A stretch of DNA of 63,161 nucleotides from Candidatus Saccharimonadota bacterium (GTDB lineage Bacteria; Patescibacteriota; Saccharimonadia; Saccharimonadales; JAQGHD01). The notes beneath the pieces are model-generated. The model ran no database searches. It had not been told where the DNA came from and was given only the letters and a program-made list of their open reading frames with translations. This document shows positions 1 to 63,161 of this stretch, one piece after another. Both the position numbers and the translations under genes were made by a program. Location of the stretch: positions 1 to 63,161 of the forward strand of contig JAQGHD010000025.1 of the NCBI GenBank assembly GCA_028288965.1, read 5' to 3'. How positions within the stretch are numbered: position 1 is the first letter of the stretch; the number at the start of each line of letters is the position of its first letter.

Positions 1-1052
1 AAGTACTTGTTTTTTAAACTCTGTGCTGGCTTTGGCGGCTTCCGGCGGCCAAAAATCCTCAGAGCGCTTATATAGTTCACCGAGTGGTAGCTGGCGGATG
101 TGCTGCCCATTGACCCACAGCAGGCGTTGTTCATCAAAGCGGGCACCACTTTTTTGGACCCGATCTAAGCTAAACTTGGCAATCAGTTCATCCATAGTAA
201 ATACCTCTTGTTCGGTGCCGTCGTTCCAACCCAGGGTGGCAATGAAATTTACCAATCCCTCCGGCAAATATCCATCGCGAAGGTAATCGAGCACGTCTTT
301 GGCGCCATCACGCTTACTGAGCTTTTTGTTACCATCTGGTGCCAAAATATGCGGGAGCGTGGCCATAATCGGCGGCTTAAGCTTTAGCGCCTCGTACACA
401 TTGAGATACCGCGGCACGCTGGCTATAAATTCTTGACCCCGAATAACGTGAGAAATCTCCATAAGGTGATCATCAACCACGTGGGCAAAGTTATACGTGG
501 GGTAGCCATCGGATTTTATAAGGATAAAATCATCAACCACTTCTGGGCCGGTGGATAGATCGCCCATGACAGCGTCTTGCCACTGGTAACTTTTAGGTTC
601 GGATAAAAATCGTAGGGGTTGGCTGCCATCCCACTGTGGCGGGTTAGCTGGACGGTGTTCGCGGAACAAAAACGGCCGCTTATCTTGCTTGGCTTGATTT
701 CGAAAACCGTCAAGTTCCGCTGGAGTGTACGGGTCGGCGTAGGCGCGGCCAGCGGCCACGAGCTTATGAGCCCACTCCTTATATATGGCTAAGCGTTCAG
801 ACTGGCGATACGGGCCATGTTGGCCGCCAATGTCCGGACCTTCATCGTAGTGCAGTCCCAGCGCTTTTAAGCTATCCATAATGTGTTGCTCGGCGCCTTT
901 GACTTCTCGAGCTAGGTCGGTATCTTCTAATCTCAGTAAAAACTGGCCCTTGGCTTGGCGGGCGACCAACCAGGCAAATAAAGCCGTGCGGATACCGCCG
1001 ACGTGTACATAGCCGGTGGGGCTTGGCGCAAAGCGAGTTCGTACAGTACTCA
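1..1052 (-). CDS. gltX: Glutamyl-tRNA synthetase, N-terminal ~350 aa. The gene runs off the window start, so the C-terminus is not in the window.
   Basis: Reverse-strand translation from the ATG at 1050-1052 gives [33 protein letters not shown]..., which carries the class-I aaRS HIGH-type motif. The reading frame stays open to position 1, which is why it is absent from the ORF track. Confidence 0.85.
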
Positions 1053-1093
1053 TTGCTAGTTAGTATGCCATAAACAGAGGTAGTTGCCTACAC

Positions 1094-2143
1094 TTACAAG
1101 CTGCTAGCGATGTGCAGCAGCTGGTCGCTATTGAGGCTGGAGTTGCCGCTAATTTGATACCAGATGCCGTTGTTAACCCAAGTGGCGTTACTGTTGCCAT
1201 AGATGTAGATAGTTTTGTCGTTGGCCTCAAAAGTTTGATACGGTTGGCTGTTAACGGTTACATATTTATTGAGTAGCGTGTCGGTGTTCCAGTTGGAGGT
1301 TTGCTGGGTCAGCTTGAAGTTGCGGTCATCGGCGTGCGATTTAAAGCTGACGGTAATTTGGCCGGGGCTGTACTGAATGGGGCCACGTATAGCAAAACCA
1401 CTGGGGTGGTAGCTCGGTAATTTGGCGTGAATGCCGGCTTTGGCGGCGGCCACTCGCATGCTCAGATTGGCGGTGTTTTGGTACCCAAAAAAGCCAGCCA
1501 GTACCACTACGGCTAATACGCCAGCACTAACGCTGAGTGCTCGGGCACTGATGCCCAACTTTTTAGCCACTTTGTGGCGCGTCTTGGTGGTACGTTGCAG
1601 TGGTTCGGCTAAGCTATCTGCCCTTTTTAAGGCCTCCGTAAAGACATCGCCCTTGGAGCTGGTGACTGGTTTGGCGTGAGCCACACGCTGCTGAGCCACG
1701 CTGACTTCATGTTTGTGGTGGGGGCTATGCGGAGCGGGCTGGACTGGCATGTGGACAGTTTTTTGGGAAACTACCGGGCTGAAGCCACCAAAGCGGCTGA
1801 CAAGCTTACTCTTATGAATTTTTTGTGCTCTGGCTATACGCTCGGAATTAAGATGCTCTATAGGTGCAAAAGCAGCGTGTGTAACAGTGGCAATGGCATC
1901 GCTAATAGTTGGCGAATTGGTAGGTTTGGTGTGCGGTTTTTTGACCGCTTGGCGCATCAGCGTTTTAGCGTGCTCGGGCTGGTGATGCTTGACCTGACGA
2001 GCGGTTGGACGAGAGGGGTGGGCACCGGCTTTGGCGGGCGACGCGCCAGGGTGTAATCTACTCGGCAAAAAACCGTCTAGCACCTTACCGGTGCCGGCGT
2101 CATAGCGCTTGCCATTTAACTCTAGCGTGTTTGTGTGTGCCAC
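1094..2143 (-). CDS. Hypothetical protein with a single transmembrane segment. The N-terminal half is basic and rich in His and Pro; the C-terminal half looks like an extracytoplasmic beta-rich domain.
   Basis: 349-aa ORF with a hydrophobic stretch GVLAVVVLAGFFGY. It sits co-directionally upstream of gltX. No motif I can name with confidence. Confidence 0.5.
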   Translation of the reverse strand: MAHTNTLELNGKRYDAGTGKVLDGFLPSRLHPGASPAKAGAHPSRPTARQVKHHQPEHAKTLMRQAVKKPHTKPTNSPTISDAIATVTHAAFAPIEHLNSERIARAQKIHKSKLVSRFGGFSPVVSQKTVHMPVQPAPHSPHHKHEVSVAQQRVAHAKPVTSSKGDVFTEALKRADSLAEPLQRTTKTRHKVAKKLGISARALSVSAGVLAVVVLAGFFGYQNTANLSMRVAAAKAGIHAKLPSYHPSGFAIRGPIQYSPGQITVSFKSHADDRNFKLTQQTSNWNTDTLLNKYVTVNSQPYQTFEANDKTIYIYGNSNATWVNNGIWYQISGNSSLNSDQLLHIASSL

Positions 2144-2290
2144 TTTCTTTTCATACCCTCTAGTGGTAATTTTATGACCCTAGTGCTTTAATAGTAACTC
2201 CTTGATTCGTGTTTGGCAACTGCGGTGAAATAGAATTCTGTTACTAAGACGTGATAAACTCCAGGCTAGGTATTATAAAATAAACACACT

Positions 2291-3766
2291 ATGGATTTTT
2301 TAGACCCCGCCAAAAAACGTGCGCACGGTATTCGATTATTTATCGGCTATTTTTTGATTGGTGTGGCCTTAACATTGGCCACAGTAATATTGGTTTTTCA
2401 AGCCAATGGCTATGATTTTAATCGCTCCACCGGAACAGTGATCCAAAATGGGTTGGTGTTTGTGGCGGCTCAACCGGAATCAGCTGCTATTTACGTAAAC
2501 AACGTGCAGCAAAAAGCTCGTACCGATACCCGCCTGACTTTGCCAGCTGGCCAATATAACATCCGCCTGGAGCGTGATGGCTATCGCACTTGGCAACGAA
2601 CATTTAACCTGAATGGTGGCAGTATTGAACGCTTGGTCTACCCTGTTTTGTGGCCGACTAAATTAGTCACCAATGATGTCCAGCTGTACGCTGGTCTGTC
2701 GCCTCTGTCAATGCAAAGTCCTGACAGACGGTGGCTATTGGTTGAACAGCCCGGCAGTCTAGAGAGTTTTGATATGTACGATCTTACTAACCCCACGCAG
2801 CCGCCGGTCAAAACCACCGTACCAACTGCTATTCTTACCCCCTCTAAAGAGGCTCAGAGCTGGAAACTCGTGGAGTGGTCAACCGATAATCGCCATGTCT
2901 TGCTGGAGCATTTGTTTGGGAGCCAGCATGAATTTGTGATGGTTGATCGTGAAACGCCAGCCAGTAGTTTTAATGTGGATAAGGCCTTTAAAATCACACC
3001 AGATCAAGTTGCTCTGCACGACAAGCATTTCGATAGCCTATTTATATATAACGCGACCAGCAAAGGCTTGAGTCTAGGGTCGGTAAAAGATGGCACCGTG
3101 GCACCCTATCTCAATGGCGTGCGAGCGTTTAAGCCCTATGGCAGTAATATGATGCTGTACGCCACTGAAGAAGGTGCACCGAGTGGCAAGGTGCTGATTC
3201 GTTTGCGAGAGGATACCACCAGCTATACTCTGCGCCAAACCACTAGTAATACGACGTACTTGCTCGACATGGCTCGATTTAGCGGAGCCTGGTATGTGGC
3301 CGCCGGGGCTACTAGCGAAGGCCGTACGTATATCTTTAAAAATCCACTGGATGCGCTCAAGCAGCATCCTCCTGAAACGCTGGCGCCGATTTCTATCTTG
3401 CGCCTAGATAACCCCTTGAGTTTAAGTTTTTCGAATAATACCCGCTTTATTATGGTTCAAAGTGGCAATAAGTTTTCGGTCTATGACGCTGATGATGACC
3501 GCCGCTTCAGCTATCAGCTTAAGTTTCCGGTTGATGATACTGCTAAGGCTGTATGGATGGACGGCCACCGCCTGATGTTAACCCACGAAGGCAAAACCTA
3601 CGTTTGGGATTTTGATGGTGTCAACCAGCAATCACTATCGGCCAGTAGCCTGGCCGAAGGGGCGTTCTTTGATCGAGATTATCTCAAGTTGTTCAACGTA
3701 GCTCCCTCGGTAGCCGTGCCCGGCCGGTACGCCCTCACCCAAACTGACTTAAAAGCCAAGCTCTAG
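2291..3766 (+). CDS. Hypothetical N-terminally anchored protein with a PEGA-like domain and a probable beta-propeller region.
   Basis: 491-aa ORF. N-terminal TM segment LFIGYFLIGVALTLATVILVF. The stretch 'AAIYVNNVQQKARTDTRLTLPAGQYNIRLERDGY' resembles a PEGA domain. Confidence 0.5.
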   Translation: MDFLDPAKKRAHGIRLFIGYFLIGVALTLATVILVFQANGYDFNRSTGTVIQNGLVFVAAQPESAAIYVNNVQQKARTDTRLTLPAGQYNIRLERDGYRTWQRTFNLNGGSIERLVYPVLWPTKLVTNDVQLYAGLSPLSMQSPDRRWLLVEQPGSLESFDMYDLTNPTQPPVKTTVPTAILTPSKEAQSWKLVEWSTDNRHVLLEHLFGSQHEFVMVDRETPASSFNVDKAFKITPDQVALHDKHFDSLFIYNATSKGLSLGSVKDGTVAPYLNGVRAFKPYGSNMMLYATEEGAPSGKVLIRLREDTTSYTLRQTTSNTTYLLDMARFSGAWYVAAGATSEGRTYIFKNPLDALKQHPPETLAPISILRLDNPLSLSFSNNTRFIMVQSGNKFSVYDADDDRRFSYQLKFPVDDTAKAVWMDGHRLMLTHEGKTYVWDFDGVNQQSLSASSLAEGAFFDRDYLKLFNVAPSVAVPGRYALTQTDLKAKL

Positions 3767-3798
3767 CAATTCCAATATAAAAAATGGGGTGGCAGTCG

Positions 3799-3821
3799 GC
3801 GGGGTGGCCCCGCTAAATTTT
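3799..3821. terminator. GC hairpin (GCGGGG-TGGC-CCCGC) followed by an A/T run, between convergent genes.
   Basis: Read directly from the sequence between the 2291..3766(+) and 3890..5071(-) genes. Confidence 0.3.
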
Positions 3822-3889
3822 GTTACGTGAAAATTCTGTGGGGCGGACCGACTGACAGGACCCCAGTCCTATTTTTGGAATTGCTAGGA

Positions 3890-5071
3890 CTAGCTTGTAA
3901 ACCAGTGGACGATGCGGGACCACAGGCTGGGCGCGTTACCGGCCAGCTGCGTTGGACGGGTATCGGTTTTGACGGCGGTACTGACGCCATTCAGGTTAGG
4001 ATCGGGGCTAATTTGTTCGCCAACCACCACCAGCCGATGTAATGACGTGCCCGGTGGATCACAGGTAATCAGCGTGGCCGAAGCCGCCTTCTCGTTGGCA
4101 CCAAGCACAGCAACGTCATTGGCTTCAACGATTTGTTTCTTATAAACCTTGTAAACGTAGCGCTTCCCGCCTTTAGTAAGATAAAACGTATCACCGTTAT
4201 CAAGTCGGCTGAGCAGCACAAAAGCAAATTTGTAGCGCCCGTGGTTCAAAATATTATTGCTGGAGTGCCCGACAATAGCGATATTCCCCTTCTCACCCGG
4301 CGCTGGTGTACTGGCATAATGAACCACGCCGTTTTCTAAAGATTTTTGGATGGCCGCCTCTTCTACGGATGATTGGTCGTACACCACGGGAATCTCAACG
4401 TTAATTTTTGGAATAATAATCTCGGAGTTTGGCCCGGCCGCTGAGCTGGAGTCAGCGATGATAGCTGTACTACTGACGTTTCGGCTTGGCGTAATAAAGG
4501 GGGCCAGAAAACGGTCGTTAAAAAAACCAAACAGCAAAATAAGTATCACCACTGAGCCCATGGCCAGGCCAAAAGCAATCGATTGCACATGGTGTTTGGC
4601 GCTCAGCTTTTGGTGACGACGCGGGCTGGCGGTCATTAATTGCCGCTTCATGTCTGATACGGTTTTGAGCCCGGTTTTTCGTTTATGGCGCGGTGCGGCG
4701 TGGTGTTCAAAAACCTGCGGCGTGGTGGCGGCTGGCTCCTGCGGCAACGGCTGGGCATGCTGGCTAGCCTTATAAAATTCTTGCCAAACTTGGTGTTTTT
4801 CGTGATCGGGCAGCTTGGTGTAGTATTCATGCCAAGCGGCTTGAATTTCAGCCAGAGATCTGCCAGAGCTACTGAGTTCTTGCATATACCGCTGATGCTT
4901 AGATAGATGCGGGCTATGCTCAATCTCGGCCAGCTCGGCTTTGGCCTGCGGTTCGGACTCCTCTTGAAATAACTGGTGCAATTTTTCGCGAATAACGTTG
5001 GCAGCTAAATCGGCTCCTGGCTGGTTGTCAGGAGCTGGTGTAGGCTGGTTGGAATCGTCTTGTGTGGCCAT
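3890..5071 (-). CDS. Sortase-family transpeptidase with an unusually long N-terminal cytoplasmic extension (~170 aa).
   Basis: 393 aa. Catalytic-domain motifs 'GNIAIVGHSS' (His region) and 'TLITCDP' (TLxTC active-site Cys). A TM segment IAFGLAMGSVVILILLFGFF precedes the catalytic domain. Confidence 0.7.
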   Translation of the reverse strand: MATQDDSNQPTPAPDNQPGADLAANVIREKLHQLFQEESEPQAKAELAEIEHSPHLSKHQRYMQELSSSGRSLAEIQAAWHEYYTKLPDHEKHQVWQEFYKASQHAQPLPQEPAATTPQVFEHHAAPRHKRKTGLKTVSDMKRQLMTASPRRHQKLSAKHHVQSIAFGLAMGSVVILILLFGFFNDRFLAPFITPSRNVSSTAIIADSSSAAGPNSEIIIPKINVEIPVVYDQSSVEEAAIQKSLENGVVHYASTPAPGEKGNIAIVGHSSNNILNHGRYKFAFVLLSRLDNGDTFYLTKGGKRYVYKVYKKQIVEANDVAVLGANEKAASATLITCDPPGTSLHRLVVVGEQISPDPNLNGVSTAVKTDTRPTQLAGNAPSLWSRIVHWFTS

Positions 5072-5207
5072 ATATTAGCAGATCTGAGCCATATGAAATG
5101 GCTAGTACCTCTGTAATTAGTATAGTACAATACCCGATGTTCTCATACCTGTTATCTTTAGGGTTTGAGTAGCCAATTTTCCAAACTGTAGGTGTGGGCT
5201 TGGATAA

Positions 5208-5292
5208 GGGCGAGTGGCGGAACTGGTATACGCGCACGACTCAAAATCGTGTTCCTTACGGATTGAGGGTTCGATTCCCTCCTTGCCCACCA
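5208..5292 (+). tRNA. tRNA-Leu (anticodon CAA), type II with a long variable arm, CCA encoded.
   Basis: Acceptor stem GGGCGAG/CTTGCCC. D arm GTGGCGGAACTGGTATACGCGC. Anticodon stem-loop CACGA-CTCAAAA-TCGTG. Variable arm TTCCTTACGGATTGA. T arm GAGGGTTCGATTCCCTC. Folded by hand. Confidence 0.85.
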
Positions 5293-5297
5293 AAAAA

Positions 5298-5326
5298 TAC
5301 CCCATTGAATAGATGGGGTATTTTTC
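5298..5326. terminator. Rho-independent-type hairpin TACCCCATTGAATAGATGGGGTA flanked by A and T runs on both sides, so potentially bidirectional.
   Basis: Lies immediately 3' of tRNA-Leu. Confidence 0.45.
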
Positions 5327-5382
5327 TTGGCTAGTAAGCGCGAGAATCAAACGGGTATGTCCTGATGGACGTACCCCGCCCA

Positions 5383-5402
5383 GGTCGATTCCCTCCTTGC
5401 CC
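5383..5402 (+). repeat. Partial direct duplicate of the tRNA-Leu 3' end (ggtcgattccctccttgccc). Matches tRNA positions 5268-5288 except for one missing T.
   Basis: Compared by eye. Lies ~90 bp downstream of the intact tRNA and abuts the stop of the 5403..6200(-) gene. Confidence 0.6.
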
Positions 5403-6200
5403 TTATCTATCACCCGAGGCTTCACTAACCGCGGTAGTCAGGGCCTCGAACGACTGGCTAGGATTTTGGAGCCACCAGACGCTAGCGTAAGCAGCAACTT
5501 TGGTTCGCCAAATGTCCAAAGCTTGGGGCGTGGTGCTCACCTGTCCGCTGTCGGCCACAATGCTTTGCCCTTGATGCTCGGTGATGATCTTGACCGGATA
5601 TTGCTGACTAAAATCATGCAACAGTTCAACCAGCTGTAGCACATCCATGCTAAAAGTAACGGCCTTGGGAAAGCCAGCGGCTTTCACTAGTTTTTGCAGT
5701 TGCGACAGACTTAAAACCAGGGCGGTATTTTGGCGATTGAGTACATCTTGTGGTGAGGTATAAAGATAATCAACGGCATCGCGGCTCAAAACAACGGCCG
5801 CCCCGGATTTAGCTAAAAATTGCTCCAGCAAAATGGCTGTCTCGCTGTTTCGACCTAGCTCGCCAGCAACTAGGACACCGTCAGCCCAGCCACTAAAATC
5901 CAGCCACTGCGCCAAGGCTTGTTTGCTAAAACTGCCGCTTGGTGTGCTGCTGGCGTACTCGCCATTTTCTAGTACTCGTCCGACGGTTTTGCGCAAAGCA
6001 TCCGGCAACAAGACTTTGGCCACACCTATGCCCGCTTCTGTGGCATATGTGTAAGCTTCGGCTGGTGCTGCAAAACCGTGTAAATTGCCACCGATAACTA
6101 ACAGCTTGCCAGCCATTTGACGTGACTCTGGCCGACTCCACAAAAGATCACCAAACAGCGGTTTGTCCTGGGATTGCCTGTGCCAATATTCCTGGTTCAT
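5403..6200 (-). CDS. Probable NAD(P)H-hydrate dehydratase / YjeF C-terminal-type carbohydrate kinase family protein.
   Basis: 265 aa. 'GKLLVIGGNLHGFAAPAEAY...AGIGVAKVL' fits the YjeF_C N-terminal signature. Assignment is tentative. Confidence 0.5.
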   Translation of the reverse strand: MNQEYWHRQSQDKPLFGDLLWSRPESRQMAGKLLVIGGNLHGFAAPAEAYTYATEAGIGVAKVLLPDALRKTVGRVLENGEYASSTPSGSFSKQALAQWLDFSGWADGVLVAGELGRNSETAILLEQFLAKSGAAVVLSRDAVDYLYTSPQDVLNRQNTALVLSLSQLQKLVKAAGFPKAVTFSMDVLQLVELLHDFSQQYPVKIITEHQGQSIVADSGQVSTTPQALDIWRTKVAAYASVWWLQNPSQSFEALTTAVSEASGDR

Positions 6201-6204
6201 AGAT

Positions 6205-6771
6205 TTAGTCTACCAATTCTAGGTATTTTTCTGGATATAACCAGCAATCGTCGTGCTGGCCTTGAATCTGTTTAACGGTAAAATGACGGCCCTTAATCAA
6301 TAGATCATCAATTTGCGGCGAGCAAAAAGCATCTCGATCGGCTCGTAAAATTAACACCCGGTTATGGGTAATTTGTTCATGAAAATATTTCTTTCTGACA
6401 GTACCACTCATGCGCAGAGCCAAAGGAATATCACCTAAAAGATAAACCATGTTCCAAGCGGTTTTTTGCCACCAATACCCAAGTTTTTTGTGTTTTAAGC
6501 TTTGGCTTAGATCCAGGTATGACTTTTTTATAAATCGGCTAGCTAACGACTTACCGGGCCAATATGGTGGGCCGATGAGAACTAGTAGTTGATGTTTATG
6601 GGTGTCCGGCAAGAAATAACAGCCGCCTGAATGAGCAATAACTACATCGGCAGCATTGTCCTTATCGGCCTCAACATAACCGCGCTTAGCTAGTTCAGCT
6701 TTCATTTTCTTGCTATGCCAGTTTCCCTCGCCAAAACCATACACCAAGACAAAAGTTTTTGAGTTAGCCAT
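6205..6771 (-). CDS. Small alpha/beta-hydrolase-fold protein, serine-hydrolase type.
   Basis: 188 aa. 'VIAHSGG' nucleophile-elbow-like motif. The size fits the RBBP9/YdeN-like hydrolases. Confidence 0.45.
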   Translation of the reverse strand: MANSKTFVLVYGFGEGNWHSKKMKAELAKRGYVEADKDNAADVVIAHSGGCYFLPDTHKHQLLVLIGPPYWPGKSLASRFIKKSYLDLSQSLKHKKLGYWWQKTAWNMVYLLGDIPLALRMSGTVRKKYFHEQITHNRVLILRADRDAFCSPQIDDLLIKGRHFTVKQIQGQHDDCWLYPEKYLELVD

Positions 6772-6772
6772 G

Positions 6773-7570
6773 CTAGATGTCTAAATCGATGCTCACCGGG
6801 CAATGATCCGAGCCCATGACGTCTGGGTGAATGTCGGCAGCCTTAACTTTATCTTTAAGGCTGGCTGAAACCAGAATGTAATCTATACGCCAGCCGACGT
6901 TGCGAGCCCGAGCGTTAGCAAAGTGACTCCACCAGGTGTAAAAGCCCTTGCCCTGCTTGAACATACGCAGGCTATCGACGAACCCGGCATCAATAAAGTT
7001 CTGAAAGCCCTCCCGTTCTTCATTAGTAAAGCCTTTTTTACCAATGTTGGCTTTGTCGTTGGCTAGGTCGTCTGGCGTATGAGCAACGTTGAGGTCGCCA
7101 CTAAACACAACGGGCTTGGTTTTTTCCAGTTGTTTTACATAGGCCAAAAAAGCTGGATCCCATTGCTTGTGACGGAGCGGTATCCGCGTCAGGTCGTCTT
7201 TGGCATTGGGTGTATAAACAGTGACAAAATAAAACCCCGGGTACTCGGCGGCAATAATCCGACCCTCTTTGTTTGGGTCACCATAGTTATCGGCGGCCAG
7301 TTTGTATTTGGCGATGATATCTTTAGGCAGCCCGTGAATCACCTGCAACGGTTCGGGCTTGCTAAAAATAGCCGTGCCGCTGTAACCCTTTTTTTCTGCC
7401 GAAAACCAAAATTCTTTGTAAGCTGGGGCCTCTACCGCTGATTGATCTTGCTGAGCCTTGGTCTCTTGAATACCTAAAACATCAGGCTGGTGTTTATCAA
7501 TAAACGGTATAAACATGCCTTTTCGATCCACGGCACGAATTCCGTTCACATTCCAGGAATAAATCTTCAT
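6773..7570 (-). CDS. xthA: Exodeoxyribonuclease III (AP endonuclease, EEP family).
   Basis: N-terminal 'MKIYSWNVNGIRA'. C-terminal 'GWRIDYILVS...SDHCPV' is the typical Exo III signature. Confidence 0.85.
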   Translation of the reverse strand: MKIYSWNVNGIRAVDRKGMFIPFIDKHQPDVLGIQETKAQQDQSAVEAPAYKEFWFSAEKKGYSGTAIFSKPEPLQVIHGLPKDIIAKYKLAADNYGDPNKEGRIIAAEYPGFYFVTVYTPNAKDDLTRIPLRHKQWDPAFLAYVKQLEKTKPVVFSGDLNVAHTPDDLANDKANIGKKGFTNEEREGFQNFIDAGFVDSLRMFKQGKGFYTWWSHFANARARNVGWRIDYILVSASLKDKVKAADIHPDVMGSDHCPVSIDLDI

Positions 7571-7665
7571 GCCTTGATTGTAACCGAAGTCATATCAGTG
7601 AAGCAAAAAGCAAGTATATAAATTATATAGTTGCATATTCAACAAATCGATATGAAAATAAAGTT

Positions 7666-8457
7666 ATGGCAAAACGAAGGCAATCCAAGAAACAGCTGCA
7701 AGCCGAAGTACACAGACTTCAGCAAGAAAGTTCTCCATATATAGAACTTGCTCGCGAGATTCAAGATAACATTGCTAGAATTGCCATGACTGGTACGGCA
7801 CAAGATGCTGCTTTGGTTGAGCTATTTGATAGCATTGGTCGCGAGGCCCGCCAAGAGGCTGCGAGAAATGTTTTTTCAACGCTGTCACTAGAGAATCGTT
7901 GGCATATAATTGCAACAGTATTTTCTGATGATGAAATTAAGACAGCTCTTGAACTGCAACACGAAAGTCTTCATAGGCAGGCCGCCAGGAAAAACTATTA
8001 TGCGGAGATTGCTCGTGAAGCGCAGGAGCATAATCGCCTGGACCTTTTGAACTTAGATTTTGGAGTGCCATTGGTGCTTGGTTTATTTCGTTCGGCAGAA
8101 GTCGCGCAAGTAGTCCGTACCGGCAAAAAATCTCAAATATGTGCGCGTCGGTTATCATTATTATCAACAAATGATAAAGGAGTTTTCCAGGTTATTAACG
8201 ATGAATTTAATCCACATGGAAGTTTTCGAATTGGCGCAGACTATAATGAGGAGATTTGGCGTAAACAAGAGCGTTTTGATGGCCATAGTCTAATTCGGCC
8301 GGGGTTTCAACTTGAAAACTCTGACAGCTTGCAATTTCAATCGGCGCTTTATGTAGAGAGTAGAGTGGATTTTCAATCGAATAATCAGACCCATACCGGA
8401 TTATTAAGTCTTGGCTACGCTGTGGTGGGCGATTATGACGTCTTTACTGAAAGCTAG
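7666..8457 (+). CDS. Hypothetical protein encoded by an AT-rich gene.
   Basis: 263-aa ORF. Composition is visibly lower in GC than the neighbouring genes. No recognisable motif. Confidence 0.5.
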   Translation: MAKRRQSKKQLQAEVHRLQQESSPYIELAREIQDNIARIAMTGTAQDAALVELFDSIGREARQEAARNVFSTLSLENRWHIIATVFSDDEIKTALELQHESLHRQAARKNYYAEIAREAQEHNRLDLLNLDFGVPLVLGLFRSAEVAQVVRTGKKSQICARRLSLLSTNDKGVFQVINDEFNPHGSFRIGADYNEEIWRKQERFDGHSLIRPGFQLENSDSLQFQSALYVESRVDFQSNNQTHTGLLSLGYAVVGDYDVFTES

Positions 8458-8535
8458 ACATAGCAATCTTCCCTGTTATAGCTGTTGACCAAAAGTTTGT
8501 TTTATAGTATAAATATTTAGCTAGTCTATTGGCAA

Positions 8536-10581
8536 ATGAGAGAGGATTACCTCGCAATGGGCAGTGTACCTTATTTCCTCATACCCCCTTTGGTGGTGTT
8601 GGCCCTCGCGGTCATCATCGCCCTCCATTCGTTCCACTCGATTGGCCCGAGTGAGATTGGCTTGGTCACCAAGCGAGTCGGCAAGAAGCTCGGACAAGAC
8701 CAGCTCATTGCTATGAACGGCGAAGCTGGCTACCAGGCCGAGTTGCTGATGCCAGGCGTGAACTTCAAGCTCTGGCCCTTGTTCGCCGTCAAGCGGTATC
8801 CACGCGTGCAGGTGCCACCGGACCATATCGGTCTGGTCATCTCGCAGGTCGGACAGTCACTGCCGAATGGCGCCAAGTCAGCGGTCTACAAACCTAAGTT
8901 CGGCGACTTCGCGGATCTCGCGCTGTTCATGAGCGAAGGCGGCCAACGTGGTGTCCAGCGAAAGGTGCTGAACCCAGGTGCCACGGCGCCGATCCATCCG
9001 ATCGGATTCGTGGTGGTTACCAGCGAAGGCACTTTCGGCGAAGTTCTGTCGGATGCAACCGATGAAGCGATTGGTCAGATCGATAAGGATTCGCTCAAGG
9101 TCCTACACATCACGCCGCAAGGAGATCTCGACGTCGTCGGTGTGGTAACGACGCTCGAAGGTCCGCCTTCGAACGATTTTGCCAGCCGCATCGGCGGATT
9201 CGACGATATTGAAGCACTCGAGGAAGCACTCCAAACGGCACCAGAGGGAGACTTCGCTTCAAGCATCATCCAAAAGGTGCTGGCGTCCAAAAACCACCTA
9301 CACGACAACTATCAGGACTTCCAGGCGTTCATCGCCAACGGCGGTCGTATCGGTTTGCAGCACGACCCGCTCTCTTACGGAGCGTATGTGCTCAACCCGT
9401 TGCTTGTCAAAGTTGAGCTGGTGCCAATGCTCGTCGTCCTTCAAGGCGAAGTTGCGGTTATCAAGGCCTACGTGGGCTTGCCAACGAAGGACACTTCCGG
9501 CGAAGAGTTCAAGTTCGGTTCAATCGTGTCTCCTGGGCATCAAGGAATTTGGTCGGAGCCACTGCGCACCGGTAAATATCCCCTCAACCCCCGGATATAC
9601 GGTGCCGAGATCGTGCCAACGTCGATCCTGACGCTCAACTGGTCGCAAGCCAACAGCGAGGCTCACGACCTCGACAAGCGTTTGTCACCGATCGATGCCA
9701 AGAGCAAGGAAGCGTTCGACTTCAGCATTGACCTCCAGGTTCAGATCCACGTGCCTGACACCAAGGCACCGAAGGTCATCAGCATGGTTGGCACCATGGC
9801 GAACCTGGTCAACGAAGTGCTCCAATCCGCGGTGGGCAACTACTTCCGCAACGCGCTTCAGGAACTCGGAGCTACCGAGTTTATAGAGAAGCGGGGCAAA
9901 GTACAGAAGGATGCAGAGGCATACATCGACACATACCTCGGTGATTACCAGGTGGAGACCAAAGGTGTCTATATCCAGGACGTCGTGTTCCCGAAAAACC
10001 TCGTGGACGTGCTTACCAGTCGTGAAATCGCGGCTCAAGAGAAGCAGACCTATGTCAACCAACAAGCGGCGCAGGAGGCGCGCGTAGCACTAGAGCAGCA
10101 ACGCGGTATCGCCGAAATGCAGAGCGAGTTGGCCAGGGCAAACGTCTCGGTTCAGATCGAAACGTCCAATGCAGCGGCAGCAGTTGCCAAGGCAGAAGGT
10201 GATGCCAAGGTCACAGTTGCCCTCGGCGAAGCCGAAGCGACCAAGATCACGGCCATCGGTGCTGCCGAAGCCTCAGCGGAGGAAGCCAAAGGTCTCGCCA
10301 AAGCCAAGGCCTACGAGGCGCAGAAGCACTCCATCGGTGGCGAGCAAACAGCCCTTGTGGCCGTGCTTCACGAGATCTCGGACGGGAACGTCAAGATCAC
10401 GCCAGACATTGTTGTCGGCGGCGAAGGCGGCATTCTCGGGGGTATCGGAGCCATGCTCATGCGAAGCCTCGAATCGAACGGCCGCAGCACCAACGGTGCA
10501 GCTAAGGCTCCGGAGCCCGAATTGGCCACAGTAAGCGTGTCCGATGCGGACGAAGAGAAGAAGCCCGATTCGGGTAACTAA
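8536..10581 (+). CDS. SPFH/Band-7 (flotillin-like) membrane protein with an Ala/Glu-rich coiled-coil tail.
   Basis: 681 aa. N-terminal TM segment. The C-terminal 'EAEATKITAIGAAEASAEEAKGLAKAKAYEAQK' repeats are typical of flotillin/YqiK-type proteins. The true start may be the internal Met at ~8560. Confidence 0.65.
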   Translation: MREDYLAMGSVPYFLIPPLVVLALAVIIALHSFHSIGPSEIGLVTKRVGKKLGQDQLIAMNGEAGYQAELLMPGVNFKLWPLFAVKRYPRVQVPPDHIGLVISQVGQSLPNGAKSAVYKPKFGDFADLALFMSEGGQRGVQRKVLNPGATAPIHPIGFVVVTSEGTFGEVLSDATDEAIGQIDKDSLKVLHITPQGDLDVVGVVTTLEGPPSNDFASRIGGFDDIEALEEALQTAPEGDFASSIIQKVLASKNHLHDNYQDFQAFIANGGRIGLQHDPLSYGAYVLNPLLVKVELVPMLVVLQGEVAVIKAYVGLPTKDTSGEEFKFGSIVSPGHQGIWSEPLRTGKYPLNPRIYGAEIVPTSILTLNWSQANSEAHDLDKRLSPIDAKSKEAFDFSIDLQVQIHVPDTKAPKVISMVGTMANLVNEVLQSAVGNYFRNALQELGATEFIEKRGKVQKDAEAYIDTYLGDYQVETKGVYIQDVVFPKNLVDVLTSREIAAQEKQTYVNQQAAQEARVALEQQRGIAEMQSELARANVSVQIETSNAAAAVAKAEGDAKVTVALGEAEATKITAIGAAEASAEEAKGLAKAKAYEAQKHSIGGEQTALVAVLHEISDGNVKITPDIVVGGEGGILGGIGAMLMRSLESNGRSTNGAAKAPEPELATVSVSDADEEKKPDSGN

Positions 10582-10772
10582 GGAAGAAGAACTAGTTGAT
10601 CCGGTCTAGGACGCAAGTCAATATCGGATTACCGACAAGTGAAGCGGTATCCAGCGTTTATTCGTCGATATGGCGAAAAACGAATTCACTCGTTAGGGAG
10701 ACACGTTAATCTCCTGTGAGGGGGAAGTTTTGCTTGATCGCATCCAGCGATCGCTTAACTTTTCTCCTCACC

Positions 10773-10828
10773 TACCGACCACGGATAACAACCAGCCGTG
10801 CTGATGAGTCGTAGACGACGAATCGGTA
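10773..10828 (+). ncRNA. Hammerhead-ribozyme-like (type III) fold with a non-canonical 15.1/16.1 pair.
   Basis: Stem III TACCGA(10773-78)/TCGGTA(10823-28). Position 17 is C10779. Stem I CACGG(10780-84) with an 11-nt loop and CCGTG(10796-800). CUGAUGA at 10801-07. Stem II GTCG-UAGA-CGAC (10808-19). GAA at 10820-22. Folded by hand only. Confidence 0.4.
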
Positions 10829-10916
10829 TTCAACTTTACGCTACTCCATATAGGCGAAACTGCATTAGAACAACATGGGTAGAGAAAATCAGCGCAATTT
10901 GTTAGACTAACAAGCA

Positions 10917-11630
10917 ATGAAAACTGCCTATCAACGGATTCTTTTAAAACTTTCTGGTGAGCAGTTGGCGGGTAAATATGAGGTCGGTATCGACCCGGAA
11001 GTAGCTGGGTTTTTTGCTAATGAGATCAAAAGAGTTTTGTCCTCTGACTGCCAGGTAGCCATTGTGGTAGGTGGCGGTAACATGGTTCGTGGGGCTGAGG
11101 TGGCTGGCCAAGGCATCCGCCGTGTAACCGGGGATCAAATGGGCATGCTCAGCGGCTTGATTAACTCTATGGCTATCACCGATATATTTGAGGCCCACCA
11201 AATCGCCACGCGCTGTTTGAGCAACATTTTTGCTGACCAGGTGGCTGAGGCTTATTCATATAGACGAGCTATTAAGCACCTGGAACACGACCGGGTGGTA
11301 ATTATTGCCGGTGGTATTGGCCGCCCGTACTTTACCCATGACACAGCGGCAGTTAACCTGGCGTTGGAGTTAAGCTGCGACGTTATGATCAAGGCCACCA
11401 AGGTGGATGCCGTATACGACAAAGATCCTAAAAAGCATACAGACGCTGTAAAGATCACCAACCTTCCCTACCAGCAAGCCGTCCAGGATGAGGCTATAAA
11501 GATCATGGACAAAGCCGCTTTGGGACTAGCCATGGAACAACACATGCCAGTGATTATTTACGACGCTATGAAGCCAGGTAATACTCTCAAGGTAGTTCAA
11601 GGCGAACCAGTCGGCACCACCATTAAATGA
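10917..11630 (+). CDS. pyrH: UMP kinase.
   Basis: 'RILLKLSGEQLAG', 'VVGGGNMVRG' and 'ATKVDAVYDKDP' are classic PyrH motifs. Confidence 0.9.
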   Translation: MKTAYQRILLKLSGEQLAGKYEVGIDPEVAGFFANEIKRVLSSDCQVAIVVGGGNMVRGAEVAGQGIRRVTGDQMGMLSGLINSMAITDIFEAHQIATRCLSNIFADQVAEAYSYRRAIKHLEHDRVVIIAGGIGRPYFTHDTAAVNLALELSCDVMIKATKVDAVYDKDPKKHTDAVKITNLPYQQAVQDEAIKIMDKAALGLAMEQHMPVIIYDAMKPGNTLKVVQGEPVGTTIK

Positions 11631-11642
11631 TTGGCGTAGTTT

Positions 11643-12281
11643 TTAAACTTCGATTGATTCGCCAACAGGTATAAATTTATAAGTAGTACCCAAGCTTTTA
11701 GCAAAACCGCCCACTATAGTTTCGACCAGTCCCTCACCAATAGCAGAGTTTAGGGCATTGTGCGTTGGAATTATCAGCTGCGGTTTTAGGCTAGCTACAA
11801 AGTCCATAACCTCACCAATTTTGAGCCACGGCGCGCTGACCGGCGCAACTAGGGTTTTAACTGGCACGTCTGGTACTGTGAATGAGTCTCCCGGATAATA
11901 CAGAGTGTCATTTACAAGTACCCCTACATTTTGAATACGCGGAATAGAGGTGTGGATAATTGCGTGCACGCTGCCAAAGAACTTAAGAGCAAAAGGTCCT
12001 ACGGTGGCTTCACTCCCGCCGGTAACAATGTTTACTTTTCTACCAGCCAGCTTATCGGCTACTTCTTGGGTGGAAAAAATTTGCGCACCCGGGTTGTTCT
12101 TTAAAAGCGTTTCTAGGTGATCTTCATCTAAATGATCGGCATGAATATGAGTAATAACTATAGCTTGCACGTCAGTGATATCTTCGAGCGATGCCTGGAC
12201 AAAACTACCCGGATCTATCACCATTTTTTGCTGCTGTTCTTCAATAACCAAACAGGCGTGATCATACTTAGTGACTTTCAT
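11643..12281 (-). CDS. MBL-fold metallo-hydrolase.
   Basis: 'VITHIHADHLDED' is an HxHxDH motif. 212 aa. Confidence 0.7.
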   Translation of the reverse strand: MKVTKYDHACLVIEEQQQKMVIDPGSFVQASLEDITDVQAIVITHIHADHLDEDHLETLLKNNPGAQIFSTQEVADKLAGRKVNIVTGGSEATVGPFALKFFGSVHAIIHTSIPRIQNVGVLVNDTLYYPGDSFTVPDVPVKTLVAPVSAPWLKIGEVMDFVASLKPQLIIPTHNALNSAIGEGLVETIVGGFAKSLGTTYKFIPVGESIEV

Positions 12282-12345
12282 GGCTCCTCCTCATCTTAAG
12301 AAAGTGTACAACAATCCACTTGCGAGCATTGTGAAAATTCTGGCG

Positions 12346-12879
12346 CTATTGCAATAAAGTTTCAGCAATAATGGTAGCCGCAGTAGCGTATTTGGTTTTC
12401 TGGTTGGAATCCTCTGCCTGGTTGGCCTCCGCAAACAAGAATGTAACAGCCTTGATTAGGGTGTCTTGAGCGGCATGGCTACCAAATTGTTCGTTGAATA
12501 TTCGCCGCTGCTCGGCTTCCAATACTTCTTGGGCCAACAGAGCGTCAAAGGCTTTATCAGCGTGAGTAAAGGCGGGCCAGATGGTTGTAGTTGACGACTC
12601 GGAAATAATTGTAAACTCCACATGGTGGGTGTTTTGTTGGGCCAAAAAATAGCTGTTAATGGTGGCCTGAACAGGGGGCTCTGGTTCCCCGGCATGCATA
12701 ATGGTCATGATTCCCGCGGTTACTTTACCGCCATTAATGCCGGTACATTCAAAATACGTAATGTCCTCGGTAAGTTCATGCGACAAACGTAACACCGTGC
12801 CCGGAATCAGGTTCGTAGCGGTGGTCCATTCCATAGGGGTAAAGTCTAGGGTCTCCTGGGGTTGATTCTCGTGCGTCAT
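12346..12879 (-). CDS. Hypothetical protein.
   Basis: 177-aa ORF with no recognisable motif. Confidence 0.45.
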   Translation of the reverse strand: MTHENQPQETLDFTPMEWTTATNLIPGTVLRLSHELTEDITYFECTGINGGKVTAGIMTIMHAGEPEPPVQATINSYFLAQQNTHHVEFTIISESSTTTIWPAFTHADKAFDALLAQEVLEAEQRRIFNEQFGSHAAQDTLIKAVTFLFAEANQAEDSNQKTKYATAATIIAETLLQ

Positions 12880-12931
12880 AGTATTCTACCTTACGAAGTT
12901 CTCGGTTCGTATGCAAGCATAAACAGCATCA

Positions 12932-12954
12932 GATGGCGGAGGGAGAGGGATTCG
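12932..12954 (-). repeat. Perfect 23-bp direct duplicate of the tRNA-Ser 3' end plus 2 nt of flank (identical to 13065-13087).
   Basis: gatggcggagggagagggattcg appears twice. The copy lies ~110 bp downstream (in tRNA orientation) of the intact tRNA-Ser. Confidence 0.65.
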
Positions 12955-13066
12955 CTTTACTCGATCAATCTCGTAAAGTGCCGGGGTATGCCACCAGGCA
13001 TGCCCGTTCGAATCCCTACTTTTTCATCATCGTTCATGCCCCTGCCGTTAGCAGGGCCACAAACGA

Positions 13067-13156
13067 TGGCGGAGGGAGAGGGATTCGAACCCTCGAGAGA
13101 CTTGCGCCTCAACCTACTTTCCAAGCAGGCGCCATAGACCGCTAGGCGACCCCTCC
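13067..13156 (-). tRNA. tRNA-Ser (anticodon GGA), type II, CCA encoded.
   Basis: Acceptor GGAGGGG/TCCCTCC with a G-U closing pair. U8. 3-bp D stem. Anticodon stem-loop CCTGC-TTGGAAA-GTAGG. Long variable arm. T arm GAGGGTTCGAATCCCTC. Discriminator G. Confidence 0.8.
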
Positions 13157-13210
13157 GCAACGTATCTAGTATAACTGATGTAATCAGCCTACTAAGGTCC
13201 AGTGGCTAGG

Positions 13211-13301
13211 GCTGAGGTTTTTTGTCTCTCATGGGCACTCTACAGGTGGCCCTTGGCCAGCCTGTGGCGCTAGCTCACCCATTCGATCCAAAAAACCTCA
13301 G
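13211..13301. repeat. Long inverted repeat: 13-bp perfect arms CTGAGGTTTTTTG / CAAAAAACCTCAG separated by ~63 nt that themselves contain nested GC-rich hairpins. Candidate structured RNA or terminator/attenuator.
   Basis: Arms compared by eye. Lies in the 300-bp gap between tRNA-Ser and the ABC operon. Confidence 0.35.
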
Positions 13302-13455
13302 TGCAACCACAGCTCAGTCGTGGGTTTAATTACATCATTTTTTGCCTTGTGGATTAGATACCTAACAGCGTAAACTAGATATACAGCATCATAATCTCAC
13401 AATGTGTAAATAACCATTAGAGGTTTGCCAAAACCAGTTAACCAGGGGTAAGTAC

Positions 13456-14343
13456 GTGCCGGTCATAGAACTTAAAGACGTCAGCAAGCTGTACGGCTTC
13501 GGTGACGCTACAACCATAGCGCTCGATGAAATCACCTTACGCATAGAGAAAGGTGAGTTTGTGGCTATTATGGGGCCCAGTGGTTCCGGTAAGTCTACGC
13601 TCATGAATATTATTGGCGTGCTGGATCGCCCCACCCACGGCACCTATATATTAAATGACCGGCATGTCGCTCGGTTGCGATCCGGCCAGCAAGCACGATT
13701 ACGGCGTGATAAAATAGGTTTCATTTTTCAATCGTTTAATTTGTTGCCTCGGCTAAACGTTATTGAAAATGTGGCACTACCTCTGGCCTACAAAAATATG
13801 ACCCAAGTTCGTCGGCTTAAGCGAGCCGCTACTATGCTGGAGCGAGTTGGTTTGGGTGATAGAGAGTACTTTTTGCCGCGTCAGTTAAGCGGTGGCCAGC
13901 TGCAGCGGGCTGCCATTGCCCGGGCATTGGTTAGCGATCCCAGCATTATTATTGCCGACGAACCAACTGGCAATCTCGACAGTGGGTCTAGCCGGGTAGT
14001 TATGGAGCTGCTGAGCGACCTGCACAAAGAAGGCAATACCATACTGCTGGTGACGCATAACCCGGAGCTTACTCGCTTTGCCAGCCGGGTAGTCTACGTG
14101 CAAGATGGTGCCGTTATTGGTGATGAACAAAGCGCTATTGGCGAAGTTTCTAAAATTGCCCGCAAAATGATTACCCTGCTGCCTAAGACTACCGAAGAAG
14201 ATGATTTAGCTGGCGTTTCGGCGCTGATGAAAAGCATTCCTGGGGGTGACAAGCTGTTGAGCCAAGCGCGCAAGCGGGGCCGCAAACGAGCCACTAAGCC
14301 TACTAAGCGCCGCCGTAAAACCAACTTGCGAGGTAAGCGCTAA
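13456..14343 (+). CDS. ABC transporter ATP-binding protein (MacB/LolD/FtsE-like) with a Lys/Arg-rich C-terminal tail.
   Basis: Walker A 'GPSGSGKST'. ABC signature 'LSGGQLQRAAIARAL'. Walker B '[12 protein letters not shown]'. A basic tail of ~60 aa follows. Confidence 0.85.
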   Translation: MPVIELKDVSKLYGFGDATTIALDEITLRIEKGEFVAIMGPSGSGKSTLMNIIGVLDRPTHGTYILNDRHVARLRSGQQARLRRDKIGFIFQSFNLLPRLNVIENVALPLAYKNMTQVRRLKRAATMLERVGLGDREYFLPRQLSGGQLQRAAIARALVSDPSIIIADEPTGNLDSGSSRVVMELLSDLHKEGNTILLVTHNPELTRFASRVVYVQDGAVIGDEQSAIGEVSKIARKMITLLPKTTEEDDLAGVSALMKSIPGGDKLLSQARKRGRKRATKPTKRRRKTNLRGKR

Positions 14344-15569
14344 TGTTCAAGGGCTACATAAAAATGGCTATCACCTCTATCCGTCGCTCTAAATGGCGCA
14401 GCTTGCTGACCATGTTTGGAGTGATTGTTGGCATAGTGTCGGTGGTAACTACCGTGAGCCTTGGCGAAGGCATTAAGCACCAAGTTACCGGCGAAATTAA
14501 AAGTTACGGCAGCGATGTCATTACCATCCGCCCGGGCAGACTCGTTAATCGGGATCAACATGGCAAAGTCAAAAGCGTGAACATTATCAATAGTTTTACG
14601 GCCAACACTATTACCAATGCCGATCTTAAAACTATTGCCGGCACACATGGCGTCAAGCAAAGTGTGCCATTGGCCATTGTCAGCGGTAAGGCAACCAGCG
14701 AGTCCGTTAGCGACGATAACGCCATCATTATGGCCACCACTCCCGATGCCCTGCAGCTTATTAATCAAAAAATTGAATTCGGCAGTTTTTTTACGGATAC
14801 CGATAGAGCCGCTCATGCCGTTATTATCGGACCAAAAATTGCCCAAGACTTGTTTCAGGAAAACGTGCCAATTGGCCGAACACTCAAAGTTCGTGGTCAA
14901 GAATTTGTGGTCTGGGGCGTGTTTCAGGCCAGTAGTTCGAGTCCGATTACCGCTGCCACCGACTTTAATAAAAGTATTGTTATGCCGTATAACGTGGCCA
15001 AATCTTTGAGCGATTCGCCGCCGCAAATTTCGCAGGTGCTAGTCCGGGCGGAGAATACCTCCCAGATCAATCAAACGATTCAAAATATTACTATCGAACT
15101 TAAGCGAGCGCATGGCGATCAAGAAGATTTTACTATCTTAAAACCAGATGAAACGCTGGCGGCTACGTCAAGTGTGGTTACCTTGCTGACCAGTTTTGTA
15201 TCAGGTATTGCGGGTATTTCCCTGTTTGTCGGCGGCATAGGCATAATGAACATTATGCTGGTGTCGGTTAGTGAACGCACCAGAGAAATTGGTATTCGTA
15301 AGGCTGTGGGAGCTACCAACCACCAAATCCTATCGCAATTTCTGACAGAAGCCATGGTGCTCAGTATCACTGGCGGCGTGCTTGGCATAATAATTGCCGT
15401 TATTTGTAGCTATTTGCTCAGGATTTTTACGTCGCTCACGCCCATTGTGACCCTACCAGTTATTTTAGTGGCCACTGGCGTATCACTGCTGGTGGGAATT
15501 ATCTTTGGCGTTATTCCAGCCTTTCAGGCCTCCCGCAAAGATCCTATTGACGCCCTTCGCTACGAATAG
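14343..15569 (+). CDS. ABC transporter permease, FtsX/MacB family: one N-terminal TM, a large extracytoplasmic domain, and three C-terminal TMs.
   Basis: 408 aa. Start ATG overlaps the stop of the upstream ATPase (TAATG). C-terminal 'ERTREIGIRKAVGAT' is a FtsX-family motif. Confidence 0.8.
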   Translation: MFKGYIKMAITSIRRSKWRSLLTMFGVIVGIVSVVTTVSLGEGIKHQVTGEIKSYGSDVITIRPGRLVNRDQHGKVKSVNIINSFTANTITNADLKTIAGTHGVKQSVPLAIVSGKATSESVSDDNAIIMATTPDALQLINQKIEFGSFFTDTDRAAHAVIIGPKIAQDLFQENVPIGRTLKVRGQEFVVWGVFQASSSSPITAATDFNKSIVMPYNVAKSLSDSPPQISQVLVRAENTSQINQTIQNITIELKRAHGDQEDFTILKPDETLAATSSVVTLLTSFVSGIAGISLFVGGIGIMNIMLVSVSERTREIGIRKAVGATNHQILSQFLTEAMVLSITGGVLGIIIAVICSYLLRIFTSLTPIVTLPVILVATGVSLLVGIIFGVIPAFQASRKDPIDALRYE

Positions 15570-15585
15570 TTTCGTATGCGGCGAC

Positions 15586-15759
15586 TTATTGCGAAGGTAC
15601 TTTAGCGCCCTTCTTGCGGGCCTCGGATAATCCAATGGCCACAGCTTGTTTGCGATTCTTGACTGGTGTACCGGCTTTGCCGCTCTTGAGCTTGCCGGCC
15701 TTAAATTTATCCATAGCCTGCTTGACGGATTTTTGGGCTGCTTCTCCATATTTTGCCAT
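15586..15759 (-). CDS. Small conserved-looking basic protein (57 aa) with a strong Shine-Dalgarno sequence.
   Basis: Translation MAKYGEAAQKSVKQAMDKFKAGKLKSGKAGTPVKNRKQAVAIGLSEARKKGAKVPSQ. AGGAGGAACAA lies upstream of the ATG. It is not in the ORF track because it is under 60 aa. Confidence 0.4.
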   Translation of the reverse strand: MAKYGEAAQKSVKQAMDKFKAGKLKSGKAGTPVKNRKQAVAIGLSEARKKGAKVPSQ

Positions 15760-15949
15760 TTGTTCCTCCTTATGCCTTTTTTGACGGGCTGATCACTTTT
15801 GAAAAAATATTAGGAAACTAAAAGAGCCAGTCTTATGAACGTGGTGGCTACTGGCTTACCTTTTTGGGGTGACCTGTTACAAAAAACAGGTAGGTAGCGG
15901 TTGCGATTGGCTCATAAAACTGGCCGGTTAATGTACGCCTTAATTTGTG

Positions 15950-16147
15950 TTACCAACTAGCGGCTGCGCTAGTGTGAATTGGTGGCTCAGGGTCATATGG
16001 TGCGCTTGCCACGGGGCTATCTGCATCACTAAATATATTCAGTGATGATTTGACACGGGTTGCTAAATCTTCAAATTTCCAAAACGGATCTTGCTTCCAC
16101 GCAGGAATCTTGGGCGTTTTGTGCTTGTCAGCTCCTCGCCTAGCCAT
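15950..16147 (-). CDS. Small hypothetical protein (65 aa).
   Basis: GGGAGG lies 8 nt upstream of the ATG. No motif. Confidence 0.25.
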   Translation of the reverse strand: MARRGADKHKTPKIPAWKQDPFWKFEDLATRVKSSLNIFSDADSPVASAPYDPEPPIHTSAAASW

Positions 16148-16229
16148 TGGTGTACCTCCCTCACTTAATGGTAATCTCAGCTTAATCTAATCATGTAAAT
16201 GCTTATAGTAAATTTCTCTCACTATTGAG

Positions 16230-16508
16230 CTATCGAGCAATGCCATGGCGGTTGCCTGCCCCAAATACTCGGACTAGGCCCAGCAATACAATCGCTCCGA
16301 TAATAGCGATAATAAAGCTGCCCAGATTAAAGCCAGTGACGGTGGGGCCACCAAACAGTCGGGAAATAATACCGCCCAAGAAAGCGCCGACAATGCCAAC
16401 AGTTATATTCGCCATGGCTCCCATTTCTTGATTGGTATTCATGATGAGTGAGGCTATCCACCCGACAATTGCCCCAAAGACGATCCATAAAATAATGTTC
16501 ATTGCCAT
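16230..16508 (-). CDS. GlsB/YeaQ/YmgE-family small membrane stress protein (transglycosylase-associated type).
   Basis: 'ILWIVFGAIVGWIASLIM...GIVGAFLGGIISRLFG' is the typical Gly-zipper twin-TM pattern. Confidence 0.7.
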   Translation of the reverse strand: MAMNIILWIVFGAIVGWIASLIMNTNQEMGAMANITVGIVGAFLGGIISRLFGGPTVTGFNLGSFIIAIIGAIVLLGLVRVFGAGNRHGIAR

Positions 16509-16514
16509 ATTGGT

Positions 16515-16844
16515 CTATCCTTTCTCTTCCCAATTGTTAATGATAGAAGATTTGATCTGTTCTTTGCTGTCTTGAGCGTCATTGGCTAAGTTTGCTTTGG
16601 TATCTTTGTAAGATTGCGTGACAGCCTCTTTCATCTCTTTCCCGCGGGAAATTTTCTGGTCCATGACGTGTTTTAGGCTATCGGCACGCTGTTTGGCTTT
16701 TAACTTGGCTTGTGCCGCTTGTGATTTAAGGCGAGCCCGTGTCTCGCGGCCACTTCTAGGAGCAGTCAATAGTGCAACGCCGGCACCGGCCGCTGCTGCC
16801 ATCAGAGTCACCGCAACCATATTCGCCCCTTGCTTCTCTTTCAT
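16515..16844 (-). CDS. YtxH-like (DUF948) protein.
   Basis: N-terminal TM 'AAAAGAGVALLTAPRSG' followed by a charged coiled-coil tail. Confidence 0.55.
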   Translation of the reverse strand: MKEKQGANMVAVTLMAAAAGAGVALLTAPRSGRETRARLKSQAAQAKLKAKQRADSLKHVMDQKISRGKEMKEAVTQSYKDTKANLANDAQDSKEQIKSSIINNWEEKG

Positions 16845-17014
16845 AACTAACCTCCTTTTGCACCTTACGGGTACACCTTCTAGGCTACGAAAGTAACCAA
16901 GTTATAGCTACGAGAAATTTAACAAGCTGAGCAAACGCTCAAGTTTAATTACCTTGACTTCACTACACTAATTGCTTAAGGTAAAATCAAAGATATTAAT
17001 AATAAAAGTGTTAT

Positions 17015-19078
17015 ATGGCTAAAAAACAAACTATGAAACCAAAATCTAAATCAAAATCCAAGAAAAAATCATTTAATCTTAGAGCTCAAAGAAAGTTATT
17101 GGGCGTTATATTTGTATTGCTGGTGGCGCTGATTGGTGTTTACCTGTTAACTCGCGGCAAGGCCATTACGGGTACTCCGGAGAAATTTGGAGTTAATGTT
17201 GGCCACACCGTGTTATATACCGATGACACCGCCCTCTTTAACAAAGAAATGGATGATTTCAAAACCATGGGTGTTCGTTGGCTCAGAGCAGACTTTAGTT
17301 GGTCGGTGCTGCAGCCTAGTCCAACCAGTTACAACCTAGCCAAACAAGATCGTTTTGTAAACGCCGCCTATGCTCGGGGGCTGAAAGTACTCGGCATCAT
17401 CGACTACACGCCGCAATGGGCCACGCTCGGCGGCAGTAGTAGTGACAAAACCGAACCAGCCGACGATAAGTTGGATGACTATGCTAACTTTGCCGGCACC
17501 TTGGCTAGTCGCTACAAGGGCAAAGTTGACGCTTGGGAGATTTGGAATGAGCCAAACGGTAAGACTTTTTGGTCACCAAAGCCGAACCCAGTAAAATATA
17601 CCGCCATGCTAAAGCTGGCCTATACCAGTATTCATGCTGCTAATAGTTCAGCTACGGTAATGACTGGCGGTCCACAAGCTGCCTACACTGACCCAGTAGC
17701 AGCTACCATTAGTCCGATTGATTGGCTCAGTGCCATCTACAGCAACGGTGGCAAAGGTTACTTTGATGCGGTGGCCTGGCACCCTTATACCGATAACTAC
17801 ACACCTCCTGGTGCCACTGGTGATGATGTTTGGAGTTCTTGGCGTCAGGCTGGTTTATCGCAACCAAAAAGTGCCGTCAGTATTATGGCCGCCAATGGTG
17901 ACAGCGCCAAAAAAGTCTGGGGTACCGAAGACGGAGCCTACACTGCCAATGGTTCTCACCCTCTTACCGAAGTCCAACAAGCCAGTTATCTCACGGCAAC
18001 CTATAATCTATGGCAAGGCTATAGTTGGTCAGGGCCACTGTTCTGGTACAGCTATCATGACCAAGGCGATAACTTTGGTCTCAAAAACGCCAACGACACG
18101 CCAAAGCTTGCCTATCAGGCATACATCAATGCTGTGAATGCCACCTTACCGCCCCCTCCTCCTTCAGACACCCAAGCACCAACAAATGTTGCTGTGGCTG
18201 TACCAACCGCCAATAGTACGGTCAGTGGCAAGGATGTTGTCTTAAGTTCCTCGGCACTGGATAACGTTGCTGTGACTAAACTAGAATACTATCGTGACAG
18301 TGGCCAGTATATTGGTCTCGGTGCCTATTCTGCCCAATTTGGTTACTACTATCACTGGGACTCCACGACAGTTAACGACGGAACCTATAAGTTGTATGCC
18401 AAGGCTTATGACGCAGCTAACAATGTTACCGCTAGCCCAACCATAGCTTTGAACGTAAAAAACACTACTCCACCGCCTTCGGATACCACGCCACCAACAG
18501 CCTCCATTGCTACGCCATCAACCGGTACCTCGGTTTCTGGTACCACTGTACTCAGTAGCGCGGCCTCAGATAACGTCGGGGTCACAAAAGTGGATTACAT
18601 AGCAGATACCAGCACCACGCCTATCGGCATCGCCACGCCAAGCGTTAACTATGGCTGGTTCTTGAACTGGGACACCCTATCGGTGGGCAATGGTCGCCAC
18701 ACTATTACGGCACGAGCCTATGATCAAGCTGGCAATGTCGGCAAAAGTGCAACTATTACGCTTGTTGTTAATAACATAGTGCCGGATACTCAGCCGCCGT
18801 CTTCCCCCACCATTACCGGTACTGACAAAAAAGCTCGATCCTTTACGCTAACGTGGAGTGCAAGCAGTGACAATGTAGGCCTCAGCCGTTACCAAGTCTA
18901 TGTCAACACTCAGTTAGTTGGTCAAACCACTGCCACTACCTTCACTATTGACAATCTGGCCCGCTGGACTACCTATTCAGTGAAGATTGTTGCCGTAGAT
19001 ACGGCCGGCAATCAGTCGCTGCCCACCAGCATTACCCTGCAAACGCGCTTTATCCGAATACTCTGGTTCAATCTCTAA
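17015..19078 (+). CDS. Secreted or anchored glycoside hydrolase (GH5-like TIM barrel) with C-terminal Ig-like repeats and an Fn3 domain.
   Basis: 'WEIWNEPN' is a GH5-type acid/base motif. Three ~90-aa repeats of 'SGKDVVLSSSALDNVAVTKLEYY...' follow, then an Fn3-like terminal domain. N-terminal signal-anchor. Confidence 0.65.
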   Translation: MAKKQTMKPKSKSKSKKKSFNLRAQRKLLGVIFVLLVALIGVYLLTRGKAITGTPEKFGVNVGHTVLYTDDTALFNKEMDDFKTMGVRWLRADFSWSVLQPSPTSYNLAKQDRFVNAAYARGLKVLGIIDYTPQWATLGGSSSDKTEPADDKLDDYANFAGTLASRYKGKVDAWEIWNEPNGKTFWSPKPNPVKYTAMLKLAYTSIHAANSSATVMTGGPQAAYTDPVAATISPIDWLSAIYSNGGKGYFDAVAWHPYTDNYTPPGATGDDVWSSWRQAGLSQPKSAVSIMAANGDSAKKVWGTEDGAYTANGSHPLTEVQQASYLTATYNLWQGYSWSGPLFWYSYHDQGDNFGLKNANDTPKLAYQAYINAVNATLPPPPPSDTQAPTNVAVAVPTANSTVSGKDVVLSSSALDNVAVTKLEYYRDSGQYIGLGAYSAQFGYYYHWDSTTVNDGTYKLYAKAYDAANNVTASPTIALNVKNTTPPPSDTTPPTASIATPSTGTSVSGTTVLSSAASDNVGVTKVDYIADTSTTPIGIATPSVNYGWFLNWDTLSVGNGRHTITARAYDQAGNVGKSATITLVVNNIVPDTQPPSSPTITGTDKKARSFTLTWSASSDNVGLSRYQVYVNTQLVGQTTATTFTIDNLARWTTYSVKIVAVDTAGNQSLPTSITLQTRFIRILWFNL

Positions 19079-19084
19079 AATAGT

Positions 19085-19116
19085 TAAGAGGTCCCTCAAC
19101 CTAAGAGACCTCTTAA
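19085..19116. terminator. Perfect 10-bp inverted repeat TTAAGAGGTC / GACCTCTTAA with a 12-nt loop, between convergent genes.
   Basis: Read from sequence. An A-run follows. Confidence 0.5.
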
Positions 19117-19136
19117 AACTCGTCCTAACAGATTTG

Positions 19137-19718
19137 TTAACGCCGAGCGGCCCGGACAGGCGTGCTAGGCACCACGGCCAAGATATCCAGCGCCAAGGCT
19201 ATCAATAGCGGCCCGCTAATCAAAGCGTATAACCCCAGTAGCCAGACAAAGGCCACGCCACTGGTTTCTGGCTGGAACAGTACAACCACACCAACTATGG
19301 CAGCCAGTAAACCGGCCAATACCATAAGGGTGCGAGCAGTGGCACTGCCGCCATCAAACAAGGCTGCCACAATCTCAAAGACGCCCCGGACAATCAACAT
19401 GAAGCCAATCAGGATAATCAGTGTCACGAACGATACTCCCGGGTGACGTAGCAAGTACACACCGACGCCAATTTCTAAGGCCCCCAGTACCGTAGTTAAG
19501 GCTCTAAGCGGCAATGAGACACTGCGCTTACTTAATTGATGTAAACTCCCCACTAAGTTGACCAATCCGTTTGCCAGCACAAAAGCGCTGAACAAGTAGA
19601 CCAGTGTGACCAAGGTTAATCCTGGCCAAAAAACAGCGGCTGCTCCGAACAAAATGGCCGCCACGCCCCGCACAACCAAGGCGCCACCTATGCGCCTGGC
19701 TTCAGCTTGAGCATCCAT
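19137..19718 (-). CDS. HdeD-family (DUF308) acid-resistance-type membrane protein.
   Basis: Repeated 'LGxxLIxxGxxxI' TM pairs. A paralog lies at 59999..60691. Confidence 0.65.
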   Translation of the reverse strand: MDAQAEARRIGGALVVRGVAAILFGAAAVFWPGLTLVTLVYLFSAFVLANGLVNLVGSLHQLSKRSVSLPLRALTTVLGALEIGVGVYLLRHPGVSFVTLIILIGFMLIVRGVFEIVAALFDGGSATARTLMVLAGLLAAIVGVVVLFQPETSGVAFVWLLGLYALISGPLLIALALDILAVVPSTPVRAARR

Positions 19719-19937
19719 ATACCCTCCTTATGCACGTCCACCATGCGCGCCGATTATTAATAGGCTTATCGTTACGCTTTCTGTATAAAATGTCAATAAG
19801 CTTGTGGAAAACTCTCGTGAAAAATCAATGCGTCGGCAAAAACGCCTGGTTTGTCACTCGGCTGTGGAAAATTTAACAGATTAAATTTGCTAAGTTTTTT
19901 AAAATAGAGGTGCCAAGTAACTAAGCGGAGGCATTTC

Positions 19938-20072
19938 ATGGAAGAATTTATACATAACTTGAAGAAAAAATTTAATGATGTTGAAAATAAGGCTTACGAG
20001 TTAAAGGGCCGAGCTAAGCAACGGAAAAAAGATCAGGATATGCTCGACGACACCGATCAAATGAATTTCTAA
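19938..20072 (+). CDS. Possible small protein (44 aa, MEEFIHNLKKKFNDVENKAYELKGRAKQRKKDQDMLDDTDQMNF).
   Basis: GGAGG lies 7 nt upstream of the ATG. It sits in a 510-bp intergenic region. Confidence 0.25.
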   Translation: MEEFIHNLKKKFNDVENKAYELKGRAKQRKKDQDMLDDTDQMNF

Positions 20073-20228
20073 ACGTTTACAGCTATTTAGACGTCCGAGA
20101 TAGCTCGTCTCCTGAAACTGAACATGTCCTTAATAGGATTGAATAATCTGTACAAAGGTTGCATTCATGGCCTCTTTCAGGTATATTTCAGTTATTAAGC
20201 ATAAACACTAAAAAATAAGAGAAAACAT

Positions 20229-22184
20229 ATGCCTGCTAAGAAGGTAACCAAAAGAAAAAAATCAACAAGAGCCTCAAAAAATCGTTTTGGGCTGTCATCA
20301 CGTTTTAGTAACAAGTCATCAATATTATTCCTGATCCTCATCCCGGTTGTTGGGATTGTCACCTTAATTACCGTGAATGCTGCCGGACAAGGGGTAGCGT
20401 CGGTTAAAGATGGTGATTGGAATGATCCAACTGTCTGGGCCAGCGGCAAAGTCCCTGATCGCCAAACGCAGGCGGTGATTAAAAATAAAGTCACGTGTAC
20501 GGCCGCCGAACCAGAAGTCGGCGGGGTGGCTATTCAACCAGAAGGTACGCTGACCTATGATCCCAATAGTAACTGCACCATATTGTCTAACAAGAACGTG
20601 ATTGTCCAGGGTTTGCTGACTATGCAGCCAGCTAACGCCAGTTTGAGCCACGTTTTGCAGTTTGTTGGTGTTGATACTAGTAAATTTGTTGGTGGCGGCT
20701 CAGTACCGCTGGATAGCGATGTGGGCCTCTGGGTCATTGATGCTGGCCAGTTACAGGCGGCCGGTACACCAAAAACCTCTTGGACTACAGTGGCCACTGA
20801 TATTAAAAAAGGCCAAACTGCCATTCGCCTAAAAGATAGTCCGACTGGTTGGCAAGTTGGTGATTCAGTCTTTATTAGCCCCACCCAACCACCGACCGGT
20901 GGCGTTGGTAAAGATAATTACCGAGGCTTTGACGAAGGCGTGATTGCTGCCACCGATGGTAGTTCGCTCACGCTTGACACACCTACTACCCTGCCTCACC
21001 CCAAGGTTAACAATCAGTGGACAGCCGAAGTCGGTAATTTGACGCGTAACGTCAAAATCGAAGGCACGCCTACCGGCTACACACACGTCTTTATGCACTC
21101 CACAAAACCCCAAGTTCTGAACTACACCGAACTACGCTATGTGGCTCCCGACCCAACGAACACCAACCCACGTTCCGATCGATCTGGACGCTACGCGGTT
21201 CACTTTCACCTAAGTCAAGAAGGCAGCCGCGGCTCAACCATTATTGGCACGGCAGTGCACGACGCCAATAACCACGTATTTGTGGCCCACGCCAGCAACG
21301 GCATCACGTTCAAAGACGATGTGTCGTATAACACCCAAGAAGATGCCTTTTGGTGGGATCCGCACAACAAAGACCACACCATTCCTACCTTTGACACAAT
21401 GGTAGATCACATGCTCGTTGCCAAAGTTCGTCCCCAAAAAGGCAGTGGCGGCACGCGTATGGCCGCTTACCGCATGGGCTTTGGGGACCGCAACACCATG
21501 ACAAATTCCGTTGCCGTAGGCGTTGACGCTGGTAATGAGTCTTCAGGCTATTTCTGGGATGATAACGAGGGCGCCAGTGGCGTCTGGAAGTTTCAGAATA
21601 ACCTGTCACATAACAACCACGAGCAAGGCCTGTTTGTCTGGCAAAACACCGCCAATAATCATAAGATCGAAAACTTTACCGCCTACCACAACACCGGTAA
21701 GGGTGTTGATCACGGGGCCTACTACAATAACTTCAGCTACAGCAACCTCGTGTTATTTGGCAATGCTCAAGCCGGTCTATTAGAGCGGGCCGTCGCTGGT
21801 GACGGTAAACGGCAACCATCCTTCACGAATGTGAACATTGATGGCGCTGGCTTGTCCGATTACGCCATTATTGATGGCGGACATAACTTTGATGCTCGCT
21901 CTGCGGTCGTCATGACCAATGTTACCGCCAAGAATTACACCAAAGCAGCTGTCTACATGAAACTTACCTCCCAACAGAAAAGTCCTGGGTGGATAGATTT
22001 GGTCAATTCTGACCTAGGAGCCGGCAATAATTTCTACTTTGACGATGGTCTAAACTCCGCCACCATTGTCCGGGTGCTTTCAACCGGCAAAGCCGCACGA
22101 GGCCTTAGTTACGAAGTCCATCCCAAAGACTTTGCTAAAGGTCAACTGGTGCCCGCCTGGAATGCCCGTAAACTAACAAAATAG
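20229..22184 (+). CDS. Secreted G8-like / right-handed parallel beta-helix protein. Possible polysaccharide lyase or hydrolase.
   Basis: Signal-anchor. 'SVKDGDWNDPTVWASGKVPDRQTQAVIKNKVTCT' is G8-domain-like. Asn/Gly-rich beta-helix-type repeats follow. Confidence 0.55.
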   Translation: MPAKKVTKRKKSTRASKNRFGLSSRFSNKSSILFLILIPVVGIVTLITVNAAGQGVASVKDGDWNDPTVWASGKVPDRQTQAVIKNKVTCTAAEPEVGGVAIQPEGTLTYDPNSNCTILSNKNVIVQGLLTMQPANASLSHVLQFVGVDTSKFVGGGSVPLDSDVGLWVIDAGQLQAAGTPKTSWTTVATDIKKGQTAIRLKDSPTGWQVGDSVFISPTQPPTGGVGKDNYRGFDEGVIAATDGSSLTLDTPTTLPHPKVNNQWTAEVGNLTRNVKIEGTPTGYTHVFMHSTKPQVLNYTELRYVAPDPTNTNPRSDRSGRYAVHFHLSQEGSRGSTIIGTAVHDANNHVFVAHASNGITFKDDVSYNTQEDAFWWDPHNKDHTIPTFDTMVDHMLVAKVRPQKGSGGTRMAAYRMGFGDRNTMTNSVAVGVDAGNESSGYFWDDNEGASGVWKFQNNLSHNNHEQGLFVWQNTANNHKIENFTAYHNTGKGVDHGAYYNNFSYSNLVLFGNAQAGLLERAVAGDGKRQPSFTNVNIDGAGLSDYAIIDGGHNFDARSAVVMTNVTAKNYTKAAVYMKLTSQQKSPGWIDLVNSDLGAGNNFYFDDGLNSATIVRVLSTGKAARGLSYEVHPKDFAKGQLVPAWNARKLTK

Positions 22185-22294
22185 CTTTTGCAAAGCAGTT
22201 CGGTCTAGTCCCCATAAACTGAAATAATTGGTTTTACAGATTCGTATGAATTTGACATAAAGCTTTAATACTACAATAAGTAGTATCTGCAAAA

Positions 22295-22334
22295 CCTGGC
22301 TCTCGGTAGTGATGGAAGTTAGAACTAAGCTTTT
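22295..22334. repeat. Direct repeat copy B: cassette right-end arm plus a degenerate tRNA-Asn 3' core (cctggctctcggtagtgatggaagttagaactaagctttt).
   Basis: About 30 of 36 positions match copy A (23071-23107). Provides the stop codon of the VOC gene. Confidence 0.55.
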
Positions 22335-22741
22335 GGATTGAAGTCGGAACTCATCCAGACAGGTTCCCACTGGTTGCCATCCAGATCCAACACCTCGTAG
22401 CCAAACATCATATCCTGCGGTACGCCCATATCTACTTGATAGTAGTCACCACCATTCTTCTTCGCAGTGTCGGCAAATTGCTGCACCGCATCTTTTGATT
22501 CAAGTGACAATGCAAGTAACACGCCGCTTGTTTTTATGGGATCGGCCACATCTTTACCTCGGAGGAACTTTTTATAAAAATCATGGGTTAAAAGCATTAC
22601 AAAAATTTCATCAGACCACTTCATGCCGCTAGCGTTTTCGTCAGAAAAGTCCGGCTGCTTAACAAATCCCAATGCTTCGTAAAAAGCCGTGGCTTTGGCC
22701 AAGTCCGAAATAGGTATGTTTATAAAAACTTGTTTAGACAT
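22325..22741 (-). CDS. VOC-family protein (glyoxalase / bleomycin-resistance / dioxygenase fold).
   Basis: 'MSKQVFINIPISDLAKATAFYEALGF' is the VOC N-terminal beta-alpha-beta-beta-beta motif. 138 aa. Confidence 0.7.
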   Translation of the reverse strand: MSKQVFINIPISDLAKATAFYEALGFVKQPDFSDENASGMKWSDEIFVMLLTHDFYKKFLRGKDVADPIKTSGVLLALSLESKDAVQQFADTAKKNGGDYYQVDMGVPQDMMFGYEVLDLDGNQWEPVWMSSDFNPKA

Positions 22742-22807
22742 GTATCATCCTTCACTATTTTTTACAGTTTAATTGTTTAATAAAACAAAAACAATACAAA
22801 ATTAGAA

Positions 22808-23017
22808 TTAAGATTTATCGTTTAAGTACTTGCTAGCAACACTTAAAGCGAACGAAGGCAGTATGATAAAAACGGTTATGAATAAAAGTCTTATGAGTAC
22901 TTTGCTAAGCGCGGAGTCTTGCTTGTCCGGACCTGAGCCCGTCAAAACGACTAAAATCCCCAGAATACCGAAGACAATCGACGCATAAGTGAACACTTGT
23001 GTAGCTCTTTTTTGCAT
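22808..23017 (-). CDS. Small two-TM hypothetical protein.
   Basis: The ORF could extend to 23107, but those extra N-terminal residues would be encoded by repeat copy A. I prefer the internal Met start (MQKRATQVF...). Confidence 0.4.
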   Translation of the reverse strand: MQKRATQVFTYASIVFGILGILVVLTGSGPDKQDSALSKVLIRLLFITVFIILPSFALSVASKYLNDKS

Positions 23018-23055
23018 ATTTTTAGTATACCAAACAAAAACACTGTGCTTGCGCA

Positions 23056-23110
23056 AAGTGCTTATGCTTGGCTCCGCGTAGTGATGGAAGTTGGAACTAA
23101 ACTTCAAAAG
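23056..23110. repeat. Direct repeat copy A: cassette right-end arm, then a copy of the tRNA-Asn 3' end (cttggctccg), then the 13-nt downstream flank.
   Basis: aagtgcttatGcttggctccg matches 23763-23783 at 20 of 21 positions. The gtagtgatggaagttggaactaa part matches copy B. Confidence 0.6.
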
Positions 23111-23111
23111 T

Positions 23112-23759
23112 TTAAGATTCTGCAGGAATCAACAAACCACTTTCCATTGTGAGTTGCGTTGCTGCGTTTATAACTTCATTTGCCTCCTGAATAAAAGGCT
23201 CTTTTCTATAATAATCAGCACCTCCAACAAAGCCTAAGTGTTGTCCTTTGTCGCTGTAATCTGAAACTTCAATATCATATGGAATTTTAGCGCGATTAGG
23301 ATGATGAGTTTTAAGCACATTTACTCGCATTTGTGCATTGTCAACTGGCTGGCTGACCCACAGTCGCTCTCTTGGGTAACTATCAGGACTAGAATCTGTA
23401 TTGCGAAAAACACGCAACCATTTTCCCGAACCAAGCACTACCGTAAGCTCTCGCCCCATTGGTATACCTTCTACCGGACACATATCCATAGTTCCTACGG
23501 CGTACGCAATTGAAGCGTCAACTGAAGGGTGTGGCGCTTGCGGATACACACCATCAAATAACTCAATAGCTCTCCCCATAAGACTTTTAAGGGCTGGCTG
23601 GAGTTGCGTTAACCGTTCTTGCATAGCCGAGAAGCTACTGTCAACGTCGATCGGTAATAAATATCTTTCCAAAGATGTGTTGCTCATAATGTCTCCAATG
23701 TCATTAAATACATTACTCTTAAAGGATGCAAGCATGAGTAAAATAAAAAAGCACCTCAT
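23112..23759 (-). CDS. Hypothetical protein encoded in an AT-rich cassette.
   Basis: 215-aa ORF. Start may be the internal Met (MSNTSLERYLLPIDVD...). No recognisable motif. Confidence 0.5.
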   Translation of the reverse strand: MRCFFILLMLASFKSNVFNDIGDIMSNTSLERYLLPIDVDSSFSAMQERLTQLQPALKSLMGRAIELFDGVYPQAPHPSVDASIAYAVGTMDMCPVEGIPMGRELTVVLGSGKWLRVFRNTDSSPDSYPRERLWVSQPVDNAQMRVNVLKTHHPNRAKIPYDIEVSDYSDKGQHLGFVGGADYYRKEPFIQEANEVINAATQLTMESGLLIPAES

Positions 23760-23775
23760 TTAAAGTGCTTATACT

Positions 23776-23850
23776 TGGCTCCGGAGGCCGGATTCGAACC
23801 GGCAACCTTAGCGTTAACAGCGCTCTGCTCTACCGTTGAGCTACTCCGGA
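23776..23850 (-). tRNA. tRNA-Asn (anticodon GTT), CCA encoded.
   Basis: Acceptor TCCGGAG/CTCCGGA. U8. D arm GCTC-AACGGTA-GAGC. Anticodon loop CTGTTAA. T arm GCCGG-TTCGAAT-CCGGC. Discriminator G. Confidence 0.85.
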
Positions 23851-24006
23851 TTAGTACCCCGCCAACAGTCTCCTTTCGGCGGGGACCCCTGACGCAATAC
23901 CACGGCATTATAGCTAAAAGCAGGCTGGCTTACAATCTGGTAATAAGGTGTGCATAAAGAGTAAACAAATCAATAGCGGTTTGCTAGAATAAGAACAGAG
24001 TAAAAC

Positions 24007-27000
24007 ATGAGGGTAAAAAAGCCGAACATAAACAAGGCGAGTATTGGTAAGCTATTAGATCAACTACGCCACTATTGGACGGCTACTGCGCTGCCCTTTC
24101 TCTTGAAAGCCTTCAAAAAATTCCGGCACCAGGGCATTCGGATCAGCAAACGTGTTGCCCGGTTTACCTGGAAGCATACCAAGCAGACTTCCCTCTTTTT
24201 GCATCGGCATGGTGCTAGGCGGCCGCATTCGTATCTGCGGAACAAATGGAAATGGTATGACCGGTGGCATGAATGGCAGTATCACCAGCATGTCCATACA
24301 GCTATTGCAGCTGTATATGTGCTTATTGTTGGCTCAATTATTTTTGTGGCCTATCAAAAAACTTTTGCTACTCCCGATCTAACTGATACCTGGGATTTCA
24401 CAGCTTCATCTAATTACACCTTTGATAGCGGTGCCGAAGCCAGCGGCAGTACCGCCCGGCTCAAGGCTCAAAACTATACGAGTGATAGCAACACCAAAGC
24501 CTTGTATCACTTTGATAGTAATTCTGGTACCACGGCCACCGATAGCTCAGTAAATGGTAATAATGCCACTACCACTGGCTCGCCTTCGTGGGTGGCGGGC
24601 CAACTCAATAATGCGATAAGTCTTAATGGTTCTACCCAGTGGTTGAGCGCCCCCGATACGGCCTCATTGTCACTGAGCCAGCCCAACACGCTGGAAGCTT
24701 GGGTAAAGTTTGGCTCCAGCTTTTCAGGCAGTAGTCACGATGGCGACCAGGTAATTTTAGACAAAGGTGCCTACAAACTGTATTACGATCACACCTCAGG
24801 CAAAATCAACTATGAAATGGCTAAGTCAACTGCCACCACCTGGACGGCTCGAGCCGGCAATGACATTAACGGCAGTTGGGATACCAGCGGCAAAGATTCC
24901 GTGCTGAGCCAAGCAGTCATTGGCAGCAATATTTATGCTGGGCTTGGCACTGGTAGTGGTGACGCCGAGGTCTGGAAATGGACTGGCAGTTCCTGGTCAA
25001 TAATTGGCGGTGACGGTATTAATTCCAGCTGGGATAAAAACCATGAAGCGGTTGATTCAATGTATGCCAACGGAACAATTTTGTACGTTGGGCTGGGATC
25101 AACCTTAAATGCTGATGCTGAAGTGTGGAGCTGCGATACTAGCACCAACTGCACCACCTGGACCAAGATTGGCGGTGACAATGTAAACAGTAGCTGGGGT
25201 GATACTTCCGATGTCTATTCTTTATGGTACGGCAACATAGGCGCCGGTAATTTCTTGTATGCCGGTCTCGGCAGCAGCGCTGTTAATGGTGATGGTGATT
25301 TGTGGCGCTGCACGCCATCTGGCGCAACGTGTTCTACGTGGACAAAAATCGGTGGCGATAACCTCAACAGCGGTTGGGCAAACGGCAACGAAGCAGTCTA
25401 TGCCATTAACTACGATGGTACGGGCCTGGTGGTCGGCCTGGGTAACACCGGAACTGATGGCCAAGTGTATCGCTGGAACGGCACGGCTTGGACAAAAATG
25501 GGCGGCGGCGGTTCAGCCGTCAATGCCAGCTGGAGTTCAGGTATTAATTCTGTCCACGCTATCACGGTGTTTGGAGGTAATATCTACGTTGCTACAGGTG
25601 ATGATAACGGTGATGCCGAAATTTGGAAGAGTTCTACCGCCGCCTATAGCTGGGTCAAAATTGGTGGCGACAATATCAACTCCGGCTGGGCTGGGACCAC
25701 CGATAAAATAGCCTATAGCCTAGCCAATGACGGCACCAACGTTTACGCCGCCGTTGATACGACAGCCTGGAAATGGAATGGGACGGCCTGGTCGCAAATA
25801 GCTGGTGGTAGTATAAATGGCAGCTGGAGTGCCGGGTTATCACTCAACTCGTTGATGTTTAGTGGTTCAACTCTGTACGGTGGGCTCCATGATGCCTTGA
25901 CGTTTGGGACATATGGTACTTCTGGAGAGTGGACCTTCAACGGTACGACTTGGACGAAAATTGGTGGTGATTACATGAATAACAGCTGGTCGTCCGAAGT
26001 GTATAGCCAAGTAAGCAGCATGGCGACCTATAACGGTAGTTTGTATGCCGGCGTCAGCACCCATGGTGGTACCCTGGGTAAATCAAACGTCTTTAAGTAC
26101 GACGGTACCAGCTGGAGCGTGGTGGGCGGTAGCGGACTGAATTCCTCGTGGACAAGTGGCTTTGGTGGTTTGTACGGCGAGATCTATGCCTTGATAGAGT
26201 ATAAAGGCAATCTGTATGCGGGTATCTCTGGTGCAAACGGTGGCAGCGGCGAGCTATGGAAATACGATGGTACTACCTGGAGCAAAGTTGGCGGCGATGG
26301 CGTTAACTCCAGCTGGGCCGATCTTACTTATGAATCGGTACAATCCTTGGCGGTGTATAACGGCAACTTATATGCTGGATTGGGAATAAGTCCTGGTGAT
26401 GCTGAGCTATGGAAATACGACGGCACCACCTGGAGCAGAGTTGGTGGCGATGGCATTAACTCCAGCTGGACAAATCTTACCTATCAGACAGTGCAGTCGC
26501 AGACAGTCTATAAGGGAAAGCTGTATGTGGGACTGGGTAATGGCAGCAATACGTTGGCCAGAGTTTGGAGCTATGACGGTACAAACTGGGTAGCGGTCGG
26601 CGGTAATTCTATTAACAGCTCGTGGGGATCTGGCCCAACGGAAGTTGACTCACTAGTAGCCTATAACGGCGACTTGTATGCTGGTTTGGGTAGCTCGCTA
26701 GCTACCGGTAGTACTGAAGTCTGGAAATACAATGATGTCAGTAACACGTGGACACGCATTGGCGGTGCCAGCCTGAATGCCAGTTGGTCGTCCGCCAGTA
26801 CCTATATCAGCGTAAAAGCCCTAACGGTTTATAATGGTGAATTATATGCCGGCATAGGCGGCTCGACTATTAACAGTGATGGTTCAGTTTGGAAATACAA
26901 TGGTTCAGTGTGGAGCCAAGTCGGCGGTAATGATCTAAACGGCGGCTGGTCCACAACGGATAATCTTGAATCGATAGGCACCTTAACCGTATTTAATGGC

Positions 27001-30000
27001 AAGCTATACAGCGGTTATTACACGTCCGGGTCTACAACTATACCGAGTTTTATTTGGTCTTATGGTGATAATAACTCTTTACAATCTGCGGCCACCACTC
27101 AAGACACCAATTGGCACCACATAGCCGCAACCAACGACGGGGTAACCATGAAGATTTACCTTGATGGTGTTGAAAATGCTTCTGGATCAAGTGCCAGCTC
27201 AATGCCGGATAACAATTTGCCGCTGCTTCTCGGTAAAGGTTACGGCTCGAGTGGCGCCGGCCTGGGGAGCGGCCCCCTCACGGGCAATCTAGATGAAATA
27301 AGAATTAGTGATATTGCTCGAACGAGCTTTACCACCCTGCCCTTTAGTTCTACCGAACAGGCCGTGACGCTTAATTCAGCGGTGCGAACCTCTGGGGTGA
27401 ACCACTGGGACACCTGGGCCGACAGCGAAACGGCCAATGGCGGGACAATTACCTATCGCTTATCCGATGATGGTGGCACAACCTGGAAATACTGGAACGG
27501 CAGTGCTTGGGCTGCTTCTAGCGGATTAACTTTGGCTAGCACTGTGTCGGTTATCAACACGCACATTGCTACCTTCCCAGCTACTTTTAGCGGCATTAAA
27601 TGGCAGGCGGTATTAAAGGGCAACGGCAACCAACAGGTGACGCTCAATTCCACGACCTTGCAGTCTACCTCCGATACGACGCCGCCAGCTACCAATGCCA
27701 GCGCCATTACTGCCCTTAAAGCTTTTGGCGGTTCCTCGTTGGTTACTGACGCCTGGACCAACGGCAGTTCGCCGTACTTTGCTTGGACGGCTGGCAGTGA
27801 TGCCGGCTCGGGCGTCAAAGGCTATTGCTTGTACTTGGGACAGGATAACACTGCCGATCCGGTCACTACCGCCGGGCTATTGGGTGCCAGCCCAGTTAGC
27901 ACCGGTGGACACTGTCAATTTATGGTCAGTGGTACCAATATTAATACGGCCACAGCCGGCTACCTGGCGTCTGCTTTAACTAGTTCCAACTCTCGCTACT
28001 ACCTGCGCATTAAAGCCATGGATAATGCTGGCAATACCTTTGGTACTGCCACTAGTTTTTCATTCTTTTTTGATAACACGCTGCCGGCTAACCCCGCCTT
28101 TATAACTGGACCATCAGGTTTTGTGAACACCAAGGCAGTGACGTTAACCTGGGCAACAGCTGGAGGCAATGCACCAAGCGATGGCAATTCCGGCCTGGCC
28201 GGCCTGCAATACCGGGTCAATAATGGCACCTGGTATGGTGACTCGCACAGCGGGGCCGGCGATATAAATGATCTGCTAACCAACGATGGCTCCTATACGT
28301 TTATCAGTAATCCTGATTTTCCGAATCTCAATGAGGGGGTTAACACTATTTACTTCCGTACCTGGGACGTAGCCGGCAATGTCACCACCAGTTATGTCAC
28401 TGCCGCCGTTAAGATCAACACCACCGGAGCACCGAGTGAACCGCAAAACGTCACCGCAACGCCCGGAACCAATACCACCAACAGTTTTGCTTTTAGTTGG
28501 AGTGCTCCGGCCACTTTTGTAGGGGATGTTAATAACCTGACCTACTGCTATACCATTAATACGTTGCCTTCACCCAGTACCTGTACCTTTACGGCCGGCG
28601 GGGTTACCAGTTTGAGCGCCAATGCCTACGCCACGCAACCAGGCACCAACACCTTTTACATTGCTGCCAAGGACGAATCAAGCAATATTAATTATGCTAG
28701 TTATGGGACGGCTACCTTTACGGCCACTACCGTAGCGCCTGGCATGCCGCTGAACGCCAACATCACTGATGTTTCTCTGAGGGCAACCAGCAGTTGGCGC
28801 TTGGCAATTAGCTGGGATCCTCCGGCCAGCGTTGGCGATGGCGTAGCCAGTTATAAAATATATCGTTCCACAAACAACGTAAGCTTTACGCCAATTGCCA
28901 CAATTAGCGGCACCAGCTACATCGATACCGGCCTTAGCCAAATTCATTACTATTACAAGATTAAAGCTTGTGATAGCACCAATAATTGTGGGGCCGATAG
29001 TTCGGTAGTAGACGAGACTCCCACCGGCCGCTACACTTCCCCGGCTAATCTTACTGGCCAACCAGCCGTCAGCGATGTAACGACCCGTAAAGCAACTATT
29101 AAGTGGAACACCGACCGAAGCAGTGACTCGCGTGTCGCCATCGGCACCAGTAGCGGCCACTATAGCCCGTCTGAAGTGGCTGTCTCGACTCAGGTCACCG
29201 AACACGTTGTTCAGCTTGATAATTTAAGCGCCGGTACCACTTACTACGTCAAAGCCAAATGGACAGACGAAGATGGCAATACCGGCAACAGCCAAGAAGT
29301 CAGCTTTACGACTGATGGCGCGCCGGTTATTAAAGAAGTCAGCGCCATTAAGGTGGGCCTAAATTCCGCGGTTATTCAGTTTACTGCTAAAAATGCCACA
29401 AAAGTGGGCTTGTCATTTGGTAAGTCTGATTCGTTCGGCGGTCTAAAAACGGTCAATACTTCACTTACCGAGTCAACCTATACTGTGGAGCTTGATGGGC
29501 TCGATGATGGAGCCAAATACTTCTATAAACTGACCGCCTACGATACCGAAAGCTTCCCCTATGATGGCAACGTCTTCACTTTTACCACGCCGCCGCGGCC
29601 GCATATCACCAACCTCCGCTTCCAGCCAGTTGATGGCGAACCAACCAGCACTCAAAAAGTAACCTGGGACACCAACGTAGCATCCAACTCAGTCATTACC
29701 TACGGCAAAGTCGGCACCAATGGGACGGATGTCCTAGTCTCGTCCATGGTGACGGCGCACGAGGTGGTTATTAGTGGGCTCGAGGACAACAGCGACTATT
29801 TCTTACTGGCTCAATCTCGCGATGTTGATGGCAACCTAGCGGTGTCTGACAAGCAAATTTTTAAAACGGCGCTCGATACACGTCCGCCCAAAATCACCGA
29901 TATTACGGTGGAGGCAACCATTAAGGGCACTGGGGCTGAAGCCCGTGGTCAGGTGGTTGTTTCCTGGAAGACAGATGAACCCTCAACCAGCCAAGTTGCT

Positions 30001-30246
30001 TACGGCGAAGGTTCAAACTCGGTGAACCTCCCCAATAAAACCAGTGAAGACAGTGGCTTGGCCACCCAGCACATTGTGATCGTTTCCGATTTGCCCACGT
30101 CTAAGGTGTACACTATGCAACCAGTGTCCAAGGATAAAGCCGGCAACGCCGCTAAGGGTGCTGGCCAATCGGCCATTATCGGGCGGGCCAGTGACAACGT
30201 GCTGACTATTGTGCTCAACACGCTCAGAAAGGTTTTTGGATTTTAG
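24007..30246 (+). CDS. Giant (2079 aa) membrane-anchored surface protein. It has two LamG/ConA-like lectin domains, about 20 tandem ~45-aa repeats (W-x-IGGD-x-NSSW...LYAGLG...AEVWKYDG), and a C-terminal array of Fn3-like domains. Putative adhesin.
   Basis: N-terminal cytoplasmic region then a TM segment (VHTAIAAVYVLIVGSIIFVAY). A 'LDEIRISD' LamG-like motif. The repeated 'TWTKIGGDN(I/V)NSSW' units are read directly from the translation. Confidence 0.8.
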   Translation: MRVKKPNINKASIGKLLDQLRHYWTATALPFLLKAFKKFRHQGIRISKRVARFTWKHTKQTSLFLHRHGARRPHSYLRNKWKWYDRWHEWQYHQHVHTAIAAVYVLIVGSIIFVAYQKTFATPDLTDTWDFTASSNYTFDSGAEASGSTARLKAQNYTSDSNTKALYHFDSNSGTTATDSSVNGNNATTTGSPSWVAGQLNNAISLNGSTQWLSAPDTASLSLSQPNTLEAWVKFGSSFSGSSHDGDQVILDKGAYKLYYDHTSGKINYEMAKSTATTWTARAGNDINGSWDTSGKDSVLSQAVIGSNIYAGLGTGSGDAEVWKWTGSSWSIIGGDGINSSWDKNHEAVDSMYANGTILYVGLGSTLNADAEVWSCDTSTNCTTWTKIGGDNVNSSWGDTSDVYSLWYGNIGAGNFLYAGLGSSAVNGDGDLWRCTPSGATCSTWTKIGGDNLNSGWANGNEAVYAINYDGTGLVVGLGNTGTDGQVYRWNGTAWTKMGGGGSAVNASWSSGINSVHAITVFGGNIYVATGDDNGDAEIWKSSTAAYSWVKIGGDNINSGWAGTTDKIAYSLANDGTNVYAAVDTTAWKWNGTAWSQIAGGSINGSWSAGLSLNSLMFSGSTLYGGLHDALTFGTYGTSGEWTFNGTTWTKIGGDYMNNSWSSEVYSQVSSMATYNGSLYAGVSTHGGTLGKSNVFKYDGTSWSVVGGSGLNSSWTSGFGGLYGEIYALIEYKGNLYAGISGANGGSGELWKYDGTTWSKVGGDGVNSSWADLTYESVQSLAVYNGNLYAGLGISPGDAELWKYDGTTWSRVGGDGINSSWTNLTYQTVQSQTVYKGKLYVGLGNGSNTLARVWSYDGTNWVAVGGNSINSSWGSGPTEVDSLVAYNGDLYAGLGSSLATGSTEVWKYNDVSNTWTRIGGASLNASWSSASTYISVKALTVYNGELYAGIGGSTINSDGSVWKYNGSVWSQVGGNDLNGGWSTTDNLESIGTLTVFNGKLYSGYYTSGSTTIPSFIWSYGDNNSLQSAATTQDTNWHHIAATNDGVTMKIYLDGVENASGSSASSMPDNNLPLLLGKGYGSSGAGLGSGPLTGNLDEIRISDIARTSFTTLPFSSTEQAVTLNSAVRTSGVNHWDTWADSETANGGTITYRLSDDGGTTWKYWNGSAWAASSGLTLASTVSVINTHIATFPATFSGIKWQAVLKGNGNQQVTLNSTTLQSTSDTTPPATNASAITALKAFGGSSLVTDAWTNGSSPYFAWTAGSDAGSGVKGYCLYLGQDNTADPVTTAGLLGASPVSTGGHCQFMVSGTNINTATAGYLASALTSSNSRYYLRIKAMDNAGNTFGTATSFSFFFDNTLPANPAFITGPSGFVNTKAVTLTWATAGGNAPSDGNSGLAGLQYRVNNGTWYGDSHSGAGDINDLLTNDGSYTFISNPDFPNLNEGVNTIYFRTWDVAGNVTTSYVTAAVKINTTGAPSEPQNVTATPGTNTTNSFAFSWSAPATFVGDVNNLTYCYTINTLPSPSTCTFTAGGVTSLSANAYATQPGTNTFYIAAKDESSNINYASYGTATFTATTVAPGMPLNANITDVSLRATSSWRLAISWDPPASVGDGVASYKIYRSTNNVSFTPIATISGTSYIDTGLSQIHYYYKIKACDSTNNCGADSSVVDETPTGRYTSPANLTGQPAVSDVTTRKATIKWNTDRSSDSRVAIGTSSGHYSPSEVAVSTQVTEHVVQLDNLSAGTTYYVKAKWTDEDGNTGNSQEVSFTTDGAPVIKEVSAIKVGLNSAVIQFTAKNATKVGLSFGKSDSFGGLKTVNTSLTESTYTVELDGLDDGAKYFYKLTAYDTESFPYDGNVFTFTTPPRPHITNLRFQPVDGEPTSTQKVTWDTNVASNSVITYGKVGTNGTDVLVSSMVTAHEVVISGLEDNSDYFLLAQSRDVDGNLAVSDKQIFKTALDTRPPKITDITVEATIKGTGAEARGQVVVSWKTDEPSTSQVAYGEGSNSVNLPNKTSEDSGLATQHIVIVSDLPTSKVYTMQPVSKDKAGNAAKGAGQSAIIGRASDNVLTIVLNTLRKVFGF

Positions 30247-30261
30247 TATGCGAGGTGGGCT

Positions 30262-31047
30262 ATGAATAAAAAAGTCATGATTCAAGTAAGTGGCCTGAGC
30301 CAAGAATTTGAAACCGATGGCGAAACCATCCGCCCCTTGCAACAAGCCAATTTTTCCATACTCGAGAATACCTTTAACATCATTTATGGCCCCTCTGGTT
30401 CCGGTAAGTCAACGATGCTTAATATTCTGTCAGGCTTGCAGGCTCCCACGGCGGGAACCGTGATGTTCGAAGGTCAAAACATATATAAAATGTCGAGGGA
30501 TGCATTAGCTCATTTTCGAGCCCACCGCCTTGGCGTTGTCTACCAAACCAGTTACTGGGTCCACAGTTTGAATGTGCTAGAAAATGTTGCCATGCCGTTA
30601 TATTTCCTGGGCTACAGCCGGCGAAAAGCGGCCAAGCTGGCTATGTTGGCGCTGCAGCGGGTTGGCATGGAACGTTACGCCAAGAAATCACCTATCTTTC
30701 TATCCGGTGGTGAACAACAGCGAATTGGTCTAGCCCGCGCCCTGGCTACCAGCCCCCTGTACGTCATTGCCGATGAACCAACCGGTAACCTAGATACCGA
30801 AAACGGCGATAAAGTTATGAATTTGTTACTTAATTGCCAAACCGAATTTCGTTGCACGATCATTCTGGTGACCCACAATATGGAGTACGTCCCTTTGGCC
30901 GATCACCTCATCCATATCCAAGACGGTCTTACCGAAGAGCTCCAACAAGCCACAGCCCTGCAGGCTACCGAAGAAATTATTCGTGATTTGCGCCAACGCG
31001 TCGCGGCGTTGGCGAGAATGAAGGCCAAAGATGCAACCAGACCTTAA
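30262..31047 (+). CDS. ABC transporter ATP-binding protein (MacB/FtsE-like), second copy.
   Basis: 'GPSGSGKST', '[15 protein letters not shown]', '[11 protein letters not shown]'. Confidence 0.85.
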
Positions 31048-32263
31048 GACCACCGCTCACCAGCGCTACACTAAAATCCCCTCAGCGGTACTGCTTCACG
31101 TGGCTTGGCGTAATCTTATTAATAAAAAGTTGCGGGCCTTTTTGACCATCATGGGCATTATCATTGGCATTGGTTCGATCTTCTTCTTACTGAGTTTTGG
31201 GCTCGGTCTGCGCGATCTTGTTACCCGGGAGGTCATTGGTAACCAGTCGATTCAATCTATAGAAATCGAGTCCGGTAACTCCAAAATTATCAAACTGGAC
31301 CAAGCCGGTGTGAACAAAGTCAAAGGGCTAGCTCACGTCAAACGCAGCAGCCTGACCTATACTTTCCCGGGCAGTCTTAAGATCAAAGGGAGCGAAACCG
31401 ATACGATTGTTTACGGTATCGATCCTGATTACCAAGGCCTGACGAGCTTACGATTGCTCGAGGGCCGCTTACTCAACGACGGCGATGTTAAGCAAGCTTT
31501 CATGAACCAAGGCGCTTTAAATTCGGTGGGTATTACTGATCCTAAGAAAGCCATTGGCCAAGAGATCCAGTTGGCAATACCGTTGCAAAATGTTGAGACC
31601 AGCAAAAAACAAATAGTCGATACCTATAAAGTTGTCGGCGTGATTGATTCTACATCTGGGAGTGAAATTTTTATCCCGAGATTTAATTTTGAAGCCGCTG
31701 GCGTACTTAATTATTCGCAAATGAAAGTCTTGGCCGACAGCGGTGCCGATGTTGGTACGCTGCGTAAACAAATTGAGAGTTTGGGTTACCAGACCAGTTC
31801 CCCGGTGGATACTATTGACCAAATTAACCAGATTTTTCGCTTCTTTAATATTATTTTGGCTGGTTTTGGCATCATTGGCATGATTGTGGCCGTGCTTGGT
31901 ATGTTTAACACCTTGACCGTGGCGCTTCTAGAACGCACCAAAGAGATTGGGCTGATGGTGGCCCTGGGAGCACGTAACCGCGATATGAGACGCTTGTTTA
32001 TATTAGAGGCCATGTTGTTGTCGCTGATCGGTGCAGCGTTTGGTGTCTTGCTGGCCTTTTTAGGCGGTTTGTTGATTAACGTTTTAATGAATAGCCTAGC
32101 CCATAATCGTGGTGTCACCGAGCATTTCATGCTGTTTGCTACACCCTTCTGGCTGATCCTAGCCATGTTTGGCTTTATGATGGTGGTTGGGCTGGTGGTT
32201 GTCTACTTCCCCGCCCGCCGCGCCGGCAAGATCAATCCAATCGAAGCCTTGCGCCGCGAGTAG
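31031..32263 (+). CDS. ABC transporter permease, FtsX/MacB family, second copy.
   Basis: Four-TM FtsX topology with a 'ERTKEIGLMVALGA' motif. Overlaps the upstream ATPase gene by 17 nt. Confidence 0.8.
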   Translation: MQPDLKTTAHQRYTKIPSAVLLHVAWRNLINKKLRAFLTIMGIIIGIGSIFFLLSFGLGLRDLVTREVIGNQSIQSIEIESGNSKIIKLDQAGVNKVKGLAHVKRSSLTYTFPGSLKIKGSETDTIVYGIDPDYQGLTSLRLLEGRLLNDGDVKQAFMNQGALNSVGITDPKKAIGQEIQLAIPLQNVETSKKQIVDTYKVVGVIDSTSGSEIFIPRFNFEAAGVLNYSQMKVLADSGADVGTLRKQIESLGYQTSSPVDTIDQINQIFRFFNIILAGFGIIGMIVAVLGMFNTLTVALLERTKEIGLMVALGARNRDMRRLFILEAMLLSLIGAAFGVLLAFLGGLLINVLMNSLAHNRGVTEHFMLFATPFWLILAMFGFMMVVGLVVVYFPARRAGKINPIEALRRE

Positions 32264-32277
32264 TACTCGGGCTGGGA

Positions 32278-32733
32278 CTAGCGAGATTTTATGGCGGCGT
32301 CAATGCGACGTTGTTCGTCCCGTTTCTTGAGCGTTTGACGTTTATCATAGAGCTTCTTGCCACGCCCCACCGCGACACGCAGTTTTATATATCTTCCCCG
32401 GGTCAATATCTCCAGCGGTACAATAGTTTGTCCTTGCTGTTTGGCGGCAATAAACTGGTTTATTTCTTTCTTTTTAGCCAGCAATTTGCGGCTGCGCGTT
32501 TGCTCGGTCTCGCTAATTGGCAAACCGGGACCGCCAATAATCGCGGCGTTTATCAACCAAAGTTCGCCGTCCTTGACGGTGACATAGGCTCCTTGCAGTT
32601 GGCCGTGGCCTAAACGCAGTGCCTTGGTTTCTGGCCCAGATAGCATCAGACCCACAAGCAAGCTATCGTCGAGAGCATAGTCGTGCCTGGCTCGCCGGTT
32701 ACTGATAGTGTGGGATTGCTTATTTTTCTTCAC
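32278..32733 (-). CDS. smpB: SsrA-binding protein SmpB.
   Basis: 'NRRARHDYALDD' and 'GRGKKLYDKRQTLKKRDEQR' are SmpB signatures. Confidence 0.85.
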   Translation of the reverse strand: MKKNKQSHTISNRRARHDYALDDSLLVGLMLSGPETKALRLGHGQLQGAYVTVKDGELWLINAAIIGGPGLPISETEQTRSRKLLAKKKEINQFIAAKQQGQTIVPLEILTRGRYIKLRVAVGRGKKLYDKRQTLKKRDEQRRIDAAIKSR

Positions 32734-32797
32734 AATGGTCCTATTGTACCAATAAGCATAAGTATAGACAATACGCCTTTATTATTATATACGATAC

Positions 32798-34000
32798 TTA
32801 TTTATATCTTTGGCTGTTGGTGAGGCCTTGATATTCGTTTCTGGCAGTGTCCCAAAGGCTCGGGTCACCGAGCTTTACCTTGCGGTAATACCAAAACTCA
32901 GCGCCCCACATATCAACCATTTTCATACCGGTGGCTTTGCCGTACTCAAACCTATCTTTAAGCCGCCTGGCATTGAGTGATTTGTTTTGCTCGGCTACAG
33001 AAATATCGCGCATGTCTTTATCGTTCGGTGCCCAGGGCTCGGCCTGCAGTTCATGAATAAATGAGTTTCGTCCTCTGGTGAGTTCTACCCACCCCGCTCG
33101 AAAGGCGTAGTACCAAGCCGGAATTGGGTATTCAAAATAGCGCTTGGTAAGGGTTTTGTCCCAGACTCGTTTGTATACAGAAATAGCGTATTCATCAGGC
33201 TGTGGTTGACCGATGGGGGTACCGATGGCGTTGTTGCTCATGCTGACCACCAGCGTATGCTGGTTATCGATACTTTTAACTAACTTATACTCACTGACCA
33301 AGCGATCGCGGTCAAAGTTTACGCACTTGCCAAACGCCTTGAGGAAATATTCATTCTCTAGCTGGTAGCTATCCAGCGCTGGGCTATCTTTGTAACGCAC
33401 CACTATTTTCTGAATATAATCGTTAAGCTTTTGTTCCCAAGCATCTTTTGGCAGATAGGTGGCCCAGGCTGGCAAGTGGCATTCGGGCCAACGTGGCTGT
33501 CTAAGCCCCAAAGACAAGCTTACTTTAGCGTTGTTTTGTTCAGCGAGCTTAAATTCCCAGTCCAAAGTGTCAAAGTTATACTGGTTGGGCTGCGGTTCGC
33601 CCTGGTCCCAATAGCTCACCAGGCGAAAGCGCTTGACGCCCAGATCGGTGGCCATGGCCTGCATAGTCTCCTTGGCGTCGAGACCGTAATATTCAGCATA
33701 GCTCGGGATAAAAGTTACGCCGAGCTGCAACGGCTCATTGGCGTGTTTGTTGATATACCACTGGGCAATGCCATACATTAATCCCGTCCAAGCCACCAGC
33801 AGTGCCAGCAAAATCAGCCCAACTTTTTGCAATAGATGACGCTCGCGCCACCAGAATTTAGGTTTTTCAAAACGAATATGATTCAAAATACGGCTGCGTA
33901 GCCGTTTTTCTTTGACCCCGTAGTTTTGCTTATATAGCGGCCGCAGCTCTTTCGGAATTGGTTTTCTTTTGTGTCTTGCCATTATACTAATACCCACCAC
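32798..34000 (-). CDS. Membrane-anchored putative glycoside hydrolase (TIM-barrel, GH5-like). Function tentative.
   Basis: N-terminal TM. 'YQLENEY' is an NE-type acid/base-like motif. Aromatic-rich barrel. Confidence 0.4.
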   Translation of the reverse strand: MVGISIMARHKRKPIPKELRPLYKQNYGVKEKRLRSRILNHIRFEKPKFWWRERHLLQKVGLILLALLVAWTGLMYGIAQWYINKHANEPLQLGVTFIPSYAEYYGLDAKETMQAMATDLGVKRFRLVSYWDQGEPQPNQYNFDTLDWEFKLAEQNNAKVSLSLGLRQPRWPECHLPAWATYLPKDAWEQKLNDYIQKIVVRYKDSPALDSYQLENEYFLKAFGKCVNFDRDRLVSEYKLVKSIDNQHTLVVSMSNNAIGTPIGQPQPDEYAISVYKRVWDKTLTKRYFEYPIPAWYYAFRAGWVELTRGRNSFIHELQAEPWAPNDKDMRDISVAEQNKSLNARRLKDRFEYGKATGMKMVDMWGAEFWYYRKVKLGDPSLWDTARNEYQGLTNSQRYK

Positions 34001-34007
34001 TACTGAT

Positions 34008-34808
34008 ATGAAAAAAGCATTATCGTTATCTATAGTTATACCAGTTTATAACGAAGAACTCCACCTAAAGGCCTGTCTTGATGCCATCACCAATCAGACA
34101 GTGAAGCCACTGGAGGTGATCATCGTGGACAATAATTCTACCGACACGTCGGTGCAAATTGCTCATGCTTACCGCTTTGTGACTGTGATAAAAGAAGCCC
34201 GTCAAGGCATTGTGTTTGCGCGTACCGCTGGCTTTAACGCCGCCAGCGGCGAGATTATTGCTCGTATCGATGCCGACACTGTATTGCCGCCGACATGGGT
34301 GGCTCAGGTTATGCATTTCTATAGCTCACCGCAGCATCTGGACTATGCCCTAACGGGCGGCGGTTACTTCTATAACATTCGTTTGCCGCGCTTTAATGGC
34401 TGGATGCAAAGTCAGCTGGCCTACCGCGTTAACCGGGCAGTCACCGGGCACTATATTTTATGGGGGTCAAATATGGCTCTGCCTAAAAAACTTTGGCTCG
34501 AGGTGCGGACCAAGGTTTGCCAACGTACAGATATTCATGAAGACATGGATCTGGCGATTCATCTTCATGAGGCTGGATACCAAATACGGTATGAGGCTAA
34601 AAAGTTGCGGGTGGGCGTTGACCTGAGGCGAGTCTTTAAAGACAGGGATCAGTCACGCACCCATATGCGTCGTTGGCCACAAACGCTCAAGGTTCATCAG
34701 TATCATTTCTGGTATATGGGTGTGCTGGGAAATATATTGCTATGGTATTTCATTCAGCCGTTTATCTTTTTTCTAGAAGCTATGGCCTGGTTATTTGGCC
34801 GCCGATGA
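34008..34808 (+). CDS. Glycosyltransferase family 2.
   Basis: 'LSIVIPVYNEELHL...EVIIVDNNSTD...RIDADT' is the GT-A DxD architecture. The ORF-track start at 33969 would overlap the divergent gene, so I prefer the Met at 34008. Confidence 0.75.
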   Translation: MKKALSLSIVIPVYNEELHLKACLDAITNQTVKPLEVIIVDNNSTDTSVQIAHAYRFVTVIKEARQGIVFARTAGFNAASGEIIARIDADTVLPPTWVAQVMHFYSSPQHLDYALTGGGYFYNIRLPRFNGWMQSQLAYRVNRAVTGHYILWGSNMALPKKLWLEVRTKVCQRTDIHEDMDLAIHLHEAGYQIRYEAKKLRVGVDLRRVFKDRDQSRTHMRRWPQTLKVHQYHFWYMGVLGNILLWYFIQPFIFFLEAMAWLFGRR

Positions 34809-34823
34809 TGTGTCGATTTGCTC

Positions 34824-35396
34824 TTACTGAGCAGTATTGGCTGTGTAGCCACCGTACTGATTTTTGGTCGGCTTACAATTGTGCCATAGGCCAAGATTGG
34901 CACTACGGGCATTTGTTTCATACTGACGGAATTCATCAGCTTTGGTAAACGGAAAGCTTAAGTAAGCAAAACCGTAGCCTTGCTTGATAATCTCGGCATT
35001 TACCAGACGGTTATCAGGCAAGTACACGTAGCGCAGCAAGCGGTTGTACCTATCGCGATTGGTATTGATCGGGTCGGCTTCCAGTCGGACAGCAGATTTA
35101 CCAATAAGCTGTTTAGTAAAACTAGCCGCTGCTAAGCCAAAACACTGTACTGGCTTACGCGGATCGTGTGTTTCGGGCGTATCCACACCAATTAAACGTA
35201 CCTTTTCGCCATTGCCATTCATGTTTACACCAATGGTGTCGCCATCGACAAACTCGGTCACTTGGTAGAGTCCGGGCTGGGTTTTAACGGCCGCTTGCTG
35301 CGCGCTGGCCAACCAACCCTGTTTTTGGGCAACAAGAATAAATAAGCTGATTACTACCGTTAGTAATGACACTTTGTGTGCTCTTTGAGCTGCCAC
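34824..35396 (-). CDS. Secreted thermonuclease (staphylococcal nuclease / SNase-like).
   Basis: 'VRLIGVDTPETHDP...YNRLLRYVYL...AEIIKQGYGFAY' are SNase motifs. N-terminal signal. Confidence 0.7.
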   Translation of the reverse strand: MAAQRAHKVSLLTVVISLFILVAQKQGWLASAQQAAVKTQPGLYQVTEFVDGDTIGVNMNGNGEKVRLIGVDTPETHDPRKPVQCFGLAAASFTKQLIGKSAVRLEADPINTNRDRYNRLLRYVYLPDNRLVNAEIIKQGYGFAYLSFPFTKADEFRQYETNARSANLGLWHNCKPTKNQYGGYTANTAQ

Positions 35397-35418
35397 TGAC
35401 TCCCCTCCTGCTACTGCT

Positions 35419-35940
35419 TTATAGGGTATCAGAAAGTAGGGATCGTATGTAGTCGGGTGACACTTTGGTGCCGTCTACCTGCAGCGTTAGCTCATCTGGC
35501 CTGGGGGGTTGCAGATTGCTGCTTAAGCGCTCCCAAACAGTTGCCGGCATATTTCCCAAAATCCGCGTGTGTTGCAAAGGTGTGCTGTCGGTAGCCCGTT
35601 GCTTGGCAAGTTCCTTAGGTGCGGTGACCCAAACCAGTAGGGTCTTGGCGCCACGGCGATTGGCAATCTGGCGCAGGTGTTCGCGGTCTTTATAAAAGTT
35701 AAAATTGGTATCAAAAATAACGCTCCGGCCCCTGGCCAGCAAGCTAGCAGCTTTGTCGTTTAAATGATTATAGAGTTCCAAGTTTTCACTAGGACTGTGG
35801 GTGGGAGTAGTAAACATTTCACGCCGGGCATGATCGGCCCACAGCAATTCGGCACCGGTCAGTTCATGAATAATTTTGGCGGTGGTAGTCTTGCCTGCAC
35901 CAGGGTAACCAAGCATTAAATAAAGCGTAGGCGTCTTCAC
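35419..35940 (-). CDS. P-loop NTPase / AAA_33-type small kinase.
   Basis: Walker A 'GYPGAGKTT'. 173 aa. Confidence 0.55.
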   Translation of the reverse strand: MKTPTLYLMLGYPGAGKTTTAKIIHELTGAELLWADHARREMFTTPTHSPSENLELYNHLNDKAASLLARGRSVIFDTNFNFYKDREHLRQIANRRGAKTLLVWVTAPKELAKQRATDSTPLQHTRILGNMPATVWERLSSNLQPPRPDELTLQVDGTKVSPDYIRSLLSDTL

Positions 35941-35969
35941 GCCTCAATCATACCACGGGCAAACGGTAA

Positions 35970-36434
35970 CTATTTTTTGGCGGAGCTTTTAGTCAGGCCC
36001 TTGATAGATATTCGCTTGGGTTTGGGTTGGTCCTTGAACGGTACCACGACTCTTAGTACACCGTCTTCAAAGTTCGCCTGGACCTTATCTTGATCGGCGT
36101 ACTTGGGCAGCATGATTCGCCTATAAAAACTTGCTTGCGATTCGCGCACCATGTAGGAACGCTTGCGCTCTCGCTTCTCTTCTGTGTCGTGGTGCTCACC
36201 TCGTATTTCGAGCACATCGTCCTGAGCGCTAATAGTAATTTCTTCTGGTTTAAAACCAGCTATTTGTAACTCAGCTACGAGCTGCTTGTCATCTTCCATA
36301 TAGACGTCCATAGCTGGTAGTTGCGCGGTCATTGTGCCGGGACTGCTCAAAAACGTGTTAAATATGTCGTCTAGATCATTACGCAATGAGCTTAATCCAC
36401 TAAGTGGATCGCTCCAACGGATCACTTGTACCAT
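35970..36434 (-). CDS. Hsp20/alpha-crystallin small heat-shock protein.
   Basis: 'FYRRIMLPKYADQDKVQANFEDGVLRVVVPF' is the alpha-crystallin-domain C-terminus. Confidence 0.8.
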   Translation of the reverse strand: MVQVIRWSDPLSGLSSLRNDLDDIFNTFLSSPGTMTAQLPAMDVYMEDDKQLVAELQIAGFKPEEITISAQDDVLEIRGEHHDTEEKRERKRSYMVRESQASFYRRIMLPKYADQDKVQANFEDGVLRVVVPFKDQPKPKRISIKGLTKSSAKK

Positions 36435-36558
36435 ATTTCCCCCTCCCTCTTGTTAATAGCACCTTTGCACTTATAGCGCAGCCATGCGAATTTGTCTGCG
36501 ATAAACATTGCTCGCCACCATTTAAACACTACAAGTTTAGTGTATGAGGCTGGTTTAG

Positions 36559-37128
36559 TTAGAAATCTATACCCTTATTGGCCAGGTATTTATCATCAAA
36601 GTGGTGCTTAATTTTGGTCATGTTGGTGGCTATATCAGCAAGGGGCAGCAGTTGGTCTGGAAAGTTGCGCCCGGTAACACAGAGACTAGTTTTGGAAGCC
36701 CGATCTTTCATAAGTTTTTCTAGCTTTGATATTGGCAACAAGCCGTCGTGAACGGCGTTGTTGATTTCGTCGCAGACCACCAGGTCAAAGTCACCACTGG
36801 TAGCGGCTTGGTAGGCAAAGTCATAGGTTTCTTCGGCGGCCTTTTTGTGCTGGGCTTCACTAACGCCTTCGGCACTTAGTTCACCGGCATTAAACCAGCC
36901 TTTGCCGCCTTTTAAGAATTCGAGCTTGCCCTTAAAGACAGTGCCAATTTTTCGCAAAAATTCATGCTCGCTCACATCCCAATGCTTAATGAACTGTACA
37001 TAGGCGACTTTCCAGCCCGCACCCAAAGCCCGGACCGTGAGCCCCAGTGAGGCACTGGTTTTACCCTTGCCTTCACCAGTGTAGACGATCACAACCGACT
37101 GCTTAGTTTTGTAGTCCTCAAAAGCCAT
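36559..37128 (-). CDS. Cob(I)yrinic acid a,c-diamide / cob(I)alamin adenosyltransferase (CobA/CobO/BtuR family).
   Basis: P-loop 'TGEGKGKTSASLGLTVRALGAGWKVAYVQFIK' and 'VCDEIN' motifs. Confidence 0.65.
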   Translation of the reverse strand: MAFEDYKTKQSVVIVYTGEGKGKTSASLGLTVRALGAGWKVAYVQFIKHWDVSEHEFLRKIGTVFKGKLEFLKGGKGWFNAGELSAEGVSEAQHKKAAEETYDFAYQAATSGDFDLVVCDEINNAVHDGLLPISKLEKLMKDRASKTSLCVTGRNFPDQLLPLADIATNMTKIKHHFDDKYLANKGIDF

Positions 37129-37151
37129 AATTTAAGAACAGTAGTATAGCA

Positions 37152-37676
37152 CTATGCTGCCGGCTTTGCTTCGTCTAATTGAATTGATTTTAATGCTGCA
37201 GCTCGCCCAATGAACTTATTCATGCGTGCTACGCGCATGCGCTCGGTGAGGCGTATGGTATCAGCTCGCGGGTCATTCTGGGCCTTGCGCAAGTTATTGA
37301 CCAGTTTTTTTATAGCCTCGTCGCTCTTGATTTCGGCTTCGGTTGTTGGGTCAAAACGATACAATGCCGCCGCCGCATTGATTTCCCCGTATAAGTAACT
37401 ATCCCAATTGTGTAAAGCCTCGACTCTTTGGCCGCGTGGGTCAAGATAGGCAAAACGAAGTATATCGCGAACAGGCTGTCTCAGAGGGTCGCGGGGCTCA
37501 ATTTTGGCCCGTTCAGGATTGGTTGTACCCACATAAGTTCTTAAAGCGTCAAAATAAATTCGGGGAAACTCTAGTATTCGCTCCTCTAGGCTCTCTAAAA
37601 AGATTCTTTGTTCTAGAGTTGCTTCTGGGGCAATATCAAAAGAAGGTGTTGCGGTATCGGCAAAATCTGTAGCCAT
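37152..37676 (-). CDS. Hypothetical protein.
   Basis: 174-aa ORF, no motif. Confidence 0.45.
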   Translation of the reverse strand: MATDFADTATPSFDIAPEATLEQRIFLESLEERILEFPRIYFDALRTYVGTTNPERAKIEPRDPLRQPVRDILRFAYLDPRGQRVEALHNWDSYLYGEINAAAALYRFDPTTEAEIKSDEAIKKLVNNLRKAQNDPRADTIRLTERMRVARMNKFIGRAAALKSIQLDEAKPAA

Positions 37677-37738
37677 AATTCCTCCTCTTTTTTGACTCTA
37701 TCAAGTTGCTAACAGATTGTCAAAGGAGAAAATTCTCT

Positions 37739-37978
37739 TTAGACGAGTTTTTTGTCACGCAGAGCCATGTCGATGCGTGGCCGATCAAAGCCGATAATTA
37801 AATTGCCGTCAATATCAATCACGGGAACACCGAGCTGACCAGTGTGATCCCAAATCCATTGGGCGGCCGTGCGATCTGTGCTGGCGTCTTTTTCCTCGTA
37901 CTCTACCTTACGGCTTTTGAAATATTCTTTAGCCGCATGGCAGAAAACGCAGGTGGGAGTGGTGTAAATAGTAACCAT
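37739..37978 (-). CDS. Glutaredoxin-like protein (NrdH/Grx family).
   Basis: 'VTIYTTPTCVFCHAAKEYF' CxxC thioredoxin-fold motif. 79 aa. Confidence 0.65.
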   Translation of the reverse strand: MVTIYTTPTCVFCHAAKEYFKSRKVEYEEKDASTDRTAAQWIWDHTGQLGVPVIDIDGNLIIGFDRPRIDMALRDKKLV

Positions 37979-37980
37979 GG

Positions 37981-38163
37981 CTAGTCCTCTTTCTCCAGGT
38001 ATTGCTTGCTATTAGAGTTGGTTAATTGCCGTAGACCGACATATAAACAGATTGAACAGACCACCGCCACCAAGGTTACCAATAACCAGCGGTCCTGCAA
38101 GTAGTGTAGCGTAGCCTCTAGATAGGTCTTGTGAGTAACACCTTGATGAGCAAATAATTCCAT
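37981..38163 (-). CDS. Small membrane protein (60 aa), hypothetical.
   Basis: Single TM 'LLVTLVAVVCSICLYVGL'. Its stop is 2 nt from the Grx-like start. Confidence 0.3.
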   Translation of the reverse strand: MELFAHQGVTHKTYLEATLHYLQDRWLLVTLVAVVCSICLYVGLRQLTNSNSKQYLEKED

Positions 38164-38187
38164 GAGTATATTATACTATGAGCACCT

Positions 38188-38820
38188 ATGAGTAGACCAA
38201 TGCCTGCAAGTAAAAGTATGTGGAAGTCTTTGTTGGTTGGTCTTGTGCTGGGCGTGGTCGGCTTGATTGTTGCGCGATACCTTACCATTAAGCCAAACGA
38301 TGTGCATTACCATGCCAACTTTGGGCTGTATGTAAATGGTGTGCGTGACGATTTTAAGAATTTTACCTTTTATGAAGAGATACAGAGCTGTGATGCCCAC
38401 GGTTCGGATAACCCAAAAACGCGTGCCCATATGCATGACAATAATAATCATGTGGTGCATGTGCATGATCACGCGGTGACGTGGGGTGCCTTTTTTGATA
38501 ACTTGGGCTACCACCTTGGTGACAAAGTTATAGAGACAGATAAAGGGGTATTTGCGGATGCTCAAGCTGGCAATCACCTAACTTTTTGGCTTAATAACCA
38601 ACCAGTTGATTCAATCGCTAATCGGATAATTGGAGATAAAGATGTTTTGCTGGTGAGCTATGGAAGCGACGATGCTGCTGGCCTAAAAAAGCAGTACGAT
38701 AGCATTCCCCACGATGCTGAAAAGTTTGATAAAGGGAGTGATCCTGCCAGCTGTAGTGGAGCCGAAAAACTGACATTTACCACTAAACTTAAAAAAGCCG
38801 TCGGCATTAATCAACCGTAA
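38188..38820 (+). CDS. Signal-anchored His-rich hypothetical protein, possibly metal-binding.
   Basis: 'HMHDNNNHVVHVHDHAV' His cluster. N-terminal TM. Confidence 0.45.
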   Translation: MSRPMPASKSMWKSLLVGLVLGVVGLIVARYLTIKPNDVHYHANFGLYVNGVRDDFKNFTFYEEIQSCDAHGSDNPKTRAHMHDNNNHVVHVHDHAVTWGAFFDNLGYHLGDKVIETDKGVFADAQAGNHLTFWLNNQPVDSIANRIIGDKDVLLVSYGSDDAAGLKKQYDSIPHDAEKFDKGSDPASCSGAEKLTFTTKLKKAVGINQP

Positions 38821-38862
38821 CTCGCCCTTGCGCTACCTCTGTTGGGACTGATATAATGCCAG

Positions 38863-39201
38863 GTGATGAATAAAGCCGCCGTAAAGCCGACGACTAAGGG
38901 AGAAAAAACCCCACCATCGACTTGGGATGGGTGGGTAGTAGCGCTGCAGCTGCTGGATACCACCTGGCGGGTAGCACTGCCTATTTTGTTACTAAGTTAC
39001 GGCGGCACTCGACTGGATCGTCACTGGCACTCGACGCCGCTGTTGAGTCTGATTGGCTTTTTTGTATCACTGCCGCTAGCCGTGCTGCTGGTGTACCGTC
39101 AGATCAAAGCTGCTTATCCGGACGCTTTTAAGACCGGCCAGACCGGCGCGGCAGACCCGTCCAGCAAGTCGGCGAGTAAGACCAAAGGGGGCAAAAAATA
39201 A
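38863..39201 (+). CDS. AtpZ/AtpI-like small membrane protein preceding the F0 genes.
   Basis: Two TM segments. Position immediately 5' of atpB. Confidence 0.5.
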   Translation: MMNKAAVKPTTKGEKTPPSTWDGWVVALQLLDTTWRVALPILLLSYGGTRLDRHWHSTPLLSLIGFFVSLPLAVLLVYRQIKAAYPDAFKTGQTGAADPSSKSASKTKGGKK

Positions 39202-40034
39202 TGTTCCTGGCCAAAAGCATTGAAGTCATTCCGCACGCCGAAAAGCTATTTACCGTCGGCGGCATTGGCATCAGCAACTCAATGTTGCTGGGCTGGGTGG
39301 TCAGTGCCGGGCTGGTTATTACGTTTATTGTGGCCGCCAAGCGCATCAAAATTACCAGCGGTGGCAAGGGTCTGACCATTTTGGAATTTTTGGTAGAGTT
39401 TATCACTAATCTAGCGGCCGACATCATGCACGACCGCAAAAAAGCCGCCAAATACGCGCCGTTTTTGGTGACGTTGTTTTGCTTTATTATCTTTAATAAC
39501 TGGGCCGGGTTATTGCCTGGTGTGGGCAGTATTCACTATCACGGCCTGCCGCTGCTGCGGGCTTGGACATCAGACCTTACTGGCACCCTAGCGCTGTCGG
39601 TTTTCTCGATTATTTTGATTCAAATTTATACGGTGCGGGAATTAAAAGTGGGTGGTTATCTCAAGCACTATTTTTCCGACAAACCCTGGAATCCCATCAA
39701 CTTGTTCGTGGGGCTGCTGGAAGTGCTCGGTGAGTTTACGCGTATGGCCAGCCTGGCGCTGCGTTTGTTCGGTAATATTTTTGCCGGCGAGGTGCTGCTA
39801 ATTGTGCTGTCATCCATCACCAGTTTTGGCTCCCCAGCGGCTACCCTGCCCTTTATATTTATGGAATTATTTGTGGGCTTTATCCAAGCCTATGTCTTTA
39901 CCACCTTGGTTATTGTCTACCTAACACTGGCTACCACCAGCCACGATGAAGAGCCTGAAACAGATCACTCCACCGTTGAATCTAAACCTGCAGCCCCCGC
40001 CCTGGCAGCTTCCGGCTCGCATTTAGGAGAGTGA
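39201..40034 (+). CDS. atpB: ATP synthase F0 subunit a.
   Basis: 'LRLFGNIFAGE' with the essential-Arg motif. Confidence 0.85.
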   Translation: MFLAKSIEVIPHAEKLFTVGGIGISNSMLLGWVVSAGLVITFIVAAKRIKITSGGKGLTILEFLVEFITNLAADIMHDRKKAAKYAPFLVTLFCFIIFNNWAGLLPGVGSIHYHGLPLLRAWTSDLTGTLALSVFSIILIQIYTVRELKVGGYLKHYFSDKPWNPINLFVGLLEVLGEFTRMASLALRLFGNIFAGEVLLIVLSSITSFGSPAATLPFIFMELFVGFIQAYVFTTLVIVYLTLATTSHDEEPETDHSTVESKPAAPALAASGSHLGE

Positions 40035-40080
40035 TGTGTTAGAAATAATAACGATTAAGAAGTAACTAAAGGAGTTTTAT

Positions 40081-40329
40081 ATGTTACATCAAGTATTCGC
40101 AGCGGCGACTGATTCGCCCCTCGCTAACCCAACATTTGTTAAAGGAATGGCCATTGCTATCGGCACCATTATGCCAGCTTTTTCCTTAGGTTGGATTGGC
40201 AGTAGTGTTATGAAAGCCATTGGCCGCAACCCAGAAGTTGCCGGGCGTATTTTGCCAATTCTGCTGATTAGCGCAGCCTTGGTGGAAGCCATTGCTATTT
40301 ACGTGCTGGTTGTCGTCTTTACCGTTTAA
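40081..40329 (+). CDS. atpE: ATP synthase F0 subunit c.
   Basis: 82-aa two-helix hairpin with the conserved carboxylate in 'AALVEAIAIY'. Confidence 0.85.
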   Translation: MLHQVFAAATDSPLANPTFVKGMAIAIGTIMPAFSLGWIGSSVMKAIGRNPEVAGRILPILLISAALVEAIAIYVLVVVFTV

Positions 40330-40345
40330 TAAATCTGGAGTCTAG

Positions 40346-40894
40346 GTGATAGAAATGTTTACAGCCGCTAGTCATGGGTTTGCCGCCGCCGGTTCGGGCG
40401 GTCTAGCCACGCTGGGCATTGACGTCAAAGCGCTGATCTTACAGATCCTGACCTTTGTCATTGTCTTTTGGCTGCTCAAAAAGTTTGCTCTCACTAAAAT
40501 CATCAAGACCTTAGAGGACCGCCGCGAAACCATAGACAAAGGTGTGACGCTCGGTCAGGAGATGGAAGTGGCCAAAGCCCAGTTGGAAGAGCAAGTCAAA
40601 GTCCGTTTGCGCCAGGCGCGTGCCGAGGCCGATGAGATTTTGGCCAAAGCCCGAGCAGAAGCCAGTGAGGTGCTCAAGGCAGCTGAGATTGATGCCACGC
40701 GTAAGGCGGATAATTTGGTGGCTGACGCCAAGGCCCGCATAGCAGATGAGGTCAAGCAGGCTCGCCGCCAGCTGGAGCAAGAAATGCTGGATCTAGTGGC
40801 CGAAGCGACCGAGGTTATCATCGAGGAAAAACTTGATCCTAAAAAAGACCAAACGCTGATTGATAAGGCGCTGCGCCTGGTGAGGGCCAAATGA
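40346..40894 (+). CDS. atpF: ATP synthase F0 subunit b.
   Basis: Single N-terminal TM plus a long charged helix. Operon position. Confidence 0.75.
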   Translation: MIEMFTAASHGFAAAGSGGLATLGIDVKALILQILTFVIVFWLLKKFALTKIIKTLEDRRETIDKGVTLGQEMEVAKAQLEEQVKVRLRQARAEADEILAKARAEASEVLKAAEIDATRKADNLVADAKARIADEVKQARRQLEQEMLDLVAEATEVIIEEKLDPKKDQTLIDKALRLVRAK

Positions 40895-41280
40895 GCAAGA
40901 TTAGCCGCAAAGAATTAGCCGGTGCCGTTTTGAGTTTGCTGGACGCTGGCAAAAGCCCGGCCGTTGTGGCCCAGCAAATCGCCGAATACCTAGTGGCCGA
41001 ACGCCGCACCACTGAACTCACTGCTCTAATGCGTGAGGTAGAAAATTTGCGCTTTGAGCGCAGTGGCGTTTTGGAAGCCGAGGTGTCCAGTGCGCACGAA
41101 CTAACCCCAGCGCTGCAGCAGGAAATAAAAGACCTGTTCCAGGCCAAGCACACCCTGCTGGATTACACCCAAGACGCCGAACTTATTGGTGGCATGCGGG
41201 TGCGGACCATCGAACAACAACTAGATATCAGCGTGGAACATAAACTGAATCAATTAAAGCACGCCAACGAGGGAGCATAG
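40891..41280 (+). CDS. atpH: ATP synthase delta subunit (OSCP), unusually short at 129 aa.
   Basis: C-terminal '[25 protein letters not shown]' matches the delta C-terminal domain. Most of the N-terminal domain appears to be missing. Confidence 0.6.
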
Positions 41281-41287
41281 ACGAGCC

Positions 41288-42850
41288 ATGGCAAACGATT
41301 TATCAGTAAAAGAACTATCGGCCGACATTCGAGCGGCTATAGAAAAGCTCAAAACTCGGCCCGAAATTGAGTCCGTTGGCATTGTGACCCGTGTGGGTGA
41401 CGGCGTGGCCTGGATTTTTGGCCTTAAAAAGGCCGGTTATAACGAAATGCTCGAACTCGAGACTATCAACGGCGGCACGGTCACGGCCTTTGCCCTGAAC
41501 CTGGGCGAAGACGAAATTGGCTCGGTAATTTTGGGTGATGACACCAAAGTCCAAGCCGGCGCTACGGCCCGGCTAACCGGTAAAGTGCTAGAAGTGCCAG
41601 TCGGTCCGGAACTCGTGGGCCGCGTGGTCGACCCGCTAGGTAAACCCCTGGACGGCAAGGGGCCCATCAAAACCACCCAAACCGGCTTGATTGAACGAAC
41701 CGCTCCCGGCGTTATGGACCGCAAGAGCGTGCACGAACCGCTGATGACCGGCCTGATGGCCATTGACGCCATGGTACCCATCGGCCGTGGCCAACGCGAG
41801 CTACTCATCGGCGACCGCCAAACCGGTAAAACGGCTGTGGCGATCGATACCATGATCAACCAGCACCGCCAAAAAACTGGTGTGGTCAACATTTACGTAG
41901 CCATTGGCCAAAAGCTCAGCAAAGTATCGCGTATTGTGGAGCGGCTGCAACGCGAAGGTGTCATGGAGCAAACTATTGTCATCGCCACCAGTGCCGCCGA
42001 CCCCGCCAGCTTGCAATACCTGGCGCCTTACGCCGGGGCCACCATGGGCGAATATTTCCGCGACAACAAACAGCACGCCTTGATTATTTTTGATGACCTG
42101 TCCAAGCACGCCGTGGCCTACCGCCAAATGTCGCTGCTGCTGCGCCGACCACCGGGCCGCGAAGCCTACCCGGGTGATGTCTTTTACTTGCACTCTCGTT
42201 TGCTAGAGCGGGCTGCTAAGCTCAGTGACGATCTGGGTGCTGGCTCCCTAACGGCCCTGCCGATTATCGAAACTCAGGCTGGTGACATTAGCGCCTACAT
42301 CCCCACCAACGTGATCTCCATCACCGACGGCCAGATCTTTATGGAAACCAACCTGTTCTACCAAGGTATTCGCCCAGCTATTAGCGTGGGACTATCAGTT
42401 TCGCGTGTGGGTGGTGCCGCCCAAACCAAAGCCGTCAAAAGCGTGGCCGGCAGCCTGCGCGTTAACCTCGCCCAGTTCCGCGAACTAGCCGCCTTTGCCC
42501 AATTCTCGACCGATCTGGATGCTGAGACAAAGCACCGCATTGAGCGCGGTCAGCGCTTGACGGAACTACTCAAACAACCACAGTATTCGCCAATGGCTGT
42601 CTGGGAAATGTACGCCGTGCTACTAGCTGCCACCGAAGGTGCCTTTGACGCCGTTCCCCTGCCCAAAGTCAAAACCGCGCAAGCTGCCATATTGGGTGAA
42701 CTGCACAAAGAACACCGCCAAGAAGTAGAAACCATCAATACCGGCGCCGTACCCGATGAAAAAACTCAAAAGCTGATTCTAGACGTCGCCAAGCGCATCG
42801 CCGAAACCTATAAAGAAGAAGTTAAAGGTGAGGAGAAGGAAGGAATATAA
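41288..42850 (+). CDS. atpA: ATP synthase alpha subunit.
   Basis: 'GDRQTGKTA' P-loop. Full-length alpha. Confidence 0.95.
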
Positions 42851-43191
42851 TGGTAAATCGTACATCCGCAGAACAGGCACGAGTTGATGCAGAAATTATG
42901 GCCGTAGAGTCTGGGTTTGCTGAGCATTTTGCAGGTATGGATACCTATGCTTTTGTGGAAGAAGGTATTGCAATATTTAGAGTTGTTGCTGAAGGATTAC
43001 CCTCAGTAAATAAAGGCGCTGACCTAGCGTTGCAGGGGCTGCTAAATGTATTAGTAACGGGCGAGGCTCCTTATTCAAGTTTAGTTTTTGGTGGTAAAGC
43101 AGCTGCAGCTTGGCGGATGTATACTGCTGAACTCGTAAAACGCACTGCTGTACATAGCGGTAAAGAGTTTCGTGAGGTGCCGGTAGAATAA
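42850..43191 (+). CDS. Hypothetical 113-aa protein inserted between atpA and atpG and translationally coupled at both ends.
   Basis: TAATGG overlaps at both junctions. By eye its AT content is noticeably higher than the flanking atp genes. Confidence 0.5.
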   Translation: MVNRTSAEQARVDAEIMAVESGFAEHFAGMDTYAFVEEGIAIFRVVAEGLPSVNKGADLALQGLLNVLVTGEAPYSSLVFGGKAAAAWRMYTAELVKRTAVHSGKEFREVPVE

Positions 43192-44057
43192 TGGCTAACA
43201 CGATTACCCTCAAGCGCCGAATCAATTCGGTCCGTAACACCCGTCAGATTACCAAGGCTATGGAGCTAGTGGCCGCCAGCAAAATGCGCCGGGCTCAAGA
43301 GCATGCTCTGCGGACTCGAGATTTTTATACCCTAGCCCAGCAAATTCTGACGCGTTTGCGCCAACTGACTGATGTGACCAAGCATCCGCTGTACCGCCAG
43401 CAAAACGTCAAAACTCGCCTGCATATTTTAATTACCAGCGATCAAGGTTTGGCCGGGGCCTACGACGCTAATTTGCTCAAACAATTTAGCCAAGAGCTCC
43501 AGCAAGACCACAAAGACGGAGTCACCAGCCAAGTTATTAGCATCGGCCGCAAAGGCAGCAGCTTTGTTTCACGGCTTGAGGGCGTCGAGCTATTGGCCGC
43601 CTATCACCACTTTGCCGAGCAACCCACCGCTAACGACATTCGCCCTATCCTCAACACCATTGTTGGCCTGTTCATTACCAAAAAAGTTGATGCCGTAGAC
43701 GTTATTTATACCGATTACAAAACCAGCCTCAGCCAAATTGTTACGTCGCAACGACTGTTACCCGCCGCCTACCAAGATGTGCCAATCGAGCCGGATTTAG
43801 AGCAAGCTTTGTTTGAGCCATCGCCAGAAGCCGTGCTAGAAGCCATTACACTCCGGTTGATTGAGGCCCAGCTCAACCAGGCCTTCAGCGAAGCCCAAGC
43901 CAGCGAGCATTCCATGCGCATGATGGCCATGAAAAACGCTACTGATAACGCCAACGATCTGATAGATGATTTAACCCTGGCCTTTAACACGGCTCGCCAG
44001 GCGGCCATTACTCAAGAACTGGCCGAGATCACGGCTGGCGCGGAGGCCATTCAATGA
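43191..44057 (+). CDS. atpG: ATP synthase gamma subunit.
   Basis: 'ITKAMELVAASKMRRAQ' N-terminus and 'ITQELAEITAGAEA' C-terminus. Confidence 0.9.
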   Translation: MANTITLKRRINSVRNTRQITKAMELVAASKMRRAQEHALRTRDFYTLAQQILTRLRQLTDVTKHPLYRQQNVKTRLHILITSDQGLAGAYDANLLKQFSQELQQDHKDGVTSQVISIGRKGSSFVSRLEGVELLAAYHHFAEQPTANDIRPILNTIVGLFITKKVDAVDVIYTDYKTSLSQIVTSQRLLPAAYQDVPIEPDLEQALFEPSPEAVLEAITLRLIEAQLNQAFSEAQASEHSMRMMAMKNATDNANDLIDDLTLAFNTARQAAITQELAEITAGAEAIQ

Positions 44058-44341
44058 GCCTTGATCTCTTACCAGATATACACACGGTTACTTTCCATGT
44101 TGATACGTGGGAGCGCTACCAAGACCTGCTCGAAGAAGAAGCTAGTTTGCCGCCGATCGGTAGTGATGACGACCGGATTTCAGAACAAACCAGGCGCATT
44201 GGAGCTACTATAGTGAGGACTTACGCGGGTGTCCACCAGCTAGCTATCGACGAAATTGGCCGAGCTGTCGACAGGCGTCAGCGCACTGATTTTAATATCT
44301 GCATGAAAGATCAAATGGATGAAGAGGTCACCCGGGAATGA
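44054..44341 (+). CDS. Hypothetical 95-aa protein inserted between atpG and atpD.
   Basis: ATGA overlap with the atpG stop. No motif. Confidence 0.45.
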   Translation: MSLDLLPDIHTVTFHVDTWERYQDLLEEEASLPPIGSDDDRISEQTRRIGATIVRTYAGVHQLAIDEIGRAVDRRQRTDFNICMKDQMDEEVTRE

Positions 44342-44688
44342 CAGAGCAAACTCCTAAAAGCAGCGAACAGCGCTTGCACGATATAATAAAACGTGCGGCA
44401 GATGATACGCTAGAAGCTACCCGTACCAACCCCGTCACCGATACGTTTCTGGCCCTAAATGCAGCTCGCTTGGCTGTTCAGTATTTACTGGAGGAACTTC
44501 TTCTTGCTAAATCAGAAGAGATTACCGGCATTGGCGCCCATGGAGACATTTCACACCAAGGTAATTTTGCTCCTACCTCAGGTGCTGATTTATGGATGGC
44601 TCAAGGACACAGCCCTGAAGAAATAGCCGTCACTGGACAAGAATTAGGCTTAGAAGATGAAGTTATAGCAACCAGAATAGGAGAATAA
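44338..44688 (+). CDS. Hypothetical 116-aa protein inserted between atpG and atpD.
   Basis: ATGA overlap with the preceding ORF. Ends 3 nt before atpD. Confidence 0.45.
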   Translation: MTEQTPKSSEQRLHDIIKRAADDTLEATRTNPVTDTFLALNAARLAVQYLLEELLLAKSEEITGIGAHGDISHQGNFAPTSGADLWMAQGHSPEEIAVTGQELGLEDEVIATRIGE

Positions 44689-46089
<1,401 letters not shown>

Positions 46090-46095
46090 GCATTA

Positions 46096-46536
46096 ATGGC
46101 TGCCAATGATTTGATTCATTTTGAACTCGTTACCCTCGACGGCACCAAATTTGGTGAAGACGTCTATGAAGTTATCTTGCCGACGCCCGATGGTTACATT
46201 GGTGTACTGCCCCACCACATTCCGCTGGTGACCATAGCTTCGCCGGGTATTATTAGTATTCGCCGCAAGCCTGGCGACCGTGACGATCAAATGGAATACT
46301 ACGCTACCAATGGCGGTGCCATTGAAGTGCTTGGTAATGTTGTGCGGGTGTTGGTAGACGAAGCCGATCACGAAGCCGAGATAAACGAGCAAGAGGCCCA
46401 GAAGGCCTTTGAGCGCGCTCAAGAGCTCCGCGAACACGCCAAAGATCAAGTTTCACTCAATGAAGCCCAAAGTTTGATCGATCGCCAGGCGGTACGCCTG
46501 CAAGTGGCCGGGCTGCGTCGCCGCAAACGCCGCTGA
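46096..46536 (+). CDS. atpC: ATP synthase epsilon subunit.
   Basis: 'FELVTLDG...GVLPHHIPLVT' is the epsilon beta-sandwich N-terminus. Confidence 0.85.
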   Translation: MAANDLIHFELVTLDGTKFGEDVYEVILPTPDGYIGVLPHHIPLVTIASPGIISIRRKPGDRDDQMEYYATNGGAIEVLGNVVRVLVDEADHEAEINEQEAQKAFERAQELREHAKDQVSLNEAQSLIDRQAVRLQVAGLRRRKRR

Positions 46537-46615
46537 GTGTATTAATGACTCTCGCCTATTGTCAAATCTGTAAATACATTCTATCCTTATAGCATTAAAC
46601 TTTAAGGAGGGATCC

Positions 46616-47356
46616 ATGTTTGGACGCAAGAAGCTCGCCATGATTGTGGCAGAGTTCTTAGGCAGTGCTATTCTGACTAGTGTAGTGCTTGCCGTAAGTA
46701 AATCAGCCGTAGGACTGCCATATTTTGTGGCAATTGCCGCCGGTGTAACATTTGGGGTACTGCCATTGATTATTGGCGGTATGTCCGGCGCCCATATTAA
46801 TCCAGTTGTTACGGTGGGTCTCTGGACGGTACGAAAAATACAAACATTAGAGGCGGTTGTGTACATTGCTGCTCAATTCCTGGGTGCTGTTGTGGCACTT
46901 CGTTTGTATGTCTACCTAGTAGACCAATCTATTAAAAACACTGCTAACAAAAACTTTGACTGGCGGGTTTTAGTCGCCGAAATGGTCGGTACGTTTATTT
47001 TTACCTTTGGTGTGGCTTCAGCCATTTACCAAGGCATGAAAGGTTTGCGTCTAGCTGTGACAGTTGGAACATCACTGTTCCTTGGTATGGTTGTAGCTGC
47101 CGTGGCCTCAAACGGCCTCGTCAACCCAGCTCTTGCACTCGGTGTGCAATCATGGAACAAAGAGTACGTGATTGGCCCAATAGTTGGCGCCTTGGTTGGC
47201 GTTAATCTGTATGCCATCTTGTTTGAAGGACCATCCGTAAGGTTATGGACCACATCTAAGGCAGCAGCCAGTCGTCCAGCCGTTGCTTCTAAGCCGGTTG
47301 TGAAGCCAGCTACTAAAGCTCGAGCTAAAAAGCCTGCTACTCGTCGCAAGCGCTGA
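46616..47356 (+). CDS. MIP-family channel (aquaporin/glycerol-facilitator-like) with a Lys/Ala/Pro-rich C-terminal tail.
   Basis: First 'HINPVVT' (an NPV variant of NPA) and second 'NPALALG' motifs. Confidence 0.75.
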   Translation: MFGRKKLAMIVAEFLGSAILTSVVLAVSKSAVGLPYFVAIAAGVTFGVLPLIIGGMSGAHINPVVTVGLWTVRKIQTLEAVVYIAAQFLGAVVALRLYVYLVDQSIKNTANKNFDWRVLVAEMVGTFIFTFGVASAIYQGMKGLRLAVTVGTSLFLGMVVAAVASNGLVNPALALGVQSWNKEYVIGPIVGALVGVNLYAILFEGPSVRLWTTSKAAASRPAVASKPVVKPATKARAKKPATRRKR

Positions 47357-47377
47357 GCGCTTACACTTAGTAAAGAG

Positions 47378-47410
47378 ACACTCCATCCTAAAAAAGGTGG
47401 GGTGTTTTTT
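47378..47410. terminator. Hairpin (CACTCCATCC...GGTGGGGTG) followed by a T6 run, downstream of the MIP gene.
   Basis: Read from sequence. The stem is imperfect and relies on G-U pairs. Confidence 0.35.
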
Positions 47411-47465
47411 GAGTCAACTGTTTAACTCCTGGTACAATAGAGGCATCAGAGGGGACTAGATTTTT

Positions 47466-48128
47466 ATGCAGACACTGTCGGAGTTCTTGAAACAATTCAG
47501 GGTAAGGACTTTCCAAAAAGGTGAAATTATTTTGGTTGAGGGCGAAGTACCGCCCAGCGCCTATGTGGTTAAAAAAGGTGTGGTTAAGACCTACAACCTT
47601 ACCGCCGAGGGGCAGGAAAAACCGATTAGCTTTGATGTAGAATATGAAGTCTTCCCTATTGGTTGGGTGTTCTCAAAGATTCCGGCTACCCAGTATTTTT
47701 ACGAAGCTTTCACTGACTGTGAAATATTTTTAGTGCCGCGGGAGGCATATGTAGACTACATTTCAGGAAATCCCAAGGCCACCACTCACCTGCTCGACGA
47801 TATGATAGATAGACACTTGCAGTTTCAAATGCGGGTAAACGCGCTTGAGCAGTCAAAGGCGGCTCACAAAGTCATTAATACCCTACATTACTTATGCTTA
47901 GGCTTTGGTACAGAAATCAAGCCTGACACCGTGAGGGTAGATTTGCCACTGACTCAGCAGGATCTAGCTAATTACATGGGTCTCACGCGTGAGACGACTG
48001 GTATTGAGCTAAAAAAGCTTGAAAAGCAAGGCATTATTAGCTATAAACGACAGAACTATATTATACGCACCAATCGGCTCAACGAAGTCTTAGACGACGA
48101 ATATGATCCTGGTCTAAGTTTCAATTAA
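47466..48128 (+). CDS. Crp/Fnr-family transcriptional regulator.
   Basis: N-terminal cNMP-binding-like beta-roll. C-terminal HTH 'QQDLANYMGLTRETTGIELKKLEKQGII'. Confidence 0.75.
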   Translation: MQTLSEFLKQFRVRTFQKGEIILVEGEVPPSAYVVKKGVVKTYNLTAEGQEKPISFDVEYEVFPIGWVFSKIPATQYFYEAFTDCEIFLVPREAYVDYISGNPKATTHLLDDMIDRHLQFQMRVNALEQSKAAHKVINTLHYLCLGFGTEIKPDTVRVDLPLTQQDLANYMGLTRETTGIELKKLEKQGIISYKRQNYIIRTNRLNEVLDDEYDPGLSFN

Positions 48129-48204
48129 AAAAGTAGCCCTAGTAATCTAAAGCTACCTTTACTACCCCAGTCTCCCCAGACTCCACTCTGTTTAGGAATT
48201 TGTC

Positions 48205-48546
48205 TTAGAGCATTTGACGCTTGATCATACGCCATCGGCGGGCTTGAAGACGTGCGGCTTTTTGCCTCCAGCCAGTACTCATTTCGTCATACCAATCATC
48301 AAATGATAAATCTGATGTCTTAACGGCATGGTTTAGGCGTAAATTATGCTTTTTCACAAACAACCCTCCACTTTTACGTTGATTGTATTCATACCATAGG
48401 CTTTTTAAATACTTGTTGCTGCGAATTATTTCGCTTTCGCTTGCGCAGCAGTATCTATAGGCTACAATGGGCACCTGAAAAACAGCTGGGCGTGAAATAA
48501 CAGATGTTACTTTAAGTAGAATTGGTGAAAATGTTAGCTTTGTCAT
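48205..48546 (-). CDS. Hypothetical protein. The start is trimmed to an internal Met to avoid overlap with pcm.
   Basis: The ORF-track version (to 48714) has a low-complexity Ser/Ala N-terminus that overlaps pcm by ~100 nt. Confidence 0.3.
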   Translation of the reverse strand: MTKLTFSPILLKVTSVISRPAVFQVPIVAYRYCCASESEIIRSNKYLKSLWYEYNQRKSGGLFVKKHNLRLNHAVKTSDLSFDDWYDEMSTGWRQKAARLQARRWRMIKRQML

Positions 48547-48613
48547 AGTCACTGACAGTAACCACCTGTTTAATGGGGGCTTGTGAGAGAGGGTGTGTAA
48601 CGACGCATAAGGA

Positions 48614-49276
48614 GTGGATACGGCTATGCTCGCAGCTGATGACGCTACTATAGATGATGCCGCTGATAATGAGACTGTATATGATGATCGCGAGCCTAAT
48701 GATGCAACTACCAACTCCGGACGACTTCGCTCAGCCTTGGAAAAGACCCCTCGCGAAGCATTTGTACCGGCCGAATTGCGCTCTCAGGCTTGGCTCGACG
48801 CCCCATTGCCCATCGGCTTTGGTCAAACTATTAGCCAGCCAACTACGGTGAGACTCATGCTGGAGTGGCTAGATGTTGGCCTGGGTCAAGCAGTACTTGA
48901 TGTGGGCTCGGGTTCGGGCTGGACCAGTGCCCTGCTCAGCCGACTCGTCGGTAACGACGGTCACGTCTACGCGGTTGAATTAGTTCCAGAGCTACTCCGA
49001 TTAGGAAAAAGCCAAAGTAACAAATTAAAACTCACCAACCTCACTTTCCATCAAGCCGGCGACACCTTGGGATTGCCCACCAAAGCGCCGTTTGATCGAA
49101 TTTTAGTCAGTGCTGCCGCCAGTCAAATCCCCTCGGAGTTAGTCGATCAATTAGCAACCGGGGGCAAAATGGTTATCCCCGTGCGTGATGCTATCTTGGT
49201 TATTTCTAAGTCAGAAAAAGGCGAAATAACTCAGCAGCGGTATCCGGGTTTCATCTTTGTTCCACTGATGCAGTAG
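48614..49276 (+). CDS. pcm: Protein-L-isoaspartate O-methyltransferase with an acidic N-terminal extension.
   Basis: 'GQTISQPTTVRLMLEWL' and 'VLDVGSGSGWTSALLSRL' are the PIMT / SAM-binding motif I. Confidence 0.8.
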   Translation: MDTAMLAADDATIDDAADNETVYDDREPNDATTNSGRLRSALEKTPREAFVPAELRSQAWLDAPLPIGFGQTISQPTTVRLMLEWLDVGLGQAVLDVGSGSGWTSALLSRLVGNDGHVYAVELVPELLRLGKSQSNKLKLTNLTFHQAGDTLGLPTKAPFDRILVSAAASQIPSELVDQLATGGKMVIPVRDAILVISKSEKGEITQQRYPGFIFVPLMQ

Positions 49277-49373
49277 CTGTCAATCGTAAATCTCTATTCT
49301 CGAATCCGAAGCTGTCGCTTACAATAAGGGACAGTACGAGAGTACTACTTTAGTTGAGGCAAAAATAACATCC

Positions 49374-50432
49374 ATGCGAATTGCATTAGTAGCTGGGCCG
49401 TATGTTCCAGTTCCTCCGCCAAAGTATGGCGGCACCGAGCGCGTCATACAATATTTGATAAAAGGTCTACTCGAACATGGTCACGAGCCAATTTTGGTAG
49501 GCACGGGCGACTCAAAAGTCGACTGTGAGTTAGTACCCATAATAGATAAGGCCATTTCTTTTGCGCCGACGCGCCAAGCTCTCCCGGCTCATCAAAAATT
49601 AGTTGATAAGACCAATGCAAGAACTAAAGCCGTACTTAGCAAGTTACTGCCCAGAATTGATCTTATCCATTCGCACGGCTTTGATCTCACTCCCTTCCAG
49701 GATTTCCCAAACCTGACTACCCTGCACGATAACATCGACTTTGATAACATTGATTATTTTTTAAAACACAAAGATTTGCCATACGTGTCTATCTCAAAAA
49801 ATCAGCAACGAGCTTGTCCGGGGCTAAACTACATTGGGCTAGAGTATCACGGCGAAGATCCAGAAGAATTTCCCATTGTCACCACGCCCCAAAATTACGT
49901 CTGCTTTATTGGTCGATTTGATCGTGAGAAGAATCCGCACTTGGCTATCCAGCTGGCAATTGACTTAGGCATACCTATAAAATTAGCCGGCAAGATTGAT
50001 TTCCTGGGCAATGATTACTTTAACGAAGAGATTAAGCCCTTTTTTAGTCATCCGCTGGTGGAATATGTTGGCGAACTGGGTTTTGCCGATAAGGTTGAGT
50101 TGATGAGCAACGCCAAATGCAATCTTCACCCCATTGGGTTTAGGGAACCCTTTGGCCTCACCGTCTTAGAGGCGGCCTACTGTGGCACGCCGACCATGGC
50201 CATACACAAGGGGTCTATGCCAGAAGTCATCAAAAATGGTGAAACTGGTGTGTTAGTTGAGGACTTTATTGAGGGGATCTATAGGTTGCAAGAATGTTTT
50301 GATTTAGACCGTGAGCATATTGCAGTCACTATGCGCGCCCAGTTTAATTATCGAACCATGACCTCGCAATACCTGCATGCCTATAAACGGGCGCTGCGAT
50401 TAAAAGGCGCCGAGATTAAAGAAGAAGAGTAG
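49374..50432 (+). CDS. Glycosyltransferase family 1 (GT4-like).
   Basis: 'MRIALVAG...GGTERV' N-terminus and a C-terminal 'E...E' GT-B pattern. Confidence 0.6.
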   Translation: MRIALVAGPYVPVPPPKYGGTERVIQYLIKGLLEHGHEPILVGTGDSKVDCELVPIIDKAISFAPTRQALPAHQKLVDKTNARTKAVLSKLLPRIDLIHSHGFDLTPFQDFPNLTTLHDNIDFDNIDYFLKHKDLPYVSISKNQQRACPGLNYIGLEYHGEDPEEFPIVTTPQNYVCFIGRFDREKNPHLAIQLAIDLGIPIKLAGKIDFLGNDYFNEEIKPFFSHPLVEYVGELGFADKVELMSNAKCNLHPIGFREPFGLTVLEAAYCGTPTMAIHKGSMPEVIKNGETGVLVEDFIEGIYRLQECFDLDREHIAVTMRAQFNYRTMTSQYLHAYKRALRLKGAEIKEEE

Positions 50433-52091
50433 CTACTCGCCTAGATAAGTTCTGAGCTGCTGGGTGCTCTGGTTGGTCCAGCCGGGCGGCGAGCTGATGG
50501 CTGCCCAAGCGTTATAGATATCACCGTTATAGACATGGCCGTGGCCGGCCGGAACATTACCAGCCAACGCCAGATCAACGGTCATTTGTACCCAACTAAC
50601 CACCGGATACCATTGCATTTCTGACGACACATCATAGCCGCGTGGCGGATTTAGCCAAGCCGGCTTTTTATACAGAAGCTCTGGACTCCACCAGACGACC
50701 GGGTCGGATGGATACTGCAAGTACAAGGCGTGCGGGCTAGGCCAGATAGGCGATGGCCTGGTAATGTCAGTTGGCCTGGCGGCAAAGCGAACGGTCTGCC
50801 CGTGTTGGTAGACTGGAAGCCAGAAGGGTGTGCCGTTATCGCGATGCTGGCTCAGGTCTTCCCAGAGTCTACTGGCATTTGGTGGTCCCACCCAAAGAAC
50901 CCCATCGGTTCGGGCGACTATATCTTTTACCGTCTGGAAATCGGCCTGCGAGCCATAAGCACCCAGGCTCTCGCCAAAGATTACCAATTTAGGCCGATGA
51001 TCCACCGGTAAACTGCTCCAATAACTGTGGATGGTTTCAATTAAGGCGCGACCGGCTTGGGCGGCGGTTTCCCGATCAGTCAAAAAGGAGATCCAGCTTG
51101 GCAGATATGAATATTGCATGGCGGCGGTGGCTACGCTGCCGTTGTACATGTATTCAAGGGCTCGCGGGGAGTCGGGATCCACCCAACCGGTTCCGGTAGT
51201 AGTTGTAATGCAGACAATACTCCTGTCAAAAGCTTTGGTGCGTTGCAGCTCTTGCAGAACCACGCCGGCTCGAGCCATATCAGTACTGGCTGTTGACAGG
51301 CCGGCATAGACCCGGATCGGCTGGGTGGATGGCTTATGACTAAACGACTCAAGCTGAGTCGGCTGAGTGGTGCCAGCCACAAACGCCCGGCCCTGTTTAC
51401 CAAGCTGATTCCAAGCAACGACTGAGGCCCTACTACCCGATTCCTCGGAGGCCGCCGGTGCCACCAAATTTTTTTGGATTACGGCGTCCCTATGCCTAAA
51501 GGCGCTGTTGGCGTACGAGCGCAGTCGAGAGTAACCAGTTTGACCAATAACTCCAACTAGCAGGGTAAAAACAAACAGCAGACTCACCACGTAGGCTAAG
51601 GGCTCAGGTATTATATGATTCAACCGCTTGTCTAAGTAATGATTAAGCCCCCTGACGCATCGACAAAAGATAATAAGTAGCGTCGCTAGGCTGATTGCCA
51701 GTAGTGCCGTGTAGATACCGTGGAAGGCAAATTCTGGGGGCATGCCCATCAGCTGGCGTAATTCTTTTTGGTGGCGTAAGGATAATATAAGTGAAAGGCT
51801 GCCAAAAAATAGCGCGGCAATACTAAGTAACTGCCAGCGGACTCGTTGCATAGCCGGGCTAGGTTTGGGCCAGTGAAAAGTATGATAAAAAAAGCCGATC
51901 GCCGTTCCGCCAACCACGCCTAATCCGTAGCCCATGGCCACCGAAATGCCAGTTAAGATAGCTTGTAAGTACCAGACACGTGGCAGCAGCGATGGCGTAA
52001 AAGATGCCCACCAAAATAGTAATCCAGTGGCAAAGCCTGCCCAGCTGGGAGCAGCCAGGATGATCTTTTTCGGTTTTGTAATTTTCTCCAT
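50433..52091 (-). CDS. Membrane-anchored alpha/beta-hydrolase-family protein (Abhydrolase_9-like).
   Basis: N-terminal multi-TM region. 'VIFGESLGAYGS' is a GxSxG nucleophile elbow. Confidence 0.5.
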   Translation of the reverse strand: MEKITKPKKIILAAPSWAGFATGLLFWWASFTPSLLPRVWYLQAILTGISVAMGYGLGVVGGTAIGFFYHTFHWPKPSPAMQRVRWQLLSIAALFFGSLSLILSLRHQKELRQLMGMPPEFAFHGIYTALLAISLATLLIIFCRCVRGLNHYLDKRLNHIIPEPLAYVVSLLFVFTLLVGVIGQTGYSRLRSYANSAFRHRDAVIQKNLVAPAASEESGSRASVVAWNQLGKQGRAFVAGTTQPTQLESFSHKPSTQPIRVYAGLSTASTDMARAGVVLQELQRTKAFDRSIVCITTTTGTGWVDPDSPRALEYMYNGSVATAAMQYSYLPSWISFLTDRETAAQAGRALIETIHSYWSSLPVDHRPKLVIFGESLGAYGSQADFQTVKDIVARTDGVLWVGPPNASRLWEDLSQHRDNGTPFWLPVYQHGQTVRFAARPTDITRPSPIWPSPHALYLQYPSDPVVWWSPELLYKKPAWLNPPRGYDVSSEMQWYPVVSWVQMTVDLALAGNVPAGHGHVYNGDIYNAWAAISSPPGWTNQSTQQLRTYLGE

Positions 52092-52096
52092 AGTAC

Positions 52097-54103
52097 CTAG
52101 GTGGGTAGCTTAACCGTAAAGGTTGAGCCACGGCGTAACCTAGATTCAACCGCTAACTGGCCGTTATGTAGGTCAATGATTTTCTTTGACCAGTATAAAC
52201 CAAGACCGTTGCTATCTATATTGCTCGAAGCGTTATTACCAAGCCTAGAAAATTTCTGATAAAGTTTGAGCTGATCTTTCTTGCTAATCCCAATGCCATG
52301 ATCGCGCACGCTCAGGGAAATGAATCGGCCGGTCTTTTTGCCGATGACCACAATGGTTTTCTTTGGCGGTGAGTATTTACTAGCATTATTAATTAAGTTT
52401 TCTAAAACCATGCGTATATATTTGGCATCTACCTTGGCCACCAACTTAGTGGGCATGGCTAGTTCGACTGCCTGCTGTTTTTCTTCAAAGACCGACTGCT
52501 GTTCGTGCAAAACATCCTTCATTAAGGCTGCCAGATCCACTTTCTTTTTGTTGAGCCGTAGTTTGCCAGCATCTATTCTGGCGACCAGCAACAAATCACT
52601 CAGAACCTTTAGTTGGCGGTCGTTACTAGAATAGGCTCGCGATAGCATGTTGCGCTGTTGAGACGAAAGCTCGCCAACGTAACCCTCGAGCACCATGCCA
52701 ATATACTGTTTGACACCTGTTGCCGGGGTGCGAAGTTGATGCGAAGCCAAGGAAATAAACTCATCTTTGGCTTGATTGAGTGCCATAAGCTGTTGGCGCT
52801 CAACGGCTAAGGCGGCATTTTTCAGCTCGAGTTTTCGCCGCCGTTCGTTGGCTGATTTGATCTCATCAATATCAACACAGGAGCCAATGTAGCCCATAAA
52901 TACCTTATCCTTAGAAAAAAGTGGCCGTCCATTGTCCAAAAACCAGTGGTAAGAGCCGTCGTGATGGCGAACGCGATACTCCATACTATAGGACGTCCGT
53001 TTGTCGAATGTCTGGTTATACATATCAGTTACCATCGTCACGTCTGCCGGGTGGATGCTGTGTTTCCACCCCTTACCACACTCTTCCTCAAGGGTTCGGC
53101 CGGTATAATCAAGCCAAACTTTGTTAAAATAGGTCAGCATCTTATTGGTATCGGCGATCCAAATCATAACCGGGGCACTATCGGCCATCATGCGAAAACG
53201 CTCTTCGCTTTCTTGGATTTGCAGCTCAGCTTGCTTGCGGGCATCGATATTCCGGGCCGTGCCGATAACTTTTATAGGCTTGCCAGCTTCTTTAACTATC
53301 TGGCCATTACCTTGCACCCAGTGAACGCTGCCATCAGGCCACACGATACGATGTTCTGTCTCGTAGACATTGGCATTTTTAAGCGCTTTTTTAACAATCT
53401 GCAGTTGTTTTGGCCTGTCAGCTGGATGCAGTAGGCTTAGATATTTTTTGTAAGTGATTCGCGTCCGGGGTTTTACTCCGTAGATAGTTTTTAATTGATC
53501 TGACCATTCTAGCTGGTTGGTGGTGAGGTCCCACTCCCAAATTCCCATGTGGGAGGCGCTGAGGGCTAATTCCAGGCGCTTGCTCCGTTCCTCTACCCGC
53601 CTCTCCAACTCGGCGCTCAAGTCCCGCAGTTCCGCTTCAGCTTTTTTGCGCTCGGTAATATCCGCCGATACATTAATAATATGATGAACTTTTCCCCGCG
53701 GTGTTCTATCGTAGACACTGCCCTCTGTTTGTAGCCAGACCCAGTGGCCTTGCTTGTGGCGAATCCGGTACTCAAAATCAACAATGGCTTCGTTGTTAAG
53801 CTTAGGCTGAGTGCGATTCGCTTCGCGCAGAGCAAGTTCATTCTTGGTCAGTAGTGAAGTGATATCATCCGGATGCACCAGCGAAGTTATTAATTCGATG
53901 CCCCCATCTAAAAATTCCTGGGCCGTATACCCAAGTATTTTCCTGACCGATTTACTCACAAAAATATATTGTCCGGTTTTGCTGCTATAAACAGCAATAA
54001 TAGCCGGCACCAGATCAGGTAGGTGCTGAAATTGAGCCAAATCTAACCCGCCTTTTGATAAGGATGCCTCGAGATCACGGCCAGAATCCGGCAGCTTGGC
54101 CAT
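52097..54103 (-). CDS. Cytoplasmic multi-PAS sensor histidine kinase.
   Basis: Three PAS-like modules. H-box 'SLASHQLRTPAT'. HATPase 'NGLGLYWSKKI'. No TM segment. Confidence 0.8.
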   Translation of the reverse strand: MAKLPDSGRDLEASLSKGGLDLAQFQHLPDLVPAIIAVYSSKTGQYIFVSKSVRKILGYTAQEFLDGGIELITSLVHPDDITSLLTKNELALREANRTQPKLNNEAIVDFEYRIRHKQGHWVWLQTEGSVYDRTPRGKVHHIINVSADITERKKAEAELRDLSAELERRVEERSKRLELALSASHMGIWEWDLTTNQLEWSDQLKTIYGVKPRTRITYKKYLSLLHPADRPKQLQIVKKALKNANVYETEHRIVWPDGSVHWVQGNGQIVKEAGKPIKVIGTARNIDARKQAELQIQESEERFRMMADSAPVMIWIADTNKMLTYFNKVWLDYTGRTLEEECGKGWKHSIHPADVTMVTDMYNQTFDKRTSYSMEYRVRHHDGSYHWFLDNGRPLFSKDKVFMGYIGSCVDIDEIKSANERRRKLELKNAALAVERQQLMALNQAKDEFISLASHQLRTPATGVKQYIGMVLEGYVGELSSQQRNMLSRAYSSNDRQLKVLSDLLLVARIDAGKLRLNKKKVDLAALMKDVLHEQQSVFEEKQQAVELAMPTKLVAKVDAKYIRMVLENLINNASKYSPPKKTIVVIGKKTGRFISLSVRDHGIGISKKDQLKLYQKFSRLGNNASSNIDSNGLGLYWSKKIIDLHNGQLAVESRLRRGSTFTVKLPT

Positions 54104-54150
54104 AGCTACACTCTAATGGTTAAGCCACGCGTGCGCAACTCAACCGCCGT

Positions 54151-54729
54151 CTACTGCGCTTTAACGGGGCGCACAACAGCGGCCAACAGTCCAGCGATAA
54201 CAAAGAAAATAGCACAATAAAATCCCACATCGCCGTACAGCTGAATTTTGTATCCTTCATTGAAGTTCAGTACAAAGTAAGCGATGGCGGTGGATGAATA
54301 GGCGGCTACTGCTAAAGTTGCGGCCGCAAAAATGGCGGCTCGACTCCTGAGTACGGCGGCAACTATTATAGGAATGGTATACAGTGCAACTGCCAAGCTA
54401 GCCATACCCCGCTGAGAATAGACATTAAATGAGGCGGCCGCTATGTCGACGATAATTAGGGTCCAGACCAAAAGCCTGCAAGCCGCAGTACTACTAATAT
54501 GACTCTTAGCTACATACCAGACGAACGTGGTGATAACCAGCAAGCTGGCGCTGACAATCCATCTGTACAGAACGGCGTTAGGTGCAATAAGTTTCCATGA
54601 ATCATAGATTACTGTTTGAACGGTAAAGGCCACGACGTACAAAAAATGCAGACGCGCCAAGCGAACTACGTTACCATGGAGCCAGCTCTTTTTGGCGATC
54701 TGTATATTGTTCGGCATATTTGCTAGCAT
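54151..54729 (-). CDS. Polytopic membrane protein, hypothetical.
   Basis: 192 aa with 5-6 hydrophobic segments. Confidence 0.45.
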   Translation of the reverse strand: MLANMPNNIQIAKKSWLHGNVVRLARLHFLYVVAFTVQTVIYDSWKLIAPNAVLYRWIVSASLLVITTFVWYVAKSHISSTAACRLLVWTLIIVDIAAASFNVYSQRGMASLAVALYTIPIIVAAVLRSRAAIFAAATLAVAAYSSTAIAYFVLNFNEGYKIQLYGDVGFYCAIFFVIAGLLAAVVRPVKAQ

Positions 54730-54974
54730 TCAACCATAGTGCTTACGTTTCTGTCAATTTCAACGCTAGTCATGGTCTGCGCGGAGCCGTTGAATCACTG
54801 GATGGTGAAAATCCCCAGCTTTTATGGCTTCTAGCGCAGCAGCTGCCTCAGCCGAAAGCACTAGTTCTCCACCCAGCAGTGCCTTGCCAATGGGAGTGGC
54901 AATGAATCGTTGTTCTTCTTCGCTTGTATCTTCAGGAAAATTCTCTGCCATAACTCTATTTTAAACCGACTAGG

Positions 54975-55136
54975 CTAATTACGCCCAGGTTTTAAGATTT
55001 GATTGACTTCCTTAAAACAACTTTTACATAAGTGATATTTCCTGACTTGATTTTGCTTGTTAGGCGGGCTGAGCAAAATTGCCCCAAAATCGTAGAACTC
55101 GTTGCCGCACTTATCACAAATCGGTTTTATGGCCAT
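54975..55136 (-). CDS. Small zinc-ribbon protein (53 aa).
   Basis: MAIKPICDKCGNEFYDF...YHLCKSCFKEV has two CxxC pairs. The ORF-track version (to 55301) would overlap the histidine kinase gene, so it is trimmed to the internal Met. Confidence 0.4.
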   Translation of the reverse strand: MAIKPICDKCGNEFYDFGAILLSPPNKQNQVRKYHLCKSCFKEVNQILKPGRN

Positions 55137-55143
55137 TGTTCGA

Positions 55144-57387
55144 TTATACAGTGCCAAGCGTTTTTGCGGACGAAGCCGCGGATACGGCTGTGCCGTCTTC
55201 TTTGAATTGGCTATGAATCTTGACCTTAGTACCCTGCCTGTTTGTTTCGACAGCTGAATGGGAGACCGGCAGACGAAAACCAAAAGTTGACCCTTCGCCA
55301 ATTTTGCTGGTAAAAATGATTGTTCCCCCCTCTTGCTGAATAACTCGCTTGACTAAAAACAAGCCAATACCGGTACCATCAACCTTGGTCTTCTTGGCAT
55401 TGCCAGCCCGATAGAATTTATGAAACAGTTTGGCCTGGTCGGCGACCGGTACGCCAATACCGCTATCGGTAACAGTAAACATGACCTGATTGCCAACGGC
55501 CTCCAGTTTGATATGCACGGTACCTTTCGGCGCGTAGGTTATGGCGTTATCGATCAGGTTCATAATGGCCTGCCGGGTTTTTTGTTCGTCAATGTTGAGT
55601 AATGGTAACTTTTTGGTAGGCGCTGAATAATGCAAGCTGGCACCAAACTCCTCAGCCTTCATTTTAAGCTGTTCTATTTCTTGTTCCACCATTTGGCCGA
55701 AATCTACCGGCTTAGCGTCAATGAAAAAACGCCCGGCTTCCATACGGCTCATATTCAACAGATCAGTCACTAAACTACTGGTTAAGCGCACCCGATTTTG
55801 CACCAAGGCTAAGGCCTGGCTTTGCTCTTTATTAAAATTACCGTACATGCCGTCGAGAATATTAGCCAGGTAGCCATCAACTACTGTCAGCGGGGTGCGC
55901 AGTTGGTGGGAAGCCATAGACATAAACTCATCTTTGACCTCATCTAGTTGCTCTAGGCTATGATTGGCCTCGCGTAGTTGTTTAGTGGCGTCGGTGACTT
56001 TGCTCTGCAAGGTTTTGTTGAACTGCTGAATCTGCACGTAGCCTTTAGCGTTTTGAATGGCTACAGCCAGCTGGTCGGCAATGATAGGGATGACCCCCAG
56101 GTCGGTGTTGGAGTAAATGTCGCCGTTTAATTTTTCGCCGAACAACAAGTAGCCGACTTTATCTTCGTGGGTGCGCAAGGCGGCCAGGACGCTAATGCCA
56201 TAGTTTTGCAGGATCTCTTTGCGTCGTCCTTCGGGTTCTTCGTCGGTCACGAGTAGTTTGCCGCGTAGCTCGCCCAAGTCTCGGGCCAGGTCTTCTAGGC
56301 GGCTGACCACGTACTGTCCGGTTTCTACAAACACCCTATTGTTATCAACTACCACAATGTCAACTCGCCCGACTCGCATGTTTTTAGTTAAGACACGGCG
56401 GACTTTGCGGCTCAGTTCTACCAATTGAATTTCAGAAGCCAGTACGTGACTGACTTGGTTCATTAAATCTTGGGATTCGTAATGATCCCGAAAGAAAATT
56501 TTGTCGGTGATCTTCTCGAAAAAGTGTTTAAGTGGCTGAAACGTCAGGGCCAGTACCAGAGCAGTAATAACATTAAAAGTTTGCTGGGGGGTAGAAATTT
56601 CGGTATGGGTAAAGAGCAATTGACCCACCTTAAAGGTCATCAACGAATAGCCAGCACCCAAGGTCACCAGTAGCAGCAAATAGGCCAGCGAGCGGGCTAC
56701 GATGGTGCGGATATCGAATAGCCGGTGCTTCACAATAGCATAGCTAAAGCCACCGACAATAATAATGGTAGATAGTAAGCCGACGTAAATATATGAGTAA
56801 TTGTTAAACATCACTGGTAGCACCAGATTGGTACCCAGTGTAATAGCCAAAGAGGTAAACAAACTGGCAGCCATAATTTTAGTGCGGGCGCGGGCCGATC
56901 CGTGTAACCGAGCGATCGAGCTGGCCAAGATAATGACAATTGATAAAAACAAGCTAAGAATAAACAAGGTAAACAGCGGCACCAGCGGGCCAAACATGAC
57001 GGCCTCCACGTTGCCGCGCCGTTCGATGCCGGTAACTAGCAGTGGCGTGGCACTCAACACCGAAATGAATAAGGTCAGTACGCCAAAACCAATCGCAAAT
57101 GGCCGAAACCATTTGTACTGAAAGCGAGTAAACTCCAGGGTAAATAACAGCAAGAAATACAGCCCCATGCCCGGCAAAAATAGCGTGGCACGGTTGAGCC
57201 AAAATAGCAGCTGGTGACTAAAATGTATGTCGTTACTGTAGTAGCTGGTTATCAGCCAGGCAGCCATAATAAAAGCAAAGATCGCAAATGAGGTGTGCGT
57301 AAAGTTACCCCGATTTTTAAGAACAACAACTAGTCCTAGGGATAAATTACAAAAGGCTACAACTGCGACAGCGATCAGGGCAAACAT
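55144..57387 (-). CDS. Membrane sensor histidine kinase: N-terminal multi-TM domain, GAF-like domain, HisKA, HATPase.
   Basis: H-box 'SMASHQLRTPLT'. 'GTGIGLFLVKRV' ATP-lid. ~8 TM N-terminus. Confidence 0.8.
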   Translation of the reverse strand: MFALIAVAVVAFCNLSLGLVVVLKNRGNFTHTSFAIFAFIMAAWLITSYYSNDIHFSHQLLFWLNRATLFLPGMGLYFLLLFTLEFTRFQYKWFRPFAIGFGVLTLFISVLSATPLLVTGIERRGNVEAVMFGPLVPLFTLFILSLFLSIVIILASSIARLHGSARARTKIMAASLFTSLAITLGTNLVLPVMFNNYSYIYVGLLSTIIIVGGFSYAIVKHRLFDIRTIVARSLAYLLLLVTLGAGYSLMTFKVGQLLFTHTEISTPQQTFNVITALVLALTFQPLKHFFEKITDKIFFRDHYESQDLMNQVSHVLASEIQLVELSRKVRRVLTKNMRVGRVDIVVVDNNRVFVETGQYVVSRLEDLARDLGELRGKLLVTDEEPEGRRKEILQNYGISVLAALRTHEDKVGYLLFGEKLNGDIYSNTDLGVIPIIADQLAVAIQNAKGYVQIQQFNKTLQSKVTDATKQLREANHSLEQLDEVKDEFMSMASHQLRTPLTVVDGYLANILDGMYGNFNKEQSQALALVQNRVRLTSSLVTDLLNMSRMEAGRFFIDAKPVDFGQMVEQEIEQLKMKAEEFGASLHYSAPTKKLPLLNIDEQKTRQAIMNLIDNAITYAPKGTVHIKLEAVGNQVMFTVTDSGIGVPVADQAKLFHKFYRAGNAKKTKVDGTGIGLFLVKRVIQQEGGTIIFTSKIGEGSTFGFRLPVSHSAVETNRQGTKVKIHSQFKEDGTAVSAASSAKTLGTV

Positions 57388-57429
57388 GATATAGAACGAT
57401 TCCCCTTTTGCTTAAACTATAGCATGGAA

Positions 57430-58647
57430 TTAGGCTTTTGGTATCTGGGGAATGTCTGGAGGCGGCGTGGTCGTAGACGGTCCATCAAGGGTTGGCCTGA
57501 TAGACGGTCTAGAAAGTTCGTTTAACGGAATTGGCGTGGTGATCGGTTGGGTGGAACTAACGACCTTTGATGACAGCGGCGAACCAAACATATTTCGTCG
57601 TTTGTTTCGCCAATGCTTGAATCGCCAGCCACCTAGTCCAAGGGCGAGTAAGGCAACCACGCTGCCGGCAATAATTTTTTGAGTCGCATATGAAGGCGGG
57701 GGCATCTGTACTTGTATGCCCAATACTTTCCCGTCAGAGTTGGCGTTGACTTGTATAACACGGCTTAAGGTGTGGTTATTGTACGAAACGCTCAGGTTAT
57801 GGCTGCCGGTGCTGACACTAGCGAGCGTTACTTTGCCAGAGGCGTTGGTGTGTACAATTGGCAAAGAATCAATCACCACCCTAGCACCTTTAACCGGCTG
57901 ACCTTTGGAGTCTTGGACAGAAATTGAAATGTCTTGGCCGTTCGTTGCCGAGGTGTTAGCCGGGCTAGTGGTTGACGACGTAGGGGAGTTGGTGGCGGGG
58001 GCTGGATTTGAACCACTCGAGTTTGAGGGGGCTTTGGCCACTGGCGTACCTTTCTTACTAGTTGAGCCAGAGCTACTGGATGATGAAGGTGTAGAATTCA
58101 CCGCTGGTGCCACAATGTTAACAGTCGTGAGGTTTAATGTTTCGCCAGGGTTATTAGCGGTCAACTGACCATTTTCTACCGAACAGGTAATTGAGGTATT
58201 GGTTACCCCAATGGTTATCTGTGCCTGAATAGCTATGAGCTTGACGCTGATTTGGCTACCGGCAGCTCCAGAAGCTGTCAGGTCATAGTCATTATAATCA
58301 GCTGTATAGTCGCCATGTACCGGCCCACCAGACCACGTTTCACTAAAACTAGCTGGCGTGGCTCCGCTAACAGCATAAGTTAGCGTAGTGGCATTCACCG
58401 TGGCAATATTGGTATTGGCCGAGCCAGTGATATTGGTGAGCTTAAAGCTCTGGCCCGGAGTTACACTGGCTGGCGCCACCATAGTAAAAATTCCAGGCTG
58501 CCCTTCGCATAGGGCGGTAGCCGCATGGGTTGCCCCAAAATTCCGGGCCAGCAAGGTGCCGTAAATAGCTCCAAAGACCAATAAAGAAAAAAGTGAAATT
58601 CGCGATAAACTATACCTGCTTGACGGTCGCCAAGCTTGTTTACTCAT
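57430..58647 (-). CDS. Type-I membrane surface protein with a Ser/Thr-rich linker and a carboxypeptidase-regulatory-like beta-sandwich.
   Basis: Signal peptide. 'ISISVQDSKGQPVKGARVVIDS'. C-terminal TM followed by a basic stop-transfer 'RFKHWRNKRRN'. Confidence 0.5.
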   Translation of the reverse strand: MSKQAWRPSSRYSLSRISLFSLLVFGAIYGTLLARNFGATHAATALCEGQPGIFTMVAPASVTPGQSFKLTNITGSANTNIATVNATTLTYAVSGATPASFSETWSGGPVHGDYTADYNDYDLTASGAAGSQISVKLIAIQAQITIGVTNTSITCSVENGQLTANNPGETLNLTTVNIVAPAVNSTPSSSSSSGSTSKKGTPVAKAPSNSSGSNPAPATNSPTSSTTSPANTSATNGQDISISVQDSKGQPVKGARVVIDSLPIVHTNASGKVTLASVSTGSHNLSVSYNNHTLSRVIQVNANSDGKVLGIQVQMPPPSYATQKIIAGSVVALLALGLGGWRFKHWRNKRRNMFGSPLSSKVVSSTQPITTPIPLNELSRPSIRPTLDGPSTTTPPPDIPQIPKA

Positions 58648-58680
58648 GGGTTTATCATAGCAAATAAGCTGGTGGAGGAG

Positions 58681-59046
58681 TTATTCTAAAGCGTCTAGCA
58701 TACCGTGCAAGTGGGCCGCTGCTTGCTCGATGTCCATATACTTGTATTGGCCGGCTCGCGACTCCGCAGCTATCACTCCGCACCGATGGACGCTCTCAAA
58801 ATCCCCATAGGGAAATTTGTAGTGCCCTTTATTGTCTTTATCTTGGGTATCATCAACTCCCAGGTACCAGCGCCCAAATTCAGTCACACCGTGCTCTGCT
58901 AAATATTGATTCTCTTTTGCCGCCGATGGCTGATGCTCACTCCAATCATCTCTCTCATCTACCACTGCTTTTCCATCTTGGATTAGCTGTTTGGCATGCG
59001 CATAGGCCCGCTGGTTGAGTTTTATTGCCATAATGACCTCCCCCAA
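58681..59046 (-). CDS. Hypothetical protein (121 aa).
   Basis: ORF only. Confidence 0.4.
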   Translation of the reverse strand: MGEVIMAIKLNQRAYAHAKQLIQDGKAVVDERDDWSEHQPSAAKENQYLAEHGVTEFGRWYLGVDDTQDKDNKGHYKFPYGDFESVHRCGVIAAESRAGQYKYMDIEQAAAHLHGMLDALE

Positions 59047-59175
59047 TGTGCTGTGAGCGTATTATGGGACTCATGTTTTTCAAAGTCAGTAATATATTCG
59101 GCATGCTTGTAAGAAACCTCGCTGCTTTTAAAGAATATTGCGACTTAAATACTTAAACATAAAAGGGGGTTTGCT

Positions 59176-59625
59176 ATGGCGGACAAAGTATTTAGCGAAT
59201 TTGAGGCGACGTTGCAGAAAAGCAATCAAATGTTAAGCGAACTGGAAGACGAGCTGGGCTGGCAAGATCGTCACCGCCAAAGCTATGCCGCGATGCGTGA
59301 GGTGTTACATGCTCTGCGAGACAGGTTGCCGTTTAGGGAAGCTCTGCAGTTATCGGCGCAACTGCCTATGCTGATGGCAGGTGTTTTTGTTGACGGTTGG
59401 AAACCAAAAGACAAGCCGGTCAAGATGACCGCCGAGGAAATGTACCAGCGTATTGCGCAGCACTTTCCTTACTCGGTTGAGGGTGGCGTGCCCATGATGG
59501 TCCATGCGGTCTGGCAGGTGTTAAAGCGACATGTTTCGCCTGGCGAACTGGAGGACATAGAGGCTAACTTGCCCAAAGAATTTGTGTTTAGTTTAGAAGG
59601 CAAAAATCGCTTACCAGTAATGTAG
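59176..59625 (+). CDS. DUF2267-domain protein.
   Basis: 'LPFREALQLSAQLPMLMAGVFVDGWKP' and 'VHAVWQVLKRHVSPGELEDIEANLPKEF' fit the DUF2267 pattern. Confidence 0.6.
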   Translation: MADKVFSEFEATLQKSNQMLSELEDELGWQDRHRQSYAAMREVLHALRDRLPFREALQLSAQLPMLMAGVFVDGWKPKDKPVKMTAEEMYQRIAQHFPYSVEGGVPMMVHAVWQVLKRHVSPGELEDIEANLPKEFVFSLEGKNRLPVM

Positions 59626-59633
59626 GAGGGGCA

Positions 59634-59969
59634 ATGCCTGACGTACCATTTAATGAGCAGCCGCTGCCGAATGACGATGACAATACTGATGATACGGATG
59701 ATGATGCGACTGATGATTTTCAGCAGAATGACCCGGACGATATAAATCCGCTGGCGCTGATGAAGGACGATGAAGAGTTACCGGGTGATTACGGTACACC
59801 CTTCTCGCCGCCGAGCGGCGTCCAAGACCGGATTGACGATACGGCACCCATGACTGACAGCAATATTATTCCTCAGCAACGTTACGACGAAGGCATTGAA
59901 GGAGCGGCCGGGATAGATTTGCCTGGTGAAGCGGCTGACGAAGATGATGATATACCAGAAACGTTGTGA
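59634..59969 (+). CDS. Highly acidic hypothetical protein (Asp-rich).
   Basis: 111 aa. D/E content is very high. Confidence 0.4.
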   Translation: MPDVPFNEQPLPNDDDNTDDTDDDATDDFQQNDPDDINPLALMKDDEELPGDYGTPFSPPSGVQDRIDDTAPMTDSNIIPQQRYDEGIEGAAGIDLPGEAADEDDDIPETL

Positions 59970-59998
59970 GAGTATTTTTATAGACGTTTAGCTTATAA

Positions 59999-60691
59999 GT
60001 GCTCACACTATGGAAAGAAGCTGACTTGAGAAAGGTGAAGCTGATGGCTACTGAGCGTTCTGATACAGCCCCGGTATTAGTGGTGAACGACTTGTGGTGG
60101 ATGGGCGCAATTCAAGCAACACTAGCGATTTTCTTTGGCATTACTGCTATTTTTTGGCCTGGGTTAACACTGCTGACACTGGTATTTTTGTTTAGTGCGT
60201 TTGTACTAGCCTGGGGATTCATAGAAATCGTTAACGGCCTGCTTAGTATTCGCCGCCGTAACACCTGGTGGGTCACTTCCCTGCTTGGTTTGATTGGGCT
60301 TGGGGTGGGAATTTATTTAGTGCGCCATCCGGGTGTGTCGTTTGGCACCTTTATATTACTAATTGGTTTAACTCTAATTGCCAGAGGTGTTCTAGACGGC
60401 GTGCGAGCCTTTGTGGATGGCGGTAATACCACAACCAGAACACTGTCCTTAATTATTGGCTTGTTTGCCATTATTGCCGGTATTTTAATCTTGGTCCAAC
60501 CGATAGCCGGTGGCGTGGCATTTGTCTGGATACTAGGGCTCTATGCCCTTATTTACGGAGCATTTACGCTGGCTATTGCTTTAGAGCTACACAACGAACT
60601 GGAATCCTTTCTAAAACGTGGACTAGAACAGACGCAGACAACTGGACCTAGTCACAACAGAGGCCCTCGCCGTGCCTCGGCCCGCACCTAG
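59999..60691 (+). CDS. HdeD-family (DUF308) membrane protein, paralog of 19137..19718.
   Basis: Clear similarity by eye to the 19137 protein (e.g. 'FWPGLTL(V/L)TLV(Y/F)LFSAFVLA', 'YLVRHPGVSF', 'GGVAFVW(I/L)LGLYALI'). Confidence 0.65.
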   Translation: MLTLWKEADLRKVKLMATERSDTAPVLVVNDLWWMGAIQATLAIFFGITAIFWPGLTLLTLVFLFSAFVLAWGFIEIVNGLLSIRRRNTWWVTSLLGLIGLGVGIYLVRHPGVSFGTFILLIGLTLIARGVLDGVRAFVDGGNTTTRTLSLIIGLFAIIAGILILVQPIAGGVAFVWILGLYALIYGAFTLAIALELHNELESFLKRGLEQTQTTGPSHNRGPRRASART

Positions 60692-60817
60692 CCAGCAGTC
60701 TGATAGGCTGGCCGAAATTTTTTCAATAATAAATCGTGCTCGAGAAGAGGCATATCTGGCTGACGTGGAGGGTGGTGTTTGCTACACTTGCAGCCGTAGT
60801 AATAAGGAGGGGTTATT

Positions 60818-60970
60818 ATGGCACGAAGCAGTAGAAGCAAGACGAACCAAGACTTCGAAAACATGAGCGACGCGGATCTGGTGGCCTTTATTGGTGGTGA
60901 CGTGGATCCTAAGACGGCCAGAGCTGATCTGATTGTTTTGGCTATTGAAACTGACGAAGGCAGGCAGTAG
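60818..60970 (+). CDS. Small ORF (50 aa) with a double-glycine leader-like motif. Possible secreted peptide precursor.
   Basis: MARSSRSKTNQDFENMSDADLVAFIGG|DVDPKTARADLIVLAIETDEGRQ. AAGGAGG lies 8 nt upstream. 'MSxxDLxxFIGG' resembles the bacteriocin leader consensus LSxxELxxIxGG. Confidence 0.3.
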   Translation: MARSSRSKTNQDFENMSDADLVAFIGGDVDPKTARADLIVLAIETDEGRQ

Positions 60971-60979
60971 TCAACTAGT

Positions 60980-62245
60980 TTAAAGTCCTAAGAAACCACT
61001 GTTGGCTGTATTCCAGTGCTGGTAAATGTAACTGCCAGTAGATATCGTAGTGCTGGCGTTAAAATAGTCACTATCATTACAGTCCAAAAATAGATCCAAA
61101 CTAGCTTTGGTGCATTTGGGGTCCACATAGACACTTTTTCGATTAACGGTTTTGCCATTAACGCCATCTGCATAACACATAACATCCTGCTCATCGAGAC
61201 AATGGTAACCACCGCTGGTATGGGGGGCGTCAAGCTGCACTGCTCCAAGCGTGTGAGAAAGTTCGTGAAGTTCAACTCCTGCTCGATTCCAGCAGGCAGG
61301 CCCCACAACGGCATAGCCAACATAACTGTTTGCTTGGTTGGTGCTTTCTTTGGAACTATCGTTATAGGCACTTCCTGCACCGCAGATTTTTGTTCGGCCA
61401 TCAAACCAGATCAAGTATTTGCGGTCACTGTGGTTGTAGCCGTTTACCTGCAGAAACGCAGTAATATCAGCGTAGGTAAAATCGTATCCGGGTCTGGCCC
61501 GCATATTAATCTGACTCACTATTGGTATGCAATTTGTGCCCTGCACGTATCGAATATGCCGAGTCACGGAATTGGGGCTGGTAATACCGGCGGTGGTTGA
61601 GCTCATCACCACCTGTGTTTCTACCCGTTCGGAAGTGATGGCCAGGCTACTCTTCATATGGCTAAGAGTCGCTGCGTCGCGGACATTGGTGTTTACCAGC
61701 AGCAACTGGACACGCCTAGCATCAGATCCGTCGCCGTAACATTTAGGTATGGTACGGGGCAAACTATTGGGAGCCAAACCAGTAGTCGCAGCGGCTACGA
61801 TCTCCTGGGCCTGCTTTTGCATAGCTGGGATTTGGTCCTGAGTGAATACAGTAGCGTCTTGTTCGTTAGCTAAGGCGGTGGTTAATCCGTCAACCGGCTG
61901 AGTCATATCTACACCTACGGGGGCGGGGTCAGGGCCATGCGTGCAGGACGGCCTATTGCCAGCCCTAACGTTTTTGACTTCAAATCCTCCATGGCAGGGG
62001 TGCCAAAAAGCAGTGGCTTTAATTTTGCGCAAGCCGTCATAGACCAGACCCCTAGTTGGATCAGTAGGTAGCTTGGCTTGGCCAGCATCATCATACGGGT
62101 AGCTGGCGGCGAAGGAAGTTACCAGACCAATGATGCCAACGGTTGCAAATAACAACCCAAATACCAAAATCTGTTTTTTGGAAAAACGATGAAAGCGAGA
62201 TGTTCGGCTAGCCTTTTTTTGCCGATGGGCCCTTTGCTTTGCCAT
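60980..62245 (-). CDS. Secreted zincin-like metalloprotease (HExxH).
   Basis: Signal-anchor. 'VELHELSHTLGA' HExxH motif. 421 aa. Confidence 0.5.
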   Translation of the reverse strand: MAKQRAHRQKKASRTSRFHRFSKKQILVFGLLFATVGIIGLVTSFAASYPYDDAGQAKLPTDPTRGLVYDGLRKIKATAFWHPCHGGFEVKNVRAGNRPSCTHGPDPAPVGVDMTQPVDGLTTALANEQDATVFTQDQIPAMQKQAQEIVAAATTGLAPNSLPRTIPKCYGDGSDARRVQLLLVNTNVRDAATLSHMKSSLAITSERVETQVVMSSTTAGITSPNSVTRHIRYVQGTNCIPIVSQINMRARPGYDFTYADITAFLQVNGYNHSDRKYLIWFDGRTKICGAGSAYNDSSKESTNQANSYVGYAVVGPACWNRAGVELHELSHTLGAVQLDAPHTSGGYHCLDEQDVMCYADGVNGKTVNRKSVYVDPKCTKASLDLFLDCNDSDYFNASTTISTGSYIYQHWNTANSGFLGL

Positions 62246-62282
62246 TTGTAGTTAGTTTAGCACAAGTGGTTAGGTTGCAACC

Positions 62283-62990
62283 CTACTGGGCTTTAGCCGT
62301 ATCGATTAAAGTTGAGCCACCACGTTCGAGCCAGCGGTTATAGGTAGGGCTACTGGCAGCGTGACGTTCCCGCCACATATTAAAAATGTCTCGAGAATAC
62401 ACCACCGTCTGCGTATCGTTTAGGCCCCGGCCCTTCTCTAAATTATTAGCTGCGCCTGGGCCCCCATTATAGCCAGCCGCAATCAACTCTACGGTACTAT
62501 TCCAGCTCGGTCCCTGAGCGGCCGTTCCAAATTCTTTCCGTAAATAAGCCAGATAGGCAGTACCGAATTCAATATTGGTGCGCGGATCTGCCAGGTCATA
62601 GCTGGTGCGCGGTTTTTTTAAAAACTTAGCGGCAATTTCCTTAGCGGTGGGCGGCGTAATTTGCATAAGGCCTTGGGCGTCAGCACTGCTATGGGCTTTG
62701 GCGAAGCCGCCCGATTCTAGGGTCATGATGATAGCGACCAGATCGGGGTCAATCTTATATTTCTTGGACATTTCATTTATAGGGTCTTTCCAGTGCTGCA
62801 CCGTCGCCGGCAGCCAAGGAATAGTTATGGTAGCGGCCTGGGGTTTCAGTGGCAGCTGGGCGTGTTTAATCAGGCTAACGGTTTCCACAGCGACCAAAGT
62901 AACTGCTACACTCGCCAGCCGCATAAAGCCCTCTCGTCTGGTCGGCAATCGGTCGAGTAGCGGCTCCACTTTCAACTGAGGCAATCTCAT
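62283..62990 (-). CDS. Lytic transglycosylase (SLT domain).
   Basis: 'AQGLMQITPPTA' and 'AAGYNGGPGA' are SLT catalytic-domain motifs. Confidence 0.75.
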   Translation of the reverse strand: MRLPQLKVEPLLDRLPTRREGFMRLASVAVTLVAVETVSLIKHAQLPLKPQAATITIPWLPATVQHWKDPINEMSKKYKIDPDLVAIIMTLESGGFAKAHSSADAQGLMQITPPTAKEIAAKFLKKPRTSYDLADPRTNIEFGTAYLAYLRKEFGTAAQGPSWNSTVELIAAGYNGGPGAANNLEKGRGLNDTQTVVYSRDIFNMWRERHAASSPTYNRWLERGGSTLIDTAKAQ

Positions 62991-63112
62991 ACTGGTAGTA
63001 TACCTCTCAACGCAACCCTGCCTCGGCTTGAGAAAAGTCTAAAATATAGTATAATAGCTTTAAGCACATCTTAAGTGGTGTGTTTTTCTTTAACAATTTG
63101 CATAGAGGTCTC

Positions 63113-63159
63113 GTCCTTGGGCTTAAGTTGCTTTACTGAAGCGATTTAAGCCCAAGGAC
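63113..63159. repeat. Perfect 14-bp inverted repeat GTCCTTGGGCTTAA / TTAAGCCCAAGGAC with a 19-nt loop, at the window edge.
   Basis: Read from sequence. The context beyond the window is unknown. Confidence 0.35.
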
Positions 63160-63161
63160 TT

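Follow-up and report, generated by a model that had tools for sequence, protein, structure and literature searches.

The intergenic gap upstream of pyrH in the Saccharibacteria contig analysed here (the window, 63,161 nt in its full length) raises the question of whether the motif at 10773-10828 is a hammerhead ribozyme and, given that its core-adjacent pair departs from the consensus, what such an element may do in this genome. The gap measures 335 nt, from the upstream stop at 10581 to the pyrH ATG at 10917, and the motif lies within it on the forward strand, its elements following one another in the order of a type III hammerhead. Stem III comprises six Watson-Crick pairs (TACCGA, 10773-10778, with TCGGTA, 10823-10828) and is followed by position 17 (C10779), cleavage being predicted between 10779 and 10780. 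Stem I (CACGG, 10780-10784, with CCGTG, 10796-10800; five Watson-Crick pairs) is closed by an 11-nt loop 1 (ATAACAACCAG, 10785-10795), and the core CTGATGA (CUGAUGA, 10801-10807) stands directly 3' of it. Stem II (GTCG, 10808-10811, with CGAC, 10816-10819; four Watson-Crick pairs) includes the G10.1-C11.1 pair and carries the 4-nt loop 2 TAGA (10812-10815), and GAA (G12-A13-A14, 10820-10822) separates stems II and III. All 15 of the 15 pairs (6+5+4 for stems III, I and II) are Watson-Crick. This layout, including the length of the gap and an exchanged 15.1/16.1 pair, had been proposed in a sequence-only reading of the locus and proved exact in every element when the sequence was read again.

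Comparison with the type III consensus was extended to a homologous copy found on two metagenome contigs (L084 and L149, described below). The core C3-U4-G5-A6-N7-G8-A9 is present as CUGAUGA in the window and in L084, as is G12-A13-A14, and position 17 is not G in either (C10779 in the window, A in L084). Both copies form a three-helix junction in which stems I and II are loop-capped, stem III is open and the G10.1-C11.1 pair is present, with lengths of 5, 4 and 6 pairs for stems I, II and III. The departure concerns the core-adjacent pair, which in the window is formed by U10823 (15.1) and A10778 (16.1), that is U-A instead of A-U, giving the triplet GAC, whereas L084 and L149 have the canonical A15.1-U16.1. 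Because this pair breaks the consensus, the window copy was classed by descent and not by consensus, as a type III hammerhead-family motif of the variant U15.1-A16.1; the assignment was based on the reading of the sequence, a descriptor scan, shuffles and the homologue.

The significance of the arrangement was evaluated with a descriptor that demanded the type III order, the core CUGANGA, GAA, H17 and any Watson-Crick pair at 15.1/16.1. The site at 10773-10828 was its sole match in the window, even with the stems relaxed to 3/2/3, and a scan of both strands of about 1.9 Mb of other loci added nothing but the sites homologous to it in L084 and L149. Shuffling of the window with its dinucleotides preserved (400 shuffles, 50.5 Mb scanned) gave rise to 0 matches with stems of at least 4/3/4, G-U pairs being allowed, and 3 matches at 4/3/3, as against the observed stems of 5/4/6, all Watson-Crick. 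The lack of shuffle matches and the observed stem lengths together place the expected number per window well below 0.0025. In an Rfam search of the gap, Hammerhead_3 (RF00008) was the only family to match; it scored 21.6 bits, below the gathering score of 48.5, in a local alignment that covered 10780-10822 and left out stem III, the E-value being 0.034 when 381 nt were searched and 5.6 when the search covered the whole window. No further copies of the region or of its hairpins were found elsewhere in the window.

Sixty-four metagenome loci encoding relatives of the SPFH protein whose gene precedes the gap were fetched for comparison with it. L084 alone was matched by blastn, window positions 10687-10828 aligning with L084 2102-2243 at 70% identity; a contig from a different study, L149, shares 99.5% identity with L084. 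At 2188-2243 of both contigs stands a canonical hammerhead, which reads TACAGT, A, CACGG, ATTATAATTAG, CCGTG, CTGATGA, GCTG, TAAA, CAGC, GAA, ACTGTA. It is a canonical type III element in every consensus feature, including A15.1-U16.1 and a GUA triplet, and its alignment to RF00008 was end-to-end, with 41.7 bits (gathering score 48.5) and an E-value of 8.8e-6 in a 51-kb search with all families.

Of the 56 positions, 14 distinguish the window copy from that of L084, and eight of these differences make up four double compensatory pairs. In stem III, a C-G pair of the window corresponds to A-U in L084, and an A-U pair, that of 15.1/16.1, to U-A; in stem II, U-A corresponds to C-G and C-G to U-A. 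The other 6 of the 14 are confined to the loops and to position 17, where C in the window stands against A in L084 and either base is permitted; CUGAUGA and GAA are free of differences, and every pair is preserved (100% of cells paired). The two copies also agree in part of loop 1 (AU-A-AA--AG) and of loop 2 (UARA). With 14 random substitutions on the L084 sequence, the probability of keeping all 15 pairs was 4.6e-4, and that of keeping pairs, core and H17 together was 4e-6, so that the hammerhead fold has been under selection on the lineages that connect the two copies; since the near-identity of L084 and L149 leaves two independent sequences, the branch on which each compensatory change arose is not assignable and the set is too small for R-scape-type statistics. 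A canonical homologue separated by compensatory changes makes the window element a hammerhead by descent, and on this comparative evidence the motif is a genuine member of the hammerhead family in the type III arrangement. The view of the sequence-only reading that the fold was hammerhead-derived and unlikely to have arisen by chance is consequently upheld, by the absence of comparable matches in 50.5 Mb of shuffles, by the covariation of stems II and III and by the position of the canonical homologue 3' of the same SPFH gene. Homologous copies, which it had proposed to look for, were absent from the rest of the window and present in L084 and L149.

The extent of the homology indicates to which gene the motif belongs. 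The window and L084 are similar along the SPFH gene (72% at the nucleotide level) and again in its 3' region, up to the last base of the hammerhead. Beyond this point, sequences and genes are unrelated, with pyrH in the window and an ORF starting 24 nt later in L084. Since SPFH gene, 3' region and hammerhead are all included in the nucleotide homology, which goes no further, the motif is linked to SPFH; judged by this alignment, the SPFH gene is the gene with which the hammerhead travels, in a cassette inserted just upstream of pyrH. In L084 and L149, an SPFH gene with a GC content of 0.60 is joined to flanking DNA of GC 0.44. An assembly chimera was considered as the cause of the GC jump and rejected, two separate assemblies (JGI, ENA) showing the same join of high-GC SPFH gene, hammerhead and low-GC DNA. 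Among the actinobacterial SPFH homologues (L085-L148, L150), no downstream hammerhead was detected by covariance model, Rfam or blastn. One of these homologues (L086) is followed on the minus strand, at 2792-2858, by a match resembling group II intron domain V/VI (35.5 bits, Rfam threshold 40).

The arrangement in relatives points to two neighbouring genes between which the cassette has been inserted in the window. In the three closest relatives (L081, L082 and L083), an Exo_endo_phos gene and pyrH are divergent neighbours, 50-105 bp apart. The orthologue of the former lies at 6773-7570 on the minus strand of the window (80% amino-acid identity to the relatives' gene), and the nearest other PyrH in a homology search of 5.8 billion proteins was 81% identical. 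This adjacency implies that about 3.3 kb have been inserted in the window, approximately at 7571-10885, the boundaries being set by eye from flanking similarity. The suggestion that the gap could be a remnant of mobile DNA is in agreement with this, the gap forming the 3' end of the inserted segment that separates the Exo_endo_phos gene from pyrH. The inserted segment contains an orphan ORF of 263 aa (7666-8457, forward strand), the SPFH/Band_7 gene (flotillin/YqiK-like, 681 aa, Pfam PF01145; 8536-10581, forward strand) and the 335-nt gap.

The SPFH gene has a GC content of 0.55-0.63 (0.57 overall) versus 0.49 for the window. Its nearest homologues (67-74% amino-acid identity) come from Acidimicrobiales, Ilumatobacteraceae and Microthrixaceae (Actinomycetota), on contigs of GC 0.64-0.72, and among the top 120 SPFH homologues only the window and L084/L149 proteins have a low-GC-type amino-acid composition. 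These data fit a horizontal acquisition of the SPFH gene from an Actinomycetota-related donor, the donor being inferred from composition and best hits, not from phylogeny. The orphan ORF has a GC content of about 0.42, unlike the neighbouring SPFH gene, gave no match with Pfam or PADLOC and has a single homologue, 37% identical, among 5.8 billion proteins. As a route to further cassettes it had to be abandoned, since the contig of this homologue ends right after the gene. Searches of the two inserted genes and of the L149 downstream ORF with PADLOC, Pfam and PHROGs returned the SPFH domain and one marginal PHROG match only. They gave no evidence of a defence system or prophage, and no integrase or phage gene was seen nearby.

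The association with pyrH, from which the sequence-only reading had started, thus turned out to be incidental. The pyrH gene has its own extended -10-like box (TGnTAGACT; TGTTAGACT, 10900-10908, forward strand), located 8 nt before the ATG and conserved in relatives: it was found 8-9 nt before the pyrH start in six Saccharibacteria (the window, L081, L082, L083, L002 and L003). The box probably serves as an extended -10 element from which a leaderless or near-leaderless pyrH mRNA is transcribed, and its retention argues that the hammerhead-like motif is not a pyrH leader element. No hammerhead was detected upstream of pyrH in eight Saccharibacteria loci (L001-L008) at E <= 10. The regions upstream of pyrH were in any case discarded as the place of comparison: in L081-L083 only the spacer of 50-105 bp is present, and the element having arrived with the insertion, this is the wrong region. 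Two observations had been named beforehand as speaking against a hammerhead, namely a score under the Rfam threshold and a lack of conservation of the stems in orthologous intergenic regions. The score is indeed under the threshold and the motif is absent upstream of pyrH in relatives, but it is conserved 3' of SPFH.

Conservation is not confined to the hammerhead, as the SPFH 3' region preceding it (10582-10772, forward strand) appeared structured and conserved by fold z-score, blastn and RNAalifold; the hammerhead makes up the final 56 nt of a highly structured tract of about 250 nt. Folding of the 335-nt gap gave z = -3.6, and RNAalifold predicted 33 pairs from the two sequences, 10 of them changed on both sides. 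Four forward-strand hairpins are common to the window and L084: H1 (10597-10631), H2 (10644-10665), H3 (10696-10715) and H4 (10716-10771). Several of them show compensatory changes between the two, and H3 (GGGAGA/UCUCCU) is invariant. H3, H4 and the hammerhead directly adjoin one another, the 56-nt hairpin H4 reaching to within one base of the hammerhead. Drawn from two sequences, this picture of a shared hairpin structure 5' of the hammerhead is suggestive. No Rfam family matched the 10582-10772 region, and scans for terminator-like or promoter-like sites revealed none conserved between SPFH and the hammerhead, which is co-oriented with both flanking genes in both genomes.

With respect to known hammerheads, the window copy shares with type III (RF00008, clan CL00010) the order of elements, the open stem III and closed stems I and II, the core, GAA, G10.1-C11.1 and H17. 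It differs by U15.1-A16.1 (GAC) in place of A15.1-U16.1 and by its long loop 1 of 11 nt. The same CACGG/CCGUG stem I beside CUGAUGAG occurs in phage and prophage hammerheads, which are mostly of type II (RF02276; PMC3088659). Viral contigs of IMG/VR contained a module consisting of UC, CACGG-loop-CCGUG and CUGAUGAG in 67 stretches, among them type III sites with a full-length match to R1, a type III covariance model built from the window and L084 copies, as well as type II hammerheads above the Rfam threshold (RF02276), often several per contig. The shared stem I module indicates that the Saccharibacteria element belongs to a common phage-associated stock of bacterial hammerheads. The exact loop-specific pattern had 0 matches in IMG/VR, and the A16.1 version of the module likewise 0, versus 67 for U16.1, so that the variant appears to be usually removed by selection and the flipped pair to be rare. 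Five of the IMG/VR contigs (L209, L179, L180, L208 and L175) carry 2-4 hammerheads with the CACGG/CCGUG stem I inside a few kb, in agreement with the published picture of hammerheads flanking phage genes.

A transcript-separating role has been proposed for phage hammerheads (PMC3088659), and the location of the window motif, likewise between co-directional genes in acquired DNA, fits the proposed cutting of polycistronic RNA (PMC3088659). In contrast to the phage elements, it is present as a single copy and not as tandem copies flanking a gene, and it resides on a Saccharibacteria chromosome, beside a cellular-type SPFH gene and after about 190 nt of conserved structured region. If the element works as its family does, RNA polymerase would read from SPFH through H1-H4 into the hammerhead, no conserved intrinsic terminator lying between them. 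The three-way junction would then fold, the 2'-OH of C10779 (position 17) would attack the adjacent phosphate, and the transcript would be cut between 10779 and 10780 (C10779/C10780). This would leave the SPFH mRNA with a 2',3'-cyclic phosphate at its end, immediately 3' of H4, and the RNA beyond the cut with a 5'-OH at its start, and the mRNA of the acquired SPFH gene may in this way be separated from whatever lies downstream. A ribozyme following a stop codon is also encountered in the discontinuous hammerheads of the mRNA 3' UTRs of mammalian Clec2 genes. There, as here, a cut would fix the 3' end of the mRNA or make it less stable, although those elements belong to another domain of life and have another architecture, and homology is not implied.

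How far this scheme may still operate in the window depends on the flipped pair. A natural U15.1-A16.1 hammerhead has been reported to self-cleave, less efficiently (Perreault et al. 2011, PMC3088659, section 8); it has the same flipped pair as the window copy. The weaker cleavage was attributed to the lost A15.1-G5 contact, and 15.1/16.1 mutants displayed a loss of activity of at least 10-fold (PMC3088659). In the window copy, A15.1-U16.1 would have given way to U-A by a change of both bases that keeps the pairing, a swap expected to slow cleavage by at least an order of magnitude and to shift the predicted fold towards an inactive hairpin. The predicted MFE fold of the 56-mer is this hairpin and not the hammerhead (-16.0 versus -13.9 kcal/mol, a difference of 2.1 kcal/mol). 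In it, A6 pairs with U15.1 and C3-U7 are sequestered. Predicted pair probabilities of stem III are 0.04-0.10 in the window copy versus 0.6-0.9 in L084, and the hammerhead is the predicted MFE fold both in L084 and in an in silico A-U revertant; nearest-neighbour folding models, from which all these values derive, ignore tertiary contacts and co-transcriptional folding.

Considering these data together, the window copy may be described, with a fair degree of likelihood, as an attenuated, structurally maintained ribozyme. Retention of some activity is favoured by the flip itself, which preserves pairing and needed two specific substitutions, and by the integrity of all other consensus features amid local divergence of 25-30%. 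Cleavage in this genome is probably slow or absent, and it may no longer matter there, as pyrH has its own promoter-like box. The expectation of a weakened or decayed ribozyme voiced in the sequence-only reading is in keeping with this, the swap being a known activity-reducing variant (PMC3088659) and the predicted MFE fold a competing hairpin.

A possible though doubtful alternative is that of an inactive relic, descended from a working hammerhead of the SPFH cassette, in which the swap and the competing hairpin abolished meaningful cleavage and decay has not yet gone further. The removal of the A15.1-G5 contact, with its cost of at least 10-fold in 15.1/16.1 mutants (PMC3088659), speaks for it, and so do the non-ribozyme hairpin predicted as MFE fold, from which a restored A-U pair would return the molecule to the hammerhead, the occurrence of A16.1 in 0 of the 67 stretches of the closest phage module, and the promoter-like box of pyrH, which leaves that gene in no need of processing. 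Additionally, with two sequences at hand, the other three compensatory pairs could all sit on the L084 branch. A dead element should, however, not fix a second, pairing-restoring substitution, and 15 pairs, 10 fixed core bases and H17 have been kept amid local divergence of about 25-30%. These observations lead us to prefer attenuation with a maintained structure.

In an unlikely variant of the maintained element, the flipped pair would represent tuning and not damage. U15.1 can pair with A6, which would make the RNA bistable, alternating between an active junction and an inactive hairpin, and H1-H4 with the hammerhead would constitute a composite 3'-end-forming module. Were the tuning part of this proposal true, a slow or conditional ribozyme would set how much SPFH read-through is cut before the essential pyrH. 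Were the composite module real, the roughly 250 nt of H1-H4 and hammerhead would be an undescribed module with a ribozyme in place of a terminator, possibly releasing a stable 3'-UTR RNA and carried with an SPFH gene that ultra-small CPR bacteria acquired from an Actinomycetota-related donor.

Another explanation, a very improbable one, can be based on the competing fold. The extended hairpin at 10798-10830 (GUGCUGAU-GA-GUCG-UAGA-CGAC-GA-AUCGGUAU, with tandem G-A mismatches) might itself be the functional structure, as a protein-binding, transcript-stabilising or terminating stem, the likeness to a hammerhead being historical only. It is the predicted MFE fold of the 56-mer as well as of the region with its flanks. 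Its extra helix is unconserved, since 2 of its 5 pairs are mismatched in L084 (U-U and A-A) whereas stem III is paired at 6 of 6 positions in both copies; the competing helix would accordingly result from the flip rather than reflect an ancestral function. Moreover, no T-run follows the hairpin, and the terminator scan did not report it. Finally, a chance resemblance in an ordinary intergenic spacer, to which the sub-threshold Rfam score and the E-value of 5.6 for the whole window could point, is hardly credible in view of the empty shuffles and of the homologous canonical hammerhead with its compensatory changes.

The attenuated element described here does not represent a new kind of system: its class is well known, and its core variant is rare but already documented. 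It adds a hammerhead in Candidatus Saccharibacteria, and a full-text search of the available literature found no paper pairing 'hammerhead ribozyme' with Saccharibacteria, 'hammerhead' and 'candidate phyla radiation' being paired only in the preprint and the published version of one study of RNA-polymerase insertion domains. As both copies score below the Rfam threshold, standard annotation misses real hammerheads. The canonical copy and the U15.1-A16.1 copy, whose stems are otherwise compensated, are also matched by nature and thereby offer a clean test of the importance of the most conserved pair within a natural scaffold. On a more general level, the locus is a small but concrete data point on bacterial hammerheads outside prophages, with a ribozyme that closes the 3' region of an actinobacterial-like gene in an epibiont-type genome.

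Two other features of the window were recorded independently of the motif. The 3' end of tRNA-Ser(GGA) is directly repeated over 23 nt (GATGGCGGAGGGAGAGGGATTCG, 12933-12955) at a distance of 133 nt from the intact minus-strand gene (13067-13156), and this partial duplication looks like an att-type remnant of an integrating element. Further downstream, the coding region at 24970-26790 contains at least 8 diverged copies of a repeat unit of about 150-165 nt (...TGGxxxAAxATTGGCGGTGA...AGCTGG...), which suggests a repeat-domain surface protein.

Follow-up and report, generated by a model that had tools for sequence, protein, structure and literature searches.

Structure of the tRNA-Asn locus

The window, which is the whole stretch of DNA analysed (63 kb; 63,161 nt), carries a tRNA-Asn(GTT) gene followed on its 3′ side by two small gene blocks, hereafter cassettes 1 and 2, and then by chromosomal flank (Table 1). 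In the orientation of the tRNA, the layout is core, left arm, gene, right arm, core, left arm, genes, right arm and core, in agreement with an earlier sequence-only reading of this DNA. That reading had also claimed that the end of tRNA-Asn and its flank recur about 700 bp away, and that a second arm recurs at a distal repeat; both claims were borne out, the former by repeat D2, which consists of the final 8 nt of tRNA-Asn (CGGAGCCA) and 14 nt of its 3′ flank, and the latter by repeat D1. With up to three mismatches allowed, each repeat had exactly two matches in the window, compared with 0.00 expected from 100 shuffles. The repeats were thus as strong as originally read, and the weaker similarity that would have refuted the reading did not occur. 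The distal core (CGAGAGCCA), however, had been taken for a degenerate copy; it actually matches the family consensus NGRGAGCCA, and it is the middle copy (GCGGAGCCA) that is unusual. The last 6–8 nt of tRNA-Asn, (CG)GAGCCA at 23776–23783, form the core common to every cassette site, and the cassette boundaries were set by the positions of core and site. The block is AT-rich, as had been noted: GC content averages 0.49 over the contig (sd 0.028) and is 0.41 in 22297–23775, the lowest value for any contig segment of that size.

Table 1. Features at and around the tRNA-Asn gene of the window, listed in tRNA orientation
Feature	Position	Strand	Remarks
Promoter-like site TTGTAA-17-TATAAT, upstream of tRNA-Asn	23907..23935	(-)	Consensus scan, 10/12 matches; consensus match only
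tRNA-Asn(GTT), CCA encoded	23776..23850	(-)	ARAGORN; Rfam RF00005, 69.3 bits
Cassette 1, 707 bp	23069..23775	(-)	Left arm, promoter-like segment, one ORF, 31-nt site
Left arm of cassette 1, AGTATAAGCACTTT	23749..23775	(-)	Opens a terminator hairpin (AAGCACTTTAAATGAGGTGCTT + T-run)
Cargo ORF of cassette 1, 191 aa	23112..23687	(-)	No Pfam family
Site 1 (right arm + core), TAGTTCCAACTTCCATCACTAC-GCG-GAGCCA in tRNA orientation	23069..23099	(-)	nhmmer E 9.6e-10
Cassette 2, 772 bp	22297..23068	(-)	Left arm, two ORFs, 31-nt site
Left arm of cassette 2, AGCATAAGCACTTT	23055..23068	(-)	Followed by a hairpin with T-run
Cargo ORF of 69 aa, family F8	22808..23017	(-)	Two predicted membrane helices
Cargo ORF of 138 aa, VOC/bleomycin-resistance-like	22325..22741	(-)	Pfam Ble-like_N 3.7e-6, Glyoxalase 7.5e-4
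Site 2 (distal), TAGTTCTAACTTCCATCACTAC-CGA-GAGCCA	22297..22327	(-)	Identical to family consensus; nhmmer E 2.5e-11
Chromosomal flank past the array (B′-like)	22185..22296	(.)	Reaches the end of a convergent 651-aa G8/beta-helix gene
Repeat D2, AAAGTGCTTAT[G/A]CTTGGCTCCG	23055-23076 + 23762-23783		21/22 identical
Repeat D1, TGGCTC..GTAGTGATGGAAGTT[A/G]GAACTAA.CTT	22297-22332 + 23069-23104		86% over 36 nt

The left arm of cassette 1 belongs to a class (class 1) that in other genomes follows both tRNA-Asn and sites. Its cargo had been described as an unknown protein of 215 aa. The protein remains unknown, but the length was revised: translation most likely starts at an internal ATG (23687), yielding 191 aa, a start favoured because of a GGAG ribosome-binding site and because the homologues are 185–191 aa long. 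These homologues were found only in Saccharibacteria-like metagenome sequences, and the predicted fold is a helix, an antiparallel sheet and a helix. A profile search of the homologue loci detected sites in one of them (L003) and, in another (L001), a short site that follows the gene.

In cassette 2, an extended -10-like sequence, TGGTATACT (23024–23032), lies 6 nt ahead of the first ATG, and a putative promoter is inferred in the left-arm region. Membrane-helix prediction and Pfam matches agreed with the cargo proposed earlier, a two-TM protein and a VOC protein. The first of these (family F8) also occurs in L020 and in L023, in the latter directly after a site and with the same left arm and promoter sequence. 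The stop codon of the VOC ORF is the TAG that opens site 2. The idea that the VOC gene travels with the site was rejected, as a short site lay nearby at only one of the four homologue loci checked; this gene occurs widely in the lineage, independently of the array. The flank beyond the array contains a hairpin at 22268–22286.

Related sites and cassettes in other Saccharibacteria

A search of relatives for further copies of the arms revealed the same right arm and core behind tRNA-Asn in many Saccharibacteria. Arm and core together (GTTCTAACTTCCATCACTAC-NGR-GAGCCA) were present in nine Saccharibacteria species genomes, found by a 21-mer of the arm, and in 31 metagenome contigs, found by a 20-mer. 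Each species genome had one such stretch, with the core attached every time; tRNA-Asn lay within the stretch in the same relative orientation in five of the nine, and upstream and co-oriented in 11 of the 31 contigs. A total of 42 strong sites was distributed over 32 non-redundant loci. Among the array carriers are the near-complete genomes JBEKOJ010000001.1 (777 kb), Ga0265338_10000003 (734 kb) and CAVUMM010000006.1, and the metagenomes include SPRUCE peat, Hainich groundwater and Lake Erken. Where at least 2 kb of upstream sequence was available, a co-oriented tRNA-Asn(GTT) was found upstream in 9 of 12 loci; a few sites were near other tRNAs (tRNA-Met in L046, tRNA-Lys in L047).

The sites are 29–31 nt long, with ≥ 90% conservation at 26 of 29 positions, and all end in the GAGCCA of the tRNA. 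The CG that precedes GAGCCA in the tRNA was shared by 3 of 12 tRNA-proximal sites but by 0 of 30 other sites (p = 0.019). A co-oriented ORF ended within 60 nt upstream of most sites (33/42), eight ORFs used the TAG of the site as their stop codon, and an opposite-strand ORF was the nearest neighbour of none (0/42). In two variant sites, a GC-rich hairpin interrupts the motif at an identical internal point.

Sites were typically spaced by ca. 0.5–1.3 kb, which is also the typical cassette size, and the longest array (L010) had at least seven sites in 7 kb. Between the tRNA and the last site, hardly any cargo was shared by different loci, whereas genomes with different cassettes had their flanks in common (SmpB-HNH-tRNA-Asn upstream, F9-F10-F22 downstream). 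Uniform conservation of the block, which would have refuted the sequence-only reading, was thus not observed; the cross-genome comparison showed the opposite. Unrelated cargo bounded by the same right arm and core supports the view of the block as a set of cassettes, although their movement and an enzyme acting in trans are only inferred. The cargo repertoire is typical of accessory genes and includes VOC, GNAT, NUDIX and HAD proteins, SAM methyltransferases, RidA, an LMW phosphatase and YdeI. A conserved ‘F1’ ORF beside last sites was considered as an RNA gene and rejected, as it lies antisense to a real YdeI-like gene.

The left arms had been placed correctly by the earlier reading, but their nature was corrected: each forms the first part of a terminator hairpin, and a promoter-like segment comes next. 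The same classes of left arm occur after tRNA-Asn and after sites, ahead of unrelated cargo, as expected from exchange at the core. The terminator hairpins and the extended -10-like boxes near start codons, although recognised from sequence only, suggest that each cassette may be transcribed on its own.

No empty site was seen, nor any presence/absence polymorphism between near-identical contigs, and a search for a circular cassette contig found none. The proteins of the window itself were not on record in exact-protein look-ups, and the flanking 651-aa protein had no relative with > 51% identity. Because the lineage of the window has no close database relative, its two cassettes could not be compared for presence or absence.

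Site structure and search for a recombinase

The reported lack of an integrase held for the block, the window contig and the neighbourhoods of all 32 related arrays. Neither the 63-kb contig nor ca. 360 kb of related loci yielded a recombinase. The window ORFs that were scanned contained no recombinase domain, and all frames of the window and the loci lacked both an HxxR box II and a serine-recombinase motif. A six-frame translation of 424 kb (the window and 57 loci) contained no XerD-like match (best E 0.41, with an approximate query sequence). Three scans of the viral collection yielded no copy of the site and no phage or plasmid donor, and no autonomous partner was found there or in the loci.

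An attC-like hairpin or other structured element was considered and rejected. The 33-nt consensus site folds at only -0.3 and 0 kcal/mol on its two strands (shuffle z = +0.9 and +1.2), that is, no better than shuffled sequences, and has no Rfam match; a 9-bp stem occurs only in the subclass with left arm AGGTTAGAACC. The sites are conserved in sequence and not in structure. Inspection of the consensus revealed no dyad symmetry and no dif-like arrangement of two 11-nt arms around a 6-nt spacer, the latter being a weak test without a Saccharibacteria dif sequence for comparison. A location at the replication origin or terminus (dif) was rejected in the absence of a contig-scale GC-skew switch and of a terminus signal in the window. 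The block also does not match an insertion sequence or MITE, which would have terminal inverted repeats and a fixed-length target-site duplication: an inverted-repeat search found no terminal inverted pair in the block, and the two cassette ends (AGYATAAGC... and ...CATCACTAC) bear no relation to each other. The site was also rejected as a tRNA fragment or pseudo-tRNA remnant, since ARAGORN and Rfam returned nothing and a hand alignment to the tRNA 3′ half needs five inserted bases; a tRNA fragment remains possible as its distant origin. To the right of the core, several sequence classes were found instead of one conserved half-site, an uncommon arrangement for a simple site of a tyrosine or serine recombinase.

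Proposed mechanism and alternative explanations

The locus is probably, though by no means certainly, a lineage-wide cassette array of Saccharibacteria (Saccharimonadales) that arose as an enzyme encoded elsewhere recombined DNA site-specifically at the tRNA-Asn 3′ end (core GAGCCA). The anatomy of the array, its conservation, the variability of its cargo, its association with tRNA-Asn and the lack of a linked recombinase were observed; recombination itself is inferred from them. Each cassette forms a small, self-contained unit: a 5′ left arm from one of a few conserved classes (terminator hairpin and inferred promoter) is followed by the cargo, one or a few ORFs that run in the direction of the tRNA, and by a 3′ site of 29–31 nt whose final 6–8 nt equal the tRNA-Asn 3′ end (..CCGGAGCCA). 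A putative site-specific recombinase, acting in trans from elsewhere in the genome, would exchange DNA between a circular cassette, itself an inferred intermediate, and the tRNA 3′ end at the common core, where the crossover is presumed to lie. Each insertion would leave the tRNA intact, place the left arm of the newcomer directly after it and push older cassettes outward. The tRNA end would thereby play the role of attI, and the 29-nt site that of attC, in an integron.

Alternatively, the motif and the adjoining terminator and promoter might act as RNA, for example as an mRNA 3′-end signal mimicking the tRNA 3′ end, with the array arising through duplication and homologous exchange after natural transformation, without a dedicated recombinase. 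Saccharibacteria have been reported to be naturally transformable, and tRNA-Asn and the motif would serve as short homology arms. The position of the motif just 3′ of co-oriented ORFs, its TAG serving as their stop codon, the terminator hairpin that usually comes next and the lack of a linked recombinase would all fit such an element, as would the hairpin inserts in the two variant sites, which are frequent in structured RNAs. However, a general 3′-end signal should be dispersed, whereas exact copies were confined to a single locus in all nine species genomes. Moreover, the motif is unstructured and matches no Rfam family, and 29 nt is very short for RecA-dependent exchange. It is also left unexplained why the motif ends with exactly the last 6–8 nt of the tRNA, and why the same left arms follow both tRNA and motif. 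We consider this explanation unlikely.

The units could also be decayed remnants of integrase-carrying elements (prophages, islands or tycheposon-like elements) that integrated serially in tRNA-Asn and of which only the distal ends and attR remain. Tandem insertion at tRNA genes that leaves att copies behind is well established (bioRxiv 10.1101/2020.12.28.424599). Some loci retain suggestive traces, namely a 28-nt fragment of the tRNA-Asn T-arm and acceptor at the far end of one array (L014), a 14-nt copy of the tRNA 3′ end within another (L050) and an excisionase-like HTH_17 ORF in L046. Nevertheless, not even an integrase fragment was found in the 424 kb translated in six frames, and the viral collection scans contained no copy of the site. 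The units are uniformly small and conserved at both ends, with the left arm abutting the core, a form that random deletion would not recreate in dozens of species. In addition, the 22-nt arm does not resemble tRNA and shows higher conservation than the adjacent tRNA stems, the opposite of decay. Serial decay thus appears quite improbable. A local duplication or chance similarity peculiar to the window contig and without wider meaning, to which the mere two copies of each repeat in the window might point, is already refuted by the shuffles and by the same site in 40 other loci, in other organisms and with different cargo.

Comparison with known systems

The proposed recombination-built array resembles integrons, chromosomal and mobile, and CALINs, which are cassette arrays without an integrase. 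In integrons, the tyrosine recombinase IntI is encoded next to attI, attC consists of imperfect inverted repeats (R''/L''...L'/R') that form a hairpin as single-stranded DNA, and the promoterless cassettes are expressed from the common promoter Pc. As in those systems, small, co-oriented and mostly single-gene cassettes of ca. 0.5–1.3 kb form arrays; each cassette ends in a recombination-type site, the array lies beside one fixed insertion point, and the cassettes lack a recombinase of their own and carry accessory enzymes (VOC, GNAT, NUDIX and similar) that vary by genome. In contrast, there is no IntI gene beside the insertion point here, which is the 3′ end of a tRNA gene and not attI. The site is linear, unfolded, conserved in sequence and ca. 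29 nt long, whereas attC is a structure-conserved hairpin of 57–141 nt, and the cassettes are predicted to bring their own terminator and promoter instead of relying on Pc.

Tycheposons (Hackl et al., bioRxiv 10.1101/2020.12.28.424599) occupy the 3′ side of specific tRNA genes in a streamlined host genome, where newcomers displace older elements outward, att copies remain between units and the cargo is adaptive; their defining features are a site-specific integrase encoded on the element and hallmark replication genes. The present arrays share the streamlined host, the tRNA 3′ side, the outward push (here proposed), the att copies and the adaptive cargo. However, neither the integrase nor the replication genes were found, the units are ten times smaller, and the tycheposon repeats are partial tRNAs of ca. 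40 nt, whereas only 6–8 nt of tRNA are present here and the 22-nt arm is not tRNA-like. The arrays share with tRNA-targeting islands the insertion at the tRNA 3′ end together with a direct repeat of tRNA sequence at the far end (22 nt, including the last 8 nt of tRNA-Asn), but not an element-carried integrase, none of which was found in the window and the 32 non-redundant arrays.

Two further comparisons concern elements without an integrase of their own. CIMEs, described in Streptococcus thermophilus, are cis-mobilisable elements that lie between att sites and depend on a related ICE for their mobilisation; they are deletion derivatives of that ICE and retain its attL and attR. Like them, the cassettes are non-autonomous DNA bounded by attachment sites, in tandem at the integration site and with a recombinase inferred to act in trans. 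Unlike CIMEs, they have no known parent element and look purpose-built (5′ expression module, cargo, 3′ site). IMEX arrays at dif consist of elements that use the host recombinases XerC and XerD at a 28-bp dif-like site, in which XerC and XerD arms are inverted around a 6-bp spacer. Such arrays resemble the present ones in piling integrase-less elements in tandem at one chromosomal site, in depending on a host-encoded recombinase (inferred here) and in attachment sites that may be conserved on one side only. They differ in that the site described here lacks a dif-like dyad, lies at a tRNA gene and has no replication-terminus signal in its window.

No published description of such a locus was found. 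We tentatively raise the possibility that Saccharimonadales possess an undescribed cassette-capture platform, with the tRNA-Asn 3′ end as docking point for hundreds of expression-ready cassettes, a 29-nt linear site, exchange between species and a recombinase encoded away from the array, perhaps of a type not yet linked to cassette capture.

Implications for Saccharibacteria

Saccharibacteria and other CPR bacteria are obligate epibionts with tiny genomes and few recognisable mobile elements, and how they take up and reshuffle accessory genes is poorly understood. If the proposed platform exists, a conserved docking point for expression-ready cassettes would account for a gene-flux hotspot in this lineage, and the site would be a sequence-defined, non-hairpin counterpart to integron attC, pointing to an unidentified recombinase. 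The 29-nt site together with the tRNA-Asn end offers a simple marker for the flexible gene pool in metagenomes and, for genetic tools in organisms that resist manipulation, a candidate landing pad. For these ultra-small episymbionts, the system would represent the mechanism behind the flexible genome, and their engineering could draw on it for ready-made site-specific integration.

Cassette Block Downstream of tRNA-Asn

Within the window, a complete 63,161-bp contig from a Candidatus Saccharibacteria MAG, the cassette array occupied 1.5 kb after tRNA-Asn(GTT), a gene preceded by a promoter-like site and followed at once by a clear intrinsic terminator. Read in tRNA orientation, cassette 1 comprised a 14-nt left arm (AGTATAAGCACTTT), where the terminator hairpin starts, then a 191-aa ORF and a 31-nt site (TAGTTCCAACTTCCATCACTAC-GCG-GAGCCA). 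Cassette 2 had its own left arm (AGCATAAGCACTTT), two ORFs (69 aa, two-helix membrane protein; 138 aa, VOC, Ble-like) and a second site (TAGTTCTAACTTCCATCACTAC-CGA-GAGCCA), beyond which unrelated flank reached a convergent 651-aa G8/beta-helix gene. The repeats described in the sequence-only reading proved real, with 21/22 and 31/36 positions identical, exactly two copies of each family in the contig and none in shuffles. The block was also AT-rich, as claimed (GC 0.41, the minimum among same-size windows; contig mean, 0.49). The overall observation held, with small corrections to an ORF start and to which core is 'degenerate', and the interpretation as tandem cassettes behind tRNA-Asn was supported. 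Features with coordinates, including window genes outside the array, are listed in the table.

Features of the window and of related loci (L numbers)
Locus	Position	Strand	Feature
Window	22297-23068	minus	Cassette 2
Window	22742-22807		69-aa and VOC genes, no site separating them
Window	23069-23775	minus	Cassette 1
Window	23776-23850	minus	tRNA-Asn(GTT), encoded CCA, Rfam 69 bits
Window	24007-30246		2079-aa repeat-rich surface protein gene, immediate upstream neighbour of tRNA-Asn
Window	32278-32733	minus	SmpB, 8.5 kb from tRNA-Asn
Window	34824-35396		Staphylococcal-nuclease-like ORF, adjoining the next
Window	35419-35940	minus	AAA_33/zeta-toxin-like P-loop kinase ORF
L010	19-48		Second variant-site family
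L026	about 7390		Second variant-site family
L030	199-229		Second variant-site family
L012	2557-2630		AdoCbl-II riboswitch match, 41.7 bits (above gathering score), a few kb past array
L014	4493-4756		87-aa GIY-YIG protein
L022	118-381		87-aa GIY-YIG protein
L014	5758-5800 (tRNA orientation)		Hairpin-bearing variant site
L022	5489-5530 (tRNA orientation)		Hairpin-bearing variant site
L014	7620-7650		28-nt tRNA-Asn T-arm + acceptor fragment, far end of array
L021	4395-4796		Small HNH-motif protein
L028			Small HNH-motif protein
L033	4406-4738		Small HNH-motif protein
L051	973-1299		Small HNH-motif protein
L046	525-1135		Site 500 bp past tRNA-Met, excisionase-like HTH_17 ORF between
L047	1209-1300		tRNA-Lys, then class-1-like left arm (AACCATAAGCATTTT)
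L047	3822-3843		Site without GAGCCA, 2.5 kb downstream of tRNA-Lys
L050	4468-4481		14-nt tRNA-Asn 3'-end copy (GGCCTCCGGAGCCA) inside array, 57 nt past full site, just before next cassette's promoter

Distribution of the Site Across the Lineage

Because no close relative of the window organism was in the protein collection, the arm itself was used as the query. A right-arm 21-mer, searched in GTDB contigs (one genome per species), matched 12 stretches, of which nine came from Saccharibacteria or Saccharimonadales MAGs. In all nine, the stretch was the only one in its genome and the arm was joined to ..NGRGAGCCA; five also carried tRNA-Asn(GTT), at a distance of 0.8-3.8 kb and oriented relative to the arm as it is in the window. 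Further arm copies, which the earlier reading had proposed seeking, exist in other Saccharibacteria and across the lineage are linked to tRNA-Asn. The three matches outside the phylum had no core and seem fortuitous. A 20-mer search yielded 31 metagenome contigs, 11 with tRNA-Asn upstream and co-oriented; most others were too short to show the gene either way.

After removal of near-identical contigs, 42 strong sites in 32 loci defined the consensus (TA)GTTCTAACTTCCATCACTAC-G/N-G-R-GAGCCA, in which 26/29 positions were conserved at 90% or more. Across these species, the arm varied less than the T and acceptor stems of the adjacent tRNA. Of the 12 loci whose sequence extended 2 kb or more ahead of the first site, nine had tRNA-Asn. 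Two kinds of variant site were also observed: one with an added GC-rich hairpin of 15-16 nt, in the same place within the site (e.g., GTTCTAATTTCC-TCCGCCAGCCGGCGGA-ACTACGCCGGGGCCA), the other with its ends kept and its middle changed (GTTCTAAGTAYGYC.ACTAS-NGGGAGCCA).

Cassettes, Cargo and Left Arms

The first site mostly lay 0.4-1.3 kb from the tRNA (maximum 5.5 kb, a copper-resistance-like unit), and sites were spaced 0.5-1.3 kb apart; one locus (L010) carried at least seven within 7 kb, counting weaker variants. A co-oriented ORF (at least 60 aa) ended no more than 60 nt upstream of 33/42 sites, an opposite-strand ORF was the nearest neighbour of none (0/42), and the TAG opening the site was the stop codon of eight ORFs, including the window VOC gene.

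All-against-all clustering of locus genes indicated that those from tRNA-Asn to the last site were nearly all locus-unique; the flanks were recurrent. For example, L012 and L037 shared three downstream ORF families (F9-F10-F22) and had different cassettes, and in several loci SmpB and a small HNH protein preceded the tRNA. This HNH-motif protein (110-133 aa) was directly upstream of tRNA-Asn, often after SmpB, in several genomes; SmpB was directly upstream in L013, L019 and L033, unlike in the window. Of the two GIY-YIG occurrences, one lay just ahead of the tRNA and the other within an array. Neither protein had a homologous ORF cluster in the clustered 9 kb around the window tRNA.

Cargo families comprised VKOR, PhnB-like VOC, RidA, GNAT acetyltransferases, SAM methyltransferases, NUDIX, HAD, LMW phosphatase, PNPOx-like, YdeI/OmdA and P-loop kinases. 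A few recurred in differing contexts; YdeI-like genes followed sites with differing left arms in five loci. In L023, a relative of the window 69-aa protein directly followed a site and shared its left arm and promoter with the window copy; similarity ended just past the stop codon. Since no site separates the 69-aa and VOC genes in the window, this suggests that cassette 2 represents two former units fused after site loss. The VOC family abounds in Saccharimonadales (461 hits), in many genomic contexts. The 191-aa protein had 21 relatives, none annotated. Homologues also lay in an array-like region with sites (L003) or ahead of a short site (L001), and in two loci a LysM-CHAP peptidoglycan hydrolase adjoined a homologue. 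The confident structure model of the 191-aa protein (pLDDT 92) predicted a long helix at the N terminus and another helix at the C terminus, with an antiparallel sheet between them; an immunity-type role is only a guess.

The sequences after GAGCCA sorted into a few left-arm classes. In AGCATAAGC(ACTTT..) a terminator hairpin precedes a -10 box; in AGGTTAGAACCAAnAtTTACAGAGG.. a terminator precedes an extended -10 (type TGGGGTAnGAT); (N)TATTGAC.. supplies a -35 box; and the remaining class is the AGAAAAAA-hairpin. All classes occurred directly after tRNA-Asn genes, directly after sites and ahead of unrelated cargo; the window's first left arm had ~45-nt homology to one ahead of a DnaJ-like gene (L045). 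Such sharing is as predicted by reciprocal exchange at a shared core, in which the newest cassette's left arm would land directly behind the tRNA, leaving the preceding arm behind the newcomer's site. The tRNA's CG preceded GAGCCA at 3/12 tRNA-proximal sites, including the window's, vs. 0/30 others (Fisher p = 0.019), a hint of exchange at the core.

Proposed Mechanism and Alternatives

We consider it fairly probable, with the steps inferred, that site-specific recombination at the (G)GAGCCA core, by a recombinase encoded away from the array, links the cassette site with the 3' end of tRNA-Asn, and that cassettes would enter as circles beside the tRNA, displacing older ones outward. No cassette circles were seen, nor empty sites or within-population polymorphism among the compared loci. 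The block lacked an integrase, as first noted: no linked recombinase was found in Pfam scans of window ORFs or motif searches in all frames, and phmmer with E. coli XerD (an approximate query) reached no better than E 0.41 against 424 kb of six-frame translation (the window plus 57 loci). Given that no single conserved half-site lay right of the core and dyad symmetry was absent, the enzyme may fall outside the standard tyrosine and serine recombinases.

That the site is instead an RNA-level or homologous-exchange junction element seems unlikely; exact copies were limited to one locus per genome, at odds with a motif that marks mRNA 3' ends in general. No Rfam family matched the site, which is unlike a structured RNA in its behaviour. 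Decay from integrase-bearing elements or islands is about equally unlikely, as integrase genes or fragments were totally absent from the sequence searched, the units were uniformly small and both cassette ends were conserved. Besides the favoured recombination at the core, there were signs of a second, classical tRNA-targeting integration mode at the same locus in relatives, given by the tRNA-Asn fragments of L014 and L050; these look like traces of it.

As a separate candidate, an attC was rejected because neither strand of the site was structured when single-stranded; nor is the site recognisable as a tRNA fragment. Neither terminal inverted repeats in the window block nor a replication-terminus signal in the window were found, and three scans of a viral contig collection revealed no copies of the site.

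Relation to Known Systems

Tycheposon islands share the tRNA target and tandem build-up but are defined by an element-borne integrase and hallmark genes, both absent here. The tRNA-Asn locus resembles an integron/CALIN in the way it works functionally, although it has neither an adjacent IntI nor folded attC sites, two features that define integrons. No published description of the array was found in full-text literature on Saccharibacteria/Patescibacteria with tRNA-Asn, integrons, cassettes or islands. We rate the tRNA-Asn locus as a cassette array at a fixed site, previously undescribed as far as this literature search shows.

Follow-up and report, generated by a model that had tools for sequence, protein, structure and literature searches.

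The atp operon is among the most conserved gene arrangements in bacteria, and genes that split the alpha, gamma and beta genes of its F1 part are therefore unexpected. Several small proteins associated with F1 are known, including IF1, the zeta subunit, AtpTheta, AtpI/AtpZ, Atp11/Atp12 and the mycobacterial alpha C-terminal extension, some of which are encoded in or beside atp operons. Members of the 23S rRNA IVS/Avd-like family lodge in highly expressed rRNA operons. Type II toxin-antitoxin modules combine a recognisable toxin fold with a DNA-binding antitoxin of complementary charge, under an autoregulated promoter of their own. A low GC content at third codon positions (GC3) is typical of genes that are lineage-restricted and under weak constraint. 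Such genes have been found downstream of native operon genes, where they use the native promoter, as in sdhCDAB-b0725-sucABCD of Escherichia coli (Price, Arkin and Alm 2006, PMC1480536). In the account of Daubin and Ochman (2004) given in that article, these ORFans are short and richer in AT at third codon positions, and they evolve rapidly while remaining under purifying selection.

The DNA analysed here, referred to as the window, is a 63,161-nucleotide stretch of a contig from a Candidatus Saccharibacteria MAG. Bacteria of this type are ultra-small, streamlined and epibiotic. The atp operon in the window has the canonical order atpBEFHAGDC, apart from three extra ORFs on the same strand, which are named by their lengths in amino acids (Table 1). 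The original prediction had placed a 113-aa ORF exactly between atpA and atpG with TAATGG at both ends, and this arrangement was borne out. It had also joined the 95-aa and 116-aa ORFs to their neighbours by ATGA overlaps, which is correct for atpG/ORF95 (44054-44057) and ORF95/ORF116 (44338-44341) but not for ORF116/atpD, where the genes are separated by a 3-nt spacer (TAA cgt ATG). The upstream junctions, from the atpI-like gene to atpH, contain no extra ORFs in the window and nearly none in relatives. The atpD/atpC junction is empty in the window (6 nt), yet it is filled in 21% of related loci. The delta subunit is of a short form that matches PF00213.

Table 1. Features of the atp operon and of the three extra ORFs (positions in the window)
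Feature	Position	Strand	Basis or remark
Upstream operon part (atpI-like gene, then atpB, atpE, atpF, atpH)	38863..41280	+	ORF calls, Pfam
atpA (F1 alpha, 520 aa)	41288..42850	+	79-81% identity to atpA of L161/L162
TAATGG, atpA stop/ORF113 start, one-base overlap	42848..42853	+	
ORF113 (JWS12_819; 113 aa)	42850..43191	+	Fills the atpA/atpG junction
TAATGG, ORF113 stop/atpG start, one-base overlap	43189..43194	+	
atpG (F1 gamma, 288 aa)	43191..44057	+	Complete PF00231 match
ORF95 (JWS12_821; 95 aa)	44054..44341	+	atpG/atpD junction, first of two
ORF116 (JWS12_822; 116 aa)	44338..44688	+	atpG/atpD junction, second of two
atpD (F1 beta, 465 aa)	44692..46089	+	84% identity to atpD of L161
atpC (F1 epsilon)	46096..46536	+	ORF call

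Inspection of the sequence showed that all three ORFs have Shine-Dalgarno sites of their own, each located within the 3' end of the preceding gene, and that each ORF starts on or beside the stop codon of that gene. A Shine-Dalgarno-like run, GAGGAGAAGGAAGGA (42830-42844), lies at the 3' end of atpA and serves ORF113, and GGAGG (44042-44046) inside atpG serves ORF95. In the other direction, the Shine-Dalgarno-like GAGGTG of atpG (43174-43179) is located inside ORF113, and the final codons of ORF116 (ATA GGA GAA TAA) include the AGGAG of atpD (44679-44683). Because the 3' ends of ORF113 and ORF116 carry the Shine-Dalgarno sequence of the next atp gene, translation would pass from alpha to gamma to beta via the ORFs. 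A consensus scan of the plus strand of 42850-44688 detected no promoter-like or terminator-like site, and no Rfam family was matched in the region. The three ORFs are likely to be transcribed with the atp operon, without a promoter of their own, and to be expressed by translational coupling.

A codon model trained on the other genes of the window gave coding scores of 0.22-0.33 bits per codon in the annotated frame of the three ORFs (z = 4.1-4.6 against shuffles) and negative scores in all five other frames, and GC1 and GC2 are gene-like in each ORF. The expectation that all three are compositionally atypical applies to ORF113 and ORF116, whose GC3 values (0.28 and 0.34) are low compared with the flanking F1 genes (0.54-0.62) and atpE (0.46), but not to ORF95, whose GC3 of 0.49 is ordinary among the 71 ORFs of the window (mean 0.505, sd 0.074). 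ORF113 has the lowest GC3 of the window, confirming the AT-richness relative to the atp genes that had been noted by eye. The predicted products are acidic (net charge/pI of -5/5.0 for ORF113, -10/4.6 for ORF95 and -12/4.5 for ORF116), and neither secretion signals nor membrane segments were detected.

Gap lengths at the atp junctions were surveyed in 160 loci. At least one F1 junction (alpha/gamma, gamma/beta or beta/epsilon) is filled edge to edge by ORFs on the same strand in 84 of about 155 related Saccharimonadales loci; among 154 related loci, 70 lack junction genes altogether. Gaps of at least 150 nt were found at 43 of the 150 A-G, 65 of the 140 G-D and 24 of the 116 D-C junctions, and at 0 of 48 B-E, 1 of 56 E-F, 1 of 104 F-H and 0 of 107 H-A junctions in the Fo/stator part. 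The beta/epsilon junction is less occupied than gamma/beta, which argues that the restriction to F1 junctions does not result from operon position alone. The atp strand is at least 85% stop-free in 127 of the 131 gaps of this kind, and in none when shuffled. The window is one case of a wider pattern: about half of the related genomes surveyed have rapidly changing small genes at the F1 junctions.

The junction genes identified in this survey share several properties. The 156 ORFs form 130 clusters, of which 109 are singletons; their products have a median length of about 100 aa and are encoded in arrays of one to four small genes. The pI is below 5 in 73% and below 7 in 95% of the junction ORFs (the corresponding share with a pI below 5 among the ORFs of the window is 10%), a net negative charge is found in 91%, and almost none has a membrane-like stretch. 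Occupancy of the three junctions is correlated (odds ratio, 7.8), and families keep to one junction across lineages. Only 1 of 140 junction ORFs has a match in Pfam, PHROGs or NCBIfam, and none of the 140 has one in PADLOC. The profiles of atp genes match no junction ORF, ORF95 included. GC3 is below that of the flanking atp genes in 92% of 126 junction genes, with GC1 and GC2 being equal. The AT-richness and codon choices of ORF113 had been taken as a sign of later insertion; because low GC3 is general in junction genes and is usual in lineage-restricted genes, it is not in itself proof of recent insertion.

None of the three ORFs matches Pfam, consistent with the earlier remark that they show no recognisable motif, and none belongs to a described family. 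In the case of ORF113, a word-indexed search returned only self matches, but this was a false negative, because an exhaustive HMMER search recovered a family of eight clusters with one or two members each. ORF113 is, on the basis of these profile matches and of a structure prediction that yields a folded four-helix protein, a member of a small conserved family rather than an orphan. Family members are located at the atpA/atpG junction in the window, in L161/L162 and in L167-169, which places the family at this junction in at least two, and probably three, other lineages. Other members lie away from atp genes (L165/L166 and L170), and the short contigs of L163 and L164 carry a member without any atp gene. 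The dN/dS of the family is about 0.28. The family is old at the alpha/gamma junction, because it is common to lineages whose gamma subunits are only 55-61% identical. Fold searches with the ORF113 model yielded nothing significant, and no viral contigs were found for the family. As a practical lesson, a word-indexed homology search can label a family member as an orphan.

Three further proposals regarding ORF113 were rejected. Matches of ORF113 to long TPR, HEAT and YDG repeat proteins (P0009, P0012-14) disappear when the family profile is used. The ORFs at alpha/gamma junctions do not constitute one divergent family, because the ORF113 family HMM matches no other junction ORF and hhalign probabilities are at most 7%. 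Nor does ORF113 stand in for the N-terminal part that the short delta subunit lacks, because delta has the same short length whether junction genes are present or not.

ORF95 and ORF116 yielded only self matches in a word-indexed search of 5.8 billion proteins and no tblastn match in 50,697 phage records, and no homologous ORF95-ORF116 pair was found anywhere searched. Since no relatives of ORF95 and ORF116 were found, comparative support for either of them individually is nil. No strain-level relative of the window was present in the genome or metagenome collections, the best gamma identity being 70%. Residues 24-73 of ORF95 weakly resemble the N-terminal barrel of alpha (tblastn E = 0.015); derivation from this barrel was rejected, as atpA and atpD profiles built for the clade do not match. 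A 24-nt repeat (D1) with three copies, in the 3' end of atpG and in ORF95, lies out of frame and was ascribed to chance. Searches of the window for traces of mobility detected no paralogous DNA, and the functional TAATGG was the only direct or inverted repeat flanking the ORFs. Inverted repeats of the integron-cassette type do not bracket the three ORFs, and there is no room for an attC site after them because they abut or overlap their neighbours.

The junction genes turn over rapidly. Their presence is very patchy on the tree of atpA+G+D. L002 and L003, with gamma subunits of 89% identity, have unrelated junction genes, and of L153 and L154, which share 95% identical DNA, only L154 has kept a gamma/beta ORF; the junction gene is dispensable in this strain pair. 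The dN of junction genes is 2-8 times that of atpG, and their dN/dS is below 1 wherever it can be measured (0.1-0.36 in informative pairs with unsaturated dS). Horizontal transfer between lineages is not needed as the source of shared families, because ORF identity is always below gamma identity.

Taken together, these findings make it slightly favoured, at a probability of roughly 55%, that the three ORFs are real protein-coding accessory genes, without promoters, that are lodged among the F1 genes of the atp operon and are not parts of the enzyme. In the related genomes surveyed, the F1 junctions act as a hot spot that gathers small, soluble, mostly acidic and lineage-restricted proteins. 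These change several times faster than gamma, with purifying selection being weak, and are often lost or exchanged for others. Selection may maintain the open frames in part because the synthesis of gamma and beta would be uncoupled by a stop codon or by non-coding DNA between the genes, and the acidity may reflect selection for products that are harmless and non-sticky at high expression. Our best guess is that the products are accessory proteins of the cytosol which have no link to F1 catalysis and gain from strong constitutive expression. However, a costly, highly expressed but useless protein would be expected to be purged from a streamlined genome of roughly 1 Mb. The genes persist in about half of the lineages, purifying selection on them is measurable and occupancy of the three junctions is correlated. 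All of this hints at a real function, possibly a shared one, for which the lodger explanation has no name.

A rival reading is service to F1 itself. The ORFs had been proposed as possible novel, lineage-specific accessory or regulatory subunits of the ATP synthase; their being novel subunits is not supported, given the absence of junction genes in about half of the relatives, their difference at 89% gamma identity, the loss between the 95%-identical strains and the occurrence of the ORF113 family away from atp genes. The version in which they are lineage-specific accessory or regulatory proteins encoded beside their targets, for example assembly chaperones of alpha, beta and gamma or inhibitors of ATP hydrolysis (like IF1, zeta, AtpTheta or the mycobacterial alpha C-terminal extension), would fit the confinement to the three F1 junctions with near absence from the Fo/stator junctions, the tight translational coupling to alpha, gamma and beta, the correlated occupancy, the constancy of families in their junction, the measurable purifying selection and the predicted fold of ORF113. 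We nevertheless regard it as rather unlikely: a conserved binding function is hard to square with 130 families that are unrelated to one another, the patchiness and the family members elsewhere count here as well, delta length does not change with junction genes, and no similarity to known accessory families or atp gene profiles was detected. It is doubtful, to a greater degree, that the F1 junctions form a dedicated hypervariable locus whose acidic proteins act on or alongside F1, for example as diversifying regulators or as decoys that protect the ATP synthase from factors derived from the host, competitors or phages; if so, correlated junction occupancy would represent multi-protein sets. 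A similarly low likelihood attaches to conflict proteins (immunity, anti-toxin-like decoy or anti-defence) that have been diversified by an arms race with host bacteria, competitors or phages and that use the operon for strong expression only. Extreme diversity, fast evolution, strain-level presence or absence and the arrays of one to four genes are consistent with this, as is acidity, which is common in immunity and DNA-mimic proteins, and two junctions elsewhere hold a four-helix-bundle gene of the 23S rRNA IVS/Avd type. On the other side, there is no match among 5027 defence-system profiles or phage protein families, no similarity to phages or viral contigs and no cognate toxin gene nearby, while dN/dS below 1 and the lack of secretion signals and membrane segments do not favour it either.

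Two other explanations are very improbable. One is that ORF95 and ORF116 form a type II toxin-antitoxin (addiction) pair or another selfish module, with ORF113 as a separate selfish insert. The small size and adjacency of the two genes, their ATGA overlap, the atypical GC3 of ORF113 and ORF116 and the patchy, rapidly replaced junction genes would agree with it. However, the two products are both strongly acidic, so that a basic partner is missing, Pfam, PADLOC, PHROGs and NCBIfam contain no toxin, antitoxin or defence profile that matches them, no HTH, RHH or AbrB domain was found with Pfam, and neither a separate promoter-like site nor a flanking repeat, mobility gene or homologous pair was found. 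The broader idea of selfish cassettes sheltering in the operon survives in part, in that the genes are carried by the operon and are rapidly gained and lost, but no mobility machinery, flanking repeats or phage link was found. Equally improbable is that the ORFs are not genes but chance-open spacer DNA or decayed duplicated atp fragments. The missing homologues of ORF95 and ORF116 and the weak alpha-like segment of ORF95 point in this direction; against it stand coding scores that are positive in the annotated frame only, gene-like GC1 and GC2, Shine-Dalgarno sites and start/stop overlaps, the open atp strand in nearly all comparable gaps, the conserved homologues of ORF113 with their low dN/dS, and the failure of atp gene profiles to match ORF95 or any other junction ORF.

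A literature search found no description of small genes in these atp operon junctions. The lodged genes offer a natural setting in which to follow the entry, survival and loss of new genes in an essential, translationally coupled operon, and they add about 150 uncharacterised proteins whose expression context is very specific. Contact of the junction proteins with F1 would mean that ATP synthase in Patescibacteria is regulated at an additional, new level; without such contact, they would clearly exemplify genes that hitchhike on strong expression.

The pair ORF95/ORF116 resembles type II toxin-antitoxin genes in consisting of two small neighbouring genes whose stop and start codons overlap, but differs from them in lacking a toxin or antitoxin domain, in the acidity of both products, in having no promoter-like site of its own and in its predicted translational coupling with atp genes. 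Known factors of the F-type ATP synthase are conserved within clades, whereas the junction genes are hypervariable and dispensable; no homology of the three ORFs to known subunit or accessory families was detected, nor any sequence, profile or fold similarity to IF1, zeta, AtpTheta, AtpI/AtpZ, Atp11/Atp12 or the alpha C-terminal extension. The 23S rRNA IVS/Avd-like genes (PF05635, TIGR02436) are likewise small genes inside a highly expressed essential operon, and a true member is present at the beta/epsilon junction of L010 and a fragment at the gamma/beta junction of L107. However, that family is basic (pI 9.7 in L010), whereas the ORFs of the window are acidic and none of the three matches PF05635 or TIGR02436.

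The ORFs of the window also share features with ORFans in operons. As in that class, the three ORFs have a restricted distribution, no described family and short length, with low GC3 in two of the three, and the rates agree as well (dN/dS of about 0.28 in the ORF113 family, elevated dN in other junction genes). Like ORFans, junction genes in general are short, low in GC3, fast-evolving under purifying selection and limited to close relatives, and they are located downstream of native genes, from whose promoter they would be expressed. They differ in that junction ORFs abut or overlap the stop and start codons of their neighbours and encode strikingly acidic products. Moreover, the events are not isolated here: in the related genomes surveyed, more than 100 unrelated families repeatedly fill the same three junctions of one essential, universally conserved operon.

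The 63,161-bp contig, which belongs to a Candidatus Saccharibacteria metagenome-assembled genome, carries a complete F-type ATP synthase operon on its plus strand. As the original prediction had stated, three extra ORFs (ORF113, ORF95 and ORF116) lie between the alpha, gamma and beta genes, and their layout, codon score and base composition at the first two codon positions are those of genes. When a codon model trained on the other genes of the window was scored in all six frames and compared with shuffles, each of the three was positive in its annotated frame and negative in the other five (0.22-0.33 bits per codon, z = 4.1-4.6 vs shuffles; atp genes, 0.42-0.54), and GC1 (0.61-0.64) and GC2 (0.39-0.43) are gene-like. 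The atypical composition also predicted for the three applies to ORF113, whose GC3 (0.28) is the lowest among the 71 ORFs of the window (mean 0.505, sd 0.074), and to ORF116 (0.34), whereas ORF95 (0.49) is ordinary.

Features of the ATP synthase operon and other annotated elements of the window
Feature	Position	Strand	Description
tRNA gene	5208-5289	+	Rfam
tRNA gene	13070-13156	-	Rfam
tRNA gene	23779-23850	-	Rfam
2079-aa ORF	24007-30246		Laminin_G_3, fibronectin type III and purple-acid-phosphatase N-terminal domains; probable giant surface protein
atpI-like gene	38863-39201	+	112 aa, basic; directly 5' of atpB, overlapping its start; PF09527 match (ATPase_gene1, AtpI/AtpZ-like putative F0F1-ATPase subunit)
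atpB	39201-40034	+	
atpE	40081-40329	+	
atpF	40346-40894	+	
atpH	40891-41280	+	Short; delta (OSCP) subunit, 129 aa
atpA	41288-42850	+	
ORF113 (JWS12_819)	42850-43191	+	Exactly between atpA and atpG
atpG	43191-44057	+	
ORF95 (JWS12_821)	44054-44341	+	Between atpG and atpD
ORF116 (JWS12_822)	44338-44688	+	Between atpG and atpD
atpD	44692-46089	+	
atpC	46096-46536	+	

The predicted overlaps are present as TAATGG at both ends of ORF113 (42848-42853 and 43189-43194) and as ATGA at the atpG/ORF95 (44054-44057) and ORF95/ORF116 (44338-44341) boundaries, but ORF116 and atpD do not overlap, a 3-nt spacer separating the stop of the former from the start of the latter. A Shine-Dalgarno-like site precedes the start of all five genes from ORF113 to atpD by 5-11 nt and lies within the gene before, and the AGGAG site of atpD is encoded by the final codons of ORF116. 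The region of the three ORFs contains no promoter-like or terminator-like site on the plus strand, no flanking repeats and no Rfam family, the three tRNA genes being the only RNA families detected in the window. A 24-nt motif at the 3' end of atpG (AACTGGCCGAGATCACGGCTGGCG; copies at 44254-44277, 44017-44040 and 43975-43998) is the sole DNA-level link between an insert and a flanking atp gene; its copy in ORF95 shows 75% identity and is read in a different frame from that in atpG, and the recurrence is probably due to chance.

To compare the operon in relatives, we retrieved the neighbourhood of atpG from related genomes and metagenomes (160 loci). All are of Saccharimonadales type and all are metagenome assemblies, with gamma subunits 49-70% identical to that of the window; the survey covers this clade and the atp operon, and no strain-level relative of the window was found among the genomes and metagenomes searched. 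Gaps of at least 150 nt are concentrated in the F1 part: atpA-G, 43/150 loci (29%); atpG-D, 65/140 (46%); atpD-C, 24/116 (21%); atpB-E, 0/48 (0%); atpE-F, 1/56 (2%); atpF-H, 1/104 (1%); and atpH-A, 0/107 (0%). At least one junction is occupied in 84 of 154 loci, and occupancy of A-G and G-D is correlated (odds ratio 7.8, p = 4e-6). ORFs on the atp strand take up the full length of these gaps and often begin on the stop codon of the upstream gene. In 127 of 131 gaps, this strand is at least 85% stop-free; the reverse strand is so in 57, and no shuffled gap reaches this level.

Clustering the 156 junction ORFs (median 101 aa) gave 130 groups, including 109 singletons, and what the ORFs have in common is physical properties, not sequence. 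Their pI is below 5 in 73% and below 7 in 95% (below 5 in 10% of the window ORFs), 91% carry a net negative charge, glutamate is 2.3-fold enriched, and almost none has a membrane-like segment. In 92%, GC3 falls below that of the flanking atp genes (mean -0.13), with GC1 and GC2 unchanged. A scan against Pfam, PADLOC, PHROGs and NCBIfam matched only one of 140, a basic, 124-aa four-helix-bundle protein of the 23S-rRNA-IVS/Avd type at an atpD-atpC junction (L010:3963-4337; PF05635, E = 3e-35; TIGR02436; phrog_3206, 'Avd protein of DGR'). A 56-aa fragment of this family lies 3' of atpG at an atpG-atpD junction (L107:862-1032). Members of the family are known to lodge in rRNA operons.

In related pairs, dN/dS (0.1-0.36 where informative) shows purifying selection on the junction ORFs, which diverge 2-8 times faster than gamma; in one pairing, gamma is 90% identical and the junction ORFs 45% and 60%. 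Families found in more than one locus are in every case less similar than gamma, and they keep to one junction except for a weak A-G to G-D link between loci L002 and L003 and the Avd-type proteins of L010 and L107. Vertical descent with fast evolution is therefore enough to account for them, without transfer between lineages. Even so, replacement and loss are frequent. L002 and L003 (gamma 89% identical) have unrelated post-gamma ORFs, with a pre-gamma ORF in L002 only, and L088, L089 and L161, with 77-82% DNA identity across the atp genes, show three different alpha-gamma junction states, similarity ending at the gene boundaries. L153 and L154, which share 95% identity over 6.8 kb, differ by an indel (L153:3860-3915 versus L154:3860-4060) that coincides with the atpG-atpD junction, its boundaries being the stop codon of atpG and the Shine-Dalgarno site of atpD. 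The junction holds a 65-aa post-gamma ORF in L154 and, in L153, a 42-nt spacer that looks like its deletion remnant. Here a junction gene has been lost at strain level. On an atpA + atpG + atpD tree, parsimony gave 22 steps for A-G (28 occupied tips; shuffled-tip mean, 24.9) and 27 for G-D (50 tips; 35.3), an almost random scatter.

None of the window's three ORFs has a Pfam match, in keeping with the initial impression that they contain no recognizable motif, and in a word-indexed search of 5.8 billion proteins each of them matched only itself. When 1.84 billion representatives were searched exhaustively with HMMER, ORF113 matched seven further clusters, five at 45-53% identity (E 5e-27 to 2e-15) and two at 33-34% (E around 1e-7), so that, by sequence similarity, ORF113 is not an orphan; matches to long repeat proteins were rejected as spurious. 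The family shares the motifs F[IV]EQGV[SA]IFR..EGIP.VNE and GEAP.P...RTA.AWRMYT. Like ORF113, the homologues P0007 (L161, L162) and P0008 (L167-L169) lie exactly between atpA and atpG, in loci whose own post-gamma ORFs are unrelated to those of the window, and P0010 is probably located there as well. P0005 and P0011 have quite different neighbourhoods, with fpg and holA flanking P0011 on a contig of 851 kb, and P0004 and P0006 are on short contigs (1.2 and 1.8 kb) without an atp gene. By eye, the end of the P0004 contig (L164:1080-1159; AAGGAGGTAATCC) resembles the reverse complement of the 3' end of 16S rRNA, in which case the neighbour of P0004 would be an rRNA operon and not an atp operon. 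In a rough tree, atp-embedded and non-atp members are interleaved. Between the window and L161, the dN/dS of ORF113 is ~0.28 and its dN is higher than that of gamma by a factor of just 1.4. No relative of ORF95 or ORF116 was detected in the 170 fetched loci, in a phage collection or by profile-profile comparison; their orphan status from the indexed search is provisional, because that search missed all seven ORF113 clusters (up to 53% identity).

The best-supported reading of these sequences is that the three ORFs are accessory, promoter-less, lineage-restricted genes on the atp operon. On this reading, they would ride on its strong constitutive expression and be woven into the coupled translation of its genes. 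The frames may be kept open in part because gamma and beta synthesis would lose their coupling if a stop codon or non-coding DNA intervened, and the acidity may stem from selection for products that are harmless at high expression. The proposal that they are core or accessory subunits, or novel regulatory ones, of the ATP synthase is weakened by the hypervariability and dispensability of the junction genes, by the ORF113 relatives outside atp operons, and by the lack of likeness of any junction or window ORF tested to known ATP synthase factors or atp gene profiles. The length of delta also speaks against the proposal: in the window, this subunit matches the 172-position Pfam profile only from 47 to 170, but its median length in relatives is 133-134 aa both with and without junction genes, and the short delta is therefore a clade trait unrelated to the inserts. 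The accessory-gene reading does not account for the confinement to F1 junctions or for the correlation in occupancy, and the subunit proposal therefore keeps some standing, with a lower probability. The suggestion that ORF95 and ORF116 form a two-gene addiction module fails, because toxin or antitoxin domains and a promoter of their own are missing and both products are acidic rather than opposite in charge.

Full-text literature searches turned up no description of this junction-gene arrangement. Single ORFan insertions in operons are already known, and the ORFan-in-operon pattern has been described for E. coli (PMC1480536). What appears to be new is a hot spot that is confined to three F1 junctions and recurs in many related genomes, where it holds >100 acidic proteins unrelated to one another. 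The atp junction genes represent an extreme, recurrent version of the E. coli pattern.
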